Shown: in pieces, positions 1-64,000 of the stretch
Position numbering within the stretch: position 1 is the first letter of the stretch
Layout of the letters: every line of letters begins with the position of its first letter
DNA from: Nitrospirota bacterium
GTDB lineage: Bacteria; Nitrospirota; UBA9217
Length of the DNA stretch: 64,000 bases
Reading direction: 5' to 3'
Assembly: GCA_035516175.1 (NCBI GenBank)
Contig: DATJAO010000027.1
Location: 32,411 to 96,410, forward strand
The notes under the pieces: generated by a model
Databases searched by the model: none
What the model saw: the letters and a program-made list of their open reading frames with translations, nothing else
What the model was told of the DNA's origin: nothing
Position numbers and translations under genes: made by a program

Positions 1-556
1 CGAGAGCTTTGCGCCCCACCGCTACGACCCGCTCTTTTCTCCCTTTGCCTCTGATGCGGATGATCTGATCGTGATGGTCGATGTCCTCGCGGTTCATACC
101 GGTAAGCTCGCTTGCCCGGATGCCGGTTGAGTAGAGGGTTTCGAGCACGGCACGGTCCCTGAGCACAGCATAGCGGTCCTCCGGCCTTTTATCCCCCGGC
201 GCTTCCATGAGCCGTTGCGCGTCGTCCGCAGTCAAGACCGCTGGGAGGCGCTTTTCCCGGCGCGGTGTCATAACGAGCCTCGCCGGGTTGTTTGTGAGAA
301 TGCCCTCTCGGTTCAAGTACTTAAAAAACGTCCTGATAGCCGAGAGCTTTCTGGCAATAGTGGATTTTCTCATCTTAAGCTTCATGAGATGAGCGATGAA
401 CTGTCGCAGGGCCTGATGGTCAACGTCAGAAAGATCGGTCTCCCCGAGGAAACCGTAGAACTGCTCAAGGTCGGCAAGGTAGCTCCGCTCAGTGTGGTGA
501 GAAACGTTTCTTTCAGTCCTAAGGTGATTGAGAAAGTCGAAGAGGTGCTTCCGCAT
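1..556 (-). CDS. xerC: Tyrosine recombinase XerC (5' part; runs off window start)
   Basis: Manual translation from ATG at 556: MRKHLFDFLNHLRTERNVSHHTERSYLADLEQF...RDRAVLETLYSTGIRASEL...IRIRGKGRKERVV (catalytic R and K regions); directly downstream of topA. Not in ORF track because it is truncated. Confidence 0.9.
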   Translation of the reverse strand, partial: MRKHLFDFLNHLRTERNVSHHTERSYLADLEQFYGFLGETDLSDVDHQALRQFIAHLMKLKMRKSTIARKLSAIRTFFKYLNREGILTNNPARLVMTPRREKRLPAVLTADDAQRLMEAPGDKRPEDRYAVLRDRAVLETLYSTGIRASELTGMNREDIDHHDQIIRIRGKGRKERVVAVGRKAL

Positions 557-633
557 AAAGATACTTTAACGTATCAGGTGAGATTTTGCAAGGGAGATAG
601 GGCTAAGGACATAGGACATGGGGCATCATGCAG

Positions 634-2943
634 CTATGTGTCGCTGCCTGCATGAGCTTGCACGTTGTTCGCTGCTCCCTGCAGGGCGGCGTCTGCCTTC
701 GGCTCTTCCTTATATCCGCACTCTTTCTTCAAGCAGGTGATGTAGGGGCCGGTCTTCTTGGAATATTTTTCCACGAGGATCGGTGCGCCGCACCGGGGGC
801 AGGGCCTCGACACTGGCTTGTACCAGATGGCGAACTTGCACGCAGGATAATTGGAACAGGAGTAGAACACCTTGCCGAAACGGGAACGACGTTCTACGAT
901 CTGCCCGCCGTCCTCGGGACAGATGACGCCCGTTGACATCCCCTGGGTATGGTTGCACTCGGGATAGCGCGAGCAGGCGAGGAACTTTCCGAACCGTCCC
1001 CGTTTAATGACCATGGGTGATCCGCACTTGGGACATTTTTCGTCAGTGGTCTCCTCGGGCGCGGCCTCAACCTCGCCGTTCTCCTTGCGTACGAAGGGTT
1101 TCGTGTTCTTGCAGTCCGGATATCCGCTGCACGCGAGGAACTGACCGTTCCGGCCCCACTTGATTATCATTGGCTTTCCGCATTTCTCACAGGTGATATC
1201 GGTAGGGGTTTGTTCGGACTTGAAATCCTTCATTTCGGCATGGGCCTTTTCAAGACTCTCGTTAAAGGGTTTGTAAAAGTCCTTCACCGCTTCGACCCAG
1301 CCCATCTGTCCTTCTTCGATCTTGTCGAGATCTTCTTCCATCCTGGCGGTGAAGGCGACATCCATAACGACGGGGAAGTGGTTCACGAGAAGTTCGTTCA
1401 CGAGCACGCCGAGCTCCGTGGGCCGGAACTTGTTCTCTGCCTTTTGGACATAATGCCGGTCCTGGATCGTGGATATGATGGCTGCATAGGTGCTTGGCCT
1501 TCCGATGCCTTTTTCTTCGAGCGTCTTGACGAGCAATGCCTCGGAAAAGCGCGGCGGCGGCTGTGTGAAGTGCTGCTTGGGATCGAGCTTGATGAGCGTG
1601 AGCGCCTCCCCCTCGGTCAGCGGCGGGAGAACAGCCTCGCCGTTCTCGTCATCCGATACCTGATCCTCGGGTTTCTCTTCCATATAGACGGCCATGAATC
1701 CAGGGAATTTTACTACCGAGCCGGTTGCCCGGAAGGTATAATCGCCGGCCTTAATATCAACAGAGGTCTGATCGATTACTGCGGGATTCATCTGACTCGC
1801 CATAAAACGGTTCCAGATGAGCTTGTACAGCCTGTACTGGTCGTTCTCAAGGTGCTCTTTGATCATATCGGGTTCGCGCATCGCCGACGTGGGACGAATG
1901 GCCTCGTGTGCCTCTTGGGCTGACTTTGCGCTGGCATACACAGGCGGTTTTTCCGGCAGATAGTCCTTGCCGTATTTTCCGGTGATAAGTTCCCGGGCCT
2001 CGTCCTGCGCCTCTTTGCCCACGCGAGTAGAGTCGGTCCTCATATAGGTGATGAGGCCGACGGTGCCTTCCTTGCCCACATCCACGCCTTCGTACAGCGA
2101 CTGGGCGATGCCCATCGTCCTCTTTGCGGTGAAACCGAGCTTGCGGCCGGCCTCCTGCTGAAGTTTGCTTGTCGTGAAGGGCGGCACAGGATTACGCCTG
2201 CGCTCCTTTTTTTCCACCTTGGCGACGCTGTAGGGTCTGCCTTGGAGATCGGCGAGGATTTTCTGCGCCTCCTCATTATTCTTGACCCTGAGCTTTTCTT
2301 CGTCTCTCTTGATGAGCTTGGCCTCGAACTGGGGAGGGGATTTACCTTCGAGGAGAGCGGTGAGGGACCAGAATTCCTCGGGCACGAAGGCCTTGATCTC
2401 TTCTTCGCGCTCGCAGATCAGCCGCAGTGCCACGGACTGCACGCGGCCGGCCGAGAGCCCGCGTCGCACCTTTTTCCAGAGGATGGGGCTGATCTGATAG
2501 CCGACGAGACGGTCAAGCACACGTCGTGCCTGCTGGGCATCGACCTTGTTCATATCAACGTTGCCCGGATGCTCAATGGCCAGGAGGATAGCCTTCTTGG
2601 TGATCTCATTGAACAGCACGCGGTAGACTTCAGCATCCTTTATGCTTCCCGAGATGACCTCGGCAATGTGCGCGGCAATTGCCTCACCCTCCCGATCGGG
2701 GTCGGTTGCGAGCAGGATGCGATCAGCTTTTTTCGCAGCAGACTTGAGCTCTTTTACGATCGGAGCCTTACCCTTGATCACGATGTATTTGGGCTCGAAG
2801 TCGTGCTCGATGTCCACGCCAAGCTTGCTCTTGGGGAGGTCCATGATGTGGCCAACGGAGGCCTTGACGATGTAATTCTTCCCCAGGTACTTGGCGATGG
2901 TCTTTGCTTTTGCCGGAGATTCTACTATGACGAGAGATTTCAT
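634..2943 (-). CDS. topA: DNA topoisomerase I (type IA) with C-terminal zinc ribbons
   Basis: Toprim LVIVESPAKAKTI, LATDPDREGEAIA, SAGRVQS, catalytic GLITYMRTDS, C4 zinc-finger repeats. Confidence 0.98.
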   Translation of the reverse strand: MKSLVIVESPAKAKTIAKYLGKNYIVKASVGHIMDLPKSKLGVDIEHDFEPKYIVIKGKAPIVKELKSAAKKADRILLATDPDREGEAIAAHIAEVISGSIKDAEVYRVLFNEITKKAILLAIEHPGNVDMNKVDAQQARRVLDRLVGYQISPILWKKVRRGLSAGRVQSVALRLICEREEEIKAFVPEEFWSLTALLEGKSPPQFEAKLIKRDEEKLRVKNNEEAQKILADLQGRPYSVAKVEKKERRRNPVPPFTTSKLQQEAGRKLGFTAKRTMGIAQSLYEGVDVGKEGTVGLITYMRTDSTRVGKEAQDEARELITGKYGKDYLPEKPPVYASAKSAQEAHEAIRPTSAMREPDMIKEHLENDQYRLYKLIWNRFMASQMNPAVIDQTSVDIKAGDYTFRATGSVVKFPGFMAVYMEEKPEDQVSDDENGEAVLPPLTEGEALTLIKLDPKQHFTQPPPRFSEALLVKTLEEKGIGRPSTYAAIISTIQDRHYVQKAENKFRPTELGVLVNELLVNHFPVVMDVAFTARMEEDLDKIEEGQMGWVEAVKDFYKPFNESLEKAHAEMKDFKSEQTPTDITCEKCGKPMIIKWGRNGQFLACSGYPDCKNTKPFVRKENGEVEAAPEETTDEKCPKCGSPMVIKRGRFGKFLACSRYPECNHTQGMSTGVICPEDGGQIVERRSRFGKVFYSCSNYPACKFAIWYKPVSRPCPRCGAPILVEKYSKKTGPYITCLKKECGYKEEPKADAALQGAANNVQAHAGSDT

Positions 2944-3036
2944 TCTATTAAAACCTTTTTACCGCGGTAAGCGACGAGGGTGTCCACTCCGGATTGGACA
3001 TTCAAACTTTTGTATCTCGGAGATGAATCAGTCTAT

Positions 3037-3540
3037 TTAATTCCACGCTGTGTCTTTGATGCGCCGGAGGTTCTCTGAAGCGCTCTGGTCCTTCTCTTCA
3101 GAACTGGCGAACAGGATGAATGCGATGAGGTTCTTGATATGGTCAAGTTCGATACGCTCTGTGTATACCGTCATGGCCTTTTCCAGGATATCCTCGCGCT
3201 GATCGTCGGAAATGATCCCGAGATGCGTTAGCTTTGAGACAAAGCCGAAGGCATCGATCGTGAACCGATCTCGTTCTTCCCGGTTCATTGTTCTCATCCG
3301 GATGGAAGGTGCGGTTTTCCTCGGCATGAAGAAACTTTCAGACTGTTTCTGTACGAGGGTTTGCATGAGCGTGAGCGCAGCGTCCGCCTCATGGAGACGG
3401 TATCCACTGTTGAGCAAGGCCTGCATGATTTTCCCTTCCTTGTCAAACAGGTCCTGCTTGTCCCGTACCTGGTCCGCAATGAGAGAGAACAGGTTCATCA
3501 TCAGTTCATCCAAGAAAACACTCCTTATCGCATAAACCAC
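3037..3540 (-). CDS. smg: DUF494/Smg family protein
   Basis: 167 aa ORF (start may be ~3501) immediately upstream of topA, matching the conserved dprA-smg-topA order; LLNSGYRLHEADAALTLM and RMRTMNREERDRF resemble DUF494. Confidence 0.7.
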   Translation of the reverse strand: MVYAIRSVFLDELMMNLFSLIADQVRDKQDLFDKEGKIMQALLNSGYRLHEADAALTLMQTLVQKQSESFFMPRKTAPSIRMRTMNREERDRFTIDAFGFVSKLTHLGIISDDQREDILEKAMTVYTERIELDHIKNLIAFILFASSEEKDQSASENLRRIKDTAWN

Positions 3541-3624
3541 TGAGTCATAAAGATCACGGAGTAAACATAATGTGTTTCGCCCTGCTTCTTCGCGCTTCCT
3601 TCATAGCTTCACGTTAGCAGAACT

Positions 3625-3790
3625 TTAATCATACTGCATATAATACTTCTCCGGGAGCTGTTTTACCAGTCCTTTCAGTTCCAGGTTAATCAAACCCCCG
3701 CTCAGCTCGCCAGAGGCGTGCGGCATTTGTTCATGATCAAATCGACATACTTCGGTTCATTCGGAAGAATGCCGGATGAATGTTTTATTT
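3625..3790 (-). pseudogene. dprA: Remnant of dprA (C-terminal winged-helix only, frameshifted)
   Basis: Minus strand reads ILPNEPKYVDLIMNK, then in a shifted frame GELSGGLINLELKGLVKQLPEKYY...stop at 3625; resembles the DprA C-terminus and lies at the syntenic position upstream of smg-topA. Confidence 0.65.
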
Positions 3791-4025
3791 CATGAGTATG
3801 TCCGTTGTCCGGTCGTATTCTGCACTTAAGGGTAGAAATTATACAGACTCACGAAAGATAGTCAAGGCTTTTTTTGGACAGAAGTCAGGGGATGTTTCTC
3901 GGATTATTCCATTGAACATCACCGGTGTGCCACTCTGTTTCTTGTTTTTTATAAGGACAGGCTTGATAAAAGTTGGTATAATGCTTTTATATTACTTTTA
4001 ATTACGGGTTCTCTTTGGTGAAACA

Positions 4026-5420
4026 GTGAACAATAAGTTGCAGAAAGTGTCCCCGTCGGGGCAAAAATGGGCTGATATTTTCAACCACATCAAGATAGGG
4101 GTCGTGATCGTGGGCCCGGATGCAAAGACGCTGGATATGATGAACCAGGCCTTTGCCGTCATGCACGGATATACCGTCGATGAACTGACCGGAAGACCGA
4201 TAGGCGACATCACGGGGCCCGAGGGCCGTGCGGAACTGCAGCGACAGCTCAGCACGATCATGCAGAAGGGGAGCTATGTTTTTGATGCTATCAATATTCG
4301 CAACGATGGCACCACGTTTCCGGTTCAGGTAGACGTGGCGGCGGTGAAAGACGGTGGCGGGAATGTTGTGTACTACGTCATCAACATGCTGGACATTTCG
4401 GAGAGAAAGCAGGTCGAGGAGATTCTGCGTTTTGCCGCGCGCCGGTGGCGGACCACGTTTGATGCCATGAAGGAAATGGTCTTTCTGCTGGACCGGGAAG
4501 GAAAGATCAAACGTTGCAACAGCGCAACGGCGGCGTACTTCGACAAACCTTTTGAGGAGATCAACGGCCGTGATTGCTGCGAGTTCATTCATGGGACAAC
4601 GGTCCTGGCCGAAGAATGCCCTTTTCAGCGCATGCTCCAGACAAAACGCCGGGAGCAAATCGTCCTGCAACGAGGAGAAGAATGGTTCGATGTCGTTGTT
4701 GACCCGCTTCTCGATGATGCGGGAGCTGTCAACGGCGCTGTCCATATCATGTACGATATCACCGAACGGAAACGGGCCGAGGAACGGATCAGGGCGTCTC
4801 TCGGAGAGAAGGAAATTCTTTTAAAGGAAATTCATCACCGCGTAAAGAACAACCTGCAGGTCATCATGAGCCTCCTGCGGCACCAGGCGGAATACGCGCA
4901 GGACCAGAAGATTCATGATATATTCCTCGAAAGCCAGAGCCGTATTAAAGCCATGTCATTCATCCATGAAAAACTGTACCAGTCCGATAATCTGGCAAAG
5001 GTTGACCTCCGCGATTATATCAGCAGCCTTGCGAAGAATCTGTTCAGTACCTATAAAGTAAATGCCGCTCAGATACAGCTGGCAGTAGATGCCGATGACA
5101 TTTCCCTGGGAGTTGATACCGCCATTCCGTGCGGGCTGATCATCAATGAACTGGTTTCAAATTCCCTAAAGCATGCGTTTCCCGATAATCGGACCGGCAG
5201 GATCGCCATAACGGTTCGTCCGGTCAGACCGGGAGAACTCGAACTGGTGGTTGGCGATGATGGGGTCGGTATCCCAATGGACCTGGATATTGTAAATGCC
5301 AAATCGCTGGGATTGCATCTCGTAACCCTCTTGGCCAAAAACCAGCTCCGTGGCCACATCGAGATGATGAGAAACAGAGGAACATGTTTCAGAATTCGGT
5401 TTAAAGGGGTAGAGGCATGA
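4026..5420 (+). CDS. Dual-PAS sensor histidine kinase (HisKA_2/HWE-type)
   Basis: Two PAS/PAC blocks, LLKEIHHRVKNNLQVI H-box, NELVSNSLKHAF, DDGVG, SLGLHLV. Confidence 0.92.
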   Translation: MNNKLQKVSPSGQKWADIFNHIKIGVVIVGPDAKTLDMMNQAFAVMHGYTVDELTGRPIGDITGPEGRAELQRQLSTIMQKGSYVFDAINIRNDGTTFPVQVDVAAVKDGGGNVVYYVINMLDISERKQVEEILRFAARRWRTTFDAMKEMVFLLDREGKIKRCNSATAAYFDKPFEEINGRDCCEFIHGTTVLAEECPFQRMLQTKRREQIVLQRGEEWFDVVVDPLLDDAGAVNGAVHIMYDITERKRAEERIRASLGEKEILLKEIHHRVKNNLQVIMSLLRHQAEYAQDQKIHDIFLESQSRIKAMSFIHEKLYQSDNLAKVDLRDYISSLAKNLFSTYKVNAAQIQLAVDADDISLGVDTAIPCGLIINELVSNSLKHAFPDNRTGRIAITVRPVRPGELELVVGDDGVGIPMDLDIVNAKSLGLHLVTLLAKNQLRGHIEMMRNRGTCFRIRFKGVEA

Positions 5421-7678
5421 AAAAAGGCACAATCTTTGTCGTTGAAGACGAGGTCATCATCGCCGATGATATTAAAAGCTATTTGCAAAAATTCGGCTAC
5501 AAGGTCCCCTTGATAGCAACGTCGGGAGAAGAGGCGCTGAAAAGGGTGCGCGACGTACGGCCTGACCTGGTCCTCATGGACATTGTATTGCGCGGCGAGA
5601 TGGATGGAATTGAAACGGCAGAAAGGATTCGATCCGAATTCGATATCCCTATTGTATACCTTACCGCTTTTGCCGATGATGAAACCCTGGAACGGGCGAA
5701 AATAACAGAGCCGTTCGGGTACATCATCAAACCCTTTGAGGAGCGGGACCTGTATACGACCATCGAGATGGCTCTCTACAAACACAAGATGGAGAGAAAA
5801 TTAAAAGAGAGCGAAGCGAAATTCCGCCGTATCGTGGAAACAGCGCAAGAGGGCATCTGGGTGCTGGATACGGAGGACAGGACAACGTATGTCAACAAGC
5901 GTATGGCGGAGATGCTTGGATACCGCGAGGACGAGATGATCGGGAGGAAGCTCGTAGACTTCCTCATCGAGAAGGAGCATTCCAGGGTGCCACGGGGTTT
6001 TGAGCCCCTCATGTCGGGAAGCAGAGAAGTACTCGATTTCAAATTCCACCGGAGAGACGGCTCATTCCTCTGGGGGATGCTTTCCACCACACCGATTCAG
6101 GATTCCGATGGCCGGGTCATCGGATTCTTGGGCATGATCACCGATGTGACCGAGCGGAAACGGGCGACGGCGGCGATACAAGAATCTCATGAAAGACTCT
6201 TAACAATCCTGGAGAGTCTGGACGCCATCGTTTATGTTGCGGACATGGAGACGCATGAGGTCTTGTTCGCGAATAATTATGCGCAGAAAGTGTTCGGCGA
6301 CGTGGCCGGCAAAGTATGCTGGGATACGTTCCGGAAGGGACAGGACGGGCCTAGCAAATCCTGCACGAACGACAAGCTACTCACAGCCGACGGTAAGCCC
6401 GCGGGCGTATGCACTTGGGAATTTCAGAACACCGTCACGGGCAAATGGTTCGATATTCGGGCTCGGGCCATCCCGTGGGTAGACGGCCGTATGGTCCGTC
6501 TGGAGATCGCAACAGACATTACCGCACGCAGAAGGATGGAAGAAGAGCTCATCAAGTCGCAGAAGCTTGAATCCATCGGCATTCTTGCCGGCGGCATCGC
6601 CCATGACTTCAATAACGTCCTGACCGGCATTATGGGCAATATCTCACTGGTATTGCTCGACAGGGACCTGTCGGAAAAGACTCAAAAGAGATTATCCGAG
6701 GCTGAAAAATCCTGCATCAGGGCAAAAGATCTTACCCAGCGGCTGCTCACTTTCGCAAGGGGCGGAGCTCCGGTCAAGAAAATCTCTTCCGTGTCTTCAT
6801 TGCTTAAAGATGCGGCCAGTTTTGCGCTTACGGGAACGACGGCCAAGAGTGAATTTTCTCTGCCCGGTGAGTACTGTTATGCTGAAATAGACGAGGGGCA
6901 GATGCGTCAGGTCATTCATAATATCATCATCAATGCCGTCGAGTCCATGCCCCAGGGAGGTACGGTAAAGGTGGCCTGTCAGAAAATTAAGCTGAATGCG
7001 GAGGATGGTATTCCTCTTCAAGCGGGGGACTATGCGAAAATATCCATCCAGGACGCGGGGACAGGGATATCTCCAGAACATCTGCCGAAGATTTTTGATC
7101 CTTATTTCACGACGAAGGAGAAGCGGGCGGGGATGGGTCTCGCCACCGCTTATTCCATCATTAAGAACCACGGGGGCTACATTACTGCGGAGTCAAAGCC
7201 GGGGAAAGGGACGACCATTTTTATCTACCTTCCCATTGTCATGATGGAACCTGCGCCATTAAAGGTCGAGGACGTAAAGTTCCCCTTCAGCAGCGGCAGG
7301 GTTCTGATCATGGATGACGAAGAGATCATCAGAAACGTCGTCGGCGAGATGCTCATGCACCTGGGATACGAGGTCGGATTTGCGGAAGACGGTGCCGAGG
7401 CGATCAGGCTCTATCGAGAGGCGATGGCAGCTTCCCGGCCATTTCATGCGGTCATTATGGACCTGACAATTCCGGGAGGAATGGGCGGCAAAGAGGCCAT
7501 TGCAAAGCTGCGAGAAATCGATTCTCATGTGAAGGCCATCGTCTCGAGCGGGTATTCAAACGACCCTGTCATGGCCAACTTCAAAGAATACGGCTTTGTC
7601 GGCGTTGTTACGAAACCGTATAAAATGAAGGACATGAACGAGACTCTTAGGCGGGTGCTTGCGCAGTCGAATTCATAA
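5417..7678 (+). CDS. Hybrid kinase REC-PAS-PAS-HisKA-HATPase-REC
   Basis: N-terminal REC (VVEDE, LVLMDIVL), PAS domains, AGGIAHDFNN H-box, DPYFTTK/GMGL, C-terminal REC (IMDDE, MDLTIPGG); 4-bp overlap with upstream kinase. Confidence 0.93.
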   Translation: MKKGTIFVVEDEVIIADDIKSYLQKFGYKVPLIATSGEEALKRVRDVRPDLVLMDIVLRGEMDGIETAERIRSEFDIPIVYLTAFADDETLERAKITEPFGYIIKPFEERDLYTTIEMALYKHKMERKLKESEAKFRRIVETAQEGIWVLDTEDRTTYVNKRMAEMLGYREDEMIGRKLVDFLIEKEHSRVPRGFEPLMSGSREVLDFKFHRRDGSFLWGMLSTTPIQDSDGRVIGFLGMITDVTERKRATAAIQESHERLLTILESLDAIVYVADMETHEVLFANNYAQKVFGDVAGKVCWDTFRKGQDGPSKSCTNDKLLTADGKPAGVCTWEFQNTVTGKWFDIRARAIPWVDGRMVRLEIATDITARRRMEEELIKSQKLESIGILAGGIAHDFNNVLTGIMGNISLVLLDRDLSEKTQKRLSEAEKSCIRAKDLTQRLLTFARGGAPVKKISSVSSLLKDAASFALTGTTAKSEFSLPGEYCYAEIDEGQMRQVIHNIIINAVESMPQGGTVKVACQKIKLNAEDGIPLQAGDYAKISIQDAGTGISPEHLPKIFDPYFTTKEKRAGMGLATAYSIIKNHGGYITAESKPGKGTTIFIYLPIVMMEPAPLKVEDVKFPFSSGRVLIMDDEEIIRNVVGEMLMHLGYEVGFAEDGAEAIRLYREAMAASRPFHAVIMDLTIPGGMGGKEAIAKLREIDSHVKAIVSSGYSNDPVMANFKEYGFVGVVTKPYKMKDMNETLRRVLAQSNS

Positions 7679-7803
7679 CCGATCCATTTCTGCCGTTCGA
7701 TATTCTCCCGGCGTGCGTGTCCGATATCAGGCATTTCCGTGGTCGTATGCGGGCGCTGGATGATTTCGGACGGGGCGCCCCGGCCGGCCAGCACAAGGTG
7801 CAT
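7675..7803 (-). pseudogene. Possible eroded C-terminal fragment of cob(I)yrinic acid a,c-diamide adenosyltransferase (CobO/BtuR)
   Basis: HLVLAGRGAPSEIIQRPHTTTEMPDIGHARRENIERQKWIGY parallels the CobO C-terminal pattern xLVLTGRxAPxELIxxADLVTEMxxIKH...QKGIEY; no N-terminal part present. Confidence 0.45.
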
Positions 7804-7822
7804 GTGCGGCGGTCAGCTGGAT

Positions 7823-8458
7823 TCATATGTTTTTCGATGGGCAGATGTCGTACAGAACGCATGCCTGGTGGTTCGGCTTCTTCGCCTGGCATATCTTACG
7901 GCCGTGAAAGATAAGGAGATGCGACAGATTCCCCCATTCCTTTTTGGGGGTGATGGGCATCAGGTCGTTTTCGATCTTTAAGGGGTCCTCATCCTTCGTG
8001 AGCCCGAGTCTGCTGGCGAGCCTCTTCACGTGCGTGTCCACGGCGATCCCCTCATTGATCCCAAAGGCGCTCGATAGCACGATATTCGCTGTTTTCCGGG
8101 CCACACCGGGCAGGGTGATGAGTTCGTCCATGGCCTGCGGCACGTTCCCGCCGAATTTCTCGAGTATCATCTTCGCTGCCTTGTTGATGCTTTTCGCCTT
8201 ATTGTTAAAGAAGTTCACGGAACGGATGTCCTTGGCGAGTTTTTCGGGCGTGGTGTCCGCGAAGTCCCTAACGGTCCGGTATTTTTTGAACAGATCCTCA
8301 GTCACCTTGTTGACGAGCACATCCGTCGTCTGCGCCGAGAGGATGGTCGCGATAAGGAGCTCGAATGGTGACGTGAACCGGAGCGCAGTCTGCGGCGTGC
8401 CGTCATACTCCTTTTTCAGCCTCTTAAGAATGATCGTTATCATGTCCCGCTTGTCCAT
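7823..8458 (-). CDS. nth: Endonuclease III
   Basis: LIATILSAQTTD, HhH LPGVARKTANIVL, AVDTHVKR, 4Fe-4S motif CQAKKPNHQACVLYDIC (second Cys position is His). Confidence 0.95.
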   Translation of the reverse strand: MDKRDMITIILKRLKKEYDGTPQTALRFTSPFELLIATILSAQTTDVLVNKVTEDLFKKYRTVRDFADTTPEKLAKDIRSVNFFNNKAKSINKAAKMILEKFGGNVPQAMDELITLPGVARKTANIVLSSAFGINEGIAVDTHVKRLASRLGLTKDEDPLKIENDLMPITPKKEWGNLSHLLIFHGRKICQAKKPNHQACVLYDICPSKNI

Positions 8459-8696
8459 AGTCCCTCCTTTGACTGCCTTTTTTCGCTCCGATAATCTGAA
8501 ATACCAGTATCATCTGCTCTGCATCGGCACGTGCAGAATGGGGTAAACGGTATTCCCTCGTGCCTTCCTTCGAGAGCGGAGTGATCAAAAATCCCCTCAA
8601 CCGTAGCAATTGCCGCTCCCCTCTCAGGACTTGTCTCGCGAACAATCTGTGAACAGAACGGGATACACTATTCTTCGTTGCGCTGAGAATTATTTT

Positions 8697-9374
8697 TTAA
8701 TGGAACAGCCGGGTCCTGTTCTTTAAAAGATATGTCAATGTCCTCGATTCAACAAATCCCGGATTCCTGTTCCGCTCGAAGAACGCCTTGAGGTCTTCCA
8801 GGGTATCCACGTCTTTCCACTGCGGTACGAGATGCACGCGGAGCGATGATTCGTGCAGGATGTCCATGGTTTTTCGAAAGACCGTGTCCGTGCTCCATGG
8901 GATCCCCCGAAAAATACTCGGCTGAAACGATCTCTGGTTAAAACCGATCAGGTAATACCCGCCGTCATCTGCAGGTCCGATTACGGCATCGTTCTCGTTG
9001 AGCGATTCAAGGGCCTCATGGAAGACCGCTGGCGTGAGGTCCGGTATGTCGCTTCCGATGAGTATGGCGCTCGTATATCCTTCCAAGAATGTTTTCCTGA
9101 ACGCCAGCTCCATTCTCTCTCCCAGATCGCTTCCGTCCTGGGGCACGGCTGGATAGCCGACGAGCCACGTCGTAATCGCTTCTTTCGCGTCAGGCGGATA
9201 GAAGAAGATCCTGAAAGGATAGCCTGACGTTCTTAGAGCGTCAATGATATCGAGAATGAAGTTCTTGTAGAGCGCGAGCGCAGCCTCTTCGCCCACCGCC
9301 GCGGCCAGGCGTGATTTCACTCGGCCCGTGAACGGAGCCTTGATGAAGAGGAGTACAATCGGTTTGTCAGGCAT
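8697..9374 (-). CDS. TIGR04282/DUF2064 family glycosyltransferase-like protein (rSAM/selenodomain-associated transferase 1)
   Basis: FIKAPFTGRVKSRL, QDGSDLGERM, LIGSDIP, VIGPADDGGYYLIG, DVDTLEDL. Confidence 0.9.
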   Translation of the reverse strand: MPDKPIVLLFIKAPFTGRVKSRLAAAVGEEAALALYKNFILDIIDALRTSGYPFRIFFYPPDAKEAITTWLVGYPAVPQDGSDLGERMELAFRKTFLEGYTSAILIGSDIPDLTPAVFHEALESLNENDAVIGPADDGGYYLIGFNQRSFQPSIFRGIPWSTDTVFRKTMDILHESSLRVHLVPQWKDVDTLEDLKAFFERNRNPGFVESRTLTYLLKNRTRLFH

Positions 9375-9702
9375 GTTTGAACAACGATTTAATCAGGATC
9401 CCGTGCTTCGAGTGAAGGATGTGATTTCTTCCTTCATCACAATCATGTTGATGTCATGGATAAGCGGTCTTGTCAGACCATGCTCTTAATTATTGAGTAT
9501 TGCATAAATATACGTCCAATTCAAGGGCCATACAGGACAGATAGACACAATATTTGCAGGTGACCGAAAGGAGGCGTTTCTATCGAATGCTGATTGCTCA
9601 TAAGTATAAATAGTTTAAGATACGTATTTGGTTCATCCCCGTTGTGTGAAAGAGTTATAATATAATAAAGCTTTCCCCAAGGGGAGGGAAAAAGGAACGA
9701 CG

Positions 9703-9933
9703 ATGTCCAAAGAGGATTTCATAGAAGCTGAAGGAAAGATCCTCGAGGCGCTTCACGGTGGATTGTTCAAGGTCGAGCTGGACACAGGACAGGTGATCCT
9801 GGCGCATCTTGCAGGGAAGATGCGGATACATCATGTCAGGATTGTGACGGGCGATAGGGTGAGGGTCGAGTTGTCTGTTTATGATCTGACGCGAGGAAGG
9901 ATTACGTATCGACTGAAACACGAGGCTGCATGA
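9703..9933 (+). CDS. infA: Translation initiation factor IF-1 (stand-alone, probably a paralog)
   Basis: [11 protein letters not shown]...LAHLAGKMR...[21 protein letters not shown]. Confidence 0.93.
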
Positions 9934-10027
9934 GCGCCGGAGTGCTTTACCTCCACACATTCCTGATAATTTCGGAATTGTGCTTTCCGTCTGTTATGTC
10001 CACGCGAACCCCCTCATTTGAATACTT

Positions 10028-10771
10028 CTAAGCATAGAGCATGATCTTCCCTATGTAGCCCTTGAGCTCATTAGCGGACTTCGCGAAGGTCTCGATCACT
10101 GCGGGATCGAAATCCTTTCCTGATGCAGTCAGGATTGCCCGCTGCGCTTCTTCAAACGGCAGGGCTTCCCGATAGGGCCTTTTTACCGTGAGCGCGTCAA
10201 GGGCATCCGCCACGGCGAAGACCCTCGCCCCGACCGGAATCTCGGACCCCTTAAGTCCCTGCGGATAGCCGCTGCCGTCGAAGTGTTCATGATGGCTCCT
10301 GATGATCTCCGCCGCATTTGCGAAATATCCTATATGGCTTATGATCCGGTGGCCGATTTCGGGATGGCCGTGCATGATCGCCCGTTCTTCAGTGGTAAGC
10401 GGGCCATTTTTGTGTAGCACAGCATCAGGGACTCCGATCTTGCCGATGTCGTGGAGAAGCGCTCCGCAATAGAGGTCTACGAGGTCCCTGCCCGTGATGC
10501 CGTAAACGTGCCCCATGATCATGGCGAACTGCGTCACGCGCAGCGAATGGTTGCCCACTTCGTGCTCGCGGGCGTCTATAGCGCTCACGAAAGCCTCCAG
10601 GGTCACGAGATAGCTCGTTTCGATCTCATCGACGACATCCTCGAGATGGGTGTCGGCAAAATAGCAGTGCTCGCAGCGATAGGTGCCGTCCGCCCTTTTG
10701 ATGTAGCGATTGTTCTCGATTTTCGCTCCGCAGTGAGGACAGAAAAGGACGTCTTCCTGGGCTTGCATCAT
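10028..10771 (-). CDS. HD-GYP cyclic-dinucleotide phosphodiesterase with N-terminal zinc-ribbon-like CxxC-CxxC
   Basis: CPHC...CEHC N-terminus; NHSLRV, LLHDIGKIGVPD, HHEHFDGSGYP, VADALDAL..RPYR. Confidence 0.9.
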   Translation of the reverse strand: MMQAQEDVLFCPHCGAKIENNRYIKRADGTYRCEHCYFADTHLEDVVDEIETSYLVTLEAFVSAIDAREHEVGNHSLRVTQFAMIMGHVYGITGRDLVDLYCGALLHDIGKIGVPDAVLHKNGPLTTEERAIMHGHPEIGHRIISHIGYFANAAEIIRSHHEHFDGSGYPQGLKGSEIPVGARVFAVADALDALTVKRPYREALPFEEAQRAILTASGKDFDPAVIETFAKSANELKGYIGKIMLYA

Positions 10772-10784
10772 GGTTCATTCCTCC

Positions 10785-11477
10785 TCATTGGTAATATTTC
10801 TGCAACTGTTCGGGCGGTACGCCGAGAGCATAAAGCATCTGAAGGGTCCAGTTCCTGAACGTGCTGAAAAGAAGCCCGTCCCTTTCCCATCTCCGCGGGG
10901 AGGTGAGGACCTTTGAGGGTATGATGCAGATCCGATCCCCGCGTTTTCTGATGCGCCCCATGATCTCGACGTCCTCCATCAGGGGAATGTCCTGGTACCC
11001 GCCGATTATTTCAAAGTACTCTCGTCGTATAAATATCGCCTGGTCCCCGAAGGGGATCCTCGTAAGCCGTGTACGGAGAAAGACATACTTTTCCGTGATT
11101 CTGAAGATACGTCTGCTGGTAGCGATGCCCAGATCGAATGCTCCGGCAACAAACCGGTCGACGCTCATGGCCGTCGTTATTAAGGTGAGTGCATCTTTTG
11201 GCAGCAGGGTATCGGCATGGAGAAAGAGAAGAATATCGCCGGATGCTAGCGACGCACCGCTATTCATCTGGCGCGCTCGCCCCCTGCCGGAAATGATCTT
11301 AGTGATCCGTTCGTCCTCGATCGCGTTGATGGTGCTTCCCCGTGGATCGCCGTCAACGACAATGACCTGGGGCATGCCATTTACGGCACGATCAAACACC
11401 TGGGTGATGATCCCGTTTATCCTGTCAGATTCTTGAAACACGGGTATGATGACGGATAGCGTCGGAATGTCTTTCAT
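10785..11477 (-). CDS. TIGR04283 family GT2 glycosyltransferase (rSAM/selenodomain-associated transferase 2)
   Basis: LSVIIPV, VVDGD, GRARQMNSGA, LFLHADT, PFGDQAIF, MEDVE, TSPRRWERDG; ORF extends to 11576 but MKDIPT at 11477 fits the family start. Confidence 0.9.
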   Translation of the reverse strand: MKDIPTLSVIIPVFQESDRINGIITQVFDRAVNGMPQVIVVDGDPRGSTINAIEDERITKIISGRGRARQMNSGASLASGDILLFLHADTLLPKDALTLITTAMSVDRFVAGAFDLGIATSRRIFRITEKYVFLRTRLTRIPFGDQAIFIRREYFEIIGGYQDIPLMEDVEIMGRIRKRGDRICIIPSKVLTSPRRWERDGLLFSTFRNWTLQMLYALGVPPEQLQKYYQ

Positions 11478-11607
11478 GGTTCTAGATTTTCGGGAGTACT
11501 CCCTGATAAAATTCAGGCCATCCTCGGCGGCCGGTCTTCTGATGAACCCGCCGCTGTACACATTGTTTGCGATCATTTACCGAGCTTGATGGGAAGCCCA
11601 AGGTCTT

Positions 11608-12066
11608 TCATTTTCCCGATGCCTGCCATGCCGCCCTGATAGCTTCCACCCGCTTCCGGTTCACGCCGAAATCCGAATAGCCCAGGCGGGACGCGGACCT
11701 CACCTGGATGAGCTTCGCGTGATCATCGAAAGAGAACTCGACATCGTCGACAAAATGCCAGAGCGCGCTGGCGAATTCCGCATGGAGATAGCTGTTCGTT
11801 TCGGTGATGATTTTAGTCCTCTTCATCTGGAGGATGATCTTTCTAAGACCGGCAATGGCTTCTGGTGTTGTCGAGAAATAGGGGAGGGGCTGAACAGCAT
11901 GGTCTTTATCGGTGCTCTGGCTCGATACGCAGTTCGGAGAAGAAGGACAGGGGGCCAGTTTGCCGTCCCTGACGCCCAGGCTCGCCGGCCGTCCGCCTGT
12001 ACAGCCGATGATTAGTATGCTCGTGGGTAACATAATGGCCAGGGACTTCATGATGATGGCTCGCAT
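11608..12066 (-). CDS. DUF1499 family lipoprotein
   Basis: Lipobox-like ILIIGC; LAPCPSSPNCVSSQ, FVDDVEF, RSASRLGYSDFGVNRKRVEAIR. Confidence 0.88.
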   Translation of the reverse strand: MRAIIMKSLAIMLPTSILIIGCTGGRPASLGVRDGKLAPCPSSPNCVSSQSTDKDHAVQPLPYFSTTPEAIAGLRKIILQMKRTKIITETNSYLHAEFASALWHFVDDVEFSFDDHAKLIQVRSASRLGYSDFGVNRKRVEAIRAAWQASGK

Positions 12067-12213
12067 AAATGATGTTTATTCCTCTTCGGTTATGTCAATG
12101 TTTCTATTATAACATATTATCAATTCGCACCATAAATCCTCGATCATCAGGCTGGAGAGGATGTCAACAGACATTTCAGATCTGACATCAATACTTATAC
12201 TCGCCGCCGGAAC

Positions 12214-12322
12214 AAAAAAGCCGGGTTACCTTTTTGATTGTTCGGCAGCCCGGCTGTCCCCACAGCAGTGGGATCCGTACCTTTCAACCCTCTCTTCGCG
12301 AAGGCGTTGTCTCTATCGGGAC
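12214..12322 (-). ncRNA. Candidate GEMM-I (c-di-GMP-I / cGAMP class) riboswitch with overlapping intrinsic terminator
   Basis: Minus strand CGAUAGAGACAACGCCUUC-GCGA-AGAGAGGGUUGAAAGGUACGGAUCCCAC-UGCU-GUGGGGACAGCCGGGCUGCCGAA shows a GNRA-type loop, GAAAG junction and GACAGCCGGGxxGCCGAA 3' end typical of GEMM-I; followed by the complementary GGUAACCCGGC and U6. P2 pairs imperfectly. Confidence 0.6.
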
Positions 12323-12430
12323 AAATCTATTCTTTCGTTTTACAGCACCGGACCCGGGCAATGTTAGGCCGGCGGCATCTCATATATCGTGTGTATTAAG
12401 TCTCTAAGAGAGGATGAGGGTTCATCGTAA

Positions 12431-12869
12431 CTATCTCCATCCACCGAGTATGGCTCCCGTAACCGGCACGCCGACCACAAAACTCCCCCTCTGGACCAGG
12501 AACATTGACCGGACGACGCCATGGTCCTTTCCGCTCTACAGGGCCGCCCCGAGGCTAACGGGGAAGATGAAACCGAGCCGCGCCCAGAACCCGACCTGCA
12601 TCCCCATCCCCTGACATACCGTATACGCGTTGAACTACCTCATAAAGAGGGAGAATACGAAAGCACCCTCAAGGGTCCCCGCGAACTGATCCCGTACTAC
12701 TGACCGACCACCGTCTTCGTCTACTCCTGTTCGACTACGGTCGGATTCTCCCTGACGATGATCTTCCTCCCCAGCCCTCCAAAGAGAAGTTGTGAATGCC
12801 AGATGAAACCTACGATCATGGCGGCAACCGCCGCGATCACCGCGAGTAATGAACACGCGGATGCATCAT
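12431..12869 (-). pseudogene. DUF1761 family membrane protein pseudogene
   Basis: Fragments LLAVIAAVAAMIVGFIWHSQLLFG and QVGFWARLGFIFPVSLGAAL*SGK...GAILGGWR* lie in different frames with internal stops; match DUF1761 N- and C-terminal patterns. Confidence 0.6.
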
Positions 12870-12882
12870 ACCGGCCAGCCCT

Positions 12883-13308
12883 CTATGCTGCCTCGGCTAG
12901 CTTCACGCCGCTTTCCTTCTTCCGGAGATACTCGCGCCACGGTTTCCAGTAATACTTGTCCCAACCTTCGTTCACGTCGTTATAATCGTACTCCGGCACG
13001 TTGACATGTACAAGCTCGATCCTGCCGCCGTCCTTGTCCGGCCAGAAACTGAGGATCAGTGTGGAGTCGACGTCCCCGGGTTTCCAGTCCTTCCCTCGCC
13101 ACGACTGGATGATGATCCGTTTGGGCACAACCTGCAGCGTTTTACCCGTGATCATGCCTCCAAAGGCGCGAAATCTCGACCCTGTTGTCCGGCTGATGGT
13201 AACCGGTCCTCCTGTGATTTCCCCATGGGCCTTCGGGCTCAGATACATGTCAAAGAGCTTTTCAGCAGGCGCAGGAAGTATCATGGTCTGTTGAATTGTT
13301 TTCGGCAT
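12883..13308 (-). CDS. SRPBCC/AHSA1-like domain protein
   Basis: GSRFRAFGG.ITGK.L..VP..IIIQSWR, IELVHVNVP, EGWDKYYWKPW. Confidence 0.85.
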   Translation of the reverse strand: MPKTIQQTMILPAPAEKLFDMYLSPKAHGEITGGPVTISRTTGSRFRAFGGMITGKTLQVVPKRIIIQSWRGKDWKPGDVDSTLILSFWPDKDGGRIELVHVNVPEYDYNDVNEGWDKYYWKPWREYLRKKESGVKLAEAA

Positions 13309-13556
13309 AGAACTTCACCCCCTTAATAAGACAATTTAACTCCTTTATTTAAGAGTAGCGCCGATTATTATTCCTGTCAAGACCGGAGAGTGAAGGAAGT
13401 GCAGGTTGACCGCCGGGTGGTATGCTTCACCGGTTGTGGGGCTGTGCGTGCCGGTGAACGTTAATGCAATTGACCGGTATGCAGGCAATGCACGGAAGGG
13501 AGAGGGACCCCTCTTTACGAGGCGCCTCCTCCCCTCAATCCCTGTTCAGCGAGACG

Positions 13557-14696
13557 TTACGCAGCGCGCTCGCCGTGGTAGTCACGCTTCCTTTCTACGG
13601 AGCGGACCGTGAAGCGCTCGTCGAGCATCGCGAGCTTTTCCATTATGCCCGTGTACTCCAGTTCCGTCATAGGCAGCATGGCAGCGCCGAAGAACCCCTG
13701 TTTCCTCATCTCGGCGGCCTTGTCTGCGACGTGTCCGCGAACGGCATCCCAGAACGGATGGTCGAAGGCGTCGACGGGTCCCGTCAGTTTCCCCTCGTGC
13801 ACGGAGAAGGCTGCGCAGCTGACAATTGGGGGGCCATCGAAATAGCTGATGGGCGACATGAGTCGGACCGGCATCATCGGCATGTTGTGGGAGCCGCGCA
13901 TGCCTCCGGCTACGAAGTGCCCGATGTGGAAGGGAGTCAGGACTTCGCCCGTGGCCGGGAAGTTCATCTGCGCGCGCACAAGCATCACCGGGTCGTCTTT
14001 GCCCGTGTACTTGCCGGCGATGTTATGGAGCCGGGACGTGGACACTGCGGCCGCCTGTTCGCCCGAAGCGCGGGACCAGATCGACTCTACCACGAACCGC
14101 TCTGTGTCCCGCAGCAGGGCGGCGATGTCGTAGATATCCTCGGGCGTGTTCAGCTCGATGACCCGGTCACCCTCTGTGTAGTTGACGTCCATGATCACGA
14201 AACGGAACCCTTTCCCCATCTTGGGTGCGAGGATGAGACCGGGTGTGTTCATCGCGTCGGCGAATGCGAGGTACAGCGGGAGGTTGTACGCGCCGGGATC
14301 GGTCTTGTCCGCCGCGAAGAACAGGAAGGGTTCGTTTGGCCTCTCCTCGAACTCCATCTCGGCGACGGCCGGCCCCATCCCCCGCACGTTCCCGGAGAAT
14401 GAGTCCTTCAGCAGGTCCTGACCTGCCCCGTACAGTCCCTGAGCTTTCGCAACACTCGTCCCCGCGACAAAGGCGTCCCAGGCCAGCTTATGGATCTGCT
14501 CATCGCCGGTCCCGCGGGTATGGGTCATCAGGATCGCCACATCGTCTCCCGTATAGCTCACGTAACTGTCTTTCAGAAATCCGATTCCGTTCTGGCGCAC
14601 GTGGTGTTCAACGGTTTCGAGCAGTCGCTGCGACGGCGCAATGTGACCCCCGACTGACCCGACATCAGCCTTGATAACGCTTACGGTCAGCTTCAT
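13557..14696 (-). CDS. fbp: Bifunctional fructose-1,6-bisphosphate aldolase/phosphatase (FBPase class V)
   Basis: SVIKADVGSVGGH, GDDVAILMTH, GLYGAGQDLLKDSFSGNVRGMGP, ADKTDPGAYN, HNIAGKYTGKDDP (Tyr/Lys active site), GGMRGSH; SD AAGGAGG before MKLTV. Confidence 0.96.
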   Translation of the reverse strand: MKLTVSVIKADVGSVGGHIAPSQRLLETVEHHVRQNGIGFLKDSYVSYTGDDVAILMTHTRGTGDEQIHKLAWDAFVAGTSVAKAQGLYGAGQDLLKDSFSGNVRGMGPAVAEMEFEERPNEPFLFFAADKTDPGAYNLPLYLAFADAMNTPGLILAPKMGKGFRFVIMDVNYTEGDRVIELNTPEDIYDIAALLRDTERFVVESIWSRASGEQAAAVSTSRLHNIAGKYTGKDDPVMLVRAQMNFPATGEVLTPFHIGHFVAGGMRGSHNMPMMPVRLMSPISYFDGPPIVSCAAFSVHEGKLTGPVDAFDHPFWDAVRGHVADKAAEMRKQGFFGAAMLPMTELEYTGIMEKLAMLDERFTVRSVERKRDYHGERAA

Positions 14697-15017
14697 AGTA
14701 GGCACCTCCTTCATTTGTTTTCTATGCGTACTGCGAGATGATGAACAAAGTTAGAGTCTTTTATACTGATCATGCTTAAATGATAGCAAAACCGGGGAGT
14801 AATGTGCGCCGGCATTCAGCAGGGGATGCAAGATTGACAGGGCTTATAAATGTAGAAATACTAAAGTATTATAAGAGATGCCCTCTGGTACATTCGGAAC
14901 ATACGATACGATGTCTTGGCCCATCTCTTCCTCACCATCTCGCTCACTGATTCCCGAAGGTACTCCGCACGGAATGCTCCGGAAGTACCTGAATGCGACA
15001 GTAAGAATCATATATGC

Positions 15018-15842
15018 TCAAGAAATTATTTTCCGGTAGATGCATCGGGAATTCTCGTAGGGAGTAACCGCGGTCACCTCTTGCGGAATCGATTCATGGG
15101 TCCCGATGACCAGAATCCCTCCCGGGACAAGCCTCTCCACGATCCTTTCGAAAATTTCCCGCTGCAACATTTCGTCAAAGTAGGTGAAAACAAGGTTGCG
15201 GCAGAGTATGAGGTGAAAAGGGCCATCGGGCATCTGTCTGCGAATGTCCTGCTCGATAAATTCAATGCCCTCTCTGAAGCGCTCTTTGATCGAGCAGAGC
15301 TTTCCCGAACAGGAGAAAGCCGCCTCGATCAAATCTTTCGGAAGGTCCCGGAGGCTGCTTGACCGATACCACCCCTTCCGGGCACGCTCAAGGACGACAT
15401 GATCAACGTCTGTCGCAATGATCCGGAGGGGAGGATTGGTATGGAGGAGGGGGGTGACGGAAGTCTTCCAGATGATTTGCAGGGCATAGGCTTCCTCACC
15501 GGAACAGCAGCCAGCGCTCCAGCTGAAAAGCTCTTTTCCTCCCGCATGGAGCAGTTCTTCTGTCAGTTTCGGGAGGATGGACGATTGCAAGACGTCGAAC
15601 ACGTCCCGATCACGGTAAAAGTGTGAAATGGTGATGTTGCAGAGCGAGTCAAGAATCGGCCACTCTAGAGCATTGCTCTCGAGGTAATTCTGGTATGTGG
15701 AAAGTCCGGAAAAGCCCAGTTCGCTGATGCGGCGGCTGAGACGCTTGCAGACCTGATGGTGTACTTTTCGGTAGCCAGCCCAGCGAAGCCGGAGCCTTGG
15801 CAGGCACCTTTTGAGGAATTCCGTGCATTCAATGTCCTTCAT
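15018..15842 (-). CDS. cheR: Orphan CheR-type SAM-dependent methyltransferase
   Basis: ITISHFYRD, WSAGCCSGEEAYAL, ATDVD, LILCRNLVFTYF, LVPGGILVIG; no MCP or CheB in the window. Confidence 0.85.
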   Translation of the reverse strand: MKDIECTEFLKRCLPRLRLRWAGYRKVHHQVCKRLSRRISELGFSGLSTYQNYLESNALEWPILDSLCNITISHFYRDRDVFDVLQSSILPKLTEELLHAGGKELFSWSAGCCSGEEAYALQIIWKTSVTPLLHTNPPLRIIATDVDHVVLERARKGWYRSSSLRDLPKDLIEAAFSCSGKLCSIKERFREGIEFIEQDIRRQMPDGPFHLILCRNLVFTYFDEMLQREIFERIVERLVPGGILVIGTHESIPQEVTAVTPYENSRCIYRKIIS

Positions 15843-16036
15843 CGGATATCCTTCGGTTTGTTGCAATGGTGGAGGCAAATGGCATCGATGTCCATATTCA
15901 TGGCGGTGGGAAATACATCGGCATGATCCGGATGCGATGCTACGAATCTTCTTACAGCGGGCTCAAAATTCCGATCCTTTTTCATCGGTATCTCTGAGTC
16001 TGTTCGAAAAGTGCATGCTGCAGTGCGGGTCACGAC

Positions 16037-16325
16037 AGGCAGAGCGGGAAGGCCTCCCCACGGTCCTTGTAGACCCGCGGAACACGTCCCACACCTGCCC
16101 GGAATGCGGTACTATTGATAAACGGGACCGGAAAAGCCAAGTCTTTTTTCCTGTGTGTCATGCGGGTTCGCCGGGCTCGTCGACCACATCGCGGCGGAGA
16201 ACATCCGTCGGGCTGCAGTCAAACAGCCGATCGTAGCGCGTGTTGATGCCGAAGCCGCCACTCAAAAAGTGGAACTGAGGCGAAACGCAGCTACAAGCTC
16301 CGTGTTTTAGCGTGGGGTAGTTGAC
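16037..16325 (+). mobile_element. tnpB: IS200/IS605-family TnpB 3' remnant with right end
   Basis: QAEREGLPTVLVDPRNTSHTCPECG...[frameshift]CGFAGLVDHIAAENIRR (zinc finger plus RuvC-III-like), followed by the hairpin CTCCGTGT-TTTA-GCGTGGGG and TAGTTGAC end motif; 5' part absent. Confidence 0.85.
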
Positions 16326-16469
16326 GTATCGATTCCTTAACACCTCAGGACTCTTCTCCAGGAACTCAGCGTTGTCCTGCTGATAGATATCATTATAACA
16401 CGGCCTAAATGCCATCAAGCTATGATAGACTGATGATAGCTCCCTGGACGTGATGGGAGGGGGTGGCCC

Positions 16470-17000
16470 ATGCGCACAAAGAAAAACATTCTTATAACGG
16501 GACCTCCGGGCATCGGCAAGACCACCATCATGAAGAAGCTCGCGCAAATGTTGAAAGATACCGGCCCTGTCGGATTTTACACCGCCGAGATACGGGAAGG
16601 GGGCGTGCGGCGCGGTTTTGAACTGGTCGGCTTAAATGGGAGGAAGGGGCTTCTTTCCCATATTGATATAAAAAGTCCGAATCATGTGGGCAGATACGGA
16701 GTCGATATCAGGGGCTTTGAGATATTTCTTGACGCACTTGCGCTCACAGATCCAAACGCCGGGCTTCTCCTGATCGACGAGATCGGGAAGATGGAGTGCC
16801 TGTCGCAACGATTCAAAACAGTCGTGCGAACTGTTCTGGATTCCGGAAACGCGGTGATCGCGACCATTGCTCTCAATGGTCCGGGGTTTATCGCGGAGGT
16901 AAGGGGACGAGAAGATGCGATGCTGTTCGAAATGACGCTGGAAAACAGGGACTCTCTTGCGGAAGAAATTCTGAGGCATGTCAAGACATCGTACGATTAG
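16470..17000 (+). CDS. Nucleoside-triphosphatase (THEP1/NTPase_1 family)
   Basis: ITGPPGIGKTT, GFYTAEIREGG.RRGF, VGRYGVD, IDEIGKME. Confidence 0.92.
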   Translation: MRTKKNILITGPPGIGKTTIMKKLAQMLKDTGPVGFYTAEIREGGVRRGFELVGLNGRKGLLSHIDIKSPNHVGRYGVDIRGFEIFLDALALTDPNAGLLLIDEIGKMECLSQRFKTVVRTVLDSGNAVIATIALNGPGFIAEVRGREDAMLFEMTLENRDSLAEEILRHVKTSYD

Positions 17001-17079
17001 TGGGAAAGCTCCAACCTGGAGGGGAGCTTTACAGATCAGTTTTTTTGATCAGCGGTGCCTGTTCAATTCAACCGTTCCT

Positions 17080-17619
17080 TTAATCCAGTTTTATGAAAGG
17101 GTACCGTTCCCGGTCTTCACGATTCACGAGCGAGAGGCCGGCCCAGGTGCCGATCGTTTCGATCGCGATGATCGCATCGGGGTTTTCGAAAGAGATGCGG
17201 GCGGGAGTGCCGGCCTTCTCAAGCGATTCAAGAAGTATGAAATCCAGCAACCGCTCCTCGTCGGGACTTGATAGCTTTCCCTTGAAACCGCGCCTCCGTA
17301 TCCGCACGTAAAAGCTCTTTCCCGCGAGGTGCTTCGTCCAGGTGAGGATCGTTTCCCCGGCCTTGTGCTCGAATTCATCGGGGGAATTGAAGATAAACGA
17401 GTGGGTGGCTGGTATCAGCCTCGCAAGAAAAGAGAGCGACTCCGGATGTTTCGATGCCCGTTCCCGCAAGGACTCGAGCATCCGGTTGATGTCATGCGCT
17501 CTTATCAAAAGGACGTTGAAGAATTCCGTCCGTTTCACTTCCCCGAACTCGCCGAATACGTCGATCGCCCGCGTGAATCCATGTTCGTGAACACTGATGA
17601 CAGCATTCCATTCCTGCAT
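17080..17619 (-). CDS. THUMP-domain-only RNA-binding protein
   Basis: GKSFYVRIRRRGFKG, ISFENPDAIIAIETIG; no catalytic domain attached. Confidence 0.75.
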   Translation of the reverse strand: MQEWNAVISVHEHGFTRAIDVFGEFGEVKRTEFFNVLLIRAHDINRMLESLRERASKHPESLSFLARLIPATHSFIFNSPDEFEHKAGETILTWTKHLAGKSFYVRIRRRGFKGKLSSPDEERLLDFILLESLEKAGTPARISFENPDAIIAIETIGTWAGLSLVNREDRERYPFIKLD

Positions 17620-17667
17620 AGCGGATTGATTCTCGAGTACGACCGGGCTGGGTTACCTGCGCAGGCA

Positions 17668-19170
17668 TCAAAGGCCGGCGCCCAGAAGTTTCTCATGACG
17701 CTTAAAAACCTTGCGAAAATGGAAACCGTAGATCGAGAGGGTGATGGCCAGCGGCAGCAGTCGCGGCCGGCGGAACAAGGACCAGAAAACGATTTTCCAG
17801 TACTGGAACCGCTCCCTGCCGATGATGCCAAGGCGCACCGCCGACTTGATCAGGGCCTTGAGGTGGTTGAACCGGAAGCGGCCGCCACGCGCCTTAGGAG
17901 GGCGATACTCTTTCAGGAATTGCTTCATCCGCGCGTAGTAGTGCTTCGGAGAGTAGATCGTGTTGAGTATCTTCCGGTAGCCGCTGATCAGGTGCTCGGT
18001 GTTCATCTTCGGTATGAAGTTGATTGAAAAGTCCGTGTTGTCGCCGGTCGCGGCCTTCAAGAGCCGCCCCTCCTGATGTAAGCGGTGATAGAGCTTTGTC
18101 CCGAGCGGTGCGTTCAAAAGCCCGACCATCGCGGTTGTGATCCCGCTTTCCTGGATGAAGGCGATCAGGCGCTCGAAGATCGATGCCGGGTCTTTGTCAA
18201 ATCCTACGATGAATCCCGCCTGGACCTCGAGTCCGGCCTGCTGGATCTTTTTCACGCTAGCGATGAGGTCCCGGTTGCGGTTCTGGACCTTGCTGCACTC
18301 GATCAGGCTTTCCTCGTTCGGTGACTCGATTCCCACGAAGACCGTGTCGAACCCAGCCCGGACCATGAGCTGCATCAACTCTTCGTCGTCGGAGAGGTTG
18401 ATGGACCCTTCGGTATTCAGGGCAAAGGGGTGCTTCCGTTTTTCCATCCACTCAATCACCGCAGGCAGAATATCCTTTTTGAGCTTTCCCTTGTTCCCGA
18501 TGAAGTTGTCGTCGACGATGAACACGCCGTTTCTCCAACCCCGTGCATAGAGAGTCTCGAGCTCGGCCAGGATCTGCTCCCGGCTCTTTGTCCTTGGCAC
18601 GCGGCCGTAGAGCACTGTGATGTTGCAGAAGTCGCAGTCGAAAGGGCAGCCCCGGGAATACTGGATGCTCATGGAGGCATAGGCTTTCATATTCAGAAGA
18701 TCGAATCGCGGTTGCGGCGTGATAGAGAGGTCGGCCCACTGGGGAGAAGAATATACATGGCCAGCCTGTCCCTTTCGCAGATCATCGAGAAAGAGCGGCA
18801 GCGTGATCTCGGCTTCGTTCAAAATGAGATGGTCCACATCGATGAACTCATCGGGACTGGCCGTGAAAAGAGGACCGCCGGCGATCACCTTGACTCCGAG
18901 CGCCTTGCACCTGGTAATGACGGAATTTGCCGACTCTTTCTGGATTGTCATGGCGCTGAGCATTACATAATCGGCCCAGCGGAGGTCGGCGTCGGTGAGG
19001 TGCTGCACGTTCATATCAACGAGGCGCTGCTTCCACTCAGCAGGAAGCATTGCCGCCACGGTCAGGAGACCAAGCGGTGGCAGACTGGCTTTTTTCGAAA
19101 TGAACTTTAAGGCATATTTAAAGCTCCAGAAGGTGTCAGGGTATTTCGGATAAACAAGGAGAATTTTCAT
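17668..19170 (-). CDS. B12-binding radical SAM protein with DUF4070 C-terminus
   Basis: PPLGLLTVAAMLP B12-binding region, SRGCPFDCDFC, VDDNFIGN, FIVGFDKD. Confidence 0.92.
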   Translation of the reverse strand: MKILLVYPKYPDTFWSFKYALKFISKKASLPPLGLLTVAAMLPAEWKQRLVDMNVQHLTDADLRWADYVMLSAMTIQKESANSVITRCKALGVKVIAGGPLFTASPDEFIDVDHLILNEAEITLPLFLDDLRKGQAGHVYSSPQWADLSITPQPRFDLLNMKAYASMSIQYSRGCPFDCDFCNITVLYGRVPRTKSREQILAELETLYARGWRNGVFIVDDNFIGNKGKLKKDILPAVIEWMEKRKHPFALNTEGSINLSDDEELMQLMVRAGFDTVFVGIESPNEESLIECSKVQNRNRDLIASVKKIQQAGLEVQAGFIVGFDKDPASIFERLIAFIQESGITTAMVGLLNAPLGTKLYHRLHQEGRLLKAATGDNTDFSINFIPKMNTEHLISGYRKILNTIYSPKHYYARMKQFLKEYRPPKARGGRFRFNHLKALIKSAVRLGIIGRERFQYWKIVFWSLFRRPRLLPLAITLSIYGFHFRKVFKRHEKLLGAGL

Positions 19171-19869
19171 AATCGAGCTCCTTCACGCTGTGAGCGTGAT
19201 AAAAAAGGTTTACATCCTCATCCTTTGCTCTTGTAGTTTCGTAAGCGTATCATTCATTATCCACGATAATCCACAAATAGCAACAGTTTTTATCATCACG
19301 ATGGGGGGACGCAGGTTTTTTACTACTCATTCTTCTTCCATTTGTATTCTCTCGCCTCTCCCTTTTCCCCTGATTTTTTAGTCGCGTCTCTGCCCTTGCC
19401 TTTCATTGTTGCATGCCCATCCTGTTTCCGCCGCCACCTTACCCCGTGTACGAAACACCGAGTCACCGTGCAAATACTGCCGCTGTGCAACGCACGACTA
19501 ATGGCCTGCTTTTCCGCGGGTACATGTACCTCGGTGGTTTGCTGTTTCCGTCATTAATGCACGTCGATCCCCCTTTGGGTGATCAGAAAAATATTGCCGG
19601 TAGAGTCCCCTGTCCCTGCTGAATTTGAAAACCATAACAAAAAAGGAATTATGTTGTCAAGCGAGATTACCAATAAGAAGGAAGAAAGTACCAAAACATT
19701 CGCGCTCGCATCGACTTCACTGCGCAGAAAGTAACAAGCAATCATGCCTTTCCGGTATAGATACCGCTTAGTGCCAAAATTTAATTGCACCGCCATGAGT
19801 AAACTGTTATTATACTCAGTCTTTTGGGAAAGACCGACGATAGGTCAGGGGATGAGGGCGCAACATAAT

Positions 19870-22170
19870 ATGAAACATTCTTTCAACTGGAAGTACGTCG
19901 TGGTTGTGGGACTGGGATTGCTGGCATTTATCGGCATCGGCGTCCTTTTGTATGAGAGCGTCGCCCCGGTGTTCAATGCTGTTGAGGCACGCAGATCTGC
20001 AGAGGGTATCCTTATGCAGCTCGACGGCATGCTTTCGGGCCTCCGGAATCTTGAGGCAAGCGAGCGCGAATACGTACTGAGCGGGCGCATGAATCATCGT
20101 GACAGCTATCAGGCTGCTGTGAACAAACTCCAGCAGGAAACAGCCGCCCTCAAGACAGCGACCGTGAATTATCCGGACCAGCAGCGCAGATTCGCGCTTC
20201 TCGAATTCCAGATCGTGAAGAGACTGGAATATTCACATCAACTCATTGATGTCCTTGAGAAGCAAGGGCATAAGTCAGCCGAGAAGATGTTGCAGACCGG
20301 CGGAGACGGGGAGATTGCCGAAAATATCGGGAACACTGTTTCGGACATGCGAAATGCCCAGAACGATCTGCTGAAACAGCAGGAGAGGCTGATCAATCCG
20401 GGGATCAGGACGTCCGTTAAGCTCGTCGGTATAAGCTACCTGGCTGCGATACTGATCGTGCTGCTTTTCGGCGCTGTCGCCCTGCGCGAATACAGGTTGC
20501 GCAGGCGGGCAGAGGAGATGCGGAAACGGCTCTCACTGACCGTTGATCAGGCAACGGACCTTGTGGTGGTAACCGACCTGACAGGAAAAATCGAATACGT
20601 AAACAGGGCTGTCGAGGAAACGACTGGCTATGCTGCAGCAGAGCTTCTCGGGAAGAGCAGGGACCTGTGGTACTCCGGGAAGCATGATGCGGAATTCTTC
20701 CAAAAGAAACGCGATACGGTCCTTTCGGGAGGAACGTTTCAAGCAACGGTGACATACCGGAAAAAGAACGGCGACCTCTTCTACCTCCTTGACACGCTGA
20801 CCCCTCTCAGGGATGCCGCAGGAAACATTACGCACATCGTCTCCACGGGAAGGGATATCACGCGCCAGAAGTCTCTGGAAGAGCGGGTCGATTACCTTGC
20901 GTATTTCGATGCGCTCACGGGAGTGCCGAATCGGGCCCGTTTTGTCAATCGGCTGCAGGAGGGGATCGCCCGGGCGCAGGGCTCCTCTGCGCATATGGCG
21001 GTTCTGGCGATTGACGTCGACCGGTTCAAGCTCATCAACGACGTATTTGGGTTCGATGCCGGTGATGAGCTTCTCAAGGTGATCACAGAGCGGTTATTAG
21101 CCTCCGTGGGAGAAGGGGACACGATAGCGCGTGTGGGAAACGATGAGTTTGACGTGGCGCTCCATAATATCACCCAGCCCTCCGATGTGATAAGCGCGGT
21201 GAACAAGATCATGAAGAAAATCTCTCAACCCGTCATCCTCAGGGGGGAAGAGATCATCATGTCTTTCGCCGTCGGCGTCACACTCTTTCCCGATGATGGC
21301 GAGGACGCTGAGACGCTCATACGGAACGCGCACCTCGCCCTCAGCAAGGCAAAGGCCCAGGGAAAGAATAACTTCCAGTTTTATACTCCCGGCATCGTCG
21401 AAAAGGCCTCTGAATTTCTCGTCATGGAAAAGCGTCTGTCCAGCGCCCTGAAGAAAGAGGAATACCTTGTATATTATCAGCCGTATGTTGATATGACGAC
21501 GAGGAGGTTTGGGGGCGCCGAGGCCCTGATAAAATGGAAGAGCGACAGACACGGGCTGGTATCTCCGAAGAAGTTTATTCCCATGCTCGAAGATACGGGG
21601 ATGATCATCGACGTGGGTGAGTGGGTATTGAAGACAGCCTGCCGCCAGATCAAGGAGTGGGACCGGGGGAAATCATGCTTTCCTATCGCCGTGAACCTCT
21701 CATCGATGCAGTTTCACCATAAATACCTGGTAGAAATGATCGGCAACACCATCAAGGAGGCCGGGGTCGACCCAGCGTGCCTGACGCTGGAGGTAACGGA
21801 AGGCATAGTTATGCACGACCTGGATTACACGAGCAAGGTCCTGAGCGAGTTGAAGCACCTCGGCGTCTCCATTTCCGTCGACGACTTCGGGACAGGTTAC
21901 TCATCGCTCAGCTATCTGAAGAAACTTCCCGTCGATAATGTAAAGATCGATATGTCCTTCGTGAAGGATATTACCACAGATCCTGATGCCGCCTCAATCG
22001 TCATGGCGATCACGTCCCTAGCCCGAAACCTGAACCTCAAGACCATAGCCGAAGGTGTTGAGACCGAGGAGCAGTGGAAAATCTTGCGCCTTCTGCGTTG
22101 CGATATGGGGCAGGGCTTTTTCTTCAGTCCCGCCTTGTCTCCCGCAGAGTTCGAGAAATTACTTGTGTAA
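19870..22170 (+). CDS. CHASE3-PAS-GGDEF(degenerate)-EAL protein, probable c-di-GMP phosphodiesterase
   Basis: Two TM helices flanking a CHASE3-like region, PAS, DALTG..NR, GNDEF in place of GGDEF, intact EAL, DDFGTGYSS, KID, AEGVE; ORF extends to 19744. Confidence 0.9.
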   Translation: MKHSFNWKYVVVVGLGLLAFIGIGVLLYESVAPVFNAVEARRSAEGILMQLDGMLSGLRNLEASEREYVLSGRMNHRDSYQAAVNKLQQETAALKTATVNYPDQQRRFALLEFQIVKRLEYSHQLIDVLEKQGHKSAEKMLQTGGDGEIAENIGNTVSDMRNAQNDLLKQQERLINPGIRTSVKLVGISYLAAILIVLLFGAVALREYRLRRRAEEMRKRLSLTVDQATDLVVVTDLTGKIEYVNRAVEETTGYAAAELLGKSRDLWYSGKHDAEFFQKKRDTVLSGGTFQATVTYRKKNGDLFYLLDTLTPLRDAAGNITHIVSTGRDITRQKSLEERVDYLAYFDALTGVPNRARFVNRLQEGIARAQGSSAHMAVLAIDVDRFKLINDVFGFDAGDELLKVITERLLASVGEGDTIARVGNDEFDVALHNITQPSDVISAVNKIMKKISQPVILRGEEIIMSFAVGVTLFPDDGEDAETLIRNAHLALSKAKAQGKNNFQFYTPGIVEKASEFLVMEKRLSSALKKEEYLVYYQPYVDMTTRRFGGAEALIKWKSDRHGLVSPKKFIPMLEDTGMIIDVGEWVLKTACRQIKEWDRGKSCFPIAVNLSSMQFHHKYLVEMIGNTIKEAGVDPACLTLEVTEGIVMHDLDYTSKVLSELKHLGVSISVDDFGTGYSSLSYLKKLPVDNVKIDMSFVKDITTDPDAASIVMAITSLARNLNLKTIAEGVETEEQWKILRLLRCDMGQGFFFSPALSPAEFEKLLV

Positions 22171-22274
22171 GAGCAGGGCGATTATTGCTGCGCCCGGTGA
22201 AATCTGTCAAGCGGCCTTACCTCGGCGTCACGCCAGATTCCCCTCTGTTTTACCTCCCAATACCATCCATGTTG

Positions 22275-25200
22275 TCAAATCGGCACGACCTTCTTGAAGT
22301 GTCGCAGCGCATTTTTGAAATCGTTCAGGATATCATCAGCCTGCAAGCTTGCGGTGTGCCGGAAATGAGTAGCGACGAGCGTTTTCAACTCCTCGATATC
22401 TTCCTTTGCTTCCACCTTCCGGGCATTCACATACGCGGTGTTTATTCTGGTCCCGAGCTGGTCATGTGGGTCCAGCACATAGATCGCGCCGCCAGTCATT
22501 CCGGCGCCCACGTTCAATCCTACGTCGCCGAGCACCACGACGGTCCCCCTGGTCATATATTCGCAGAGGTGGTGGCCCGTGCCCTCGATCACTGCCCGGG
22601 CCCCGCTGTTCCTTACCGCAAACCGTTCTCCGGCCATTCCTGCGGCATAGAACTCGCCGCCAATCGCCCCGTAGAGCACGGTGTTCCCTACAATGACATG
22701 TTTGTGCGGTTCATGCCGGATGTCCGCCGGTATGATCGCGATCCTTCCGCCGTACATGCCCTTGCAGGTGTAATCGTTCGCATCGCCGATGAGTGTGAGC
22801 GATAAGCCCCGGTGATTGAAGGCGCCGAAGCTCTGGCCCGCCGTACCCTTGAAGGTGAGCCGCACCGTATCATCGGGGAGACCTTGCTCGCCGTATTTGC
22901 GGGCGATGAAATAGTTCAGCTTCACCGGAATGCTTCGGTGGATGTTCCTGATATCGTATTGCACGGCTACGGACTGACCCTGCTCGATGAAAGGAAGCAG
23001 GTCCGCCGTGATACGGTCATTCAGGGATGGCGCAGGGTTGTCGTTGCGATCGACAGTGCAGTGCTTCGGTCCTTCTCCCGGATACCCGCGGAGCAACGGT
23101 GAGAGGTCCATCCTACCGGAACCTGGAGCAGCGTCTGACAGCGCAGGGACGAGTAGGTCCGTCCTGCCAATGATCTCTCCCAGGCTGTTCACGCCCATCT
23201 CTGCCATGATCTCCCTGACCTCGCGCGCCAGCGCCTTGAAATACGTCGTGATCCCTTCGACGGTGCCGCGAAACCGCTTCCGCAGCTTTTCATCCTGCGT
23301 GGCAACGCCGGTGGGACAGGTGTTCAAATGGCACTGGCGTGCCATGACGCAGCCCGCGGCGATCATGGTGGCCGTACCGAAGCCGAACTCCTCGGCGCCA
23401 AGCAGGGCAGCGATGATCACGTCCCGTCCGGTGCGCAGTCCTCCGTCCACACGCACCCGGATCCGGTCGCGCAAACCGTTTTCCATGAGCACGCGCACGG
23501 TCTCTGCCAGCCCCATCTCCCAATGATTGCCTGCGTTCTTGATGGAAGTGATCGATGCGGCACCCGTCCCGCCTTCGCAGCCGCTGATCTGAACTATGTC
23601 GGCATAGGCCTTGGCAACGCCAGCGGCAATGGTGCCCACGCCGGTCTCGGCTACGAGCTTCACGCAAACGTGGGCATGCGGGTTAGCCTGCTTGACATCG
23701 TGGATGAGCTGCGCGAGGTCCTCGATGGAGTAGATATCGTGGTGCGGCGGTGGGGAGATGAGAAGCATGCCCGGCTTGCAGTGCCGAAGCCTGGCAATGT
23801 AATCGGTGACCTTGATCTCCGGGAGATGTCCGCCTTCACCGGGTTTTGCACCCTGGGCCATCTTGATCTCGAGGTCTGCTGCCGAGGCGAGGTAGGTGGG
23901 CGTCACTCCGAACCTGCCGGACGCGAGCTGCTTGATGGCGCTCCCTTTGATCGTAAAATAACGCGCCGGGTCTTCACCGCCCTCGCCGCTGTTGCTCTTG
24001 ATGCCGAGCTTGTTGCAGGCCTCGGCAATGGTCTCGTGCGCTTCGGGTGACAGGGCACCTACGGACATCGCGCCGGAGAAGAAACGTTTCCGGATGAATT
24101 CCTCAGCTTCCACCTGTTCCAGAGGCAAGGCCCTGCCTTTTTTGTATCCAAGCAACTGCCTGATGGACGTAGGATGCTCGTCAGCCTTATGCGAGAATTC
24201 CTTATAGGCTGCGTAGTCTCCGCTCTTTATGAAACTGTTCAATGACTGCACGGCCTGCGGCGACCACCCATGCCATTCCCCGTTTTTCCGGTGTTTAAGC
24301 GCGCCGCCGTACTCGAGTAACGGTGCTGTATTACTGAATCCCGCGTCATGCCGTGCAAGGAGCGAATGTTCTATGTCCGCGAGACCGTCAGACTCGAAAG
24401 CCGTCGGCGTGTTGCTGAAAAATTTGTCAGTGAAATCGCTCTTCAGGCAGATGCTGTCGAATATCTGCCCTCCGTGGTACGAGGCGACCGTCGAGATGCC
24501 CATGCGGGCCATTACTTTCAGCAGGCCTTCTTCGAGTGCCGTGACGTAATTTCCGCATGCTTCCGGATAAGGCAGCGCGATGGTACCGCTGTCGCAAAGC
24601 TGCCCGATGGTCTGGAACGCTAGCCAGGGGTGTACACCGGAAGCGCCGTACCCGATGAGGCAGGCCATATGATGCACATCGCGGGCCTCACCGGTATCCA
24701 TGACGATACTCGCGCGGTTTGCGAGCCCCCGTTTCCTGAGGGCCGTGAGGCACGCGGAGACGGCGAGCAAGGAAGGGATGGATGCGCGGTCAGGCGAGAG
24801 GTCCCGATCTGACAGGATGATGATTTCAGCACCGGCAGTAACGACATCGAGAGCGCGCTTCTGAAGCAGGGCAACGGCACGGGACAGCGTGGAGCCGGCC
24901 CGTGCAAAGGTCATGGGAATGTTTGCGTTTCTGAAGGTTCCCTGTTCTTTGATCGCCTGAAACTGAGGGTGAGAGAGGATGGGAGAATCGATACCGAACC
25001 TCCGCGCGTGCACGGGCGTCGGGGCAAGGAAATTCCGTTTGTACCCAAGGTTCATCCTCAGGGACATGACCATGCGCTCCCTGATGGGATCGATGGGCGG
25101 GTTGGTGACCTGCGAGAACCGCTGCTTGAAGTAGCGGAAAAGCAGCTGGGGCTTTTCCGAGAGCGGCGGAAGAGGTGTGTCGTCGCCCATGGAAAAAATC

Positions 25201-26597
25201 AGTTCCTTGCCCGTTGTGGCCATTTCTTGCATCTGCATCTGTATCTCTTCCTGCGTGTATCCAAAGGCGATCTGTTTGCTCATGATGTCTCCGTCTATCG
25301 CCGGAGTGAGAACAGGACCGCATTTTAGCTTCACGTGATGCTTTGCGAGCCACTCCTGGTATGGCTTCTGCAATGCAAGGTTCCTGATGATCTCAGGGGT
25401 GAACCTGACACCCGCAGTCCGCAGGTTCACGGAAATGATCTCACCCGGACCGAGCCTTCCTTTTTCCTGAATAGGCCGATCACCGAGGTCTACCATGCCG
25501 ATCTCGGAGCCCAGGACCAGAAGTCCGTCCCGTGTCAGAATGTATCTGAGCGGTCTCAGCCCGTTCCGGTCCAGGTGCGCGCCGACAGTCTCGCCGTCGG
25601 TGAAAGTGACGGCCGCTGGGCCGTCCCAGGGCCGCATGAGCAGGGACTGATACTCAAAGAATGCCTTCTCTTGGGGGCTCAGCTCAGTCTGCTCCCAGGC
25701 CGGAGGGATGCAGAGCATGACGGCGTGCTCCGGGGAGTAGCCGGAGAGGATGAGCAGTTCGACGATCCGGTCAAGCGACGCCGAATCGCTTTCGGTCTGG
25801 GAGATGAGCGGACGGAGAAAATCCGCCTTGTTCCCGAAGATTTCGTGCTGGATCTCGTGCTCAAGTGCGGTCATCGCGTTCCGGTTTCCCTGAAGAGTGT
25901 TGATTTCGCCGTTGTGCGCGAGAACGTGGAAGGGCTGTGCCAAAGGCCAGTCGGGAGAGGTATTGGTCGAGAACCGCTGGTGGAACATGCAGAAAGCCGA
26001 TTCGAAGGCCTCGTCCTTGAGGTCCGGATAGAACTCATCCAGGTAGGGCGCAACGAGCATGCCCTTGTAGACTATGATTTTAGAGGAGAGGGAGCAGACG
26101 GAGACGCTCCCTTCGTAGGACTTCTCCATAGCCCGGCGAGCGAGATAGAGCACGGCTTCTTTTTCAGCCGGCGGAATGCCGGAAGTATCGATCAGCACCT
26201 GCCGGATCCTCGGCTTGGACAGCAAGGCCGATTTCCCAAGCGCATCAGGGTTGGTCGGCACATTCCTCCAGCCGAGGGGCTTGAGGTTGAACCGCCGCAG
26301 GATATCCTCGATACCGGATTCCACGTCCCCGAAAAGGAAGAAAAAACCTGCGGCGAGGTCGTCCATGTTCGCGACTGAAAAACCGATCTTCGTCATTTCC
26401 TTCCGGAGGAATTTCAGCGGGAGTTGGGTGAGTACGCCTGCGCCATCACCGGTCTTGCCGTCTGCGCCCACGGCGCCCCGGTGCGTGAGATTCTTGACCG
26501 CTTCGATCCCCATGGACACGATCTCGTGGCCCTTTTCACCGTTCGCATTGCAGACGAAGCCCACGCCGCAGGAAGCTGATGAATTGTTATGGGGCAT
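22275..26597 (-). CDS. gltB: Glutamate synthase large subunit
   Basis: N-terminal CGVGF, HRGAVGADGKTGDGAG, FHQRFSTNT, HNGEINT, KMAQGAKPGEGG, 3Fe-4S CVMARQCHLNTC, GERFAVRNSG. Confidence 0.97.
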   Translation of the reverse strand: MPHNNSSASCGVGFVCNANGEKGHEIVSMGIEAVKNLTHRGAVGADGKTGDGAGVLTQLPLKFLRKEMTKIGFSVANMDDLAAGFFFLFGDVESGIEDILRRFNLKPLGWRNVPTNPDALGKSALLSKPRIRQVLIDTSGIPPAEKEAVLYLARRAMEKSYEGSVSVCSLSSKIIVYKGMLVAPYLDEFYPDLKDEAFESAFCMFHQRFSTNTSPDWPLAQPFHVLAHNGEINTLQGNRNAMTALEHEIQHEIFGNKADFLRPLISQTESDSASLDRIVELLILSGYSPEHAVMLCIPPAWEQTELSPQEKAFFEYQSLLMRPWDGPAAVTFTDGETVGAHLDRNGLRPLRYILTRDGLLVLGSEIGMVDLGDRPIQEKGRLGPGEIISVNLRTAGVRFTPEIIRNLALQKPYQEWLAKHHVKLKCGPVLTPAIDGDIMSKQIAFGYTQEEIQMQMQEMATTGKELIFSMGDDTPLPPLSEKPQLLFRYFKQRFSQVTNPPIDPIRERMVMSLRMNLGYKRNFLAPTPVHARRFGIDSPILSHPQFQAIKEQGTFRNANIPMTFARAGSTLSRAVALLQKRALDVVTAGAEIIILSDRDLSPDRASIPSLLAVSACLTALRKRGLANRASIVMDTGEARDVHHMACLIGYGASGVHPWLAFQTIGQLCDSGTIALPYPEACGNYVTALEEGLLKVMARMGISTVASYHGGQIFDSICLKSDFTDKFFSNTPTAFESDGLADIEHSLLARHDAGFSNTAPLLEYGGALKHRKNGEWHGWSPQAVQSLNSFIKSGDYAAYKEFSHKADEHPTSIRQLLGYKKGRALPLEQVEAEEFIRKRFFSGAMSVGALSPEAHETIAEACNKLGIKSNSGEGGEDPARYFTIKGSAIKQLASGRFGVTPTYLASAADLEIKMAQGAKPGEGGHLPEIKVTDYIARLRHCKPGMLLISPPPHHDIYSIEDLAQLIHDVKQANPHAHVCVKLVAETGVGTIAAGVAKAYADIVQISGCEGGTGAASITSIKNAGNHWEMGLAETVRVLMENGLRDRIRVRVDGGLRTGRDVIIAALLGAEEFGFGTATMIAAGCVMARQCHLNTCPTGVATQDEKLRKRFRGTVEGITTYFKALAREVREIMAEMGVNSLGEIIGRTDLLVPALSDAAPGSGRMDLSPLLRGYPGEGPKHCTVDRNDNPAPSLNDRITADLLPFIEQGQSVAVQYDIRNIHRSIPVKLNYFIARKYGEQGLPDDTVRLTFKGTAGQSFGAFNHRGLSLTLIGDANDYTCKGMYGGRIAIIPADIRHEPHKHVIVGNTVLYGAIGGEFYAAGMAGERFAVRNSGARAVIEGTGHHLCEYMTRGTVVVLGDVGLNVGAGMTGGAIYVLDPHDQLGTRINTAYVNARKVEAKEDIEELKTLVATHFRHTASLQADDILNDFKNALRHFKKVVPI

Positions 26598-26744
26598 GGT
26601 ATCCTCTCATGAAGAACAGATTGGCAAGCAGAGAAAATCGCTCACCGCGAAGAACGAGTAGAAAAACTCTTAAAGTAGCTAGATGTAATTCTTTCTTCGC
26701 GACCTTTGCACCTGGCGATGAAATTACAACAGCTCTTTTTGTGT

Positions 26745-27638
26745 TCAGAGTTCAAGGAGCCGCTTATTGATATCGATCGCAGCCACAGCGCCTTCTCCTG
26801 CCGCGATCACGACCTGGTCGTTCCCGATGTTAAGAGGCCCTACGATGTACAGGCCGTTCAAAGAAGATTCGTAAGCGCTGTTCACAACATACTTGAACCC
26901 TTTCGCATCCCGCTTCAAGTTGAGTTCCTTGAGAAACTGGTCGTTCAGCTTGTACCCGAAGTTCGACATGACGGCCTCACAGGGGATGCGCATTCCGCTC
27001 TTGAGCTCTACAGCCTCGATATGCTCGTCGCCGATGATCCTGATTGGCTCGCCTTTGATGAGACGGATGCCTTCATTCTGTAGCTCTTCCTTATAATCAT
27101 CGGGAGGATCGTAGAAATAGAGGATGAGCGCTACATCGTCAGTGTACATTTGCCTCATGCCGAAGGCCAAGCGGACGGAGTTTATAGTATTTCCGATGAT
27201 GACCAGTTTTTTGTCGGTTGTCTTGTACCCATCGCAATCGACGCAGGTGAAGAAAGATGTTCCCAGGAATTTGTGAAAGTTCTCGATGGGGGGAAAATTG
27301 TCCTGCACGCCCGATGAGACGATCACAAATTTCGAGCGGAAGGTGACGTCACCTGCTTGGACCTCGAGGCTTTCTTTTTTTACTACCGAGGTCACAAGGC
27401 CTTTTTCTATGCGGACATTGAAGCTTTTCGCCTGCTCCAGGCCCAGCTCGATGATCTCCTTGCCGGAAACGGCTCTCTGCGTGAGAAAGTTTTCGATTGA
27501 TTTTGCGTGCGCGGTTCTACCTCCTCCCCGGTCGATGAGCATAACCTTTCTGTTGAACCGTCCGAGATAGATAGCAGCCTGAAGCCCGCCGGGCCCGGCG
27601 CCAATGATAATGCAATCATAGATATTTTCGCTGCTCAT
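26745..27638 (-). CDS. Thioredoxin-reductase-like NAD(P)/FAD oxidoreductase
   Basis: IIGAGPGGLQAA, CVDCDGY redox CxxC, C-terminal AAGEGAVAA; second Rossmann motif atypical. Confidence 0.85.
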   Translation of the reverse strand: MSSENIYDCIIIGAGPGGLQAAIYLGRFNRKVMLIDRGGGRTAHAKSIENFLTQRAVSGKEIIELGLEQAKSFNVRIEKGLVTSVVKKESLEVQAGDVTFRSKFVIVSSGVQDNFPPIENFHKFLGTSFFTCVDCDGYKTTDKKLVIIGNTINSVRLAFGMRQMYTDDVALILYFYDPPDDYKEELQNEGIRLIKGEPIRIIGDEHIEAVELKSGMRIPCEAVMSNFGYKLNDQFLKELNLKRDAKGFKYVVNSAYESSLNGLYIVGPLNIGNDQVVIAAGEGAVAAIDINKRLLEL

Positions 27639-27765
27639 AAACCATTCAACCTTATTCCTCAAAACCAGGAACGCAGATCAACACTGATAAGATCTTCTTG
27701 TCCACGGCGGGTTTCGATCGTCACTTGAACTGTCACGGAGAACATCTCCTTCTGATGATCCGTGG

Positions 27766-28368
27766 TCATATGAATACCTTTATTTGCTTCTCAAACTCTT
27801 CTGCCGTCGAGAAATGGAGAGTAATCAGTCCTTCGTCCGTTGCCCGTTTGATGTGGTCGATATTATCATCCACAAAAAGCACTTCACCAGGCGGGATACT
27901 CAGGATTTCGCAGACATCCCGGAATACCGACGGATCCCGCTTACTTTTATGGAGCCTGAACGAGTTAAAGACGATATCGAAGTGTCGGAACAGGGGCGTT
28001 TTGCGGTCGATTTCCTCAAGCCAGTTTGTCTGGTCGCTCAGCATGCCGACTTTCAGCCTCCTTGCTCTCAAACGGTCCGCGTACGAAAGCATAGCAGGTC
28101 TGAACGTAAACCTCGTCAGTACCTCTTCCCGGAGCTCTTCGTCGCTCCCGGTTATTCCTGTCTTGTTTCTGACCGCATTCCAGAACGATGATTCATCAGC
28201 TCTGCCGATGAGATATCCTGTTTCGTAGATGAGCCTGTCGACGTCGGTAAAAAAAAGTTCGGGGTCTAGATTGTTTTTCTTCCCGATGGCCATAATGCCT
28301 TCCCTGAAACCCTCTTCAGCAATTACTCCGCCGAAATCAAAAAGAACCGCCTTTAGCGCGTCAGTCAT
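27766..28368 (-). CDS. HAD-family phosphatase
   Basis: VLFDFGGV, LSDQ, KSKRDP, LFVDDN; ORF extends to 28488. Confidence 0.88.
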   Translation of the reverse strand: MTDALKAVLFDFGGVIAEEGFREGIMAIGKKNNLDPELFFTDVDRLIYETGYLIGRADESSFWNAVRNKTGITGSDEELREEVLTRFTFRPAMLSYADRLRARRLKVGMLSDQTNWLEEIDRKTPLFRHFDIVFNSFRLHKSKRDPSVFRDVCEILSIPPGEVLFVDDNIDHIKRATDEGLITLHFSTAEEFEKQIKVFI

Positions 28369-28955
28369 ATTAAGAAACGATCCTTTCCGCTTTCTCTGTT
28401 GTATTTTTCTTATTTTCATTATACCTGATTCCGCTGTTCTATACGTACTCTTTGCAATTTCCTGAGGAAGGTACGCATAGAGGCTCATATCGCGAAAGAG
28501 TTATAGATCTCCGCTCGCGTCCACAAATTATCAATGCCAAAGTGAATACGCTAAAAGTATTAGTTTTACATATCAGGCTTTCTGGGCCTGCATTGTCTTT
28601 TTCTGTATTCAGCTTAGTCAGGAAATAATCATTATGAAGCAGAAATAAGTTCATATTGATGAAACTATTCCTGAACGTTGTATAGTTGCTATTATTGTAA
28701 ACACTCATATTGCATATTGAAATAATCAGGCGGCATTTGTATCCCTGCTGAATATAAATAATGTGAAGCTTAAGATTATCCTCAATAATTCCGATAAGAA
28801 CAGTGTGAAATATAGCATCTCGTTCTGGGACTGCTTTTTCATCGAAGAGAGGGAAGAACGCGACATAATTTGCCGGCCGCATCGATTGTTTAAGGCAAAC
28901 GCGATTCCGCAGAATGAGTATTTTGGGATGTACGCAGGAAGGTGAACAGCAGGCT

Positions 28956-29309
28956 GTGATCAAGTTCTCTTTATCATCAAAATCAGAAATGGATGTAGCC
29001 GTCATGATGCCGCAAGGTTACCTCACGGACATAGGCGCACGTCAGATCGAAAAAGCCAGTGAAGTATTTCTTGACAGAGGTTTCAAAAAGCTCGTCATAA
29101 ACTTTTCCAACGTCGAATTGATCAATACCCACGGTATCTCAATCTTCAAGAGTATCTTGCAGAAGGCATCCGAAAGCGGCTGTCGTGTTTGTTTTACCAA
29201 TTTAAATAAACTCCACCGTGAAATTTTCGAGCAGATCGGCATCATGAAACGCGTAGACGTGTTTCAGGATGAAGATGACGCGATGATATGCTTAAAAAAA
29301 ACGGCTTGA
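28956..29309 (+). CDS. STAS domain anti-sigma-factor antagonist-like protein
   Basis: GYLTDIGARQI, KLVINFSNVELINTHGISIF (T at the Ser phospho-site position), EIFEQIGI. Confidence 0.7.
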   Translation: MIKFSLSSKSEMDVAVMMPQGYLTDIGARQIEKASEVFLDRGFKKLVINFSNVELINTHGISIFKSILQKASESGCRVCFTNLNKLHREIFEQIGIMKRVDVFQDEDDAMICLKKTA

Positions 29310-29525
29310 TTGTTTGACAATAAGGCGCGTCTCTATCGATATAGTGTTTGTTTCTTCATGAAACATGCGGTTTTAGTATTCTGTTGAAACACTCACCTTA
29401 CCTCTTGAATTATGTCGCCGGTCATGCCATCACCGTCGATTTTGCCATTTCTCTTGAAGTTTTCCATGCAGTCTGCTACAAATATGGAGAGTGTTCACTT
29501 GTGCGATTGTGAGAGATGATGGATT

Positions 29526-29915
29526 ATGGACAATGAAAAAGAAAGTGACTCACCGGCCGCGGTCACAAGGAGGGAACAACGATATAATGTTCCCGATTCC
29601 TGCCAGCAGTATATCAAGCTGCGGATAAAGAGCGGCAATGAATTCGTTACAGCTATTCTTGGCAACTTTAGCCGCAGCGGCATTCTATTCGAGTGTCCCG
29701 TATCGTTCAGTAAAGGAATGCATACAGAGTGTGTTATTTCAATTTCTCTGTTGTTATCCCGCGAGATATCATTCGGTATTGAGGTCAAGTACTGCTACGC
29801 GGACAAAGATTCTTATATTATGGGAGCTTCTATCGATACTATTTCAGATGAAACCTGGTTTGACGTTTTTGTTGAAGTACATGATTTTATCGTGCTGCGC
29901 AAGGGTTCCGTATAA
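29526..29915 (+). CDS. Stand-alone PilZ domain protein
   Basis: RREQR and NFSRSG motifs correspond to the PilZ RxxxR and D/NxSxxG signatures. Confidence 0.72.
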   Translation: MDNEKESDSPAAVTRREQRYNVPDSCQQYIKLRIKSGNEFVTAILGNFSRSGILFECPVSFSKGMHTECVISISLLLSREISFGIEVKYCYADKDSYIMGASIDTISDETWFDVFVEVHDFIVLRKGSV

Positions 29916-30347
29916 CGACTTCCTTCTGGCATATTCAAATTCAGCATAAGAGTAACACCTTGGAAGATGTCATAGTCATACCCTGGTATCTCCTGCTCAA
30001 GAATTTAGTTCCCGCTAGAACACATTCTTGGCAGGAGTTTCTTGTTTTGGGTGGATTATATTTAAATTTTGTTCCTTGCTATGCTGGCCTGATTATCTAT
30101 TCCCTTATTAACATATAACTTCCTCTTTTAAGAAAATTGTCATAGCAATGACATCAAGTTTCATGTGGTATTCTTCAATCAATATGAACCAATGTATGCC
30201 TGTTAGTCATCATTGACATTGCCTGGGATCAGGAATATATTCATGACCATATACAGCACTTGACCTATCTTCTGCTGCAATGGCGCTACATCTGGTTGCA
30301 GCCGCTTAGTGATTGATCGAGAGAACAAAAATAAATGAAAGGTGATC

Positions 30348-31136
30348 ATGGGCAAATTAAACGGGAAAGTGGCGATTGTGACAGGCGGCGGCCGGGGTAT
30401 CGGCAGGGCCATTGCGGAGGGATACGTGCAGGAGGGTTGCCGCGTGGTAGTTACAGCAGCCCGCGAGCGGGAGGAGATAGATTCCTTTGTCTCTGTATGG
30501 GGAAGGGACAAGGCCCTTGCGCTTCTGGCTGATGTTACCGATTACCGCGCCTGCGAAAACGTCACAAGCGAAGCGATTACCCACTTTGGCCGCATTGACG
30601 TGCTCGTGAATAACGCCGGTCGGGGCATGAAATATGTTTCCCCTACCTTCATGACCGAGCCGGCCCGCTTCTGGGAAATAGCTCCCGAAACATGGAAGCT
30701 GGTGATAGATACGAATGTGAACGGCCCCTTCTTAATGGCCCGAGCAGTTGTACTGCACCTGATACGCCAAAAAAATGGGGCGATAATCAATGTGACCATG
30801 AACTACGAGACCATGAAGCGTAGAGGGTTCTCGCCCTACGGCCCATCGAAAGCGGCGCTTGAGTCCGAGACGATCATCTGGGCCCAGGACCTGGAAGGCA
30901 CGGGTATCACAGTGAATGAGATACTCCCCGGCGGCGCCACAGAGACCGGCATGATTCCGTCCGACATTCCTGCCGATATTCGCGCACGCCTGCTCAAGCC
31001 AAAGACTATTGTTCCCGTTGCCGTCTATCTTGCATCTGATGACGGGCGGGGAATCACCGGCAGGCGTCTCATCGCAACGGAATGGTCTCCTGAAAAAGCT
31101 GATGGCGTATTGGCCTCGAAGGGCATCGGTGCATAG
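30348..31136 (+). CDS. Short-chain dehydrogenase/reductase
   Basis: TGGGRGIG, NNAG, YGPSK. Confidence 0.93.
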   Translation: MGKLNGKVAIVTGGGRGIGRAIAEGYVQEGCRVVVTAAREREEIDSFVSVWGRDKALALLADVTDYRACENVTSEAITHFGRIDVLVNNAGRGMKYVSPTFMTEPARFWEIAPETWKLVIDTNVNGPFLMARAVVLHLIRQKNGAIINVTMNYETMKRRGFSPYGPSKAALESETIIWAQDLEGTGITVNEILPGGATETGMIPSDIPADIRARLLKPKTIVPVAVYLASDDGRGITGRRLIATEWSPEKADGVLASKGIGA

Positions 31137-31139
31137 TGG

Positions 31140-31488
31140 ACAGCAGGTTCACTTCGCATAAGCATCCTTACCTGATGCACAATCGGTTTGAATACGCCAT
31201 TAAAAAACATCCAATAATGATGAATGCAAATGGCATTGCCATATATGTGACCTTGCACTCTTTTCCCAGAGCCTCATGCTGGCAGCGCGCCACATCGGCG
31301 TTGATTCAGCCCCGGCAGTGATTCTTGTCGCGCATCCTGACCTGATCCGGAAGGAACTGAAAATTCCGGATGACCTTCAGATAATCATCGGGATAGCTCT
31401 TGGATATGCGGATGCCGCACATTTGCAGAACCAGACCCGAAGTCCCCGGCGGTCCATTCAGGAAGCGGTTACGATTAAGGGAATTTGA
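31140..31488 (+). pseudogene. Nitroreductase family pseudogene (C-terminal part recognisable)
   Basis: FSQSLMLAARHIGVDSAPA...IRKELKIPDDLQIIIGIALGYAD...RSPRR matches the nitroreductase C-terminus; upstream part scrambled or out of frame. Confidence 0.7.
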
Positions 31489-31581
31489 CGTATTCGTACA
31501 AGATCCGTCTATAAGCAAAAAGGCTGATATCGCTCTGCACATATATTGCAGTACTTGTTTCACGCGTAGGAGGCTGAACGT

Positions 31582-32649
31582 ATGTCAAAAGTCATGATCC
31601 ATTCCGCCAGTTATGAGAATGTCCGTCAAGCAGTAGACCGGGCATTTGAACTCTTTCCCATCAACATATCTGGGAAGAAAGTCCTGATCAAGCCCAACGT
31701 GCTCCGAAGCTCGGAAACAAGAGAAGGAATCGTCACTAATCCCGCCATTCTTCGCGCCGTTGTTGAAAAAGTTGAGACAATGGGTCCCGCCTCCCTTATT
31801 GTGGGAGACAATCCAGGCCTTTTCAGTTACGGCGCAAATGAGGAGAGCTTTTCCAAAACGGGCCTGATGGAAGCAGCCAAAGGCCACTATAAAAACATCG
31901 GAAATGATTCCCGGAAGGTCGCCTTCAATTCGAAATACATGCCGTTTGTCAGTATCTCGCGGGATGTGTTGGATGCTGATATTGTCATCAGTCTGCCGAA
32001 ATTCAAAACCCATGGTCTGACAGTTCTGACCGGAGCAATCAAGAACAGTTACGGGTTACTACCCGGCGCTCAGAAAGCCATGTTGCACAAGGCTGCCGGC
32101 AATCCGACAAATTTTAATGAAGTGGTAGTCGAGGTATTCAGGATCAGGGTGCCGGATCTGTTCATTGTCGATGCCGTGGTCGGGATGGAGGGCAATGGAC
32201 CGGCCTCACCTGATCTCAGAAATATCGGCGTGATCCTCGCCTCAGACAATGCTGTTGCCGTTGATTCTGTTATTGCAACGATGATGGGATGCGATCCGGG
32301 GCGACTGCGATTCCTTCAGAAGGCAAAAGAGGTGGGCCTAGGCGACTACGATCTCAATACGATCGAAATCATCGGCGAGTTAAAACGGCTGCCTGATTTT
32401 AAACTTCCCCCGCTGGACGGCGAAGCAATCATGCGCAACGAGGTCATGCAGTCATTGATCCATGGGCGGGCGATCCTTCGCCCTCAGGCGGACGCTGAAA
32501 AGTGTACGAGCTGCGGCACCTGTGTCGATCATTGCCCGGTATCGGCTTTATCCATGGCTGGAAATATCCCTCAGGTGAATGCCGGTATCTGCATTGCATG
32601 CTTTTGCTGCCAGGAGATGTGTCCAGAAAAAGCCATTGTGTTGCGTTGA
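31582..32649 (+). CDS. DUF362 domain protein with C-terminal 2x[4Fe-4S] ferredoxin
   Basis: VLIKPN, ISLPKFKTH..T.LTGAIKN, DAVVGMEGNGP, CTSCGTCVDHCP and CIACFCCQEMCP. Confidence 0.92.
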   Translation: MSKVMIHSASYENVRQAVDRAFELFPINISGKKVLIKPNVLRSSETREGIVTNPAILRAVVEKVETMGPASLIVGDNPGLFSYGANEESFSKTGLMEAAKGHYKNIGNDSRKVAFNSKYMPFVSISRDVLDADIVISLPKFKTHGLTVLTGAIKNSYGLLPGAQKAMLHKAAGNPTNFNEVVVEVFRIRVPDLFIVDAVVGMEGNGPASPDLRNIGVILASDNAVAVDSVIATMMGCDPGRLRFLQKAKEVGLGDYDLNTIEIIGELKRLPDFKLPPLDGEAIMRNEVMQSLIHGRAILRPQADAEKCTSCGTCVDHCPVSALSMAGNIPQVNAGICIACFCCQEMCPEKAIVLR

Positions 32650-33206
32650 ATGCGAGATATATGCGGTTATGAAATGTCTTCAAATTCCTGATGTTATCAA
32701 TGTGCGCTGTAAAATCCCGTCCATCAGGGCGGGGAAGATGTCAATAGGATTGCAAACCGCAATGCAGACCGTCACAATTAATGATATCCCTTCACTGCCC
32801 TTGTTATTGTTCTGACGTGAATATATTCCACTGAAATAAATTAGATTCTCTTGCATGTCACCTCAATGCCTTTGCCAAGCGCTTCAATATGTTTGCCCTC
32901 CGCCACTGAAGCCGTTCACATTATCTTAAATTATTAGGACCGACCCTTGGATGTTCCTGAAGCATGCCCTTTCGGCTTTGCTTTATTCAGTCGTTGTGAG
33001 TGAAGGGCAACTCCGATAGAAGGGCTTTGCCAGTCAATGAAAGCGAAATTTTTGGTACACTGCATCATTTCATCCAGTAGGGGAGAGAGCATCGCGGTAT
33101 TGCTGGTATCCATATGTCCCATAAATATATATAACTATCAGATAATAAATGATATTTATAGCAGAAATAGAAAAATTATAGTGAATAAACAGATATTAAT
33201 TAATAC

Positions 33207-33235
33207 TTGCAACTATGTTGATTATTAGATATAAT
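33207..33235 (+). promoter_or_regulatory. sigma70-like promoter of the marR-dsrE2-tusA operon
   Basis: TTGCAA-17 nt-TATAAT, 33 nt upstream of ATG 33268. Confidence 0.55.
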
Positions 33236-33267
33236 TGCTATTAGAAACAGTTGCTATTGTAAACTAT

Positions 33268-33747
33268 ATGTCGACAATATCTACTACCAATATCGATCTG
33301 TCAAAACGTGTGCCTGTCCTCTTAAAAAAACTGACACATTGTTTTTCAACGACCCAGGCCGACATCTGTCGGCGGTTCGATATTACCGCCGCAGAGGCGT
33401 CCTTGCTTTCGTCCATGGAACCGGGACGGAAGCTCTGCTCCACCGCCTTGATGGAACGGCAGGATCTTTCCAAGGGATGGATCAGCCGCCTTAATGAGTC
33501 ATTGTGCAAAAAAGGATATATCATCAAGAACGAGCACCACGACGACCGGCGGCACAACATCATCGAGCTAACGGAGCGGGGACAGGAGGTCCGGCAGGCG
33601 ATTATCGAGGAGCAGGCAGCCGTATGCCGCCGGGTTCTGGAGCACATCCCGGAGAACGAACGCGCGATGGTCCTCCCGGCCCTCGAACAGCTGGTCCTAG
33701 CCTTGGAACAATACAAGCACGAGGTCGGGAATGCCGACAGCGACTAA
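33268..33747 (+). CDS. MarR family transcriptional regulator
   Basis: LSKGWISRLNESLCKKGYI, DDRRHNIIELTERG winged helix. Confidence 0.88.
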   Translation: MSTISTTNIDLSKRVPVLLKKLTHCFSTTQADICRRFDITAAEASLLSSMEPGRKLCSTALMERQDLSKGWISRLNESLCKKGYIIKNEHHDDRRHNIIELTERGQEVRQAIIEEQAAVCRRVLEHIPENERAMVLPALEQLVLALEQYKHEVGNADSD

Positions 33748-33771
33748 CCAATTTCAAGCACAAAGGAGGGT

Positions 33772-34317
33772 ATGATCATGGGTACGGGACAGGATGTTAT
33801 GGAACAGCCAAAACAAGCAGAGACGAGGTTACCCGCAGTGGAGAACAAGATTTCGATGGTCGTATTTTCAGGAGATCTCGACAAGCTCCTGGCGTCACTG
33901 ATCATCGCCACCGGAGCGGTTGCAATGGGCATGAAGGCCCGCCTCTTTTTCACCTTCTGGGGCACGGCGGCCTTGCGCGATGCCCGGAAGAGCGTGAAAG
34001 GGAAGAACCTAATGTCCAGGATGTTCGGCTTCATGCTGCCGAACGGGGCGCGAAAGGTAAAGCTCTCCAAGATGAACATGGGAGGTATGGGGACCGCCAT
34101 GATGAAGATGCTCATGAAGAAGAAAAAGGTGGCGTCTCTGGAAGAAATGCTGACTCTGGCCGGCCAGATGGGCGTCGAGATCTGCATTTGTGAGATGTCC
34201 ATGGGCCTCATGGGATTCAAGCGGGAGGAGATGATCGACTATCCTCACATGAGCGTATGCGGTGTCGCGGCTTTCCTGGCAGAAGCGGCTACGAGTAGGG
34301 TACAGCTGTTCATTTAA
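33772..34317 (+). CDS. DsrE2/DsrE-like sulfur carrier (DrsE_2 family)
   Basis: SMVVFSGDLDK, LFFTFWG, KLSKMNMGGMG, ICEMSMGLMG with conserved Cys. Confidence 0.88.
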   Translation: MIMGTGQDVMEQPKQAETRLPAVENKISMVVFSGDLDKLLASLIIATGAVAMGMKARLFFTFWGTAALRDARKSVKGKNLMSRMFGFMLPNGARKVKLSKMNMGGMGTAMMKMLMKKKKVASLEEMLTLAGQMGVEICICEMSMGLMGFKREEMIDYPHMSVCGVAAFLAEAATSRVQLFI

Positions 34318-34330
34318 TGGGAGGTGCGTT

Positions 34331-34573
34331 ATGCCGGTCGAACTAAAAGCAGACAAAGTCGTTGATCTGAAGGGATTGCCCTGTCCCATGCCTGTGGTCC
34401 GCATCAGTCAGGAGATCATGACCGTTGATGTAGGTCAGGTGGTCGAGGCCATCACCACCGATCCCGGGTCACTGGCGGACTTTCCCGCTTGGGCCATGAG
34501 CACCGGCCAGGAGATCCTGCAGACCGACCAGGCTGCAGGAGAGATCAGGTTCTATGTGAAACGGGTGAGATAG
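34331..34573 (+). CDS. tusA: TusA/SirA family sulfurtransferase
   Basis: DLKGLPCPMP, TTDPGSLADFPAW; SD GGAGG upstream. Confidence 0.92.
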   Translation: MPVELKADKVVDLKGLPCPMPVVRISQEIMTVDVGQVVEAITTDPGSLADFPAWAMSTGQEILQTDQAAGEIRFYVKRVR

Positions 34574-34582
34574 GACGGATTC

Positions 34583-35356
34583 ATGCGATTTCCTACGAGA
34601 GGAGTGCTGGCCGTGCTCGACAAGATCTACTATGTCATCATGGTGCCCATGGTCTACGCGGCGGTATCTATCTTCGTCATAGGCGTCATCTCTCGAAGCA
34701 TCAGGATCGTTCTGGCGCCGCGTCAGAAAACGACCCTTCAAATCTTTCCGGTGAAACGGCCGGTGTGGTTCCACGCCCTCGTTGACACCTTTCTCCTGCC
34801 GACCGTGAGGACCATACGGCCTGTGATGTGGATCTTCGCCCTGATCTTCCATGGCGCCCTTGTCCTGCTTGTCATAGGACACCTTGAGCTCATCCGTGAG
34901 ATCCGGGCCCTGCAGGCGATCCCGCACCAAGTGTTCCTCGGAGGCGGTCTCGTGGGACTGGCCCTCACGGTGTCCCTGCTATTCTTTCTTTTCAGCCGGT
35001 TTAAGACCCCCTACCGCGAGATCTCCGTCCCCGAGGACTATTTTATCCTGCTGCTCCTGATGCTCACGGTCCTGTCCGGTTCCCACATGGATTGGGCGAA
35101 GTATCTCTCGCCTGCGGGGTTCGACATTCCGGTGTCGGGCTACCGGGAATACCTGTCCAGTCTGTTTACGCTCCACCCCGGCGTGCCTGCCGTCATCGCA
35201 GGATCGCCGCACTATGTGCTCGTTGCCCTGCACATCCTCTTTGCCAATATCTTCCTCCTGTTCTTTCCGTTCAGCAAGATCATGCACACTTTTTTTGCCC
35301 TTCCCCTCAATCTGATCCGACGAGGAGGTCTCCGTGGAGCAAACACTGCACCATGA
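34583..35356 (+). CDS. NarI/DsrM-like diheme cytochrome b membrane subunit
   Basis: Multi-TM; IFHGALVLLVIGH, SHMDW, LHILFANIFLLFFPFSKIMH with candidate heme-ligand His residues. Confidence 0.82.
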   Translation: MRFPTRGVLAVLDKIYYVIMVPMVYAAVSIFVIGVISRSIRIVLAPRQKTTLQIFPVKRPVWFHALVDTFLLPTVRTIRPVMWIFALIFHGALVLLVIGHLELIREIRALQAIPHQVFLGGGLVGLALTVSLLFFLFSRFKTPYREISVPEDYFILLLLMLTVLSGSHMDWAKYLSPAGFDIPVSGYREYLSSLFTLHPGVPAVIAGSPHYVLVALHILFANIFLLFFPFSKIMHTFFALPLNLIRRGGLRGANTAP

Positions 35357-36581
35357 GTTGCTAACGCGATTTGATTCCAAGCTCAACAACGTCATGCGCA
35401 TGTATCTCGACACTTGCGCCCGCTGCGGTGTGTGCATCCAGTCCTGTCACGTCTACGCGTCGATGCCCGAGCTGAAGTATACGGCCGTGTACCGCGCCGA
35501 GGTCATCCGCAAGCTCTTTAAGCGCTATTTCAAGGCTCAGGGAAGGTTCTGGCCGTCTCTTGGAGACAGCGCGAACTTGACCGACGACATGGTGGACACG
35601 ATCTATCAGACGGCTTACAGCTGCACGGGCTGCCGCCGCTGCATGGTCCATTGCCCTTTCGGCATTGACACACAGATGATCATGTCCATTGCCAAACTCC
35701 TGCTCATCAGCGCCGGCCGTGAGCCCAAGGTACTGAGCATGCTGGCGGACATGTCGATTGCCAAGGGCAAGTCGACCACCGAGACGCGCGCCAACTTCGC
35801 CAAGGCCGTCGACCAGCTGCGGGACGAGGTGCTTGCCCAGTGGCGCCAGGCCCACGGAGAGAAGGTTGTACCCCTCGAAGCGCAGGACGCTAACATACTC
35901 TATGTGGCGCTTGCGGGCAAGCACTCCATCGTGCCGGCAGCAGCCATCATGAACGCAGCAGGCGAGGAATGGTCCCTAAGCTACTACGAGGCGGTGAACT
36001 TCGGTGCCTTCGTGGGTAACGCTGAAAAGACCCGCGTAATCGCACTGCGGATCATCGACGAGGCGGTACGTCTGCGGGTGAAGGAAGTGTCCATCTGCGA
36101 GTGCGGGACCGCCTACCGGGTCATGCGTCATATGATGGGTGCGCTGCCGTTCAAGGTGACCAGTTTCATCGAGGTTATTGCCCGGTATCTGCGTGAGGCG
36201 CGGATCAGGCTGGCAAGGGGAAGAATCGCCGGCCGCGTTACATACCACGATCCCTGTCAGCTCGGCCGGAACGGCGGTGTCATCGAGGATCCGCGCTTCA
36301 TCCTCTCATACCTGACCGATGATTTCATCGAGCTTCAGCCCAATCGCGCAGAGAACTGGTGCTGCGGCGGCGGCGGTGGGCTCGTTGCGATCGGAGAAAA
36401 GGATTTCCGCATGAGATCTGCGCGGGTTAAGGCGGAGCAGATCAAGGCAGTATCGCCGGACATCGTATGCACTGCGTGCGAGAACTGTCATACTCAGCTT
36501 TCGGACCTTGTCGGCCACTACAAGATCAACGCCGGCGTCCGTTTCCTGACCGACATGGTAGCGGAATCGCTTCAAGAATAG
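35334..36581 (+). CDS. DsrK/HdrD/TmcB-like (Fe-S)-binding CCG-domain oxidoreductase
   Basis: CARCGVCIQSC and CTGCRRCMVHCP, YHDPCQLGR, WCCGGGGG, CTACENC; overlaps the upstream gene. Confidence 0.88.
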   Translation: MEQTLHHELLTRFDSKLNNVMRMYLDTCARCGVCIQSCHVYASMPELKYTAVYRAEVIRKLFKRYFKAQGRFWPSLGDSANLTDDMVDTIYQTAYSCTGCRRCMVHCPFGIDTQMIMSIAKLLLISAGREPKVLSMLADMSIAKGKSTTETRANFAKAVDQLRDEVLAQWRQAHGEKVVPLEAQDANILYVALAGKHSIVPAAAIMNAAGEEWSLSYYEAVNFGAFVGNAEKTRVIALRIIDEAVRLRVKEVSICECGTAYRVMRHMMGALPFKVTSFIEVIARYLREARIRLARGRIAGRVTYHDPCQLGRNGGVIEDPRFILSYLTDDFIELQPNRAENWCCGGGGGLVAIGEKDFRMRSARVKAEQIKAVSPDIVCTACENCHTQLSDLVGHYKINAGVRFLTDMVAESLQE

Positions 36582-36949
36582 CCTGCTGCTCTGATTTATC
36601 GGAGAGAAGACGATTTAACATCCATTCCAAGGACTAAGTATCTCCTCGCGTTCCTCGCTCTCTCGCGATTCAAGACTACTGATTCACAGCGAGAGTAAAT
36701 AATATCAATTTAATTTAAATAATAACTATAATAATCACTGGTACGTCTTGCTCAATAGTCTCGTCTCGAAGCCCGAATATGTCATAAACGATTATCTTAT
36801 CTAGGCTTAAAACGGCTAATAGGGTTTGACATTGTGTCTTGTCTTTGCCGATGAAGATATGTTAAAATATAAGACTAAGAAAAGGACAGAGAAACATTGT
36901 CTAGCATTGCCACTCTGTTTTTGCACATGTTTTCAGAAAAAGGGACAAA

Positions 36950-37621
36950 ATGCTGATGAAAAGATTTCGCGATGCGTTCCCGAGCCTCCTTGTCCTGGCG
37001 GGTGCCGCTATGCTGATGGCCGCGGGGAGCACGCCTGTCACGCTTTCGCCATACGCTGAGTCCGTAGCGAAAATCATAAAGTTCGACCGTCAGGTGCTTA
37101 TTCTAGTGAAGGAAGAGACCGGGGAAAGCATCCACCGGCTTATCGGCTATGACGAAAAAGGCTATCAGGTCGTCGCTGATGGCATTTCCGTGCCGGTCCC
37201 CGAGGAGAAGACCGACAGCATTCTTGAATCGTTACGGAAAAAACTCACCCGCCTCAAGTATATGGCCTTTGTCGTTGATATAAACGGCGGGATCAAGACA
37301 GACAAGATTGGCGTCATCAAAGGGACCGACCAGTACGACATCCTCAGGGTCATGAATACGAACGGCGACGACTATGATATTTCCAGCCAGGATGTGATTG
37401 AGAGGTTGAAGGAGTGGGAAAAGACCTCTCCCTTCGACATCATTGGTGCGGACAATGACTGGGTGGAAATAGAGTTCAAGACGCTGCCGAAGGACCTCAA
37501 GTCCTTTGCCGAGGAAGTGTATGATTTCAGCCCCGATACGGTTGACCAGGGGCCGGGAAGTACGTCAGAACTGGCGAATGAGATCCAGCAGACCAAAAGA
37601 CTGTTCTTATGGTGGGATTAA
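36950..37621 (+). CDS. DUF4253 domain secreted protein
   Basis: N-terminal signal-like helix; FAEEVYDFSPDTVDQG...LFLWWD terminus. Confidence 0.8.
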   Translation: MLMKRFRDAFPSLLVLAGAAMLMAAGSTPVTLSPYAESVAKIIKFDRQVLILVKEETGESIHRLIGYDEKGYQVVADGISVPVPEEKTDSILESLRKKLTRLKYMAFVVDINGGIKTDKIGVIKGTDQYDILRVMNTNGDDYDISSQDVIERLKEWEKTSPFDIIGADNDWVEIEFKTLPKDLKSFAEEVYDFSPDTVDQGPGSTSELANEIQQTKRLFLWWD

Positions 37622-37687
37622 CAGCCGGAACAATTACAAGAGGGAGAGATACAGCTGGGTGCGGCCTTATATGGAGCCCTAGTGACA

Positions 37688-37720
37688 TAAAAAAAGCAGG
37701 TGGTTTGAAAACCACCTGCT
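37688..37720 (-). terminator. Rho-independent terminator of the Lys-rich small gene
   Basis: AGCAGGTGGTT/AACCACCTGCT inverted repeat with an A-run on + (U-tract on -). Confidence 0.75.
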
Positions 37721-37790
37721 TAACCGCGATCTTGTTTCTGACAAGATAACTTTTCCCGCCTCTGTATAATGAATTGGCGGTATGGGTGAA

Positions 37791-38030
37791 CTACTTGCCT
37801 GCCGGGGCTGCTGGGGCCATCGGGGCGGCTTCTTCCTTCTTAGGAGCCTTCTTAGCTTCCTTCTTGGCCTTCTTCTTTTCCTTCTTGGCCTTCTTCTTTT
37901 CCTTGTGCGTAGCCGGAGCCTTCTCCTCAGCCTTCTTCTCTGGTGCTGGTGCCGGAGTCTCCTGTGCGAATGCAACGCCGAGGGTCAGGGCGAATGCCAT
38001 TGCCGTGAACAATGCGATAAGCTTTTTCAT
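37791..38030 (-). CDS. Small secreted Lys/Ala/Glu-rich protein (acid-shock Asr-like composition)
   Basis: Signal peptide MKKLIALFTAMAFALTLGVAFA-Q, then KEKKKAKKEKKKAKKEAKK; SD GGAGGTG; upstream TTGACA-17-TAGATT; own terminator. Confidence 0.8.
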   Translation of the reverse strand: MKKLIALFTAMAFALTLGVAFAQETPAPAPEKKAEEKAPATHKEKKKAKKEKKKAKKEAKKAPKKEEAAPMAPAAPAGK

Positions 38031-38250
38031 TAGGTTTCACCTCCTTCCATTTTTAAGTTGCGACATAATCTAACAAATTTAACATGCCCTGTCAAGCTTA
38101 AAGATATTAAACTATCATATCATGCAGGCTTAAGATATCTAAGCAGCCTTTCTTGACATAAGTCGGTTAAAGAGATTTTACTATTTAGACACTTGATTTT
38201 TGCAAAAGTTTAATGCAAGCAGAAAAGTCGTGAAATCCGGAGGCTGAACC

Positions 38251-38677
38251 ATGGATATGGCAAATTTTATCGAGCAGATACCACAATTGCCTGCAGTTAA
38301 GGTCCGCGATGTCCTGAATCAAAAAAGTATTGGATAATATAACCTGGTTGATGTGCGCCGGCCTGCAGAGTATGAGAAGGGGCACCTGCCGGGATCACGG
38401 CTGATTCCCTTGGCAGAACTAGCGTCCCGGCTGGGGGAGCTCGATCCCAGGAAACCAATGATCTGCCAACGGAACGCATCCATCATTGAACCGTGAAGCC
38501 CCCACTACAGCCGCAGCAGCGATTTAGTGGCGGGTAGTTCATTCGAATGCGTACGATCTCTACATCAAGATGGAACGATTGGTGAGGAACGATCGTTCGA
38601 AACGGGAATTCAGCCTGCTGGCTGAAGAGGAAAAGCACCTTCTCGTCAGAATGACGTCGCTTAACAAAAAAGCCTGA
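38251..38677 (+). pseudogene. Rhodanese / ferritin-like (rubrerythrin-type) fusion pseudogene
   Basis: MDMANF...G*YNLVDVRRPAEYEKGHLPGSRLIPLAELASRLGELDPRKP (TAA at 38335; truncated before the catalytic loop), then NAYDLYIKM...FSLLAEEEKHL ferritin-like helix. Confidence 0.72.
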
Positions 38678-38849
38678 CGAGGTTTCTCTTGACAACCATA
38701 CCTGAATTGGATAGATTGCCCTTGTAAGCGACGGTCCGGGTCCGATGCGCGGAGCTTGGGACTTGCAGAAGGTACTTTCGCCACGTATCCGTTCTTTCCA
38801 TCAAGGACGGTTTTTTTATTCTTAAAACAAGCATGAGGAGGGATGTGAC

Positions 38850-39248
38850 GTGAAAAAAAGATTGTTCGTGATGGTGGTTGGTCTTGTCTCCATGGGAATG
38901 CTTTTTGGTTGTTCAAAAGGATACGAATCACAGAAGACGGCCGATGATCTCAAGATCACGCTTTCGGTCGACCGCTATCCGCTGGCAAAGGGCGATAACG
39001 CGTTGAGTTTGAAAGTGGTCGATGCGGCCGGAAAAGCGGTGACCGATGCTGCGGTGAATATCCGCTACTTCATGCCGCAGATGCCTGGCATGGCACCCAT
39101 GGACTTTAACACACAGGCTGTCCAAAAGGGCGACCGGTACACATTTTCTGCCAATGTGCCCATGGAAGGCGGATGGAAGGCCGAAGTATCCGTGGTGCGC
39201 CAGAGTAAACCCGCCTCCACAGCTACGTTCAATCTTGATGCCCGTTGA
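38850..39248 (+). CDS. FixH/YtkA-like lipoprotein
   Basis: Lipobox LFGC; GDNALSLKVVDAAGKAVTDA, MPQMPGMAPM, PMEGGW. Confidence 0.8.
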   Translation: MKKRLFVMVVGLVSMGMLFGCSKGYESQKTADDLKITLSVDRYPLAKGDNALSLKVVDAAGKAVTDAAVNIRYFMPQMPGMAPMDFNTQAVQKGDRYTFSANVPMEGGWKAEVSVVRQSKPASTATFNLDAR

Positions 39249-39316
39249 TGAGAGGCAGTCGTCAGGAGTCAGATGAGCACCTTCTGGATTCATCGTTAAT
39301 GTCCTGACTTTCAGGT

Positions 39317-40426
39317 ATGATTAAATCATCGCTCAGGCGTATGAAGGGCTGGCGGGTGTATGTGCTCGCGGGCATGCTCACGCTGATCACGCTAATCCAT
39401 TACCTGGCCGGCGGGGTGCGGGCGGGCATGCTCCACGGCATCCTCGGTCACCTCTACATCGTACCGATCATTCTCGGCGCCTATTGGTACGGAATCAAGG
39501 GGGGCGTGACCGTTTCCATAGCCTCGACCGCCCTCTTTTCCCCCCATCTGCTTCTGCACTGGAAGGACCCGTTCCTGGATGTTTATAATTTCGTTGAGCT
39601 GTTCCTCTTCCTCCTCATTGGCGGCGTTACGGGTGTTCTTAGCCAGATGGAACGCAATCAGCGCCTACGCTACGAAAATGCCCTGGTCAGGCTGGATGAG
39701 TCTCACCGGAAATTGAAGGAACAGACGGACATCCTGTTCCAGACCGAGGAGCAGCTGAGAAGGGCGGACCGTCTTTCCGCGCTCGGCGAACTGTCCGCGG
39801 GCATGGCGCATGAGATACGAAACCCCCTCGGCTCCATCAAGGGCGCGGTGGAGATCCTAAAGGACGATTACCGGCCCGATGAGGCCAAGTACGAGTTCAT
39901 CCAGATCCTCCAGAAAGAGACGGACCGTCTGAATCAAATCGTACAGGAATTCCTGGGGTTCGCCCGGCCCAAGCAGCCCGAGTTCCAATATGTTGATTTG
40001 AACGAGGCAATCGAGTCCGTGCTTACCCTCACGGCGCAGGAAGCAAAGAAGGCAGGGGTGCAAGTTGTAAAGAAGCTCGACTCGTCCATCGGCAGACGCA
40101 GCCTCGATGCGGGATTGCTCAAGCAGGCGTTCCTGAACCTGATCCTGAACGCGATCCAGGCCATGCCGGGCGGCGGCGTGCTGACCGTCGAGAGCGGCCT
40201 CAGGGAAGGCGCTGTAGTGGTGAAGATCGCGGACACCGGCGTCGGCATCTCCGACGAGAACCGGAAAAAGCTTTTTAGCCCCTTTTTCACCACCAAGAAG
40301 TACGGCACGGGGCTTGGCCTCGCCATCACGTACCGTATCGTCCAGAACCACCGCGGTACGGTCGATGTGAAGAGCGAGCCGGGCAAGGGTGCCGTTTTTT
40401 CGGTAAAGATCCCTATCCAAGATTGA
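39317..40426 (+). CDS. Membrane sensor histidine kinase (His-rich TM sensor)
   Basis: Four TM segments; AGMAHEIRNPL, NLILNAIQAM, PFFTTK..GTGLGL. Confidence 0.92.
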   Translation: MIKSSLRRMKGWRVYVLAGMLTLITLIHYLAGGVRAGMLHGILGHLYIVPIILGAYWYGIKGGVTVSIASTALFSPHLLLHWKDPFLDVYNFVELFLFLLIGGVTGVLSQMERNQRLRYENALVRLDESHRKLKEQTDILFQTEEQLRRADRLSALGELSAGMAHEIRNPLGSIKGAVEILKDDYRPDEAKYEFIQILQKETDRLNQIVQEFLGFARPKQPEFQYVDLNEAIESVLTLTAQEAKKAGVQVVKKLDSSIGRRSLDAGLLKQAFLNLILNAIQAMPGGGVLTVESGLREGAVVVKIADTGVGISDENRKKLFSPFFTTKKYGTGLGLAITYRIVQNHRGTVDVKSEPGKGAVFSVKIPIQD

Positions 40427-40611
40427 CATTGGAACGCGGAGGTGTGGGGACACGGGTAAAGAAGAGGGCGCTGATTGAAATGTCATGAACCAACTGAATC
40501 GTTTTTGAATTCGGTTTTACATTCGTCTTCTCGATTGATCTGCGTCGAAATTATTTTTTGATTCTTTATTATTATCAATGCCTCATATTCTCTGTTGCTA
40601 AATATTGAATC

Positions 40612-41964
<1,353 letters not shown>

Positions 41965-42088
41965 CGTTTGATTGATGCATGGTCCGTGGCTGTCGATGTA
42001 AAAAAAACATTTTCCTCCCGTCCCGATTCGTGTATCATATAGCAAGCAGCATGAACCGACACTATTCGTGAAGGAGGGGTATCACATC

Positions 42089-42307
42089 ATGACGAAGACA
42101 ACATTCAAAATTCAGGGTATGACCTGCAATCACTGCGTGATGCGGGTTACAAAGGCGCTCAAGGCGGTGCCGGGGGTCCAGGATGCGCAGGTGGATTTAC
42201 AGAAAGCCGAAGCAATCGTTACGTATGACGAAAGCAAGGCCGGCGCAGACAAGTTCTCCACCGCTGTGGTTGATGCCGGTTACAAGATCGTCTCCAGCGG
42301 GAAATAG
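42089..42307 (+). CDS. copZ: Heavy-metal-associated (CopZ-type) chaperone
   Basis: GMTCNHC metal-binding motif, AVVDAGY. Confidence 0.9.
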   Translation: MTKTTFKIQGMTCNHCVMRVTKALKAVPGVQDAQVDLQKAEAIVTYDESKAGADKFSTAVVDAGYKIVSSGK

Positions 42308-42330
42308 ATTGTGTTTTTTCCCGGTGCAGC

Positions 42331-42359
42331 TTGACAAGGGGACTGCCTCTCAGTATAAT
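42331..42359 (+). promoter_or_regulatory. Consensus sigma70 promoter of the aldolase gene
   Basis: TTGACA-17 nt-TATAAT exact match. Confidence 0.8.
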
Positions 42360-42407
42360 TTCACCGTCCGGAACACCGGTCTTCAATAAAATCATACGGA
42401 GGGTTCA

Positions 42408-43487
42408 ATGGCCAAGACACTTCAGGATCTGATGCCTGCAAACGCAAAGAAGAAGCTGGGAGGCGCGAGTAAGCTGAACGTGATGTCCTCGCACGACGTC
42501 TTCAGGGTGCTCAAAAACGATAAAGTGATCATCATGGCGTGCAATACGAGGATCAAACACGTGATCCCCGGGATCATGCGCGCGGCTGAGGGTCTTGATG
42601 CGGTGGTCTGCTTTGAACTCGCCAAGAGCGAGGGGAACCTCAAGGGCGGTTACACGGGAATGGACCCCTACAAATTCGCCGATACCATCTTCAGCTACGC
42701 CGAGGCCGTAAAGTTCACCAAGCCGTTCTTCATCCACGGTGACCATGTGACTACCAAGAGTCCGGACGCCGCAGTGGTCGGAGAGTCCCGTGATCTCGTT
42801 AAAGCGGAGCTTGAGGCGGGCTATACGTCGATCGCCATCGATGCCTCCTTCAACGAGACCCATGACAACATCAAGATCAGCTCGGAACTCGGCCGCATGG
42901 TACTGGATGCCGGCGCCGGGCTTGAAGCGGAGGTCGGCGAGATCAAGTCCACCAAAGAGGGCGGAGAGATCACGACGGTGGAGGAGGCCGTGGAGTTCAT
43001 CGACGGGCTGGAGAAGACAGGTGTGCATGCCGATCTTCTGGCCACAAATAACGGCTCCAAGCACGGCAACTATAAGCCCGGCGAGGAAGTCCATATTGAG
43101 CTCAAACGCACGGGCGATATCTACAATGCGATAAAAAAGTGGGGAGTGTGTATCGCACAGCACGGCATCACCGGCACCCCTCTCGACCTCGTGGGGCAGT
43201 TCGCAGACTACGGAATCCGTAAAGGCAATGTCGGCACCAACTGGCAGAACATCGCCCACGACGGGCTGCCTGTGGACCTGATGAACGCCATGCGCGAATG
43301 GGCAAAGAAGGAGAACAAGGACATCAAGTTCGCCACGAAGCAGTTCCTTTCCGATATCAACTCGATCTCCAAGGAACATGTGCAGAAGATCGAGGATATG
43401 GCCTACAAGTCGGCCGCAGAGTTCATCACGGCGTTTCGTGCCAAGGGCACGGCATCACTCGTGGCCACGCGGCTGCTGGGCAAATAA
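42408..43487 (+). CDS. fba: Class II fructose-bisphosphate aldolase
   Basis: IHGDH, SIAIDAS, EAEVGEI, NNGSKHG, AQHGITG, KGNVGT. Confidence 0.9.
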   Translation: MAKTLQDLMPANAKKKLGGASKLNVMSSHDVFRVLKNDKVIIMACNTRIKHVIPGIMRAAEGLDAVVCFELAKSEGNLKGGYTGMDPYKFADTIFSYAEAVKFTKPFFIHGDHVTTKSPDAAVVGESRDLVKAELEAGYTSIAIDASFNETHDNIKISSELGRMVLDAGAGLEAEVGEIKSTKEGGEITTVEEAVEFIDGLEKTGVHADLLATNNGSKHGNYKPGEEVHIELKRTGDIYNAIKKWGVCIAQHGITGTPLDLVGQFADYGIRKGNVGTNWQNIAHDGLPVDLMNAMREWAKKENKDIKFATKQFLSDINSISKEHVQKIEDMAYKSAAEFITAFRAKGTASLVATRLLGK

Positions 43488-43502
43488 GATTGGATTTAAA
43501 GA

Positions 43503-43584
43503 CCACAGGTAAACACAGATGACCAAGGGCTTGATGAGGAACCAATACATCCCCGAGCTTTATCATTTGTGTTTATTCTTGTGG
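43503..43584. repeat. Imperfect intergenic inverted repeat
   Basis: CCACAGGTAAACACAGATG ... CATTTGTGTTTATTCTTGTGG, directly after the fba stop. Confidence 0.55.
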
Positions 43585-43627
43585 GCACCGGATTCCGATC
43601 CGGATATGCGTTAATGAGAGGCGGCAG

Positions 43628-44413
43628 ATGGATCCCCAATCCAAGTGGGCTGTGATACTCGCCCGGTCCCGGAAACGGAAGCTGCTCCCCCTGGACGTAC
43701 AGCACTGCTCGCCGATAGCACTCCGCAACATCATCCTCGATGTCAGCACACCGGACACAATCCTCGAGCGCATCGCGCAGGCCTATTTTGAAGACGAGGA
43801 CATCCTGCGTGACCTTGTCCGCTGTCCGAACCTGTCCGAGACTACGCTCACGTTCATTGTTCTGGTTGGATCCGATGAAATAAAGAATTTTATTGCCGGT
43901 ACCCGCGTCATGGACCTGGTCGTGGCAGAGACTGCCGTTGCGGCGCCCGGTACCAGCGCAGAGTTGAAAGGAAAAGGGAAAGAGGGGAAGAAGAAGCTAA
44001 ATATTCAGCAGGTACTCCAGACGATGACCATCCCGCAGAAGATCAAGCTTGCGCTATCGGGTGCCAAGGATGCGCGGACTTTGTTGATCAGGGAAGCAAG
44101 CAAAATGATCGCGCTTGCCGTACTGGAGAACCCCAGGATCACCATGGGCGAGGTCGAGTTCTTTGCCAAGTCGACGAACCTGAGCGAAGATGTCATGCGC
44201 AAGATCGGATCCAATTCAGAGTGGTCCAAGAGATATGCGGTCGCCTCCGCTCTGGTGAGCAACCCCAAGACACCTGTCGGCATCTCTCTCGGCTTTGTCA
44301 CCAAGCTGACCGACCATGATCTCAACCTTCTCGAAAAGAGCCGCAACGTGCCAGCGGCCGTGAGGACGGCAGCGAGGGGCCATCTCGCAAAGAAAAAACT
44401 CGGCAAAGCATAG
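43628..44413 (+). CDS. Conserved hypothetical alpha-helical-repeat protein (LRV/HEAT-like)
   Basis: Repeated xxNPxTP-like units (RCPNLS, LENPRIT, VSNPKTP); QKIKLALSGAKDARTLLI. Confidence 0.7.
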   Translation: MDPQSKWAVILARSRKRKLLPLDVQHCSPIALRNIILDVSTPDTILERIAQAYFEDEDILRDLVRCPNLSETTLTFIVLVGSDEIKNFIAGTRVMDLVVAETAVAAPGTSAELKGKGKEGKKKLNIQQVLQTMTIPQKIKLALSGAKDARTLLIREASKMIALAVLENPRITMGEVEFFAKSTNLSEDVMRKIGSNSEWSKRYAVASALVSNPKTPVGISLGFVTKLTDHDLNLLEKSRNVPAAVRTAARGHLAKKKLGKA

Positions 44414-44486
44414 TTCTCAATTTATTCTCCGCGTCCACGCCCGCTCTATCGGCATTACTTATGATCAATAAACATGAGGTATTAGT

Positions 44487-45479
44487 GTGAAACGTTCAAC
44501 AATCGCAGTCCTTGCGCTTATACTGCTCGTGTCCGGCTGCAGCAAGCCCAAGACCATGCAGAAGACCGAAAGCATCATGGGCACGGATGTGACGATCACT
44601 GTCGTGGCGCGGTCGTACGAGGAGGGGGAGGCTGCCATTGAGGCGGGGATGGCGGAGCTGAGAAGGCTCGATGCCATGATGTCTCTTTACAAGGACGACA
44701 GCGAGATCACTCGGGTGAACCTCGCGGCGGGGAAAAATCCCGTTAAAGTTTCGCCGGAGATGATCGAGGTCGTGGAGCACGCCGCAGAAATCTCGAAGCT
44801 TTCGGATGGTGTATTTGATGTGACCATCGGTCCCCTTGTGGTCCTGTGGCAGATGCGGCTCAAGGAGGGGAAGCTCCCTTCGGACGCGGAGCTCGCGAGG
44901 ATCCGTCCCCTCGTGAACTATCGGAATATCGTTATTGACAAGAAGGCTTCGACGATATTTCTTAAAAAACCCGGCATGATCATGGACTTCGGCGGAATGA
45001 AGGGATACACCGCGGACCGGGTGGCCTCCCTGTTCAAGAAACGCGGCATCAACAATGCCATTATCGCTGTTGCTGGCGACATCTGGGTATTGGGACATCG
45101 GGAGGATGGCAAGCCCTGGAGGATCGGTGTGCAGCATCCTCGGGAGCGTGACAAAACCCTGGCCGTCCTGGACCTCAGCGACAAATATATTTCCACATCC
45201 GGCGATTATGAACGGTTCGTCATCAAAGAAAACAAGCGTTATCATCATATAATCGACCCCCGGACAGGGAAACCTTCGAAGGGGACCATCTCAGCGACCC
45301 TTATCGGAGACAAGGGAGCGGTCATCGATCCGCTTACTAAGGTTCCGTTCATCCTCGGCCCTGCCGAAGGAATGAAAATCCTGAAAAAGCTCGGTGCCGA
45401 GGCAATTATTGTGGATGACCAGGGAAAGGTCTACATGACCGACGGGATCAAAAACCTGCTGGACCAGCCAAAACGCTGA
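44487..45479 (+). CDS. apbE: FAD:protein FMN transferase lipoprotein
   Basis: Lipobox VSGC; MGT, SEITRVN, FDVTIGPL, STSGDYER, HHIIDPRTG. Confidence 0.93.
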   Translation: MKRSTIAVLALILLVSGCSKPKTMQKTESIMGTDVTITVVARSYEEGEAAIEAGMAELRRLDAMMSLYKDDSEITRVNLAAGKNPVKVSPEMIEVVEHAAEISKLSDGVFDVTIGPLVVLWQMRLKEGKLPSDAELARIRPLVNYRNIVIDKKASTIFLKKPGMIMDFGGMKGYTADRVASLFKKRGINNAIIAVAGDIWVLGHREDGKPWRIGVQHPRERDKTLAVLDLSDKYISTSGDYERFVIKENKRYHHIIDPRTGKPSKGTISATLIGDKGAVIDPLTKVPFILGPAEGMKILKKLGAEAIIVDDQGKVYMTDGIKNLLDQPKR

Positions 45480-45488
45480 AAATTTATG

Positions 45489-45537
45489 TTGACATCTTTG
45501 CCGCCCCTCGATAATATATAAAAAGTTATTTATATAT
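45489..45537 (+). promoter_or_regulatory. sigma70 promoter with overlapping ArsR/SmtB-type palindromic operator
   Basis: TTGACA(45489)-17-TAATAT(45512); inverted repeat ATATATAAA-N6-TTTATATAT (45514-45537) over the -10/TSS region of an operon encoding ArsR. Confidence 0.7.
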
Positions 45538-45546
45538 GAGGCGGAG

Positions 45547-46500
45547 ATGCTCAAGGCGTTTTCTCATTATATTGTCCATTCAATGTTCGGCATGCAAACC
45601 GGCTCACGCCTTGCTGATTCCGCAGAATTCTTTATCTATGATACAATCAAGATATTTCTGCTTCTTTCTGTCATCATCTTCATTGTTTCCGTAATGAGAA
45701 GCTACTTCCCCCCTGAACGGACCAAGAGGATCCTATCCCATAAAAAAGAGTTTATTGGTAATATTCTCGCCGCTCTCCTGGGCATCGTTACGCCGTTCTG
45801 TTCCTGTTCTGCGGTACCACTTTTCATCGGCTTCGTGGAGGCGGGCGTCCCCCTTGGCGTTAATTTCTCCTTCCTGATCTCGTCCCCCATGGTGAACGAG
45901 GTAGCGGTGGTTCTCCTTTGGGGCCTCTTTGGCTGGAAGATCGCTGTCATTTACATGGCCACCGGTCTCTTTGTCGCGATCGTCGCCGGGCTGATCATAG
46001 GCAAGCTGAAGCTCGAAAGATGGGTCGAGGAGTACGTGTATACGATCCATTCCTTTGGTGCCGCCCAGGAGGTCGCGAGACAGAAGTTCAAGGAACGGTT
46101 CGTGTATGCCCGCCGGAATACAGATGATATTCTTAAGCGGGTATGGCTTTATGTGATCATTGCCATCGGTATCGGCGGATTCATCCACGGGTATGTGCCC
46201 AAGGACTTCCTCGTTCGCTATGCAGGTCCTCAGAACCCCTTCGGCGTGCCAGTAGCCGTAGCGTTGGGCGTCCCACTGTATTCGAATGCTGCCGGCTTGA
46301 TCCCGATCGTCTATGCTCTCATGGAAAAAGGGATGAGCATGGGCACCGTGCTGGCCTTCATGATGGCGGTCACTGCCCTGTCGCTCCCGGAGATGATCAT
46401 CCTGCGAAAGGTATTGAAAGTAAGGCTTCTCGCCATGTTCGTGGGTATCATGACTGTTACGATCATCGGCGTGGGATATCTGTTCAATGCAATTTTATAA
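45547..46500 (+). CDS. DUF318 / ArsP-type permease
   Basis: TPFCSCSAVP, FLISSPMVNE, GVPLYSNAAG, LSLPE. Confidence 0.9.
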   Translation: MLKAFSHYIVHSMFGMQTGSRLADSAEFFIYDTIKIFLLLSVIIFIVSVMRSYFPPERTKRILSHKKEFIGNILAALLGIVTPFCSCSAVPLFIGFVEAGVPLGVNFSFLISSPMVNEVAVVLLWGLFGWKIAVIYMATGLFVAIVAGLIIGKLKLERWVEEYVYTIHSFGAAQEVARQKFKERFVYARRNTDDILKRVWLYVIIAIGIGGFIHGYVPKDFLVRYAGPQNPFGVPVAVALGVPLYSNAAGLIPIVYALMEKGMSMGTVLAFMMAVTALSLPEMIILRKVLKVRLLAMFVGIMTVTIIGVGYLFNAIL

Positions 46501-46604
46501 AATGCCTTGAGCGCAAATGGTTCGAATTGGACGTATCAAACGAATGAAGGATTTTAATCATGACATTCGTGTAGTTTGCGTTCCAGAAACAAGGAGGTTT
46601 TGGA

Positions 46605-46850
46605 ATGGAGATCAAAGTTCTCGGACCAGGCTGCGCGAACTGCCTTAAGATGGAGGAACTGGCGAAGACCTCCGTGAAGGAACTTGGAATTAAAGCCACG
46701 GTCGCGAATATTTTAGATGTCGCTGGGATTGCACGACACGGTGTTTCATCGACCCGTCGGCCATGTCGTGAACGGAAAGATCAAACATTCAGGAAAGCTG
46801 TTTCCTAGGCTGGATAAGGTAAAGGAATTAATTAACGCAAGGCGTAGGGA
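46605..46850 (+). pseudogene. Small thioredoxin-like redox-active disulfide protein (MTH895-type), frameshifted
   Basis: MEIKVLGPGCANC...GVSST, then out of frame GHVVNGKIKHSGK.FP..DKVKELI; shift near 46752-46760. Confidence 0.75.
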
Positions 46851-46893
46851 ATTGCTGTTATCTTGGAATGCGCATTTAGGAGTGCAAAAACAA

Positions 46894-47274
46894 ATGGATG
46901 AATTGATAACCATATTCAAGGCGCTATCGGATGAGACGCGGCTTAGGATCATAAAGCTTCTCGAGCAGGGCGAACTATGCGTTTGCGACATCGTTATTGC
47001 TCTTGACATAATCCAACCCAAGATTTCGTTTCATCTGAATGTGTTGAAGGAGGCTGGCTTCATCAGGGACCGGAAACAGGGCAGGTGGATACACTACAGC
47101 CTGAATGATTCCGATATGTTCAGGAGGCTATTGATCCTTTCGGTATGCGAAAAGGCTCCTGACGCTGCGATGGCGAATGATAGGAAAAGATTGACCGTGT
47201 TCCTGAAAGGTAAGGACATGAGAGTCAAGGCGTCTTGCGGGACAAGCTTAATTGCTGCGGGGGATAAGAGATGA
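46894..47274 (+). CDS. arsR: ArsR/SmtB family repressor
   Basis: [35 protein letters not shown]; SD AGGAG upstream of ATG 46894. Confidence 0.92.
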
Positions 47275-48779
47275 TGAAAGTAATGTTCCTCTGCACCGGC
47301 AATTCCTGCCGGAGCCAGATGGCTGAAGGAATGGCGCGGGAGTTCGGTAAGGGCATGCTGGAGCCGTATAGCGCCGGCCTTATTGCGGCGGGTGTTCATC
47401 CTCGCGCGATTGCCGCGATGAAAGAGATCGGCATCGATATATCGGGCCAGAAATCCAAGGAGATCGATGAAGGTTTGCTGAGGACGATGGATGTGGTCAT
47501 TACCCTTTGCGGGAATGCCGAAGAGTCGTGTCCCTGGACCCCTCCGGAGATCAAGCGTCTTCACTGGCCTATCAATGACCCGGTAGGAACCGTAGGCTCA
47601 GAAGAAAAAATCATGAAGGAGTTCCGGCGGGCGAGGGATGAGATCGGGGCGAGAATAGTACAACTCGTATCCGAGCTCAAAACAAGGGGGGAAATAGCTG
47701 TGACGCAACAGGCTGTCAGCAGACTTTCATTTGTTGACTATTTCCTCACCTTATGGATCTTTGCCGCGATGGCTTTCGGTGTCGCTCTCGGCCATCTTAT
47801 CCCCAGGACGGAAGACTTCATCAACAGCTTGCGGTCCGGAACGACCAATATCCCCATCGCTGTTGGCCTCATACTCATGATGTATCCTCCTCTTGCCAAG
47901 GTCAAATATGAGGAACTTGGCGAAGTATTTAAAAACAAAAAAGTCCTAGGATTGTCACTGGTCCAGAACTGGTTCATTGGCCCCATTCTGATGTTCCTTT
48001 TGGCAATATTATTTCTTCGCGCCTATCCCGAATACATGGTAGGCCTCATCATGATTGGGCTTGCCCGGTGCATTGCGATGGTCATTGTCTGGAACGACCT
48101 TGCCTGCGGTGACCCTGAATACGCCGCCGGCCTGGTAGCATTCAATTCCATCTTCCAGGTCTTCTTTTATTCCGCCTATGCCTATGTGTTTATTACTGTG
48201 CTCCCTGCATGGTTCGGTCTCAAGGGGGCGGTTGTTGAGGTAACGATGGGACAGATCGCCAAAAGCGTTTTTATTTATCTGGGCATCCCGTTCATCGCTG
48301 GTCTGGCGACTCGTTTTGGCCTTATAAGGCTCAAGGGCCGCCCGTGGTACGATCAGACCTTTATCCCCCGGATAAGCCCCTTGACGCTCATCTCACTCCT
48401 TTTTACCATCGTCGTGATGTTTTCGCTCAAGGGGGATTATATCGTAAAGCTCCCCTTCGATGTTCTCATGATCGCGGTCCCTCTTCTGATCTATTTCGTC
48501 GTTATGTTCCTCGTTTCTTTCTACATGGCCCGGAAACTGGGGACCGACTACGCAAAAACCGCGACCCTGTCCTTTACGGCGGCAAGCAATAATTTCGAGC
48601 TCGCCATTGCGGTCGCCGTCGCCGTCTTCGGGATCAATTCAGGAGTCGCCTTCGCGGCAGTCATCGGTCCGCTGGTGGAGGTACCTGTCCTGATTGGTCT
48701 CGTTAACGTAGCGCGTTTTTTCCAGAGGAAATATTTCAAAGTGGAGTACTGCAACATTCGGTCAACAGAATTGCCATAA
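47271..48779 (+). CDS. acr3: Fused ArsC (LMW-PTP-type arsenate reductase) - Acr3 arsenite efflux protein
   Basis: N-terminal [15 protein letters not shown] and HWPINDP; C-terminal Acr3 ([44 protein letters not shown]) in one frame. Confidence 0.9.
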
Positions 48780-48814
48780 AGTGTCAGCGGCGTTACAGCG
48801 GGCAGAAAGACACA

Positions 48815-49531
48815 ATGAGATTCGCCGTATTCGGAGACATACACGGAAATTTGGAAGCTCTGAGGGCGGCCTACGAGGCAGCCAGCCAGGAAGGCGTCGA
48901 GAAGATTTACCACCTCGGCGACCTGGGAGGCTACGCTCCCTTCGTCAACGAAGTGGTTGATTTTCTGGTAGAGCGCGGCATCGAGGGTGTGCAGGGCAAT
49001 TACGACGAGACGGTTGCGAATGACCGGGAGCATTGCGGCTGCAAGGCCGAGGACCCGGTCCAGGAGGAGATGGCAAACCGGGCCTTTACCTGGACGAAAC
49101 AGCATGTTTCCCAAAAGGCCAGAGATTATATGCGGAGCCTTCCTTTCAGCATTGCATTCACCGCCGAGGGCAAGAAGGTCCTGCTCTTCCATGCAACGCC
49201 TAAGAAGAACAACCTCTACTGGTACGAAGACCGGCCAGAGAAGTTCTTCCGGGAGATGGCGGATAAGGTAGACGCCGACGTCCTGATCTATGGACATGTT
49301 CACAAGCAGTATCGGAAGGATTTCAGCGGCAAAGTCTTCATCAACGCCGGAAGTGTGGGCAAACCGAAAGACGGGGACCCGAGGTCATGCGTCACCGTGG
49401 TCGAGATAACGGAGAACGCCGTGAGCGTCAAGTTCCTGCGGGTTCCCTATGATGTCCAAAAGACTGCGGAGGCCATCGTTTCAAGCGGTTTGCCCTCTTA
49501 TTTTGCAGAAAAGCTTAAAGGGGGCAAATAA
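48815..49531 (+). CDS. Calcineurin-like metallophosphoesterase
   Basis: GDIHGN, LGDL, GNYD, GHVH, NAGSVGKP. Confidence 0.9.
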   Translation: MRFAVFGDIHGNLEALRAAYEAASQEGVEKIYHLGDLGGYAPFVNEVVDFLVERGIEGVQGNYDETVANDREHCGCKAEDPVQEEMANRAFTWTKQHVSQKARDYMRSLPFSIAFTAEGKKVLLFHATPKKNNLYWYEDRPEKFFREMADKVDADVLIYGHVHKQYRKDFSGKVFINAGSVGKPKDGDPRSCVTVVEITENAVSVKFLRVPYDVQKTAEAIVSSGLPSYFAEKLKGGK

Positions 49532-49832
49532 GGAGCAGGGGAGTTTTTTTATTAATAACATGTTCAATACTATCCTAAATTAGAGGCAGGGGGCTGGCGT
49601 TTCTTGCGGTATTCACGTTCGTTGTTGTGCAGGGCAAAAGCTTCAATTTATTTAAAGAAAATCAGCGGGATAGTATATGTTACAGTTGGTATTTATTTAA
49701 GCATAACAATATTATGAAATGCGATTGGATTAAAAAAACAGTTGCGAAGATTTGAATATGCTGGTAAAATAAAAAATTCGTATATAATTTAACTAATATC
49801 GGACAGGCTCAGAATTACAGCAAGGAGGATGT

Positions 49833-50138
49833 ATGGTAAGTTTGACAGAGAGTGCGGTGAGGAAGTTCAAGGATGTTGTCGAAAAACAGGGTACGGTAGG
49901 TGACGGGGTAAGGATATTTACCGTTCCCGGAGGCTGAAGCCCAACCTTGGCTATGGACATAGCCAAAGCAGCTCAATTGGGTGACACTACTCTTGAGTTA
50001 GACGGTTTGAAGGTTTATTTGGAAGAGCGCGCCAAGAGCATGCTCATGAACACGAACATCGATTTTCATGAGGGCCAGGGTTTCGTCCTGTCCGGCATGC
50101 AGCCGAGTTCTTGCGGTTCTTCGTGCAGCAGCTGTTAA
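49833..50138 (+). CDS. HesB/IscA-like selenoprotein (Sec at codon 35)
   Basis: SD AAGGAGG; MVSLTESAVRKFKDVVEKQG..GVRIFTVPGG-TGA-SPTLAMD...LDGLKVYLEE...; in-frame TGA at 49935 sits where A-type carriers have GGC; hairpin follows. Confidence 0.82.
49947..49966 (+). promoter_or_regulatory. Candidate bacterial SECIS element
   Basis: Perfect 8-bp stem TTGGCTAT/ATAGCCAA with G-containing loop GGAC starting 18 nt after the UGA. Confidence 0.7.
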
Positions 50139-50165
50139 TTATATTTAATGAGTGATTACCACGAC

Positions 50166-50198
50166 CGCCGTCTTCAATTTGAAGACGGCGTTTTTTTT
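50166..50198 (+). terminator. Rho-independent terminator
   Basis: CGCCGTCTTCA-ATT-TGAAGACGGCG followed by T8. Confidence 0.88.
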
Positions 50199-50321
50199 GG
50201 TCCACACCCATCTCTCTGCTTTCCCCGATAAGGCATTGCATAAAGTTTCATAATCCCCCGTGAAATTCGTGGTAGAATAGATATAGCAGTTTGTCCTCCC
50301 TGCAGTCCTGAGGATATCATC

Positions 50322-50456
50322 ATGCCTCTGCTCGAAGTCAAAGATATTATTTACGGAGCGGGTTCCGACGGTAAAACGCCCATTCTCTCCGGGCTTTCAC
50401 TCGCCATCGAGACTGGAGAAGTCCATGCTCTTCTCGGCACAAGCGGGAATTTGTAA
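50322..50456 (+). pseudogene. Truncated N-terminus of a second SufC-like ABC ATPase (44 aa)
   Basis: MPLLEVKDIIY..GKTPILSGLSLAIETGEVHALLGTSG* breaks off inside Walker A, 1 nt before the intact sufC start. Confidence 0.7.
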
Positions 50457-50457
50457 T

Positions 50458-51198
50458 ATGATTGACATCAGAAAGTTATCAGTCAGCGTTGATGGGAAAA
50501 AAATACTCAATGATGTGAATCTTAGCATTGGGCAGGGAGAAACCGTCGTCTTGTTCGGTCCGAACGGTTCCGGAAAGACCTCTCTTCTGAAGACGATCAT
50601 GGGAATCCCCCAGTACAGGGTGGAATCAGGAAACATAATCTACAGGGATGAGGAGATTACGAAACGCAGCATCGACGAGCGCGCACGGCTTGGTATCGGC
50701 ATGGTCTTTCAGAATCCTCCGGCGGTGCGAGGGGTGAGGCTTAAAGACATACTGCGCATCTGCATGGAGAAGGCCGGTTCTTATAAGGAGGAAATGGTCA
50801 ATGCGGACGCCGACAAATTGAACTTCACCGAGTTTTTGGACAGGGACATCAATCTGGGATTTTCAGGAGGAGAGATCAAGCGTTCCGAACTCCTTCAACT
50901 TCTAGCCCAGAATCCGGGGTTCGTAATGTTCGACGAACCTGATTCGGGCGTGGACTTGGTCAACATCAACCTGGTGGGAAGGGTAATAAATGAGTTGCTC
51001 GAGAAAGACAAAAGGGAAGACAAGAGAACAAAGGGGGGGCTGATCATAACGCATGCTGGTTACATCCTGGACTATGTCAATGCCGACAGAGCATACGTTA
51101 TGCTGAACGGTTCGGTAAGTTGCTCCGGAAACCCGAGGGACATTCTGGAGGACATAAGATCAAAAGGGTATGAGGAGTGCGTGAGATGTCGAAGGTAA
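50458..51198 (+). CDS. sufC: Fe-S assembly ABC ATPase SufC/SmsC
   Basis: GPNGSGKTS, FSGGEIKR, FDEPDSGVD, IITH. Confidence 0.9.
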   Translation: MIDIRKLSVSVDGKKILNDVNLSIGQGETVVLFGPNGSGKTSLLKTIMGIPQYRVESGNIIYRDEEITKRSIDERARLGIGMVFQNPPAVRGVRLKDILRICMEKAGSYKEEMVNADADKLNFTEFLDRDINLGFSGGEIKRSELLQLLAQNPGFVMFDEPDSGVDLVNINLVGRVINELLEKDKREDKRTKGGLIITHAGYILDYVNADRAYVMLNGSVSCSGNPRDILEDIRSKGYEECVRCRR

Positions 51199-52412
51199 AT
51201 CTTAAGGAAAAGGCGAAACATTCAGAAAAGAAACCAGGCGCCATCGGACCGGACATCGATCTTGCCGCATATTCCGTCCAGGCGGAAAAGCATGATGAGA
51301 TTCAACGATTAACAGGACTGACCGATGAAGTAAAAGAGCGGGCGGTGAGCGTAGGTATTGACGCCGATGACGCGTGCCGGGCAGGGTCGTTTTTTCAAAT
51401 GGACCATTCGGTCATACTCTCTTCAGCCTATCAAAGCGGCCTCGAGGTGATGAGCACTACGGAGGCGCTCAAGAAATACGAGTGGCTCAAGGACTACTGG
51501 TGGAAGGCCGTTGAGGTGGACGCGGACAAGTATACTGCCCAAGCCGAGCTGAATCAGCACCATGGCTACTTTTTGAGAGCGCTGCCAGGGGCAAAGGCGG
51601 AATTCCCCCTGCAGGCCTGTCTCTACATGACCCGGGAAGGGCTGGCGCAGAATGTGCACAACGTTATCATTGCGGAGGAGGGCTCAGAGCTCCATATTAT
51701 CACCGGCTGCACCACGGCGCAGCATGTAAAGTCCGGGCTCCATATTGGTGTCTCCGAGTTTTATATAAAGAAGAACGCAAAGGTCACCTTTACTATGATC
51801 CATAACTGGGCCGAGGACGTTGCGGTCCGGCCGAGGACCGGCACAATCGTGGAGGAAAACGGCGTCTTCATGAGCAACTATATCTGCATGAGGCCGGTAA
51901 GGACCCTCCAGATGTACCCCGCTGCATACTGTATCGGCGAGAATGCCACGGTAAGGTACAATACCATATTATTTGCGCCCGAGGGATCTAATATGGATGT
52001 AGGCTCCAAGGTCTTCCTGAGGGCCAGGGGAAGCAGGGCAGAGGTCATAGCAAGAGCCATAACGAAGGGAGGCGCTATCGTCACGAGGGGGAACCTGATC
52101 GGCGAGGTCCCCGGAATAAAGGCGCACCTGGAATGTCGGGGGCTCATCCTCTCCGAACGTGGATCGATCCTCGCGATTCCCGAGTTGGACGGCAGGGTGA
52201 ATGGCGTCGATATGTCCCATGAGGCAGCTGTCGGAAAGATCGCGGAGGAAGAGATACAGTATCTCATGGCGCGGGGACTGAGCGGCGACGAGGCAACGGC
52301 CGCCATCGTCAGGGGTTTCCTGGACATTGAGATAAAGGGACTCCCGGAACGTCTCAAGGGGGAGATAAAAAAGGCCATCAGATTGGGGGAAAAAGAGGAA
52401 CGCCTTTTCTGA
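51186..52412 (+). CDS. sufB: Fe-S scaffold SufB/SufBD (SmsB-type)
   Basis: PLQACL, QNVHN.IIAEEGS, HIGVSEFY, AHLECRGL, SHEAAVGKI, YLMARGL. Confidence 0.9.
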   Translation: MSKVNLKEKAKHSEKKPGAIGPDIDLAAYSVQAEKHDEIQRLTGLTDEVKERAVSVGIDADDACRAGSFFQMDHSVILSSAYQSGLEVMSTTEALKKYEWLKDYWWKAVEVDADKYTAQAELNQHHGYFLRALPGAKAEFPLQACLYMTREGLAQNVHNVIIAEEGSELHIITGCTTAQHVKSGLHIGVSEFYIKKNAKVTFTMIHNWAEDVAVRPRTGTIVEENGVFMSNYICMRPVRTLQMYPAAYCIGENATVRYNTILFAPEGSNMDVGSKVFLRARGSRAEVIARAITKGGAIVTRGNLIGEVPGIKAHLECRGLILSERGSILAIPELDGRVNGVDMSHEAAVGKIAEEEIQYLMARGLSGDEATAAIVRGFLDIEIKGLPERLKGEIKKAIRLGEKEERLF

Positions 52413-52631
52413 AGAATACTTGTAATTGGATACGAATAAACACAATATCCTCTGTAATAATAAGTGGTTTATTCTCATATCACCACCACCAGTCAAAAGA
52501 CAACCCTGATAGTGCGAATGAACTCGTAAATTGAGTGGGGGATTTCTTACCCGCGAGACAGTAGGTTCTCGAAAGAAACAGCCCTCAAGACTTTCCTCCT
52601 GCATTCGAAATTCAAACACACTCTATTCGAT

Positions 52632-52644
52632 AATCAAATAATTA
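52632..52644 (+). promoter_or_regulatory. IHF consensus binding site
   Basis: AATCAA-ATAA-TTA matches WATCAANNNNTTR; about 120 bp upstream of the sigma54 motif. Confidence 0.45.
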
Positions 52645-52759
52645 CCGTATTTCTATGGCCCCGCGTCATCTACTGTATCTTCCGCACTAATTATCACAAC
52701 CATCAGTATCATAACGCTTTTTCCTCACGCCTGTATCGCGATATCCCATGTCTATTATT

Positions 52760-52776
52760 CTGGCATGTTCAATGCA
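52760..52776 (+). promoter_or_regulatory. sigma54 (-24/-12) promoter candidate for the PP2C-vWA-FHA-kinase operon
   Basis: CTGGCATGTTCAATGCA: GG(52762-63)-N10-GC(52774-75), about 53 nt before ATG 52829. Confidence 0.65.
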
Positions 52777-52828
52777 GTTTAACGTTGCAGAAAGACGGAG
52801 TAGCTGATGGTAACCTGAGGAGCAGGCC

Positions 52829-53779
52829 ATGGGAGAGGGCTTGAAAAGCTGTCTGAAAAAAATCTTCTCAACTGCAGTCGAACAGCCTGGAAAGCCAGCA
52901 TCGGCGGTGGAAATGGCCCCCTTTAGCGCGGAAAAACCCAACGGAGACACCCGCGTGCTCCAGCCTGCATATACGCTGAGACTGAAACCTGAGCCCGAAC
53001 CTGCGGTGACTGCTTGCCAGGTAAACGCGAACCCGGCACCGTGTTCCACAGCGGAGGCGTCGCTTGTCTGGTGTGGACTCACGGACACAGGTCTGGTGAG
53101 GGACCACAATGAGGACTACTTCTCGTGTATGAGTTTCAGAGAAAGTACTTTGTTTGTTGTAGCCGACGGCATGGGTGGACACGATGCGGGCGAGGTCGCC
53201 AGCAGGCTGGCTGTGGAGACGGCATGCAAAGTGGTGCAAGATGGCGCGCAAGGAGAGTACGATCCTCAGAAACTGCTTGAGAAGGCCGTGCAGCGCGCGA
53301 ATACCGAGGTGATCCGGGAGGGGGAGAGCAAAGGTTCCAACATGGGTACAACGCTTACCCTGGCGCTCATGAGGCAGGACAGGGCGTACATCGCGAGCGT
53401 GGGTGACAGCCGGACATACTGGATCGAGAATGGCTCCATCAGACAGATCACGGAGGACCACTCACTCGTGGCGAAGCTCGTTTCCGCGGGAAAGCTGACG
53501 AGAGAAGAAGCAAGGAACCACCCGAAATCGAACCTGCTTTACCGTACGATCGGATCAGATGAAAACGTGAAAGTGGATACCTTCCAAGTGGACCTGAAAA
53601 GAGGAGGCAGTCTTCTGCTCTGCACCGACGGGCTCTGGGGAGAGGTGACTGATGAGGATATCCACAGTGTCTGTGTATCGGAGAGGGATCTGAAAGCAGC
53701 ATGCTCGAGGCTGATCCAGTTGGCAAATGAAAACGGCGGGAAGGACAACATTACGGCGGTCATGGTGAGGTTGGTATAG
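52829..53779 (+). CDS. PP2C/PPM-family Ser/Thr phosphatase (Stp1-like)
   Basis: TDTGLVRDHNED, VADGMGGHDAGEVAS, MGTT, VGDSR, LCTDGL, GGKDNITA. Confidence 0.96.
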   Translation: MGEGLKSCLKKIFSTAVEQPGKPASAVEMAPFSAEKPNGDTRVLQPAYTLRLKPEPEPAVTACQVNANPAPCSTAEASLVWCGLTDTGLVRDHNEDYFSCMSFRESTLFVVADGMGGHDAGEVASRLAVETACKVVQDGAQGEYDPQKLLEKAVQRANTEVIREGESKGSNMGTTLTLALMRQDRAYIASVGDSRTYWIENGSIRQITEDHSLVAKLVSAGKLTREEARNHPKSNLLYRTIGSDENVKVDTFQVDLKRGGSLLLCTDGLWGEVTDEDIHSVCVSERDLKAACSRLIQLANENGGKDNITAVMVRLV

Positions 53780-53824
53780 AAATTGGGCATAGTGCAAAGT
53801 GCAGAGTACGAAGAACCGAGAACT

Positions 53825-53852
53825 GAAAGCAGAAAGCAGAAAGCAGAAAGCA
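53825..53852 (+). repeat. Heptamer tandem repeat (GAAAGCA)x4
   Basis: Four exact copies between the PP2C and vWA genes. Confidence 0.9.
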
Positions 53853-53902
53853 AAGGGAAGTGCTCCATGCCTTATGCTGAATAAGAAAAGGAGGAACAGA
53901 CC

Positions 53903-55165
53903 ATGAAAGAAGACATCAAAATACGGTGCCTCATGAGCAAAGACGCGCTGCCGATCACTGAAACGGAGCAGGCCGTCTATGCCCTCGTGGACATCAAGGC
54001 TGAAAGTGGGACAATGTTCGGGATTGTACTGGCGAACTTTGGCTTAGTGCTTGACCGAAGCGGGTCCATGGACGGCGAGAAGATGGACAATCTGAAAGAG
54101 GCCGTGGGTTATGTGGCTGACCATCTGAGCGATCATGACCTCGTTTCGGTCACGATCTTTGATGACCAGGTGGAGACGCTCATTCCGAACCAGTCCGCGA
54201 AGAACCGCGAGGAGATCAAAAGCAGGCTCGCGAATGTGATCCCGCGCGGCGGCACACAGATCTCAGATGGGCTTAAGGCAGGGATCGATGAGGTAAAAAA
54301 GGGTTTTTCGAAGGAACGTGTGAATCATATACTCTTGCTTACGGACGGTCAGACGTGGGATGACGAGGACTCGTGCCTCAAGCTCGCAGATGAGGCGGGG
54401 AAGCAGGGAATAGCCATCACAAGCATCGGCATCGGAGATGACTGGAACGAGAAACTCCTCCTCCAGCTCGCAGAGCGCTCTCACGGCAACTCGCACTGGA
54501 TCCAGAATCCTATTTCCATCCTTGATGCGTTCCAAAAAGAGGTGGAGGGTATGCAATCCATCGCTGCCGTCAACCTCAAAGTAACCGCCCGCATGGGCCA
54601 GGGAGTAAGACCGGTCAAGGTGTACACCACGACCCCGATGATCGCAGACGTGAGCAAAAAGGCCGTGACCAAAAATAGCGTGGTTGCTGACCTTGGCTCT
54701 CTCGACGGAAAGAAGGGACAGGCAATGCTCATCGAGGCGCGCGTTGCTGCAAAAAAAGCAGGAAAGTTCCGGCTGGGGCAGGTGGAGGTCACTTATGACA
54801 TCCCGTCTCAGGGCATTAAGGGGCAGAGCGTTAAGGCAGATATGTTCGTCGATTTTGTTGCGGACGCGTCAGCCGCAACAAAAGTAAACGCCGAGGTGAT
54901 GAACCTCGTGGAGAAGGTGAGCGCATTCAAGCTTCAGACCAGGGCATTGAACGAGGCCGAGGCAGGCAACATCGCCGCAGCCACCCGGAAGCTCCAGTCA
55001 GCAGCGACGGTGCTCCTGAATATGGGTGAGGACGAACTGGCCGAGGCAGCGGAACGAGAGATCCTGTCACTCAAGAAGACAGGCACGCTTACCTCAGCAG
55101 GGACCAAGAAGCTGGAATACGGCACCCGAAAGTTGACGCAGGTGCTTACGGAAACGGTAAAGTAA
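53903..55165 (+). CDS. vWA domain protein (MIDAS intact) with C-terminal helical extension
   Basis: VLDRSGSM (DxSxS), GGTQI, LLLTDGQ; SD AAGGAGG. Confidence 0.92.
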   Translation: MKEDIKIRCLMSKDALPITETEQAVYALVDIKAESGTMFGIVLANFGLVLDRSGSMDGEKMDNLKEAVGYVADHLSDHDLVSVTIFDDQVETLIPNQSAKNREEIKSRLANVIPRGGTQISDGLKAGIDEVKKGFSKERVNHILLLTDGQTWDDEDSCLKLADEAGKQGIAITSIGIGDDWNEKLLLQLAERSHGNSHWIQNPISILDAFQKEVEGMQSIAAVNLKVTARMGQGVRPVKVYTTTPMIADVSKKAVTKNSVVADLGSLDGKKGQAMLIEARVAAKKAGKFRLGQVEVTYDIPSQGIKGQSVKADMFVDFVADASAATKVNAEVMNLVEKVSAFKLQTRALNEAEAGNIAAATRKLQSAATVLLNMGEDELAEAAEREILSLKKTGTLTSAGTKKLEYGTRKLTQVLTETVK

Positions 55166-55265
55166 AGGTGAAAGGGAAAGAGACAAGGGCAGGGTATGGA
55201 ATACCATCCGCCATTCGCGATGCACCATGCCTTATGCTCAACAATAAGACAAGGAGGATATTACC

Positions 55266-55709
55266 ATGAAATGCAAAGAATGTCAGATGGAAAACATTGA
55301 GGGTGCGCTCTTCTGCGAGGAGTGCGGAGCGAAGCTTGGAACAATGGGCGAACTTCAGGACAGTGCCGTTGAAATCAGCGGCGAAGCGACAAGCCTGGTT
55401 TTCAAGACCGCTGATGGAAACAAACTGGATATTCCTGCCAAGGAAGACGTGGTCATCGGCAGAGAAGATCCCATCAGCGAGGTGTTTCCCGATCTTGATC
55501 TGACGGACTTCGGTGGTGCCGAAAGCGGCGTGTCCCGCAAGCACGCGGTCATCCACCGCTCGGGTAACGTCTACACCATCGAGGATATGGGGTCCACGAA
55601 TGGAACGTACGTGAACAAGAAGCGCATCCAGCCCCATGTTCCACAGACCATCACGCCTGGCGATGAACTGAGGTTTGGTAAGCTGGCGTTATCGCTCCAG
55701 GCGGCGTGA
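55266..55709 (+). CDS. Zinc-ribbon + FHA domain protein
   Basis: CKEC...FCEECG; canonical FHA IGR, VSRKH, DMGSTNGTYVN. Confidence 0.93.
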   Translation: MKCKECQMENIEGALFCEECGAKLGTMGELQDSAVEISGEATSLVFKTADGNKLDIPAKEDVVIGREDPISEVFPDLDLTDFGGAESGVSRKHAVIHRSGNVYTIEDMGSTNGTYVNKKRIQPHVPQTITPGDELRFGKLALSLQAA

Positions 55710-55823
55710 TGTCAGTGCAGAATGCGGGATCCGGCGTGTGGAGCGGAAGGACGAATAACGAAAAAATCGATTCTCAGTCTGCACTCCGCACGTCCCGATC
55801 CTCACTTGAAAATGGAGGTTCCC

Positions 55824-58076
55824 ATGCCCAGACTATCTCATAAAATATTATTGTACAGTGCAGCGGGCGCACTCGGCGGATCAGCCGCCTGGGCTTTTGT
55901 CCTGTACGTGTCCGGCACAGCCGGGGGAGGGCTGCTCACGGAGGTCGTGCTTGGCGCTCTTGCGGGCATGTTCATTGGAGGTTTCATCTGGAGCCACGAA
56001 TCGATCACCGGCAGGCAGTTCCAGGCAGCTGTGAAGCGCGCGGTATACGGCGCAGCAGCAGGTATCGTAGGCGGGGCAGCAGGAGCGGCCCTGGGTAATA
56101 CGCTTTTCACTACCCTTGGAAGGATTGTGGTCGATGCCGGAGGATTTCGCGCATCCCTGGGAATCGCTCTCGCGGTCGGCTTGGGGTGGGCAGTGCTCGG
56201 CGCAGCAATCGGCATCAGCGGCGGCATTATGATTCGGTCCCTCGACCGTACCCTCTACGGTCTGGCCGGCGGTTCTATAGGAGGATTTCTCGGAGGCCTG
56301 CTCTTTACCGCTCTCTCGGCCACGAGCATCTGGTCGGCCCTGGCCGGGCTTGCGCTTTTAGGGCTGTCTATCGGAGCATTTATCAGCCTCGTTGAGGAGG
56401 CATTCGTATCAGCCAAGCTCAAGGTGATCAAGGGGCGACATCTCGGCAGGGAATTCCCCCTCCTCAAAGAGCAAAATGTCGTGGGTAGGGACGACCGATC
56501 CGATGTCTGTCTTTCGGGTGCGGAAGGTGTGGGTGTGCAGCACGCCTTGATCAAGCGGAAAAAAGGACGCTACTCCATCGTAGCCGACCAGAAGGGCAGG
56601 GTTGTATACGTGAACCATAAGCTGACGCGGACAGGAAGGCTTTCCGACGGAGACGTCATCCGTGTAGGGAGCATCATGCTGATGTTCTCTGCCGTGCGGA
56701 AGGCAGCCGCAGCGGCAATCATTTTTATTCTTCTCGGCGTGATCGGGTTGCAGGGAAACGCCGCATGGGCGAACGACGGCGCTTCCGTCCAGATCACCCA
56801 GTTCGATTTGAGTGCGTTTCCCAGGGTCAAAGCATACATTTCAATTCTCGATGCGGCAGGGAGGCCGATGCGCGGCCTCACGAAGGAAGACATGACGCTC
56901 GCGGAAAACGGCCATCCCATAAAAATCGCGGAGATGCAGATGTCCGGTACAGATGGCAAACGTGAGCCCCTTAGCTTTGCTATCGTGCTCGACCGGAGCG
57001 GCTCAATGACCGGCGACAAGATTATCCGCGCAAAGGAATCGGTAAACCGGTTCATCTCGCTCATGGAACATGGCGACCGGGCATCTCTCTTCGCGTTCAA
57101 CGACAAGGTGGTAATGCTAAAGTCCCTTACCGGCGACCAGGGCGACCTGACCAAGGCTGTTCAGTCAATTCAGCCCGGCGGGCACACAGCGCTCTTTGAT
57201 GGCATCGCAAGGGGGGTGGAATCGGTTCAGGGCATTTCCGGCAGGAGGGCCGTGATTGTGCTTACCGACGGCATCGCAAACCGAGGCGCATTGGACATCG
57301 GCCAAGCCATTGAGTCTGCGATGAAGACGAACGTATCCGTCTACGTCATAGGCCTCGGCGAAGACGTACGGACAGCACGGCTCGAGCGGATCGCCCGTGA
57401 AACAGGCGGTTCCTACTTCTTCACGCCTTCTGCCCAAGGTCTTGAAGAGATCTATGAGACCATCAGCAAAAGAATACGCAACGAATATGCCGTTGGCTAT
57501 ATTACGGATAAGCGGGGAGAATATCTCAGGAACGTGTCGATCACGCTCCGCTCTGGCCAAATGGCGGCACGCTCCTTTTTCCAGCCCCAGTCATCGCTCT
57601 TCGGTGCGGGGATGAGATTGCCGGGCTGGGCTTTCGCTGTACCATTCATGAGCATCGTAGGTCTTTTGGCTGTATCTTTCCGGCACTTGGAACGAAGCTA
57701 TCCGATCGGCCATTTGAGCCTTGTGCGTGGAAAAGGAACGAAACAAGAAATTGACGTTGACTCCGCCGTGACCATCGGTAGGGACGAGCGCAACACCCTT
57801 GGCCTCTTCAAGGACAGCGCGATCGCACAGCACCATGCCGACGTGGTACGGGAAGGAGGACGCTACATCATCGAAGACAAAGGGTCGGCTGCGGGCACGA
57901 TCGTGAACCAAGAAAAGATCACCGGCAGGCATGCGCTTGAAGACGGGGACATCATAGACATCGGCGGCACGAGGATCGTGTTCAACGAGGAAAGCCGCCG
58001 CGCCTGCGGCAGCTGCGGCAGTCCGGTGAGATCGAACGTGAAGTTCTGCCCAAAGTGCGGAGTAAAAGCAGCATAG
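55824..58076 (+). CDS. Multi-pass membrane protein: Gly-rich TMs - FHA - TM - vWA - TM - FHA - zinc ribbon
   Basis: Gly/Ala-rich helices; VVGRDD..QH FHA-like; hydrophobic segment ending AAWA; DRSGSM/LTDG vWA; TM; IGRDE..HH..VN FHA-like; CGSC..FCPKCG; SD GGAGG before ATG 55824. Confidence 0.85.
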   Translation: MPRLSHKILLYSAAGALGGSAAWAFVLYVSGTAGGGLLTEVVLGALAGMFIGGFIWSHESITGRQFQAAVKRAVYGAAAGIVGGAAGAALGNTLFTTLGRIVVDAGGFRASLGIALAVGLGWAVLGAAIGISGGIMIRSLDRTLYGLAGGSIGGFLGGLLFTALSATSIWSALAGLALLGLSIGAFISLVEEAFVSAKLKVIKGRHLGREFPLLKEQNVVGRDDRSDVCLSGAEGVGVQHALIKRKKGRYSIVADQKGRVVYVNHKLTRTGRLSDGDVIRVGSIMLMFSAVRKAAAAAIIFILLGVIGLQGNAAWANDGASVQITQFDLSAFPRVKAYISILDAAGRPMRGLTKEDMTLAENGHPIKIAEMQMSGTDGKREPLSFAIVLDRSGSMTGDKIIRAKESVNRFISLMEHGDRASLFAFNDKVVMLKSLTGDQGDLTKAVQSIQPGGHTALFDGIARGVESVQGISGRRAVIVLTDGIANRGALDIGQAIESAMKTNVSVYVIGLGEDVRTARLERIARETGGSYFFTPSAQGLEEIYETISKRIRNEYAVGYITDKRGEYLRNVSITLRSGQMAARSFFQPQSSLFGAGMRLPGWAFAVPFMSIVGLLAVSFRHLERSYPIGHLSLVRGKGTKQEIDVDSAVTIGRDERNTLGLFKDSAIAQHHADVVREGGRYIIEDKGSAAGTIVNQEKITGRHALEDGDIIDIGGTRIVFNEESRRACGSCGSPVRSNVKFCPKCGVKAA

Positions 58077-58131
58077 GGTCAGCGGTTCGGGGGTACTTAT
58101 CAAGGTGTAAGTTGCAGATACTTAATGCCCG

Positions 58132-59382
58132 GTGTCGGATACCATCCAACTTCCGGACCCTGACTTCTGGTCGCCAATCATGATTAGGCTTCTCAAAAAC
58201 AGGTATGAAATTCTTGAGATCCTCGGCCGGGGAGGTATGGGGCGCGTGTACAAAATTGCGGACCGGTTCCAGGGGGGAAAGATACTTGCAGCCAAGGAAC
58301 TCCTGGCGGGCAATCTTTCTGTCGAGAAAGCGAATGAAGCCCTCGCTCAGTTTCAGACCGAGGCGAGGATCCTGACGCGCCTCAAGCACCCTAACCTCCC
58401 GAAGGTCTACGACTACTTCAGCTTTCCCGGAAGGTATTACATCATCATGGAACATGTGAAGGGAATGACACTGGAGAAGATCCTTGAGGTCCGGAAGGGA
58501 AGGCCTGTGGATGAACGGCAGGCCCTGTCGTGGGCGCTTCAGATCTGTAAAACCATGCACTTTCTTGCCGTTCAGAAGCCTCCGGTGGTGTTCCGTGACC
58601 TCAAACCCGCGAACATCATGATTGACGGGAACGGCCGGGTAAAGCTCATCGATTTCGGCATTGCGCGGTTCTTCAAAGAGGCTAAGAACGAAGACACCTT
58701 CTTGTACGGCACGCCGGGGTACGCAGCGCCGGAGCAATATGGCACGGGCCAGACCGATGTCCGCTCGGACATCTTTTCCCTCGGCGCGACGTTGCACCAT
58801 TGCCTCACGGGCCGCAATCCTGCGGAGAACCCTCTCGATTTTCCCGATCCGAGGAGTCTGAACCCGAAGCTGAGCATGGGCACAGCGGAGATTATCAGGA
58901 AGGCCCTCCAGCAGGAAAGGGAGAAGCGGTTTCAGAGTGCACTTGAGATGAAACAGGCGGTCCAGCGCGTGCTTCTCGATACCGCCGCCGTGCCGAAAGG
59001 CGTGGGTAGGATTATTCTTGCTAAGGCGGGTAAGCCCATAAGACTTCCAGCATTCAGGAAGTTTTGCTGGGTCAGCGTGCCGGTCACGGCGTTGGGATGC
59101 AGCGGGACAACAGGAAGCCTTTCCACGGACGAACTCTGGATTCAGCCACGCCCAAAAATATTCGGCCCGGACGCGTCAAGCCTGCTGTTTCGTGTAGAGA
59201 ACAGGAAGCTCAAGCTTGGGAGGGAGTACCGCCCGGAAGTCACGGTTCAAACCGAAGAAGGAATCATGAAACCGGAGCTCCTGTTTAAGAAATCCTGGCC
59301 GTGGATTATTATCGAAGTGGCAGTGGTTGTTGCTTCTATTGTGGCTGCGGTGATAATGAGATGCGTTGGAGGCTTTCGTTAA
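58132..59382 (+). CDS. Hanks-type Ser/Thr protein kinase with C-terminal membrane anchor
   Basis: GRGGMGRVY, AAKE, FRDLKPAN, IDFG, GTPGYAAPEQ, SDIFSLG; hydrophobic tail; start may be 58180. Confidence 0.95.
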   Translation: MSDTIQLPDPDFWSPIMIRLLKNRYEILEILGRGGMGRVYKIADRFQGGKILAAKELLAGNLSVEKANEALAQFQTEARILTRLKHPNLPKVYDYFSFPGRYYIIMEHVKGMTLEKILEVRKGRPVDERQALSWALQICKTMHFLAVQKPPVVFRDLKPANIMIDGNGRVKLIDFGIARFFKEAKNEDTFLYGTPGYAAPEQYGTGQTDVRSDIFSLGATLHHCLTGRNPAENPLDFPDPRSLNPKLSMGTAEIIRKALQQEREKRFQSALEMKQAVQRVLLDTAAVPKGVGRIILAKAGKPIRLPAFRKFCWVSVPVTALGCSGTTGSLSTDELWIQPRPKIFGPDASSLLFRVENRKLKLGREYRPEVTVQTEEGIMKPELLFKKSWPWIIIEVAVVVASIVAAVIMRCVGGFR

Positions 59383-59622
59383 AAGCACGCGCAAGTAAAC
59401 GGTTTTTGATGGAAGAAAGCGTTTATGAGATTGTGCCGCTTATGCACCAAAATGCATCTTTTTTTGATTCCCTGTTAATATTAATAGATAATGATCTCAT
59501 CTTGTCAAACCTTTTTTGACAACGGGGGAATCCGTGTTATATTTATTATATAGGCAATTAATTAAAATAAGAAAGCATGATTAAATCGGATAATCATGAT
59601 TTCTAGGAAAGGAGCGCTTTGT

Positions 59623-59844
59623 ATGGTGATTCGCGTGATTTACCAAAATCAAAGGTATGATTTTGTCAAGGCTTCCCGCCTCGATGAGTTTATAGAGACC
59701 GGCGCGATTGCATCATTCCAGCGCCGGAGCGGGTGGGTGCGTGTAGGTATCGACCCGATAAGGTCAACAACAACAGATCCCTCCTATACCTATAAAGGCA
59801 AAGAACGCAGACAATCGCAGGAGGGGATGGCAGAAGCGGCATGA
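59623..59844 (+). CDS. GSU3473-family small protein
   Basis: MVIRVIYQN..YDFVK...LDEFI..G.IASF.R.SGWVRVG.DPIR. Confidence 0.8.
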   Translation: MVIRVIYQNQRYDFVKASRLDEFIETGAIASFQRRSGWVRVGIDPIRSTTTDPSYTYKGKERRQSQEGMAEAA

Positions 59845-60168
59845 AGTGATTGCCGGGTTCGGGTGTATCTCTAACATTCAGATCATTCCTGAAATCAAGG
59901 ATCCGGGAAGTAAGACAAGAGGAAGAAGGGTTTTTTGTCTGAAGGAAAACAATCGTAAGACGGTTGGTCACCTCAAATGTATCTTCCTAACCGTTAATAG
60001 TACTTTCCTATCCAGCATTTACCCAATTCTTAACATGCAAAAGCATTACTAATGTATCTGCCAACAAGTGATCTTCCCATGCTCTGTCACCAATCGGGTC
60101 AATCGCATCTGGATGAGCGCTTTATCATCTGCGCCGTAAAACCCTAAATCTCCAGGGTGGGTAGGATG

Positions 60169-61515
60169 TCAATCCCTCATTCCGTACTTTTTCATCTTTT
60201 CATATAGTGTTGAATACGCAATGCCGAGCATCTTTGCGGCCTCGGTCTTGTTTCCGGATACTGATTTGAGCGTGGCGTGAATCGCGGCCTTTTCGATGTC
60301 TTCCAGCGTCTTGCCGTCCAAGCCTTCGAGGGTGGCTGTTTTCTCCCCTTGGGAGAGGAAAAGGTCTTTTGCTTCGATCTTACCGCCATCGCTCAGTGCA
60401 GCTGCCCGTCCAAGGACGTTCTTGAGTTCCCGCACGTTCCCAGGCCAGGAATATGCCATCAGTGCTGCGGCGGCCTCGGGAGAGAGGGCATTAACCTTCT
60501 TGCCGATTTCGGAGGATATTCCCGCGAGTAGATATTCGGTGATTGTTTCAATATCCTCCTTCCTTTTCCTGAGCGGGGGCATGTACACCCGCACTACTGA
60601 GAGCCGGTAAAAGAGGTCTTCACGGAACCTTCCAGCCTTTACTTCTTTTTCGAGGTACTTGTTCGTCGCGGAGACGACTCGGACATTTACCGGAATGGGT
60701 TTGTCGGCTCCCACCCGCTTGATCTCGCGCTGGTCAAGGGCTCGAAGGAGCTTTGGCTGGAGATCGAGAGAGAGTTCGCCGATTTCATCGAGGAAGATGG
60801 TTCCGCCATCGGCAAGTTCGAATGCTCCCTGCCGGGACTTGACTGCGTCGGTGAATGCGCCCTTTTCGTGGCCGAAAAGCTCACTCTCGATGAGGTTCGG
60901 TGCTACCGCGCCGCAGTCGAAGACGACAAAGGGGCCGCTCGCCCTGCGGCTGTAGCGGTGAATAGCCCGTGCCGCGAGCTCCTTGCCCGTGCCGGTCTCG
61001 CCCTCAAGGAGCACAGTAACGTCTGTTGGAGCGATGCGCTCGAGAATGCCATAGACCTCCTGCATGGTGGGTGATGAGCCGAGAAGTTCGCCAAAGCGGT
61101 GTGCGTCGCTTTTCAGGATTTCGATGCGCTCTTCCAGCGGCGAGAAGGAGATCTCGGTCTGTCCCAGACGCATGACAGATCCCGGTGTGAGATACGCTTC
61201 GCGTACTTGTACGCCGTCGAGGTAAGTCCCGTTAGTGCTGTTGAGATCGCGGATCACATAGCCGTCAGCTTTTTCCTCGACTACCGCGTGCCTCCGTGAA
61301 ACTGTGTGGTCCGTAAGCACGAGATCGTTCTCAGGGAGAGTGCCGATCGAGACTAGGGCCTTCTGGAGCATCGTCTCTTTCCCCGCATCCCGGCCGTTGA
61401 CAACTGAGAGCCGTACCTTCCTGAATATGAACGGCCCCCTGTTACGGACGACTAATATCTCGGTCCTGTCTGCATCTCTCCCGGATGCGGTGCTTTTTTT
61501 CCCGGAATTTTTCAT
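60169..61515 (-). CDS. FHA-domain sigma54 enhancer-binding protein (FHA-AAA+-HTH, no receiver)
   Basis: FHA ([13 protein letters not shown]), [56 protein letters not shown]. Confidence 0.95.
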
Positions 61516-61644
61516 TTCTCCATTGTATCACAGTACAATAAAAATGATAATCAGGATTCCTCTTTTTGTGTTTACTTAACTCGTGATGCAGGCCTTTGTG
61601 CATATTGGTCCGGAGAAAGGGAGAAGCGTCATCACGTGACCACC

Positions 61645-61800
61645 CTCTCCTGCGATGCGGCAGGAGAAGTCCGATGCGTCGAACTTAGTGATCTGCCCAA
61701 TTCCGGAAACATTGTTCAAGAGCGATTGCCATGTGCTTCTCGTGCCGTTGCCGGGCGGCGTGAGCGCCCCCAGTCCCGTTATGACGACACGAGCTTTCAT
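61645..61800 (-). pseudogene. fabF: 5' fragment of beta-ketoacyl-ACP synthase II
   Basis: [19 protein letters not shown]...[27 protein letters not shown], then homology stops. Confidence 0.8.
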
Positions 61801-61867
61801 GGCGCACAGTATAAGACTTTTGTGCGTGCTTGTCAAAAACCTGAGGAGCGCGGCACAGGGAATAAGT

Positions 61868-61895
61868 TTGACAATGTCTTATTTTGTGGTATAGT
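61868..61895 (+). promoter_or_regulatory. sigma70 promoter of the DUF4912 gene
   Basis: TTGACA-16-TATAGT with extended TG. Confidence 0.55.
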
Positions 61896-61934
61896 TAGTG
61901 ATAGTTTAAATGCTGGAAAGATAGGGGGTTTGAG

Positions 61935-62843
61935 ATGAAAAAAGCTGAATTAGCCGTAAAGACCGTAGCAGAACTCAAAGCCCTAGCCAGGAAGAAAAAG
62001 ATATCGCTGCCCGCTGGGGCAAAGAAAGATGACATTATCAAGGCATTAATGGCGTCCGCCGTGAGCAAGAAAACCGGAAAACCAGCCGCAAAAAAGGCTG
62101 TGGCGCCAAAGCGCCCGGCACGGCGCGCCGTGGCTTCGGGGCCTGTCATAAAGACGGTCAAGGAGCCTGCAAAAGAGCAGACACGCAAGTGGAAAATGCC
62201 AGTGGGGGCTGAGGAGCCGCTTATGGCGCAGGAGCGAGTTGCCGAAGCCAAGTTCTACACGGGCCCCGTTCCTGAGCAGAAAGCGGCACCCGCAACTCGA
62301 CCGTACGAGGAGCTTCCTCCCGGCTATAGTGAAGAGAAGATTGTCCTCATGACGCGAGATCCTTACGTGGCACATGCCTATTGGGAGGTGACCCCGGCAC
62401 GGCTCGAACGGGAAAAGGCATGGTTAGGCTGGAACAGCAGGCTGTGCATACGTATTTACGACGTGACCGGCGTGCAGTTCGATGGCCGCAATGCGCTGGG
62501 CTATTATGACCAGGAGGTCTACGAACGGACCGGCAGCTGGTATTTTGATCTCGGAAGACCAACCCATTCATTCTGTGCCGACCTTGGCCTGCTTTCTCCC
62601 GAAGGTAAGTTCCTCACGCTCGCGCGGTCGAACTACGTCACCATGCCGAGGGACGGCGTGTCCGATGTTGTCGATGAGGAGTGGATGGTTGTGGATGAGG
62701 AGTTCTGGAAACTGTACGGCTATCCCGAGGGTTTCCCGGGAGGTATTTCGTCGCAGCAGGCCCAAGAGGTCGTGAGACGCAGACGCATGCAGGAGATATC
62801 CTCTCCCGGCATGTCCTTCCGCGGGAAGGTGAAGAGAAAGTAG
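61935..62843 (+). CDS. DUF4912 domain protein with Rho-N-like N-terminus
   Basis: KTVAELKALARK; IVLMTRDPYVAHAYWE, LCIRIYDVTG, LARSNYVTMPR; upstream of GH57 as commonly seen. Confidence 0.87.
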   Translation: MKKAELAVKTVAELKALARKKKISLPAGAKKDDIIKALMASAVSKKTGKPAAKKAVAPKRPARRAVASGPVIKTVKEPAKEQTRKWKMPVGAEEPLMAQERVAEAKFYTGPVPEQKAAPATRPYEELPPGYSEEKIVLMTRDPYVAHAYWEVTPARLEREKAWLGWNSRLCIRIYDVTGVQFDGRNALGYYDQEVYERTGSWYFDLGRPTHSFCADLGLLSPEGKFLTLARSNYVTMPRDGVSDVVDEEWMVVDEEFWKLYGYPEGFPGGISSQQAQEVVRRRRMQEISSPGMSFRGKVKRK

Positions 62844-62895
62844 CGGCATGCAGCAGGGTTTCGCTTCCGGACGGCCCTGCCTGTAACGATGGCAG

Positions 62896-62929
62896 AAAGT
62901 CCATCCTTCCTTGGATGGACTTTTCTTTT
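62896..62929 (+). terminator. Hairpin/terminator between DUF4912 and GH57
   Basis: AAAGTCCATCC-TTCCTT-GGATGGACTTT followed by a T-rich run. Confidence 0.6.
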
Positions 62930-63035
62930 GTAATTTCGGGAACACCACGAAAGAGAACTGTTTATGGGCAGGAAAATCCCGCGGAACAATAAAAACGAGC
63001 GGGCAAGTTCCGGCTCGGAAGGCGATGGAGGCCGA

Positions 63036-64000
63036 ATGGAAAAAGGTTATCTAGCACTGGTACTGCACAGCCATCTGCCCTTTGTACGGCACCCTGAATA
63101 TGACCAGTTCCTCGAAGAGGACTGGCTCTATGAGGCGATCACCGAAACCTATATACCGCTCATCAACGTGTTCGACGGACTGGTGAACGACGGCGTGGAT
63201 TTCCGCATCACCATGAGCCTCACGCCCACACTTATCGCCATGCTCACCGACCCGCTGCTTCAGCACCGGTACATTCGGCATATAAGCAAGCTGATCGAGC
63301 TCGCGGAGAAGGAGATAGACCGCACCAAAAACCAGCCTGAGTTCAACCCCATCGCCCGCATGTACCTGGAGATGTTCCGGAACGCCCGCTCGGTGTTCGA
63401 GGAGAAGTACGGACGCAACCTGGTCAGCGCATTCAAGAAGTTCCAGGACCTGGGCAAGCTGGAAATCATCACGTGCGGTGCAACACACGGATTCCTGCCA
63501 CTGATGGTGAACCCGAAGGCGGTACGCGCCCAGATCATGCTCGCCGTTCAGCATCACGAGAAACACCTCGGCAGGGCCCCGAAAGGCATATGGCTTCCGG
63601 AGTGCGGCTATTACGAAGGCCTAGACGAGATATTGAAGGAGGCCGGCATCCGCTATTTCTTTACGGACTCCCACGGCATCTTCCACGCATCACCCCGGCC
63701 TAAATACGGCGTGTATGCGCCGATCTACTGCCGCTCTGGCGTGGCCGCCTTCGGGAGGGACATCGAATCGTCCAAGCAGGTCTGGAGCTCCATCGAAGGC
63801 TATCCCGGAGATTACAATTATCGGGAGTTTTACCGGGACGTAGGGTTCGACCTCGACTATGACTATATCCGGCCCTATATCCACCCGGACGGCGTGCGCG
63901 TGAACCTGGGAATCAAATACTATAAGATCACGGGAACGTCGAACCACAAAGACCCCTATATCCGGCAATGGGCGCTCGAGAGGGCTGCGGCACACGCCGG
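63036..64000 (+). CDS. GH57 / DUF1957 1,4-alpha-glucan branching enzyme (runs off window end)
   Basis: MEKGYLALVLHSHLPFVRHPE...WLYEAITETY, TCGATHGFLP, GIWLPECGY, GYPGD..YREFYRD. Confidence 0.93.
   Translation, partial: MEKGYLALVLHSHLPFVRHPEYDQFLEEDWLYEAITETYIPLINVFDGLVNDGVDFRITMSLTPTLIAMLTDPLLQHRYIRHISKLIELAEKEIDRTKNQPEFNPIARMYLEMFRNARSVFEEKYGRNLVSAFKKFQDLGKLEIITCGATHGFLPLMVNPKAVRAQIMLAVQHHEKHLGRAPKGIWLPECGYYEGLDEILKEAGIRYFFTDSHGIFHASPRPKYGVYAPIYCRSGVAAFGRDIESSKQVWSSIEGYPGDYNYREFYRDVGFDLDYDYIRPYIHPDGVRVNLGIKYYKITGTSNHKDPYIRQWALERAAAHA

Follow-up and report, generated by a model that had tools for sequence, protein, structure and literature searches.

Complexes of the DsrMK/HdrDE type are at present tied to one of two substrates, DsrC or CoM-S-S-CoB. 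A locus in a Nitrospirota MAG, in which genes for two sulfur carriers directly precede genes for a membrane anchor and an Fe-S subunit of this type, raises the question of whether there is a third substrate system, based on the universal carriers TusA and DsrE, which, if true, would extend the enzyme class. The window analyzed here is a stretch of 64,000 nucleotides, and the locus occupies positions 33207–36581 on its plus strand.

The cassette and its gene products

The initial annotation described a tightly packed, overlapping operon of carriers, membrane anchor and Fe-S subunit, and the open reading frames and domains are as it claimed. A promoter-like site is followed by marR, a dsrE2-like gene, tusA, a NarI/DsrM-type gene and a DsrK/HdrD-type Fe-S gene, with spacings from marR to the Fe-S gene of 24, 13 and 9 nt and then −23 nt, a 23-nt overlap. 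The features are:

33207..33235, plus strand: putative sigma-70-like promoter, TTGCAA-17-TATAAT (10/12), its function predicted from sequence
33268..33747, plus strand: MarR-family regulator, 159 aa (PF13463, 25.9 bits), a member of the orthologous cluster found upstream of the cassette
33772..34317, plus strand: DsrE2-like sulfur carrier, 181 aa, Cys140 in CEMSM (PF13686, E=4.9e-46)
34331..34573, plus strand: TusA sulfur carrier, 80 aa, Cys18 in CPMP (PF01206, E=6.8e-20)
34583..35356, plus strand: NarI/DsrM/HdrE-type dihaem cytochrome b anchor, 257 aa (PF02665, E=1.9e-11; five predicted TM helices)
35334..36581, plus strand: DsrK/TmcB/HmcF-type Fe-S subunit, 415 aa (motifs, NCBIfam scores, tree and AF2 model)

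The first carrier, earlier designated DsrE2-type, belongs to the PF13686 family (157 bits) but is not a canonical DsrE2: its score on the DsrE2 equivalog NF047629 is 67.5 bits, where 210 are required, and the orthologs of D. tiedjei and Treponemataceae score 66–67 bits. The same genome encodes a canonical DsrE2 (209.8 bits) in a tusA-dsrE2 pair on another contig, C62. The active-site Cys140 is present in 99% of 76 orthologs, a second Cys in only 58%, and TM prediction for the window protein gave no strong TM segment. TusA matches PF01206 with 71.1 bits (threshold 28.6) and has the Cys-Pro-X-Pro site of the family, with Cys18 kept in 99% of 77 orthologs. It does not reach the cut-off of the E. 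coli-type TusA equivalog model (39 bits vs. 78), and its scores on the TusA and the selenium-related YedF models are nearly the same.

The membrane anchor is a dihaem cytochrome b of the NarI/DsrM/HdrE type, with 44.4 bits on PF02665 (gathering threshold 22.9), five hydrophobic segments predicted to be TM helices, and four His residues on TM2 and TM5. These residues, His90, His100, His217 and His235, are invariant (100%) across orthologs. When the family profile is compared with 1Q16_C (E=5e-8), they align with His56, His66, His187 and His205 of E. coli NarI, which we take to be its haem ligands (PDB 1Q16). NarI was reached only with the family profile; a rhodopsin match obtained in a single-sequence PDB search was spurious. 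On the DsrM equivalog NF038037 the anchor scores 45 bits, with a cut-off of 300.

The Fe-S subunit has two CX2CX2CX3C motifs for [4Fe-4S] clusters (C28/31/34/38 and C97/100/103/107), Cys257 in an ECG(T) motif, and one complete CCG motif formed by Cys308, Cys343-344, Cys382 and Cys385. Each of the 14 Cys is kept in every one of 84 sequences. The motif set that defines the DsrK/TmcB/HmcF superfamily, two CX2CX2CX3C motifs and one CXnCCGXnCX2C motif with an ECG Cys, is described in PMC10861901, where the Cys of (T/G)ECGH is proposed to be catalytic in DsrK, HmcF and TmcB. The cassette protein has this set; its Cys residues align with those of all three proteins, the ECG Cys with that of (T/G)ECGH. 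The last CCG position is Cys in the cassette proteins and Asp in the true DsrKs sampled. Pfam recognizes one CCG domain (residues 302–389) rather than the two CCG motifs of a methanogen-type HdrD, and the ECG Cys is the sole remnant of the second.

Among NCBIfam models the best match is DsrK (237 bits), followed by TmcB (208) and HmcF (193). The DsrK score falls below the cut-off of 400 for the equivalog NF045796; the genome's true DsrK reaches 725 bits on this model. In a tree that contained no HdrD sequence, the cassette proteins form their own clade (support 96/97) apart from DsrK, TmcB and HmcF; the DsrK clade (100/100) is separate from it, with an unresolved backbone between the two, and a TfrB/LdhH-like paralog of the same genome is a long-branch outgroup. 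It had been proposed that clustering with lactate/glycolate dehydrogenase Fe-S subunits would speak against the assignment, and the cassette proteins instead form a group of their own next to DsrK, TmcB and HmcF. An Fe-S subunit of a lactate, glycolate or glycerol-3-P dehydrogenase (LutA/LldE, GlcF, GlpC, LdhH) is ruled out by the tree together with scores of 60 bits for LdhH, 47 for GlpC and 33 for GlcF, compared with 237 for DsrK. The AF2 model (pLDDT 88.9) has a predicted fold of the HdrB/EtfD class; its top structural matches are EtfD of M. smegmatis and HdrB, the best being EtfD (PDB 9ojn, TMq 0.64).

Conservation, regulation and the Dsr system

The cassette was found at 83 loci in at least five phyla, with an adjacent NarI-like gene in 82, tusA in 78 and the dsrE2-like gene in 77, in identical order; most of the missing neighbors are due to contig ends. 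Because this order repeats in 77–82 of 83 independent loci, the arrangement is far beyond chance. More divergent spirochaete orthologs (46–51% identity) have the four-gene order in eight of eight cases. Across both sets there is hardly an exception to the linkage to tusA and dsrE2, for which a synteny survey had been suggested. In about 80 orthologous loci, all cofactor and active-site residues show little or no variation. The distribution is patchy, with the cassette in approximately 1% of the species genomes sampled in Nitrospirota, 5% in Desulfobacterota and 9% in Spirochaetota, and the cassette may be a self-contained module that moves laterally. Every host is labelled as belonging to an anaerobic lineage; cultured carriers include Desulfomonile tiedjei and Desulfacinum infernum. 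A FadL-type outer-membrane channel is co-encoded in many Desulfobacterota.

The initial annotation placed the operon under a Cys-containing MarR. A MarR with a conserved Cys is indeed encoded at the locus, but it is a partner of the cassette in some lineages only: 39 of 83 loci, among them 36 of 54 Desulfobacterota-type loci as well as Nitrospirota and Cytophagia, and none of the 20 Spirochaetota loci, where the cassette has ArsR or no regulator. The regulators that accompany the cassette are thiol-bearing MarR or ArsR types. The window protein belongs to the 39-locus orthologous cluster. Its open reading frame opens at TTG 33235 (170 aa, 33235–33747), and the family alignment favors ATG 33268 as the likely start. 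It is a MarR-type winged-helix protein by PF13463 (25.9 bits, cut-off 22.2), with 23.1 bits on MarR_2, below the cut-off of 27; among same-strand reading frames directly upstream of cassettes, 40 of 49 match PF12802 (best E=5e-13). Cys36, in the numbering of the 170-aa frame, aligns with the first Cys of the QCC motif of the family, and 39 of 46 members have an N-terminal Cys at this alignment position. The promoter at 33207..33235 overlaps with a short palindrome and with repeats of TTGCTAT/TTGCAACTAT motifs, and the region is a candidate MarR operator; the promoter sequence is kept in a relative (L012) that is 97% identical. In the Nitrospirota lineage the co-transcribed repressor, with its N-terminal Cys, would probably lift repression under a signal that is presumably reactive sulfur.

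The operon had been described as lacking dsrABC. This holds for the cassette locus but not for the genome, which has dsrA, dsrB, dsrC and dsrMKJOP on contig C72 and two DsrC-family genes in all. Dependence on DsrC is another matter. DsrK is expected to co-occur with dsrC and dsrAB, whereas dsrA is absent from 27 of the 48 cassette genomes searched; 25 of these 27, including all 20 Spirochaetota, also lack DsrC/TusE. Among the 83 loci dsrC is never adjacent to the cassette, and in spirochaete, Cytophagia and Clostridiaceae genomes the cassette protein is the only DsrK-like protein. Because 25 cassette genomes have neither dsrA nor DsrC/TusE, DsrC cannot be the general substrate; the independence from DsrC that had been surmised from the locus is thus more strongly supported than it could be from the sequence alone. 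A search for MenA (TIGR00751), as a test for quinone biosynthesis in Dsr-less hosts such as the spirochaetes, was not discriminating, since the model also misses this Nitrospirota genome and Desulfacinum infernum, both of which presumably rely on the futalosine route.

Substrate and direction of the putative reductase

The gene content, cofactor ligands, synteny, separate clade and Dsr independence described above are shown by the sequence data. We give about even odds, a probability of roughly 0.5, to the cassette being a portable, quinone-linked enzyme that reduces sulfane sulfur held on TusA and the DsrE2-like protein, for which we infer the quinone link, the substrate and the direction. 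In favor of this reading are the conserved gene order and residues, the ECG Cys, the separate clade, the Dsr independence, the thiol-bearing regulators, the HdrB/EtfD-class fold and the anaerobic hosts, together with the established reduction of the DsrC trisulfide by DsrMK at the expense of menaquinol (PMC10861901). The dihaem cytochrome b would exchange electrons with the membrane quinone pool, and these would pass through the two [4Fe-4S] clusters to the single non-cubane cluster and the nearby catalytic Cys of the DsrK-like subunit. There, sulfane sulfur carried by TusA (Cys18) and the DsrE2-like protein (Cys140) would be processed, either as a persulfide or as a TusA-S(n)-DsrE2 bridge between the two proteins, comparable to the trisulfide of DsrC. 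Electrons most likely flow from quinol to sulfur, with release of H2S and regeneration of the carrier thiols, and the process would serve to respire sulfane sulfur or to detoxify it under anaerobic conditions.

Several points count against this reductive reading. Menaquinol is a weak reductant for polysulfide/persulfide couples. The two carriers may play an accessory part and not be the substrates. The cysteine desulfurase and ThiI genes that neighbor the cassette in six of 20 spirochaete loci hint at biosynthetic sulfur traffic. EtfD, the closest structural match, feeds electrons into menaquinone, and DsrMK is oxidative in rDsr organisms (PMC13293266).

A more ambitious form of the reductive reading, to which we give a low probability, would make the TusA and DsrE2-like pair a two-protein analogue of DsrC: an intermolecular trisulfide or polysulfide on their single Cys residues would be cleaved by the DsrK-like enzyme at the expense of quinol. 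On this view the cassette would be an energy-linked module for S0/polysulfide respiration, portable and independent of Dsr, and a membrane sulfur reductase for fermentative Spirochaetota and others, and in many Desulfobacterota the FadL-type channel would feed it by importing hydrophobic S8 or organic polysulfanes.

The last two of the points against reduction, both concerning relatives that work toward quinone, also favor the opposite direction, in which the complex would oxidize sulfane sulfur or thiols on the carriers, forming for instance a TusA-S-S(n)-DsrE2 bridge, and deliver the electrons to quinone, as an SQR-like cytoplasmic entry for sulfide/sulfane-sulfur oxidation or disproportionation. 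Electron flow from thiol or persulfide to menaquinone is, moreover, thermodynamically downhill. The hosts, however, are mostly fermentative or sulfate-reducing anaerobes; the cassette has no link to sulfite-forming enzymes and occurs in genomes without DsrAB, where it is hard to see how an oxidized trisulfide product would be processed further; and the window locus is devoid of sHdr, LbpA and Etf genes. We regard this direction as unlikely.

Still less probable is a biosynthetic or housekeeping role, in which the complex would reductively mobilize sulfide, or resolve persulfides, from TusA loaded by cysteine desulfurase, for Fe-S, thiamine or thio-nucleosides, or in which another chalcogen such as selenium would be handled. 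Genes for cysteine desulfurase, ThiI, flavodoxin and an Mrp/NUBPL protein lie 1–5 kb downstream of the cassette in four to six of 20 spirochaete loci, and the near-equal TusA and YedF scores would suit selenium. Such neighbors are, however, confined to one lineage, with the flavodoxin and Mrp genes on the opposite strand between the cassette and the cysteine desulfurase/ThiI genes; the patchy occurrence is unlike that of housekeeping genes; and MarR/ArsR control suggests a stress- or substrate-induced function.

A spare DsrMK that reduces DsrC trisulfide or disulfide for the Dsr pathway of this sulfite/sulfate-reducing Nitrospirota, with TusA and DsrE2 merely feeding DsrC, would fit the dsrAB, two DsrC-family genes and dsrMKJOP of the genome and the top NCBIfam match to DsrK, but it is very improbable given the separate Fe-S clade, the Cys in place of Asp at the last CCG position and the absence of dsrC beside any of the 83 loci, and as a general function it is contradicted by the 25 genomes without dsrA and DsrC/TusE.

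Kinship with known systems and flanking genes

To judge from its sequences, the membrane enzyme of the four-gene unit is related to, yet distinct from, the DsrMK of sulfate reducers, and the unit is spread across several phyla of anaerobes, many without a Dsr system. The enzyme shares with the DsrMK core of DsrMKJOP a dihaem NarI-type cytochrome b and a cytoplasmic subunit with two [4Fe-4S] motifs, one CCG motif and the ECG Cys. Besides its lower score and separate clade, the cassette differs in having ECGT for ECGH, in the absence of dsrJOP, in its presence in genomes without DsrAB or DsrC, and in being hard-wired to TusA and a DsrE2-like carrier. TmcB/TmcC and HmcF/HmcE of the Desulfovibrio-type Tmc and Hmc complexes likewise combine a five-Cys CCG motif and an ECG Cys with a NarI-type membrane partner, but the cassette has no periplasmic cytochrome c subunits, and its Fe-S protein is far below the TmcB and HmcF cut-offs of 735 and 750 bits. 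Methanogen HdrDE, a methanophenazine:CoM-S-S-CoB oxidoreductase, also pairs a cytochrome b with a CCG subunit and reduces the disulfide of two thiol carriers; by analogy, TusA and the DsrE2-like protein could take the roles of CoM and CoB. HdrD has two CCG motifs (PMC10861901), the cassette protein one.

TusA and DsrE-type genes also stand beside HdrB/HdrD-like proteins in the type II sHdr systems (sHdrB3, EMO), and sHdrB3 resembles the cassette protein in having one non-cubane cluster only. Neither the reading frames at 30000–40500 of the window nor the conserved neighbors of the 83 loci include sHdrA, LbpA, EtfAB, YedE or DsrEFH type II. The locus thus differs from type II sHdr and from mycobacterial EtfD in lacking sHdrA, LbpA and EtfAB and in having the cytochrome b and Fe-S parts as separate proteins; its hosts are anaerobes, not known sulfur oxidizers. 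The rhd-tusA-dsrE2 relay of sulfur oxidizers and the YTD cluster, now YedE-TusA-DsrEFH type II (PMC13293266), have in common with the cassette a TusA and a DsrE-family carrier for cytoplasmic sulfane-sulfur traffic. A YTD assignment was rejected for want of YedE; the cassette has no YedE/YeeE, DsrF or DsrH, its DsrE2-like protein is of another subfamily (67 vs. 210 bits), and its relay leads to a membrane redox enzyme of its own, not to DsrC.

Full-text searches and the papers that could be opened gave no description of the cassette; two reviews available by subscription, by Venceslau et al. (2014) and by Tanabe et al. (2019), may mention it. If the reductive or the oxidative reading is true, the cassette would offer a candidate gene marker of sulfane-sulfur reduction or oxidation in the cytoplasm of organisms without dsrAB, psr or sHdr. 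Because marker genes are the basis on which sulfur cycling is inferred for MAGs from peat, soil and sediment, a module that goes unrecognized would alter such inferences. Assays for DsrMKJOP and for sulfur transfer by TusA/DsrE are established.

The DUF362, SDR and DUF4253 genes that flank the cassette in the window lie outside the context conserved in the 83 loci. The upstream DUF362 Fe-S gene to which attention had been drawn is present but syntenic in none of them. The rhodanese fossil reported downstream is real; minus-strand reading frames at this site have no Pfam match, and the fossil itself, on the plus strand at approximately 38240–38470, has an in-frame TAA and is without about 480 bp that are present in L012.

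Operon layout and conservation of the cassette

Five ORFs, all on the same strand, occupy window positions 33235-36581. The likely starts of the MarR, TusA and Fe-S protein genes were set from family alignments, and the intergenic spacings thus fixed are 24, 13, 9 and -23 nt, which bears out the tightly packed, partly overlapping operon of the initial annotation.

Promoter and genes of the cassette in the window
33207-33235, + strand: predicted sigma-70-like site, TTGCAA-17-TATAAT, with short repeats around it
33268 (likely start, ATG), + strand: MarR-like regulator, 159 aa; PF13463 25.9 bits, MarR_2 23.1 bits
Second ORF of the five, + strand: DsrE2-like protein; PF13686, E=4.9e-46
34331 (likely start, ATG), + strand: TusA, 80 aa; PF01206, E=6.8e-20
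Fourth ORF of the five, + strand: NarI-type membrane protein; PF02665, E=1.9e-11
35334 (likely start, GTG), + strand: Fe-S protein, two 4Fe-4S motifs and one CCG domain (domain scan)

The sigma-70-like site in the marR upstream region is kept in the closest relative, L012, a locus of 97% identity. No terminator-like site was found within 500 nt after the last cassette gene.

Relatives of the Fe-S protein number in the thousands, and identity between phyla is about 60%. Eighty-three loci were surveyed, from Desulfobacterota, Spirochaetota, Nitrospirota, Bacteroidota (Cytophagia), Eisenbacteria and MAGs labelled Clostridiaceae or Pseudomonadota. Adjacent to the Fe-S gene were a NarI-like gene at 82 of the 83 loci, tusA at 78 and a dsrE2-like gene at 77, in constant order; the loci without an adjacent partner were mostly contig ends. 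The four-gene order was also kept in 8/8 further spirochaete orthologs of just 46-51% identity, so the linkage to tusA and dsrE2 that had been noted in the window holds widely. The cassette genes are strictly co-inherited. The cassette is real and conserved, and its function is predicted from the genes. No published description was found in the full-text literature searched.

Possession of the cassette is patchy: it occurs in 22 of 401 Desulfobacterota, 26 of 301 Spirochaetota and 4 of 301 Nitrospirota species genomes. Of the four Nitrospirota carriers, three share the window's genus and the other belongs to a different genus within its family. The nearest loci (94-97% protein identity) belong to Nitrospirota MAGs. 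In the tree described below, the window's Fe-S protein groups with Cytophagia and "Pseudomonadota" MAG sequences, a placement which, together with the patchy distribution, points to lateral acquisition.

Cassette genomes and the Dsr system

The locus had been described as lacking dsrABC. This is correct for the locus and incorrect for the organism: in the window's assembly (2.49 Mb, 86% complete), contig C72 carries a bona fide dsrA (569 bits), dsrB, a dsrN-like gene, dsrC (166 bits) and dsrMKJOP, the DsrK of which scores 725 bits. The same genome has a second, canonical tusA-dsrE2 pair on the minus strand (G000:C62:77183-77956, equivalent to L122:5183-5956; DsrE2 209.8 bits), which adjoins dnaA-dnaN-gyrB; at a distance of 1.4 kb there is another DsrE/TusC-like gene.

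Among the 48 cassette-bearing genomes searched, dsrA was absent from 27, including 20/20 Spirochaetota, the Cytophagia MAG, the Clostridiaceae MAG and two "Pseudomonadota" MAGs. Its absence from all 20 Spirochaetota means that MAG incompleteness cannot account for the pattern. No DsrC/TusE homolog was found in 25 of the 27 dsrA-lacking genomes, in searches that recovered the positive controls, and on this genomic evidence DsrC is ruled out as the general substrate of the predicted enzyme. Genomes tested from spirochaetes, Cytophagia and Clostridiaceae had no DsrK-like protein besides that of the cassette. TusA and the DsrE2-like carrier are the enzyme's only constant protein partners.

The Fe-S subunit and the proposed reaction

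An IQ-TREE phylogeny (LG+C20) was built from 44 sequences, 28 of them cassette proteins, with references classified by NCBIfam: six DsrK, two TmcB, one HmcF, three HmcF-like proteins, two unnamed paralogs and a TfrB/LdhH-like outgroup. All 28 cassette proteins formed a single clade (support 96/97), apart from DsrK (100/100), TmcB (100/100) and the HmcF group; the backbone joining these clades was not resolved in this tree. The CCG protein does not group with lactate/glycolate enzymes, the placement that the initial annotation had named as refuting its reading. The window's protein scored 237 bits on the NCBIfam model for DsrK, 208 for TmcB and 193 for HmcF, all under the curated cut-offs, and at most 86 bits on the TfrB, LdhH, GlpC and GlcF models. 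Another unnamed DsrK/HmcF/TmcB-like clade, separate from that of the cassette, is represented by loci L108 and L109 (genomes G040 and G036); its members score about 240 bits on all three models and have PCGH in place of ECGH, and in L108 a NarI-like gene lies upstream.

In the Fe-S subunit 14/14 relevant cysteines are 100% conserved among 84 sequences: two CX2CX2CX3C motifs, Cys257 (ECGT) and the CCG motif Cys308, Cys343-344, Cys382 and Cys385. Cys257 aligns with the cysteine of the (T/G)ECGH motif in references from the same genomes, a residue proposed as the likely catalytic one in DsrK, HmcF and TmcB (PMC10861901). The cassette proteins have ECGT rather than ECGH, and their last CCG position is Cys, whereas it is Asp in 6/6 true DsrKs sampled. 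An AlphaFold2 model of the subunit (pLDDT 88.9) gave M. smegmatis EtfD (TMq 0.64), LutA and HdrB as top structural matches; a PDB search found no DsrK structure.

The membrane subunit has five hydrophobic segments and five invariant histidines, and its family profile matches E. coli NarI (1Q16_C, E=5e-8). H90, H100, H217 and H235 align with NarI H56, H66, H187 and H205, which are the haem b ligands of NarI. TusA Cys18 (CPMP) and Cys140 of the DsrE2-like protein (CEMSM) are each 99% conserved. At the level of sequence the parts are established as an anchor of the dihaem NarI type, a DsrK-type catalytic subunit that has a single non-cubane-cluster motif plus a catalytic-type Cys, and two sulfur carriers with one Cys each.

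By the tests applied, the cassette proteins fall outside DsrK, DsrM, HdrD and DsrE2, and the cassette has none of the partners that define sHdr, YTD, Tmc and Hmc. By analogy, the module may work in the fashion of DsrMK and HdrDE. Electrons would pass between quinol/quinone and the non-cubane cluster; menadiol-driven electron transfer has been demonstrated for DsrMKJOP (PMC10861901). TusA and the DsrE2-like protein would present the substrate, sulfane sulfur, either as a persulfide or as an intermolecular Cys-S(n)-Cys bridge mimicking the DsrC trisulfide or CoM-S-S-CoB. The reductive direction, with release of H2S in S0/polysulfide respiration or in detoxification, is favoured because the hosts are anaerobes and many lack a pathway to take an oxidised product further. 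The same features count against the oxidative direction, which is still a serious rival: thermodynamics favour it, and EtfD and EMO are quinone-reducing relatives, EtfD feeding electrons into menaquinone.

Regulators and neighbouring genes

All ORFs neighbouring cassette loci were clustered into orthologous groups. The SDR, DUF362 Fe-S protein and DUF4253 neighbours in the window are not conserved across the 83 loci. The MarR group lies directly upstream on the same strand at 39 loci (36 of 54 Desulfobacterota-type, both Nitrospirota and the Cytophagia locus; 0 of 20 Spirochaetota), and PF12802 matched 40 of the 49 same-strand upstream ORFs scanned. The MarR consensus has a QCC and an RC motif. 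Cys36 of the window's protein aligns with the first Cys of QCC, present in 39 of 46 members, so the Cys-containing MarR first described is upheld, but as a lineage-limited partner. An ArsR-type gene takes its place at a few loci. Thiol and persulfide sensors are known from both families, and the cassette regulators may sense such species.

A FadL/TodX-type outer-membrane channel gene directly follows the Fe-S gene at 22 of 83 loci (20 of 54 Desulfobacterota-type, the Eisenbacteria and the Cytophagia loci) and could import hydrophobic sulfur species, e.g. S8 or an organic polysulfane. At 4-6 of 20 spirochaete loci, flavodoxin, an Mrp/NUBPL Fe-S carrier, a class-V aminotransferase (cysteine desulfurase-like) and ThiI are encoded 1-5 kb downstream; the cysteine desulfurase/ThiI neighbourhood may point to a tie with biosynthetic sulfur traffic in spirochaetes.

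Neighbours at other cassette loci
L010:7307-8788, L014:7314-8405, L032:7424-8725 and 19 more loci, same strand as the Fe-S gene: FadL/TodX genes (PF03349)
L016:7284-10702, L018:10944-12107 and other Spirochaetota loci: genes of the flavodoxin, Mrp/NUBPL, class-V aminotransferase and ThiI group

Features downstream of the cassette in the window
37791-38030, - strand: small Lys/Ala/Pro-rich ORF, 79 aa, signal-peptide-like start
38240-38700, + strand: decayed rhodanese and ferritin-like fusion gene with an in-frame TAA (comparison with L012)
38463-38543: short dispersed repeat, about 60-70 nt, with hairpin potential
38850-39248, downstream of the rhodanese pseudogene: YtkA/FixH-like lipoprotein gene
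39317-40426: ORF that reads like a putative histidine kinase
40612-41964: ORF whose L012 counterpart (11683-13035) is a sigma-54 response regulator

The downstream rhodanese fossil reported earlier is confirmed: the window reads SIG*YNL against SIGEYNL in L012, and about 480 bp of L012:8912-9739 is missing. The L012 counterpart is also broken, into two ORFs. The dispersed repeat sits exactly on the deletion junction; it has five genome copies (contigs C27, C66, C31, C52 and C28), and one inverted copy lies at L012:3161-3241. The 79-aa ORF, for which no family match was found, is kept in L012 (8442-8678), and the block 38850-41964 is collinear with L012.

Follow-up and report, generated by a model that had tools for sequence, protein, structure and literature searches.

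The window analysed here (the whole stretch of 64,000 nucleotides) holds at 49833-50138, on the forward strand, a single gene of 101 codons followed by TAA, whose product has the IscA/HesB fold. The frame opens with the ATG at 49833 and closes with the TAA at 50136-50138, and its sole interruption is a TGA at 49935-49937 (codon 35, in the context PGG-U-SPT). The list of open reading frames made with translation table 11 gives two stumps, 49833-49937 and 49947-50138, and nothing longer. A first-pass annotation of this DNA had proposed a hidden selenoprotein at this place, citing a strong Shine-Dalgarno sequence and ATG, a run in frame up to GG-TGA-S, and the Cys-rich tail SSCGSSCSSC, all of which we find as described. 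The features of the gene are the following.

49742..49770, + strand: promoter-like site (TTGCGA, 17-nt spacer, TAAAAT, with TG before the -10 element; consensus scan)
49822..49828, + strand: Shine-Dalgarno sequence AAGGAGG, 4 nt 5' of the ATG
49833..50138, + strand: coding sequence of the HesB/IscA-fold selenoprotein, 101 codons plus TAA (translation, PF01521, AlphaFold2/Foldseek, dN/dS)
49935..49937, + strand: UGA codon 35, putative selenocysteine (alignment, conservation in relatives)
49947..49966, + strand: putative SECIS stem-loop with an 8-bp stem, 7-bp core 49948-49954/49959-49965 and loop GGAC at 49955-49958
50112..50135, + strand: C-terminal cysteine cluster C94-G-S-S-C98-S-S-C101
50166..50198, + strand: intrinsic terminator, 11-bp stem (50166-50190) and then a T run

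The three tail cysteines (C94, C98, and C101) are invariant in 19 orthologs. An AGGAGG-type site stands ahead of the first ATG in nearly all of the 67 loci compared, and an extended -10 element, TGGTAATAT, occurs at the same place in the congeners of the window's genome; judged by its sequence, the site at 49742..49770 is a putative promoter. A motif search upstream of the 67 loci found nothing that recurs widely beyond the Shine-Dalgarno and the -10-like element. A 5'-UTR hairpin of the form CTGAG...CTCAG is present in a minority of these loci, and the window's copy of the inverted repeat seen in its congeners carries two substitutions. The search for an operator common to the ars promoter regions and the region 5' of the selenoprotein gene returned repeats at chance level only.

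Within 40 related genomes we identified 22 close matches (in 21 genomes of the same family, 61-92% identity) that keep the internal TGA, exactly one in each match, bar one match with two, while the remaining matches are cysteine paralogs about 30% identical. The TGA is kept in 20/20 orthologs from relatives, and a species-level scan, with one genome per species and two search patterns that yielded 66 loci, placed it at codon 35 in all 66, at identities down to 38%. These loci come nearly all from Nitrospirota MAGs of soil and groundwater, with the Thermodesulfovibrionales at the 38% end. The pattern G[VI]RIFx[VI]PGG, which lies 5' of the UGA codon and is independent of it, recovered no close cysteine form, and no close cysteine ortholog of the Sec gene was found in the collections searched. 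Since 7 of the 20 orthologs of this same gene themselves end in TGA, the codon works as an ordinary stop here and there is no genome-wide code reassignment.

Selection acts on both sides of the interruption. Over 20 orthologs, dN/dS was 0.11 upstream of the UGA (34 codons) and 0.16 downstream, at a dS of about 1.5, and this purifying selection on either side means that both parts encode protein. The protein database holds some 200 relatives, nearly all of them stumps of 60-63 amino acids named "IscA" or "hypothetical protein [Nitrospirota bacterium]"; the lone full-length entry has W at the UGA site, that is, a TGA read under another code. Alignment with Cys-containing homologs, a check that the first-pass annotation had proposed, sets U35 on the first ligand cysteine of IscA, opposite the GGC-S cysteine of Aquifex IscA (1nwb) and likewise with 2apn. 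That annotation had named a nonsense pseudogene as the alternative, should the genome have no sel genes and homologs lack Cys or Sec at this position; the homologs carry Sec there, and the wider family carries Cys.

The hairpin noticed in the first pass, with its perfect 8-bp stem and G-containing loop, reads TTGGCTAT-GGAC-ATAGCCAA, with 9 nt between the UGA and the stem and the GGAC loop 17 nt past the UGA. Its single-sequence fold did not differ significantly from that of shuffles (z = -0.94), and an Rfam scan of the locus found no SECIS and no other family. Since the hairpin alone is no better than shuffled sequence, the case rests on the comparison with relatives. Standard pairing of the core TGGCTAT/ATAGCCA is kept by every one of the 62 distinct sequences (100%); in six of them one G-C pair has become A-U through replacement of both bases, a compensatory change that also alters two amino acids (LAMDIAK to LTMDIVK), and variation at three other core pairs is limited to G-U wobbles. 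The loop reads GGAC, except for a single GGAU, and the lower stem is poorly conserved. The degenerate stem codons GCT, GAC, ATA, and GCC show zero synonymous changes in 20 orthologs, whereas codon entropy at invariant four-fold sites elsewhere is 1.4-1.9 bits, and dS is 0.35 within the hairpin against about 1.5 in its flanks. The hairpin is under RNA-level selection, with covariation. Both the distance of the loop and its leading G residues agree with known bacterial SECIS elements, such as that of fdhF.

Read through the UGA, the protein reaches 31.5 bits with the Pfam model PF01521 (Fe-S_biosyn; cut-off, 26.3). In an AlphaFold2 model, for which 66 sequences were used, pLDDT averages 79.5 and disorder is confined to the Cys-rich tail; the C-terminal tail is also flexible in crystal structures of A-type carriers. 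Foldseek matched this model to E. coli IscA (1r94/1s98, TM 0.71-0.72), and over 1r94, 1s98, SufA 2d2a, and cluster-bound IscA 1x0g the values were TM 0.62-0.72 with E from 3e-6 to 1e-4. The product is thus predicted, from the modelled structure, to have the fold of the A-type carrier superfamily (IscA/SufA/HesB). The score with TIGR00049, the model for iron-sulfur cluster assembly accessory proteins, was below the cut-off (45.1 versus 58.8 bits).

HesB-like selenoproteins are an established family since the first selenoproteome surveys, with 11 members counted in one of the reports (PMC1794560). One of them, MMJJ_08070 of M. maripaludis, has been confirmed by 75Se labelling, and its function "is not clear" (PMC11097638). 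Two curated models address such proteins. With TIGR01911 (HesB_rel_seleno), listed with the motif UxGP (PMC13188914), the window's protein remained unmatched with E values up to 10 allowed, and the score of a relative was 17.7 bits against a cut-off of 66.35; with NF038090 (IscA_HesB_Se), scores of 34.0 and 41.6 bits remained below the cut-off of 85. Neither model had any match above its cut-off in 41 Nitrospirota genomes, and in this phylum ordinary cysteine paralogs outscore the Sec genes with NF038090. Because the Sec gene lies under the cut-offs of both selenoprotein models, automatic annotation misses it, and because the protein falls short of both, it forms a separate branch of the HesB-like selenoprotein kind. 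The assignment to that kind in the first pass agrees with the two traits by which the literature defines it, homology to PF01521 and Sec in place of the first conserved cysteine, but not with the thresholds of TIGR01911 and NF038090.

The genome assembly of the window, from an uncultured organism (2.49 Mb in 73 contigs, 86% complete), contains no selA, no true selB (the matches are of the EF-Tu, IF2, or EF-G type), no selD, and no tRNA-Sec, the last by either ARAGORN or Rfam, with 34 tRNA genes found in all. The best selB-like match is EF-Tu, adjoining an EF-G gene and cut at the contig end, and the best selD-like match is ThiL on reading. The first-pass annotation expected Sec machinery elsewhere in the genome; these four components are missing from the 86%-complete assembly but are present in congeners. 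selA was above cut-off in 20 of 24 same-family genomes, the congener G002 included, and selD, itself with an internal TGA, occurs in most genomes of the family, including the congeners G002 and G003. Gaps of a single component are seen in incomplete congeners (G003 lacks selA, and G001 lacks selD), and the congener assemblies measure 3.2-3.6 Mb. In G002, selA, selB, and tRNA-Sec share one contig. None of the nine ORFs of this 20-kb sel region has an ortholog in the window's assembly, unrelated genes such as one of 713 residues included, which indicates that the sel region is lacking in its entirety; near the tRNA-Sec of G002, a paralogous small lipoprotein gene is the sole match. Around selD of G002 and G003, synteny with the window's assembly breaks before selD, which is equally compatible with loss or with a gap.

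A second intact UGA gene is present in the same assembly. Found by a targeted search for the PrdB family, this PrdB-like gene (181.8 bits) has one TGA in the motif U-G-I-C, followed 11 nt after the UGA by an 8-bp hairpin with a G-first loop, a placement similar to that in the HesB-like gene. A genome-wide scan for UGA genes by codon usage, redox motifs, and hairpins returned 391-502 candidates, mostly adjacent genes or noise, and was dropped; its first version had failed to recover the HesB-like target gene.

Taken with the fold, the conservation of the UGA and the constraint and covariation at the RNA level support the reading of 49833-50138 as a genuine selenoprotein gene with UGA-35 decoded as Sec, which we consider very probable. 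We infer the insertion of Sec itself. As the machinery is absent from the window's assembly, we place it, on the strength of the congeners and of the incompleteness of the assembly, in the unassembled part of the genome. With no sel genes in hand, this reading needs two separate loci to be missing from an 86%-complete MAG. The same absence of all four Sec components would be expected had this organism lost the machinery and kept the gene as a recent relic ending at the UGA, and the two substitutions in the CTGAG...CTCAG repeat point the same way. We regard such a relic as very unlikely, since gene, SECIS, and start signals are intact, the protein is 92-93% identical to those of the congeners, and the PrdB-like selenoprotein gene is intact as well. 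The assembly is also smaller than those of its congeners, of which the incomplete ones miss single sel genes too, and what is gone around selA includes unrelated genes across the whole 20 kb.

Two further readings do without Sec. Gene callers annotate about 200 relatives as if the UGA were a stop and the true product a C-terminal protein of 61-63 residues starting at an internal TTG or ATG (49947 or 49953). This is highly improbable, given that the 34 upstream codons are strongly constrained and preceded by a conserved Shine-Dalgarno and ATG, that 66 species preserve the reading frame through the UGA, that the fold requires both halves, and that no Shine-Dalgarno-like sequence was seen before the internal start. 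It is just as hard to credit that the UGA is read as Trp, Gly, or Cys through code reassignment or near-cognate read-through: one pipeline did put W at the site in a relative, but TGA is the regular terminator of seven orthologs of this very gene, every other PF01521 protein has a metal-ligand cysteine there, a conserved hairpin stands at SECIS distance, and genomes of the clade carry selA and selD.

Under the selenoprotein reading, UGA codon 35 would be passed over as a stop during translation, with the stem-loop 9 nt downstream (7-8 bp, GGAC) acting as a bacterial SECIS that recruits the elongation factor SelB with Sec-tRNA(Sec), so that selenocysteine is inserted. The product would be a cytoplasmic protein of 101 residues with an A-type Fe-S carrier fold, in which Sec35 takes the place of the first ligand cysteine and C94/C98/C101 lie on a flexible tail. 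By analogy with IscA dimers, Sec35 and the cysteine triad would together make up a soft binding site of the selenolate/thiolate type on an IscA-like dimer.

The surroundings of the gene, all on the same strand, comprise an ars cluster upstream and suf-type genes downstream.

45547-46500, + strand: ArsP permease (Pfam, tblastn)
from 46605, + strand: thioredoxin-like gene (Pfam, tblastn)
46900-47274, + strand: ArsR (Pfam, tblastn)
47271-48779, + strand: ArsC-Acr3 fusion (Pfam, tblastn)
48815..49531, + strand: metallophosphoesterase, between the ars cluster and the selenoprotein gene (PF12850, 94.7 bits)
50322..50456, + strand: 44-codon stump of a type-1 sufC (DNA homology to G001 stops at 50446)
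50458-51198, + strand: SufC-like ABC ATPase (ORF list)
51177-52412, + strand: SufB/D-like gene (ORF list)

The ars cluster (45547..48779) holds the only copies of arsC, acr3, arsR, and arsP in the assembly; these genes directly upstream went unmentioned in the first pass. Among the close relatives compared, a metallophosphoesterase directly upstream is found only in G002, and a more distant locus (L117) has a 70%-identical one about 3 kb upstream. On the other side, the SufCB neighbours reported in the first pass do lie at 50458-52412, but a terminator and the stump of a different sufC stand between them and the selenoprotein gene. In G001 and G002 the ortholog is followed by an intact gene whose N-terminus matches this stump at 88% identity, and in G003 and G004 by a type-2 pair that shares 84-89% identity with the window's SufC-like and SufB/D-like genes.

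Neighbours were counted up to 3 kb away in the 67 loci, among which the conserved synteny of related genomes inflates the number of independent observations. Of these loci, 43 have an LMW-PTP-type ArsC on the same strand (36 upstream and 7 downstream), 46 have an ars gene of any sort (mostly upstream), 35 have a SufC-like gene (always downstream, on the same strand), and 16 have a thioredoxin-plus-membrane protein downstream. The ars link holds across at least seven gene orders, and the Thermodesulfovibrionales show a single operon in which arsR, the Sec gene, the thioredoxin/membrane gene, and arsC adjoin or overlap one another. Over the family together with its closest cysteine forms, linkage to ars genes is more persistent than linkage to SufCB. 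In the window the gene has a promoter-like site and a terminator of its own, so its co-regulation with the ars genes is putative.

When 1.84 billion representative proteins were searched with a profile built from the clade, the top matches were vicinal-cysteine (CC) proteins of the form GG-CC-(G)PSLAMD... that end in SSCC (97-121 bits). Canonical GGCSGF carriers scored below about 92 bits, except for two tandem-domain proteins (101-103 bits). The five nearest CC proteins are all encoded directly downstream of arsD; in four of them arsA comes next (with arsC as well in one case), and in the fifth a methyltransferase gene. The CC relatives likewise fall under the curated cut-offs, and no fossil SECIS was found in the nearest of them. 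In a maximum-likelihood tree, whose short alignment of few columns does not settle the branching order inside the clade, all 21 Sec sequences and 15 CC proteins form one clade with support 99/94, apart from the canonical carriers (99/96) and from the CC-type paralog of the window's own genome. This paralog, the only other PF01521 gene in the assembly, belongs to a haem-synthesis cluster, and the assembly has no canonical GGCSG carrier. On these comparisons the Sec clade appears nested among the arsD/arsA-flanked CC proteins; it comes almost only from Nitrospirota, and every member has Sec. With no close Cys ortholog found and the nearest Cys forms being vicinal Cys-Cys proteins of lower similarity, Sec seems hard to replace at this site.

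Judged by its neighbours, the gene may serve the handling of arsenic just as well as the carriage of Fe-S clusters. We consider it an even call that the selenoprotein, as part of an ars regulon, would either bind As(III) and hand it over or protect and repair Fe-S proteins under arsenic stress. More tentatively, the Sec clade and its CC relatives may be a distinct arsenic-operon class built on the A-type-carrier fold, whose members would capture As(III) and hand it on and would not be Fe-S assembly factors. Here As(III), whether produced by ArsC or arriving from outside, would be caught at the selenolate/thiolate (or tri-thiolate) site and transferred to Acr3 and ArsA for efflux, and Sec would have been fixed for a higher affinity or a faster exchange with the metalloid. 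A plain Fe-S cluster or iron carrier of the adjoining minimal SufCB-type system, with the ars genes as inherited neighbours, is a somewhat less likely role for the selenoprotein than the one tied to arsenic. Such a role would fit a fold and ligand layout like those of IscA/SufA, the same-strand SufC-like gene downstream of it in 35 of the 67 loci, and an assembly whose sole other PF01521 gene is of the CC type in its haem-synthesis cluster, with no canonical GGCSG carrier. Against it, the terminator and the sufC stump set the gene apart from the suf genes in the window, two different suf cassettes occupy that position among relatives and the divergent members have none, while the ars link survives rearrangement and extends to the nearest cysteine relatives, five of five after arsD and four of five before arsA.

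The window thus holds a known kind of selenoprotein, and what is new is an unannotated, all-Sec Nitrospirota branch, its placement among CC proteins of ars operons, and a testable hypothesis. The gene figures only as a stump of about 60 residues in at least 66 species-level genomes and some 200 metagenome protein clusters, and both of NCBI's selenoprotein-aware HesB models miss the branch; a model made for it would remove a systematic error from the annotation of Nitrospirota from soil and groundwater. The company of arsC, acr3, arsR, arsD, and arsA gives an arsenic hypothesis for HesB-like selenoproteins that can be tested at the bench. If Sec and CC proteins do form an arsenic-operon class, this would supply a testable function for a branch of HesB-like selenoproteins, whose role has been unknown since 2004. 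For annotation more generally, sel genes missing from a MAG are weak evidence against a selenoprotein call.

Among known systems, the HesB-like selenoproteins of the TIGR01911 type resemble the window's product in being small PF01521 proteins with Sec at the first conserved cysteine of HesB/IscA, a Cys-rich C-terminus, and anaerobe hosts; they differ in their UxGP motif, in place of which the window has GG-U-S-P-S (U-S-P-T/S), and no close cysteine ortholog was found for the latter. NF038090, whose name marks an IscA/HesB subfamily that contains selenoproteins, aligns over the full length (1-100 of 101 positions) and is of equal size. IscA, SufA, and ErpA share the arrangement of three ligands, of which one follows the GG turn and the others sit in the C-terminal tail, but the window's protein has Sec for Cys35, GGUSPS instead of GGCSGF, and three tail cysteines with another spacing, and it belongs to a separate clade. 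As for the RNA element, the SECIS of E. coli fdhF is a coding-region stem-loop right after the UGA with the apical tetraloop GGUC. The tetraloop of the window also starts with GG (GGAC) and stands about 17-18 nt after the UGA, on a hairpin that, unlike that of fdhF, has no evident bulged U, a shorter stem, and a little-conserved lower part.

In the arsenic setting, orf7 of the ars1 operon of Bacillus sp. CDB3 is a HesB-like gene in an ars operon without an assigned function (PMC4562236), which we liken to the window's gene by its published description. The vicinal-cysteine HesB-like proteins of the arsD-X-arsA arrangement have Cys-Cys where the window's protein has Sec-Ser, end in CC(G/S) instead of C-x3-C-x1-2-C, lack the SECIS hairpin, and adjoin arsD and arsA, both of which are absent from the window. 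They share with it an equal length, the PSLAMD-type segment, and the linkage to ars genes.

Downstream of the selenocysteine gene, we found the remains of one suf cassette joined to the start of another.

Window 50322-50456: stump of a type-1 sufC (the kind that follows the orthologous gene in the congeners G001 and G002), 44 codons, recognized by 88% identity to the intact gene of these two congeners
Window ~50447-50454: suf cassette junction, placed from the ends of DNA homology to G001 and to the cassette of the close relative G004

Directly 3' of the stump lies a complete, different sufC-sufBD pair of the kind found in the congener G003 and in G004. The DNA can be matched to G001 as far as 50446 and to the G004 cassette from 50455 onward. 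As judged from these sequences, the suf cassette appears to have been swapped for another through recombination. The layout of stump plus sufC-sufBD is also present in G003, at 73% identity.

The 5' untranslated region was compared with those of G001 and G002, which carry CTGAG-N10-CTCAG about 20 nt upstream of the Shine-Dalgarno site.

Window 49790-49812: site of the 5'-UTR inverted repeat

Here the 5' arm reads CTAAT, two substitutions away from CTGAG; hairpins resembling this repeat occur in about 15 of the 67 loci compared.

We also noted the reading frames of two genes in the upstream ars cluster.

Window 46605-46910: thioredoxin-like (PF13192) gene, with an apparent frameshift near 46750
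Window 47271-48779: fusion of ArsC (LMW-PTP type) and Acr3 in one 502-residue ORF

One frame encodes the 50 N-terminal residues of the thioredoxin-like protein. The C terminus that would be expected (VVNGKIKHSGKL...DKVKELI) is encoded in the next frame, which runs into the ArsR reading frame (start at ~46900) with no stop between them. The apparent frameshift may stem from an indel in the assembly, or the gene may be a pseudogene or part of a fusion. The ArsC-Acr3 fusion is also present in the congeners.

Another neighbor, coding for a protein of ~525 residues, lies downstream of the selenocysteine gene in 16 of the 67 loci.

L130:3273-4850: the ~525-residue protein, a weak thioredoxin-like/redoxin match plus a multi-pass membrane part

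The weak (sub-threshold) domain match surrounds a CPHC motif, and the membrane part, which has no match in Pfam, bears the motif GLDSFNPCAFFVLFSLLGLL. In the order Thermodesulfovibrionales, the arrangement is selenocysteine gene, ~525-residue protein gene and arsC.

Some contigs and gene models of the relatives are doubtful. The Nitrospirota-type selenocysteine gene is found on contigs L078, L102 and L131, which are catalogued as Betaproteobacteria MAG281, Syntrophobacter sp. SbD1 and Candidatus Firestonebacteria; these contigs are probably misbinned. L102 and the Nitrospirota MAG L103 encode identical proteins.

G001:C10:284212-285600: selA of the congener G001, in four pieces with internal stops

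In this assembly of 10 contigs, the split selA most likely reflects long-read indel errors rather than decay.

Elsewhere in the source assembly (G000), we identified a second gene with an internal TGA and a single further PF01521 gene.

G000:C62:24251-24916, minus strand: PrdB-like gene interrupted by a single in-frame TGA (TPG-U-GICNQ)
G000:C55:12539-12913, outside the window: sole further PF01521 gene, vicinal-cysteine type

In the PrdB-like gene, a further putative selenoprotein gene of this assembly, the TGA is followed 11 nt downstream by a hairpin that has a stem of 8 bp and the loop GUG. The PF01521 protein contains the motif GGGGCCGPSYE and a long Gly/Cys tail, and its gene is surrounded not by an ars operon but by a tetrapyrrole cluster (hemA-, hemC- and cobA/hemD-like genes, the PF01521 gene and a hemB-like gene, names read off the translations). 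In the tree, this vicinal-cysteine protein places closer to the canonical carriers. The assembly has no canonical GGCSG A-type carrier.
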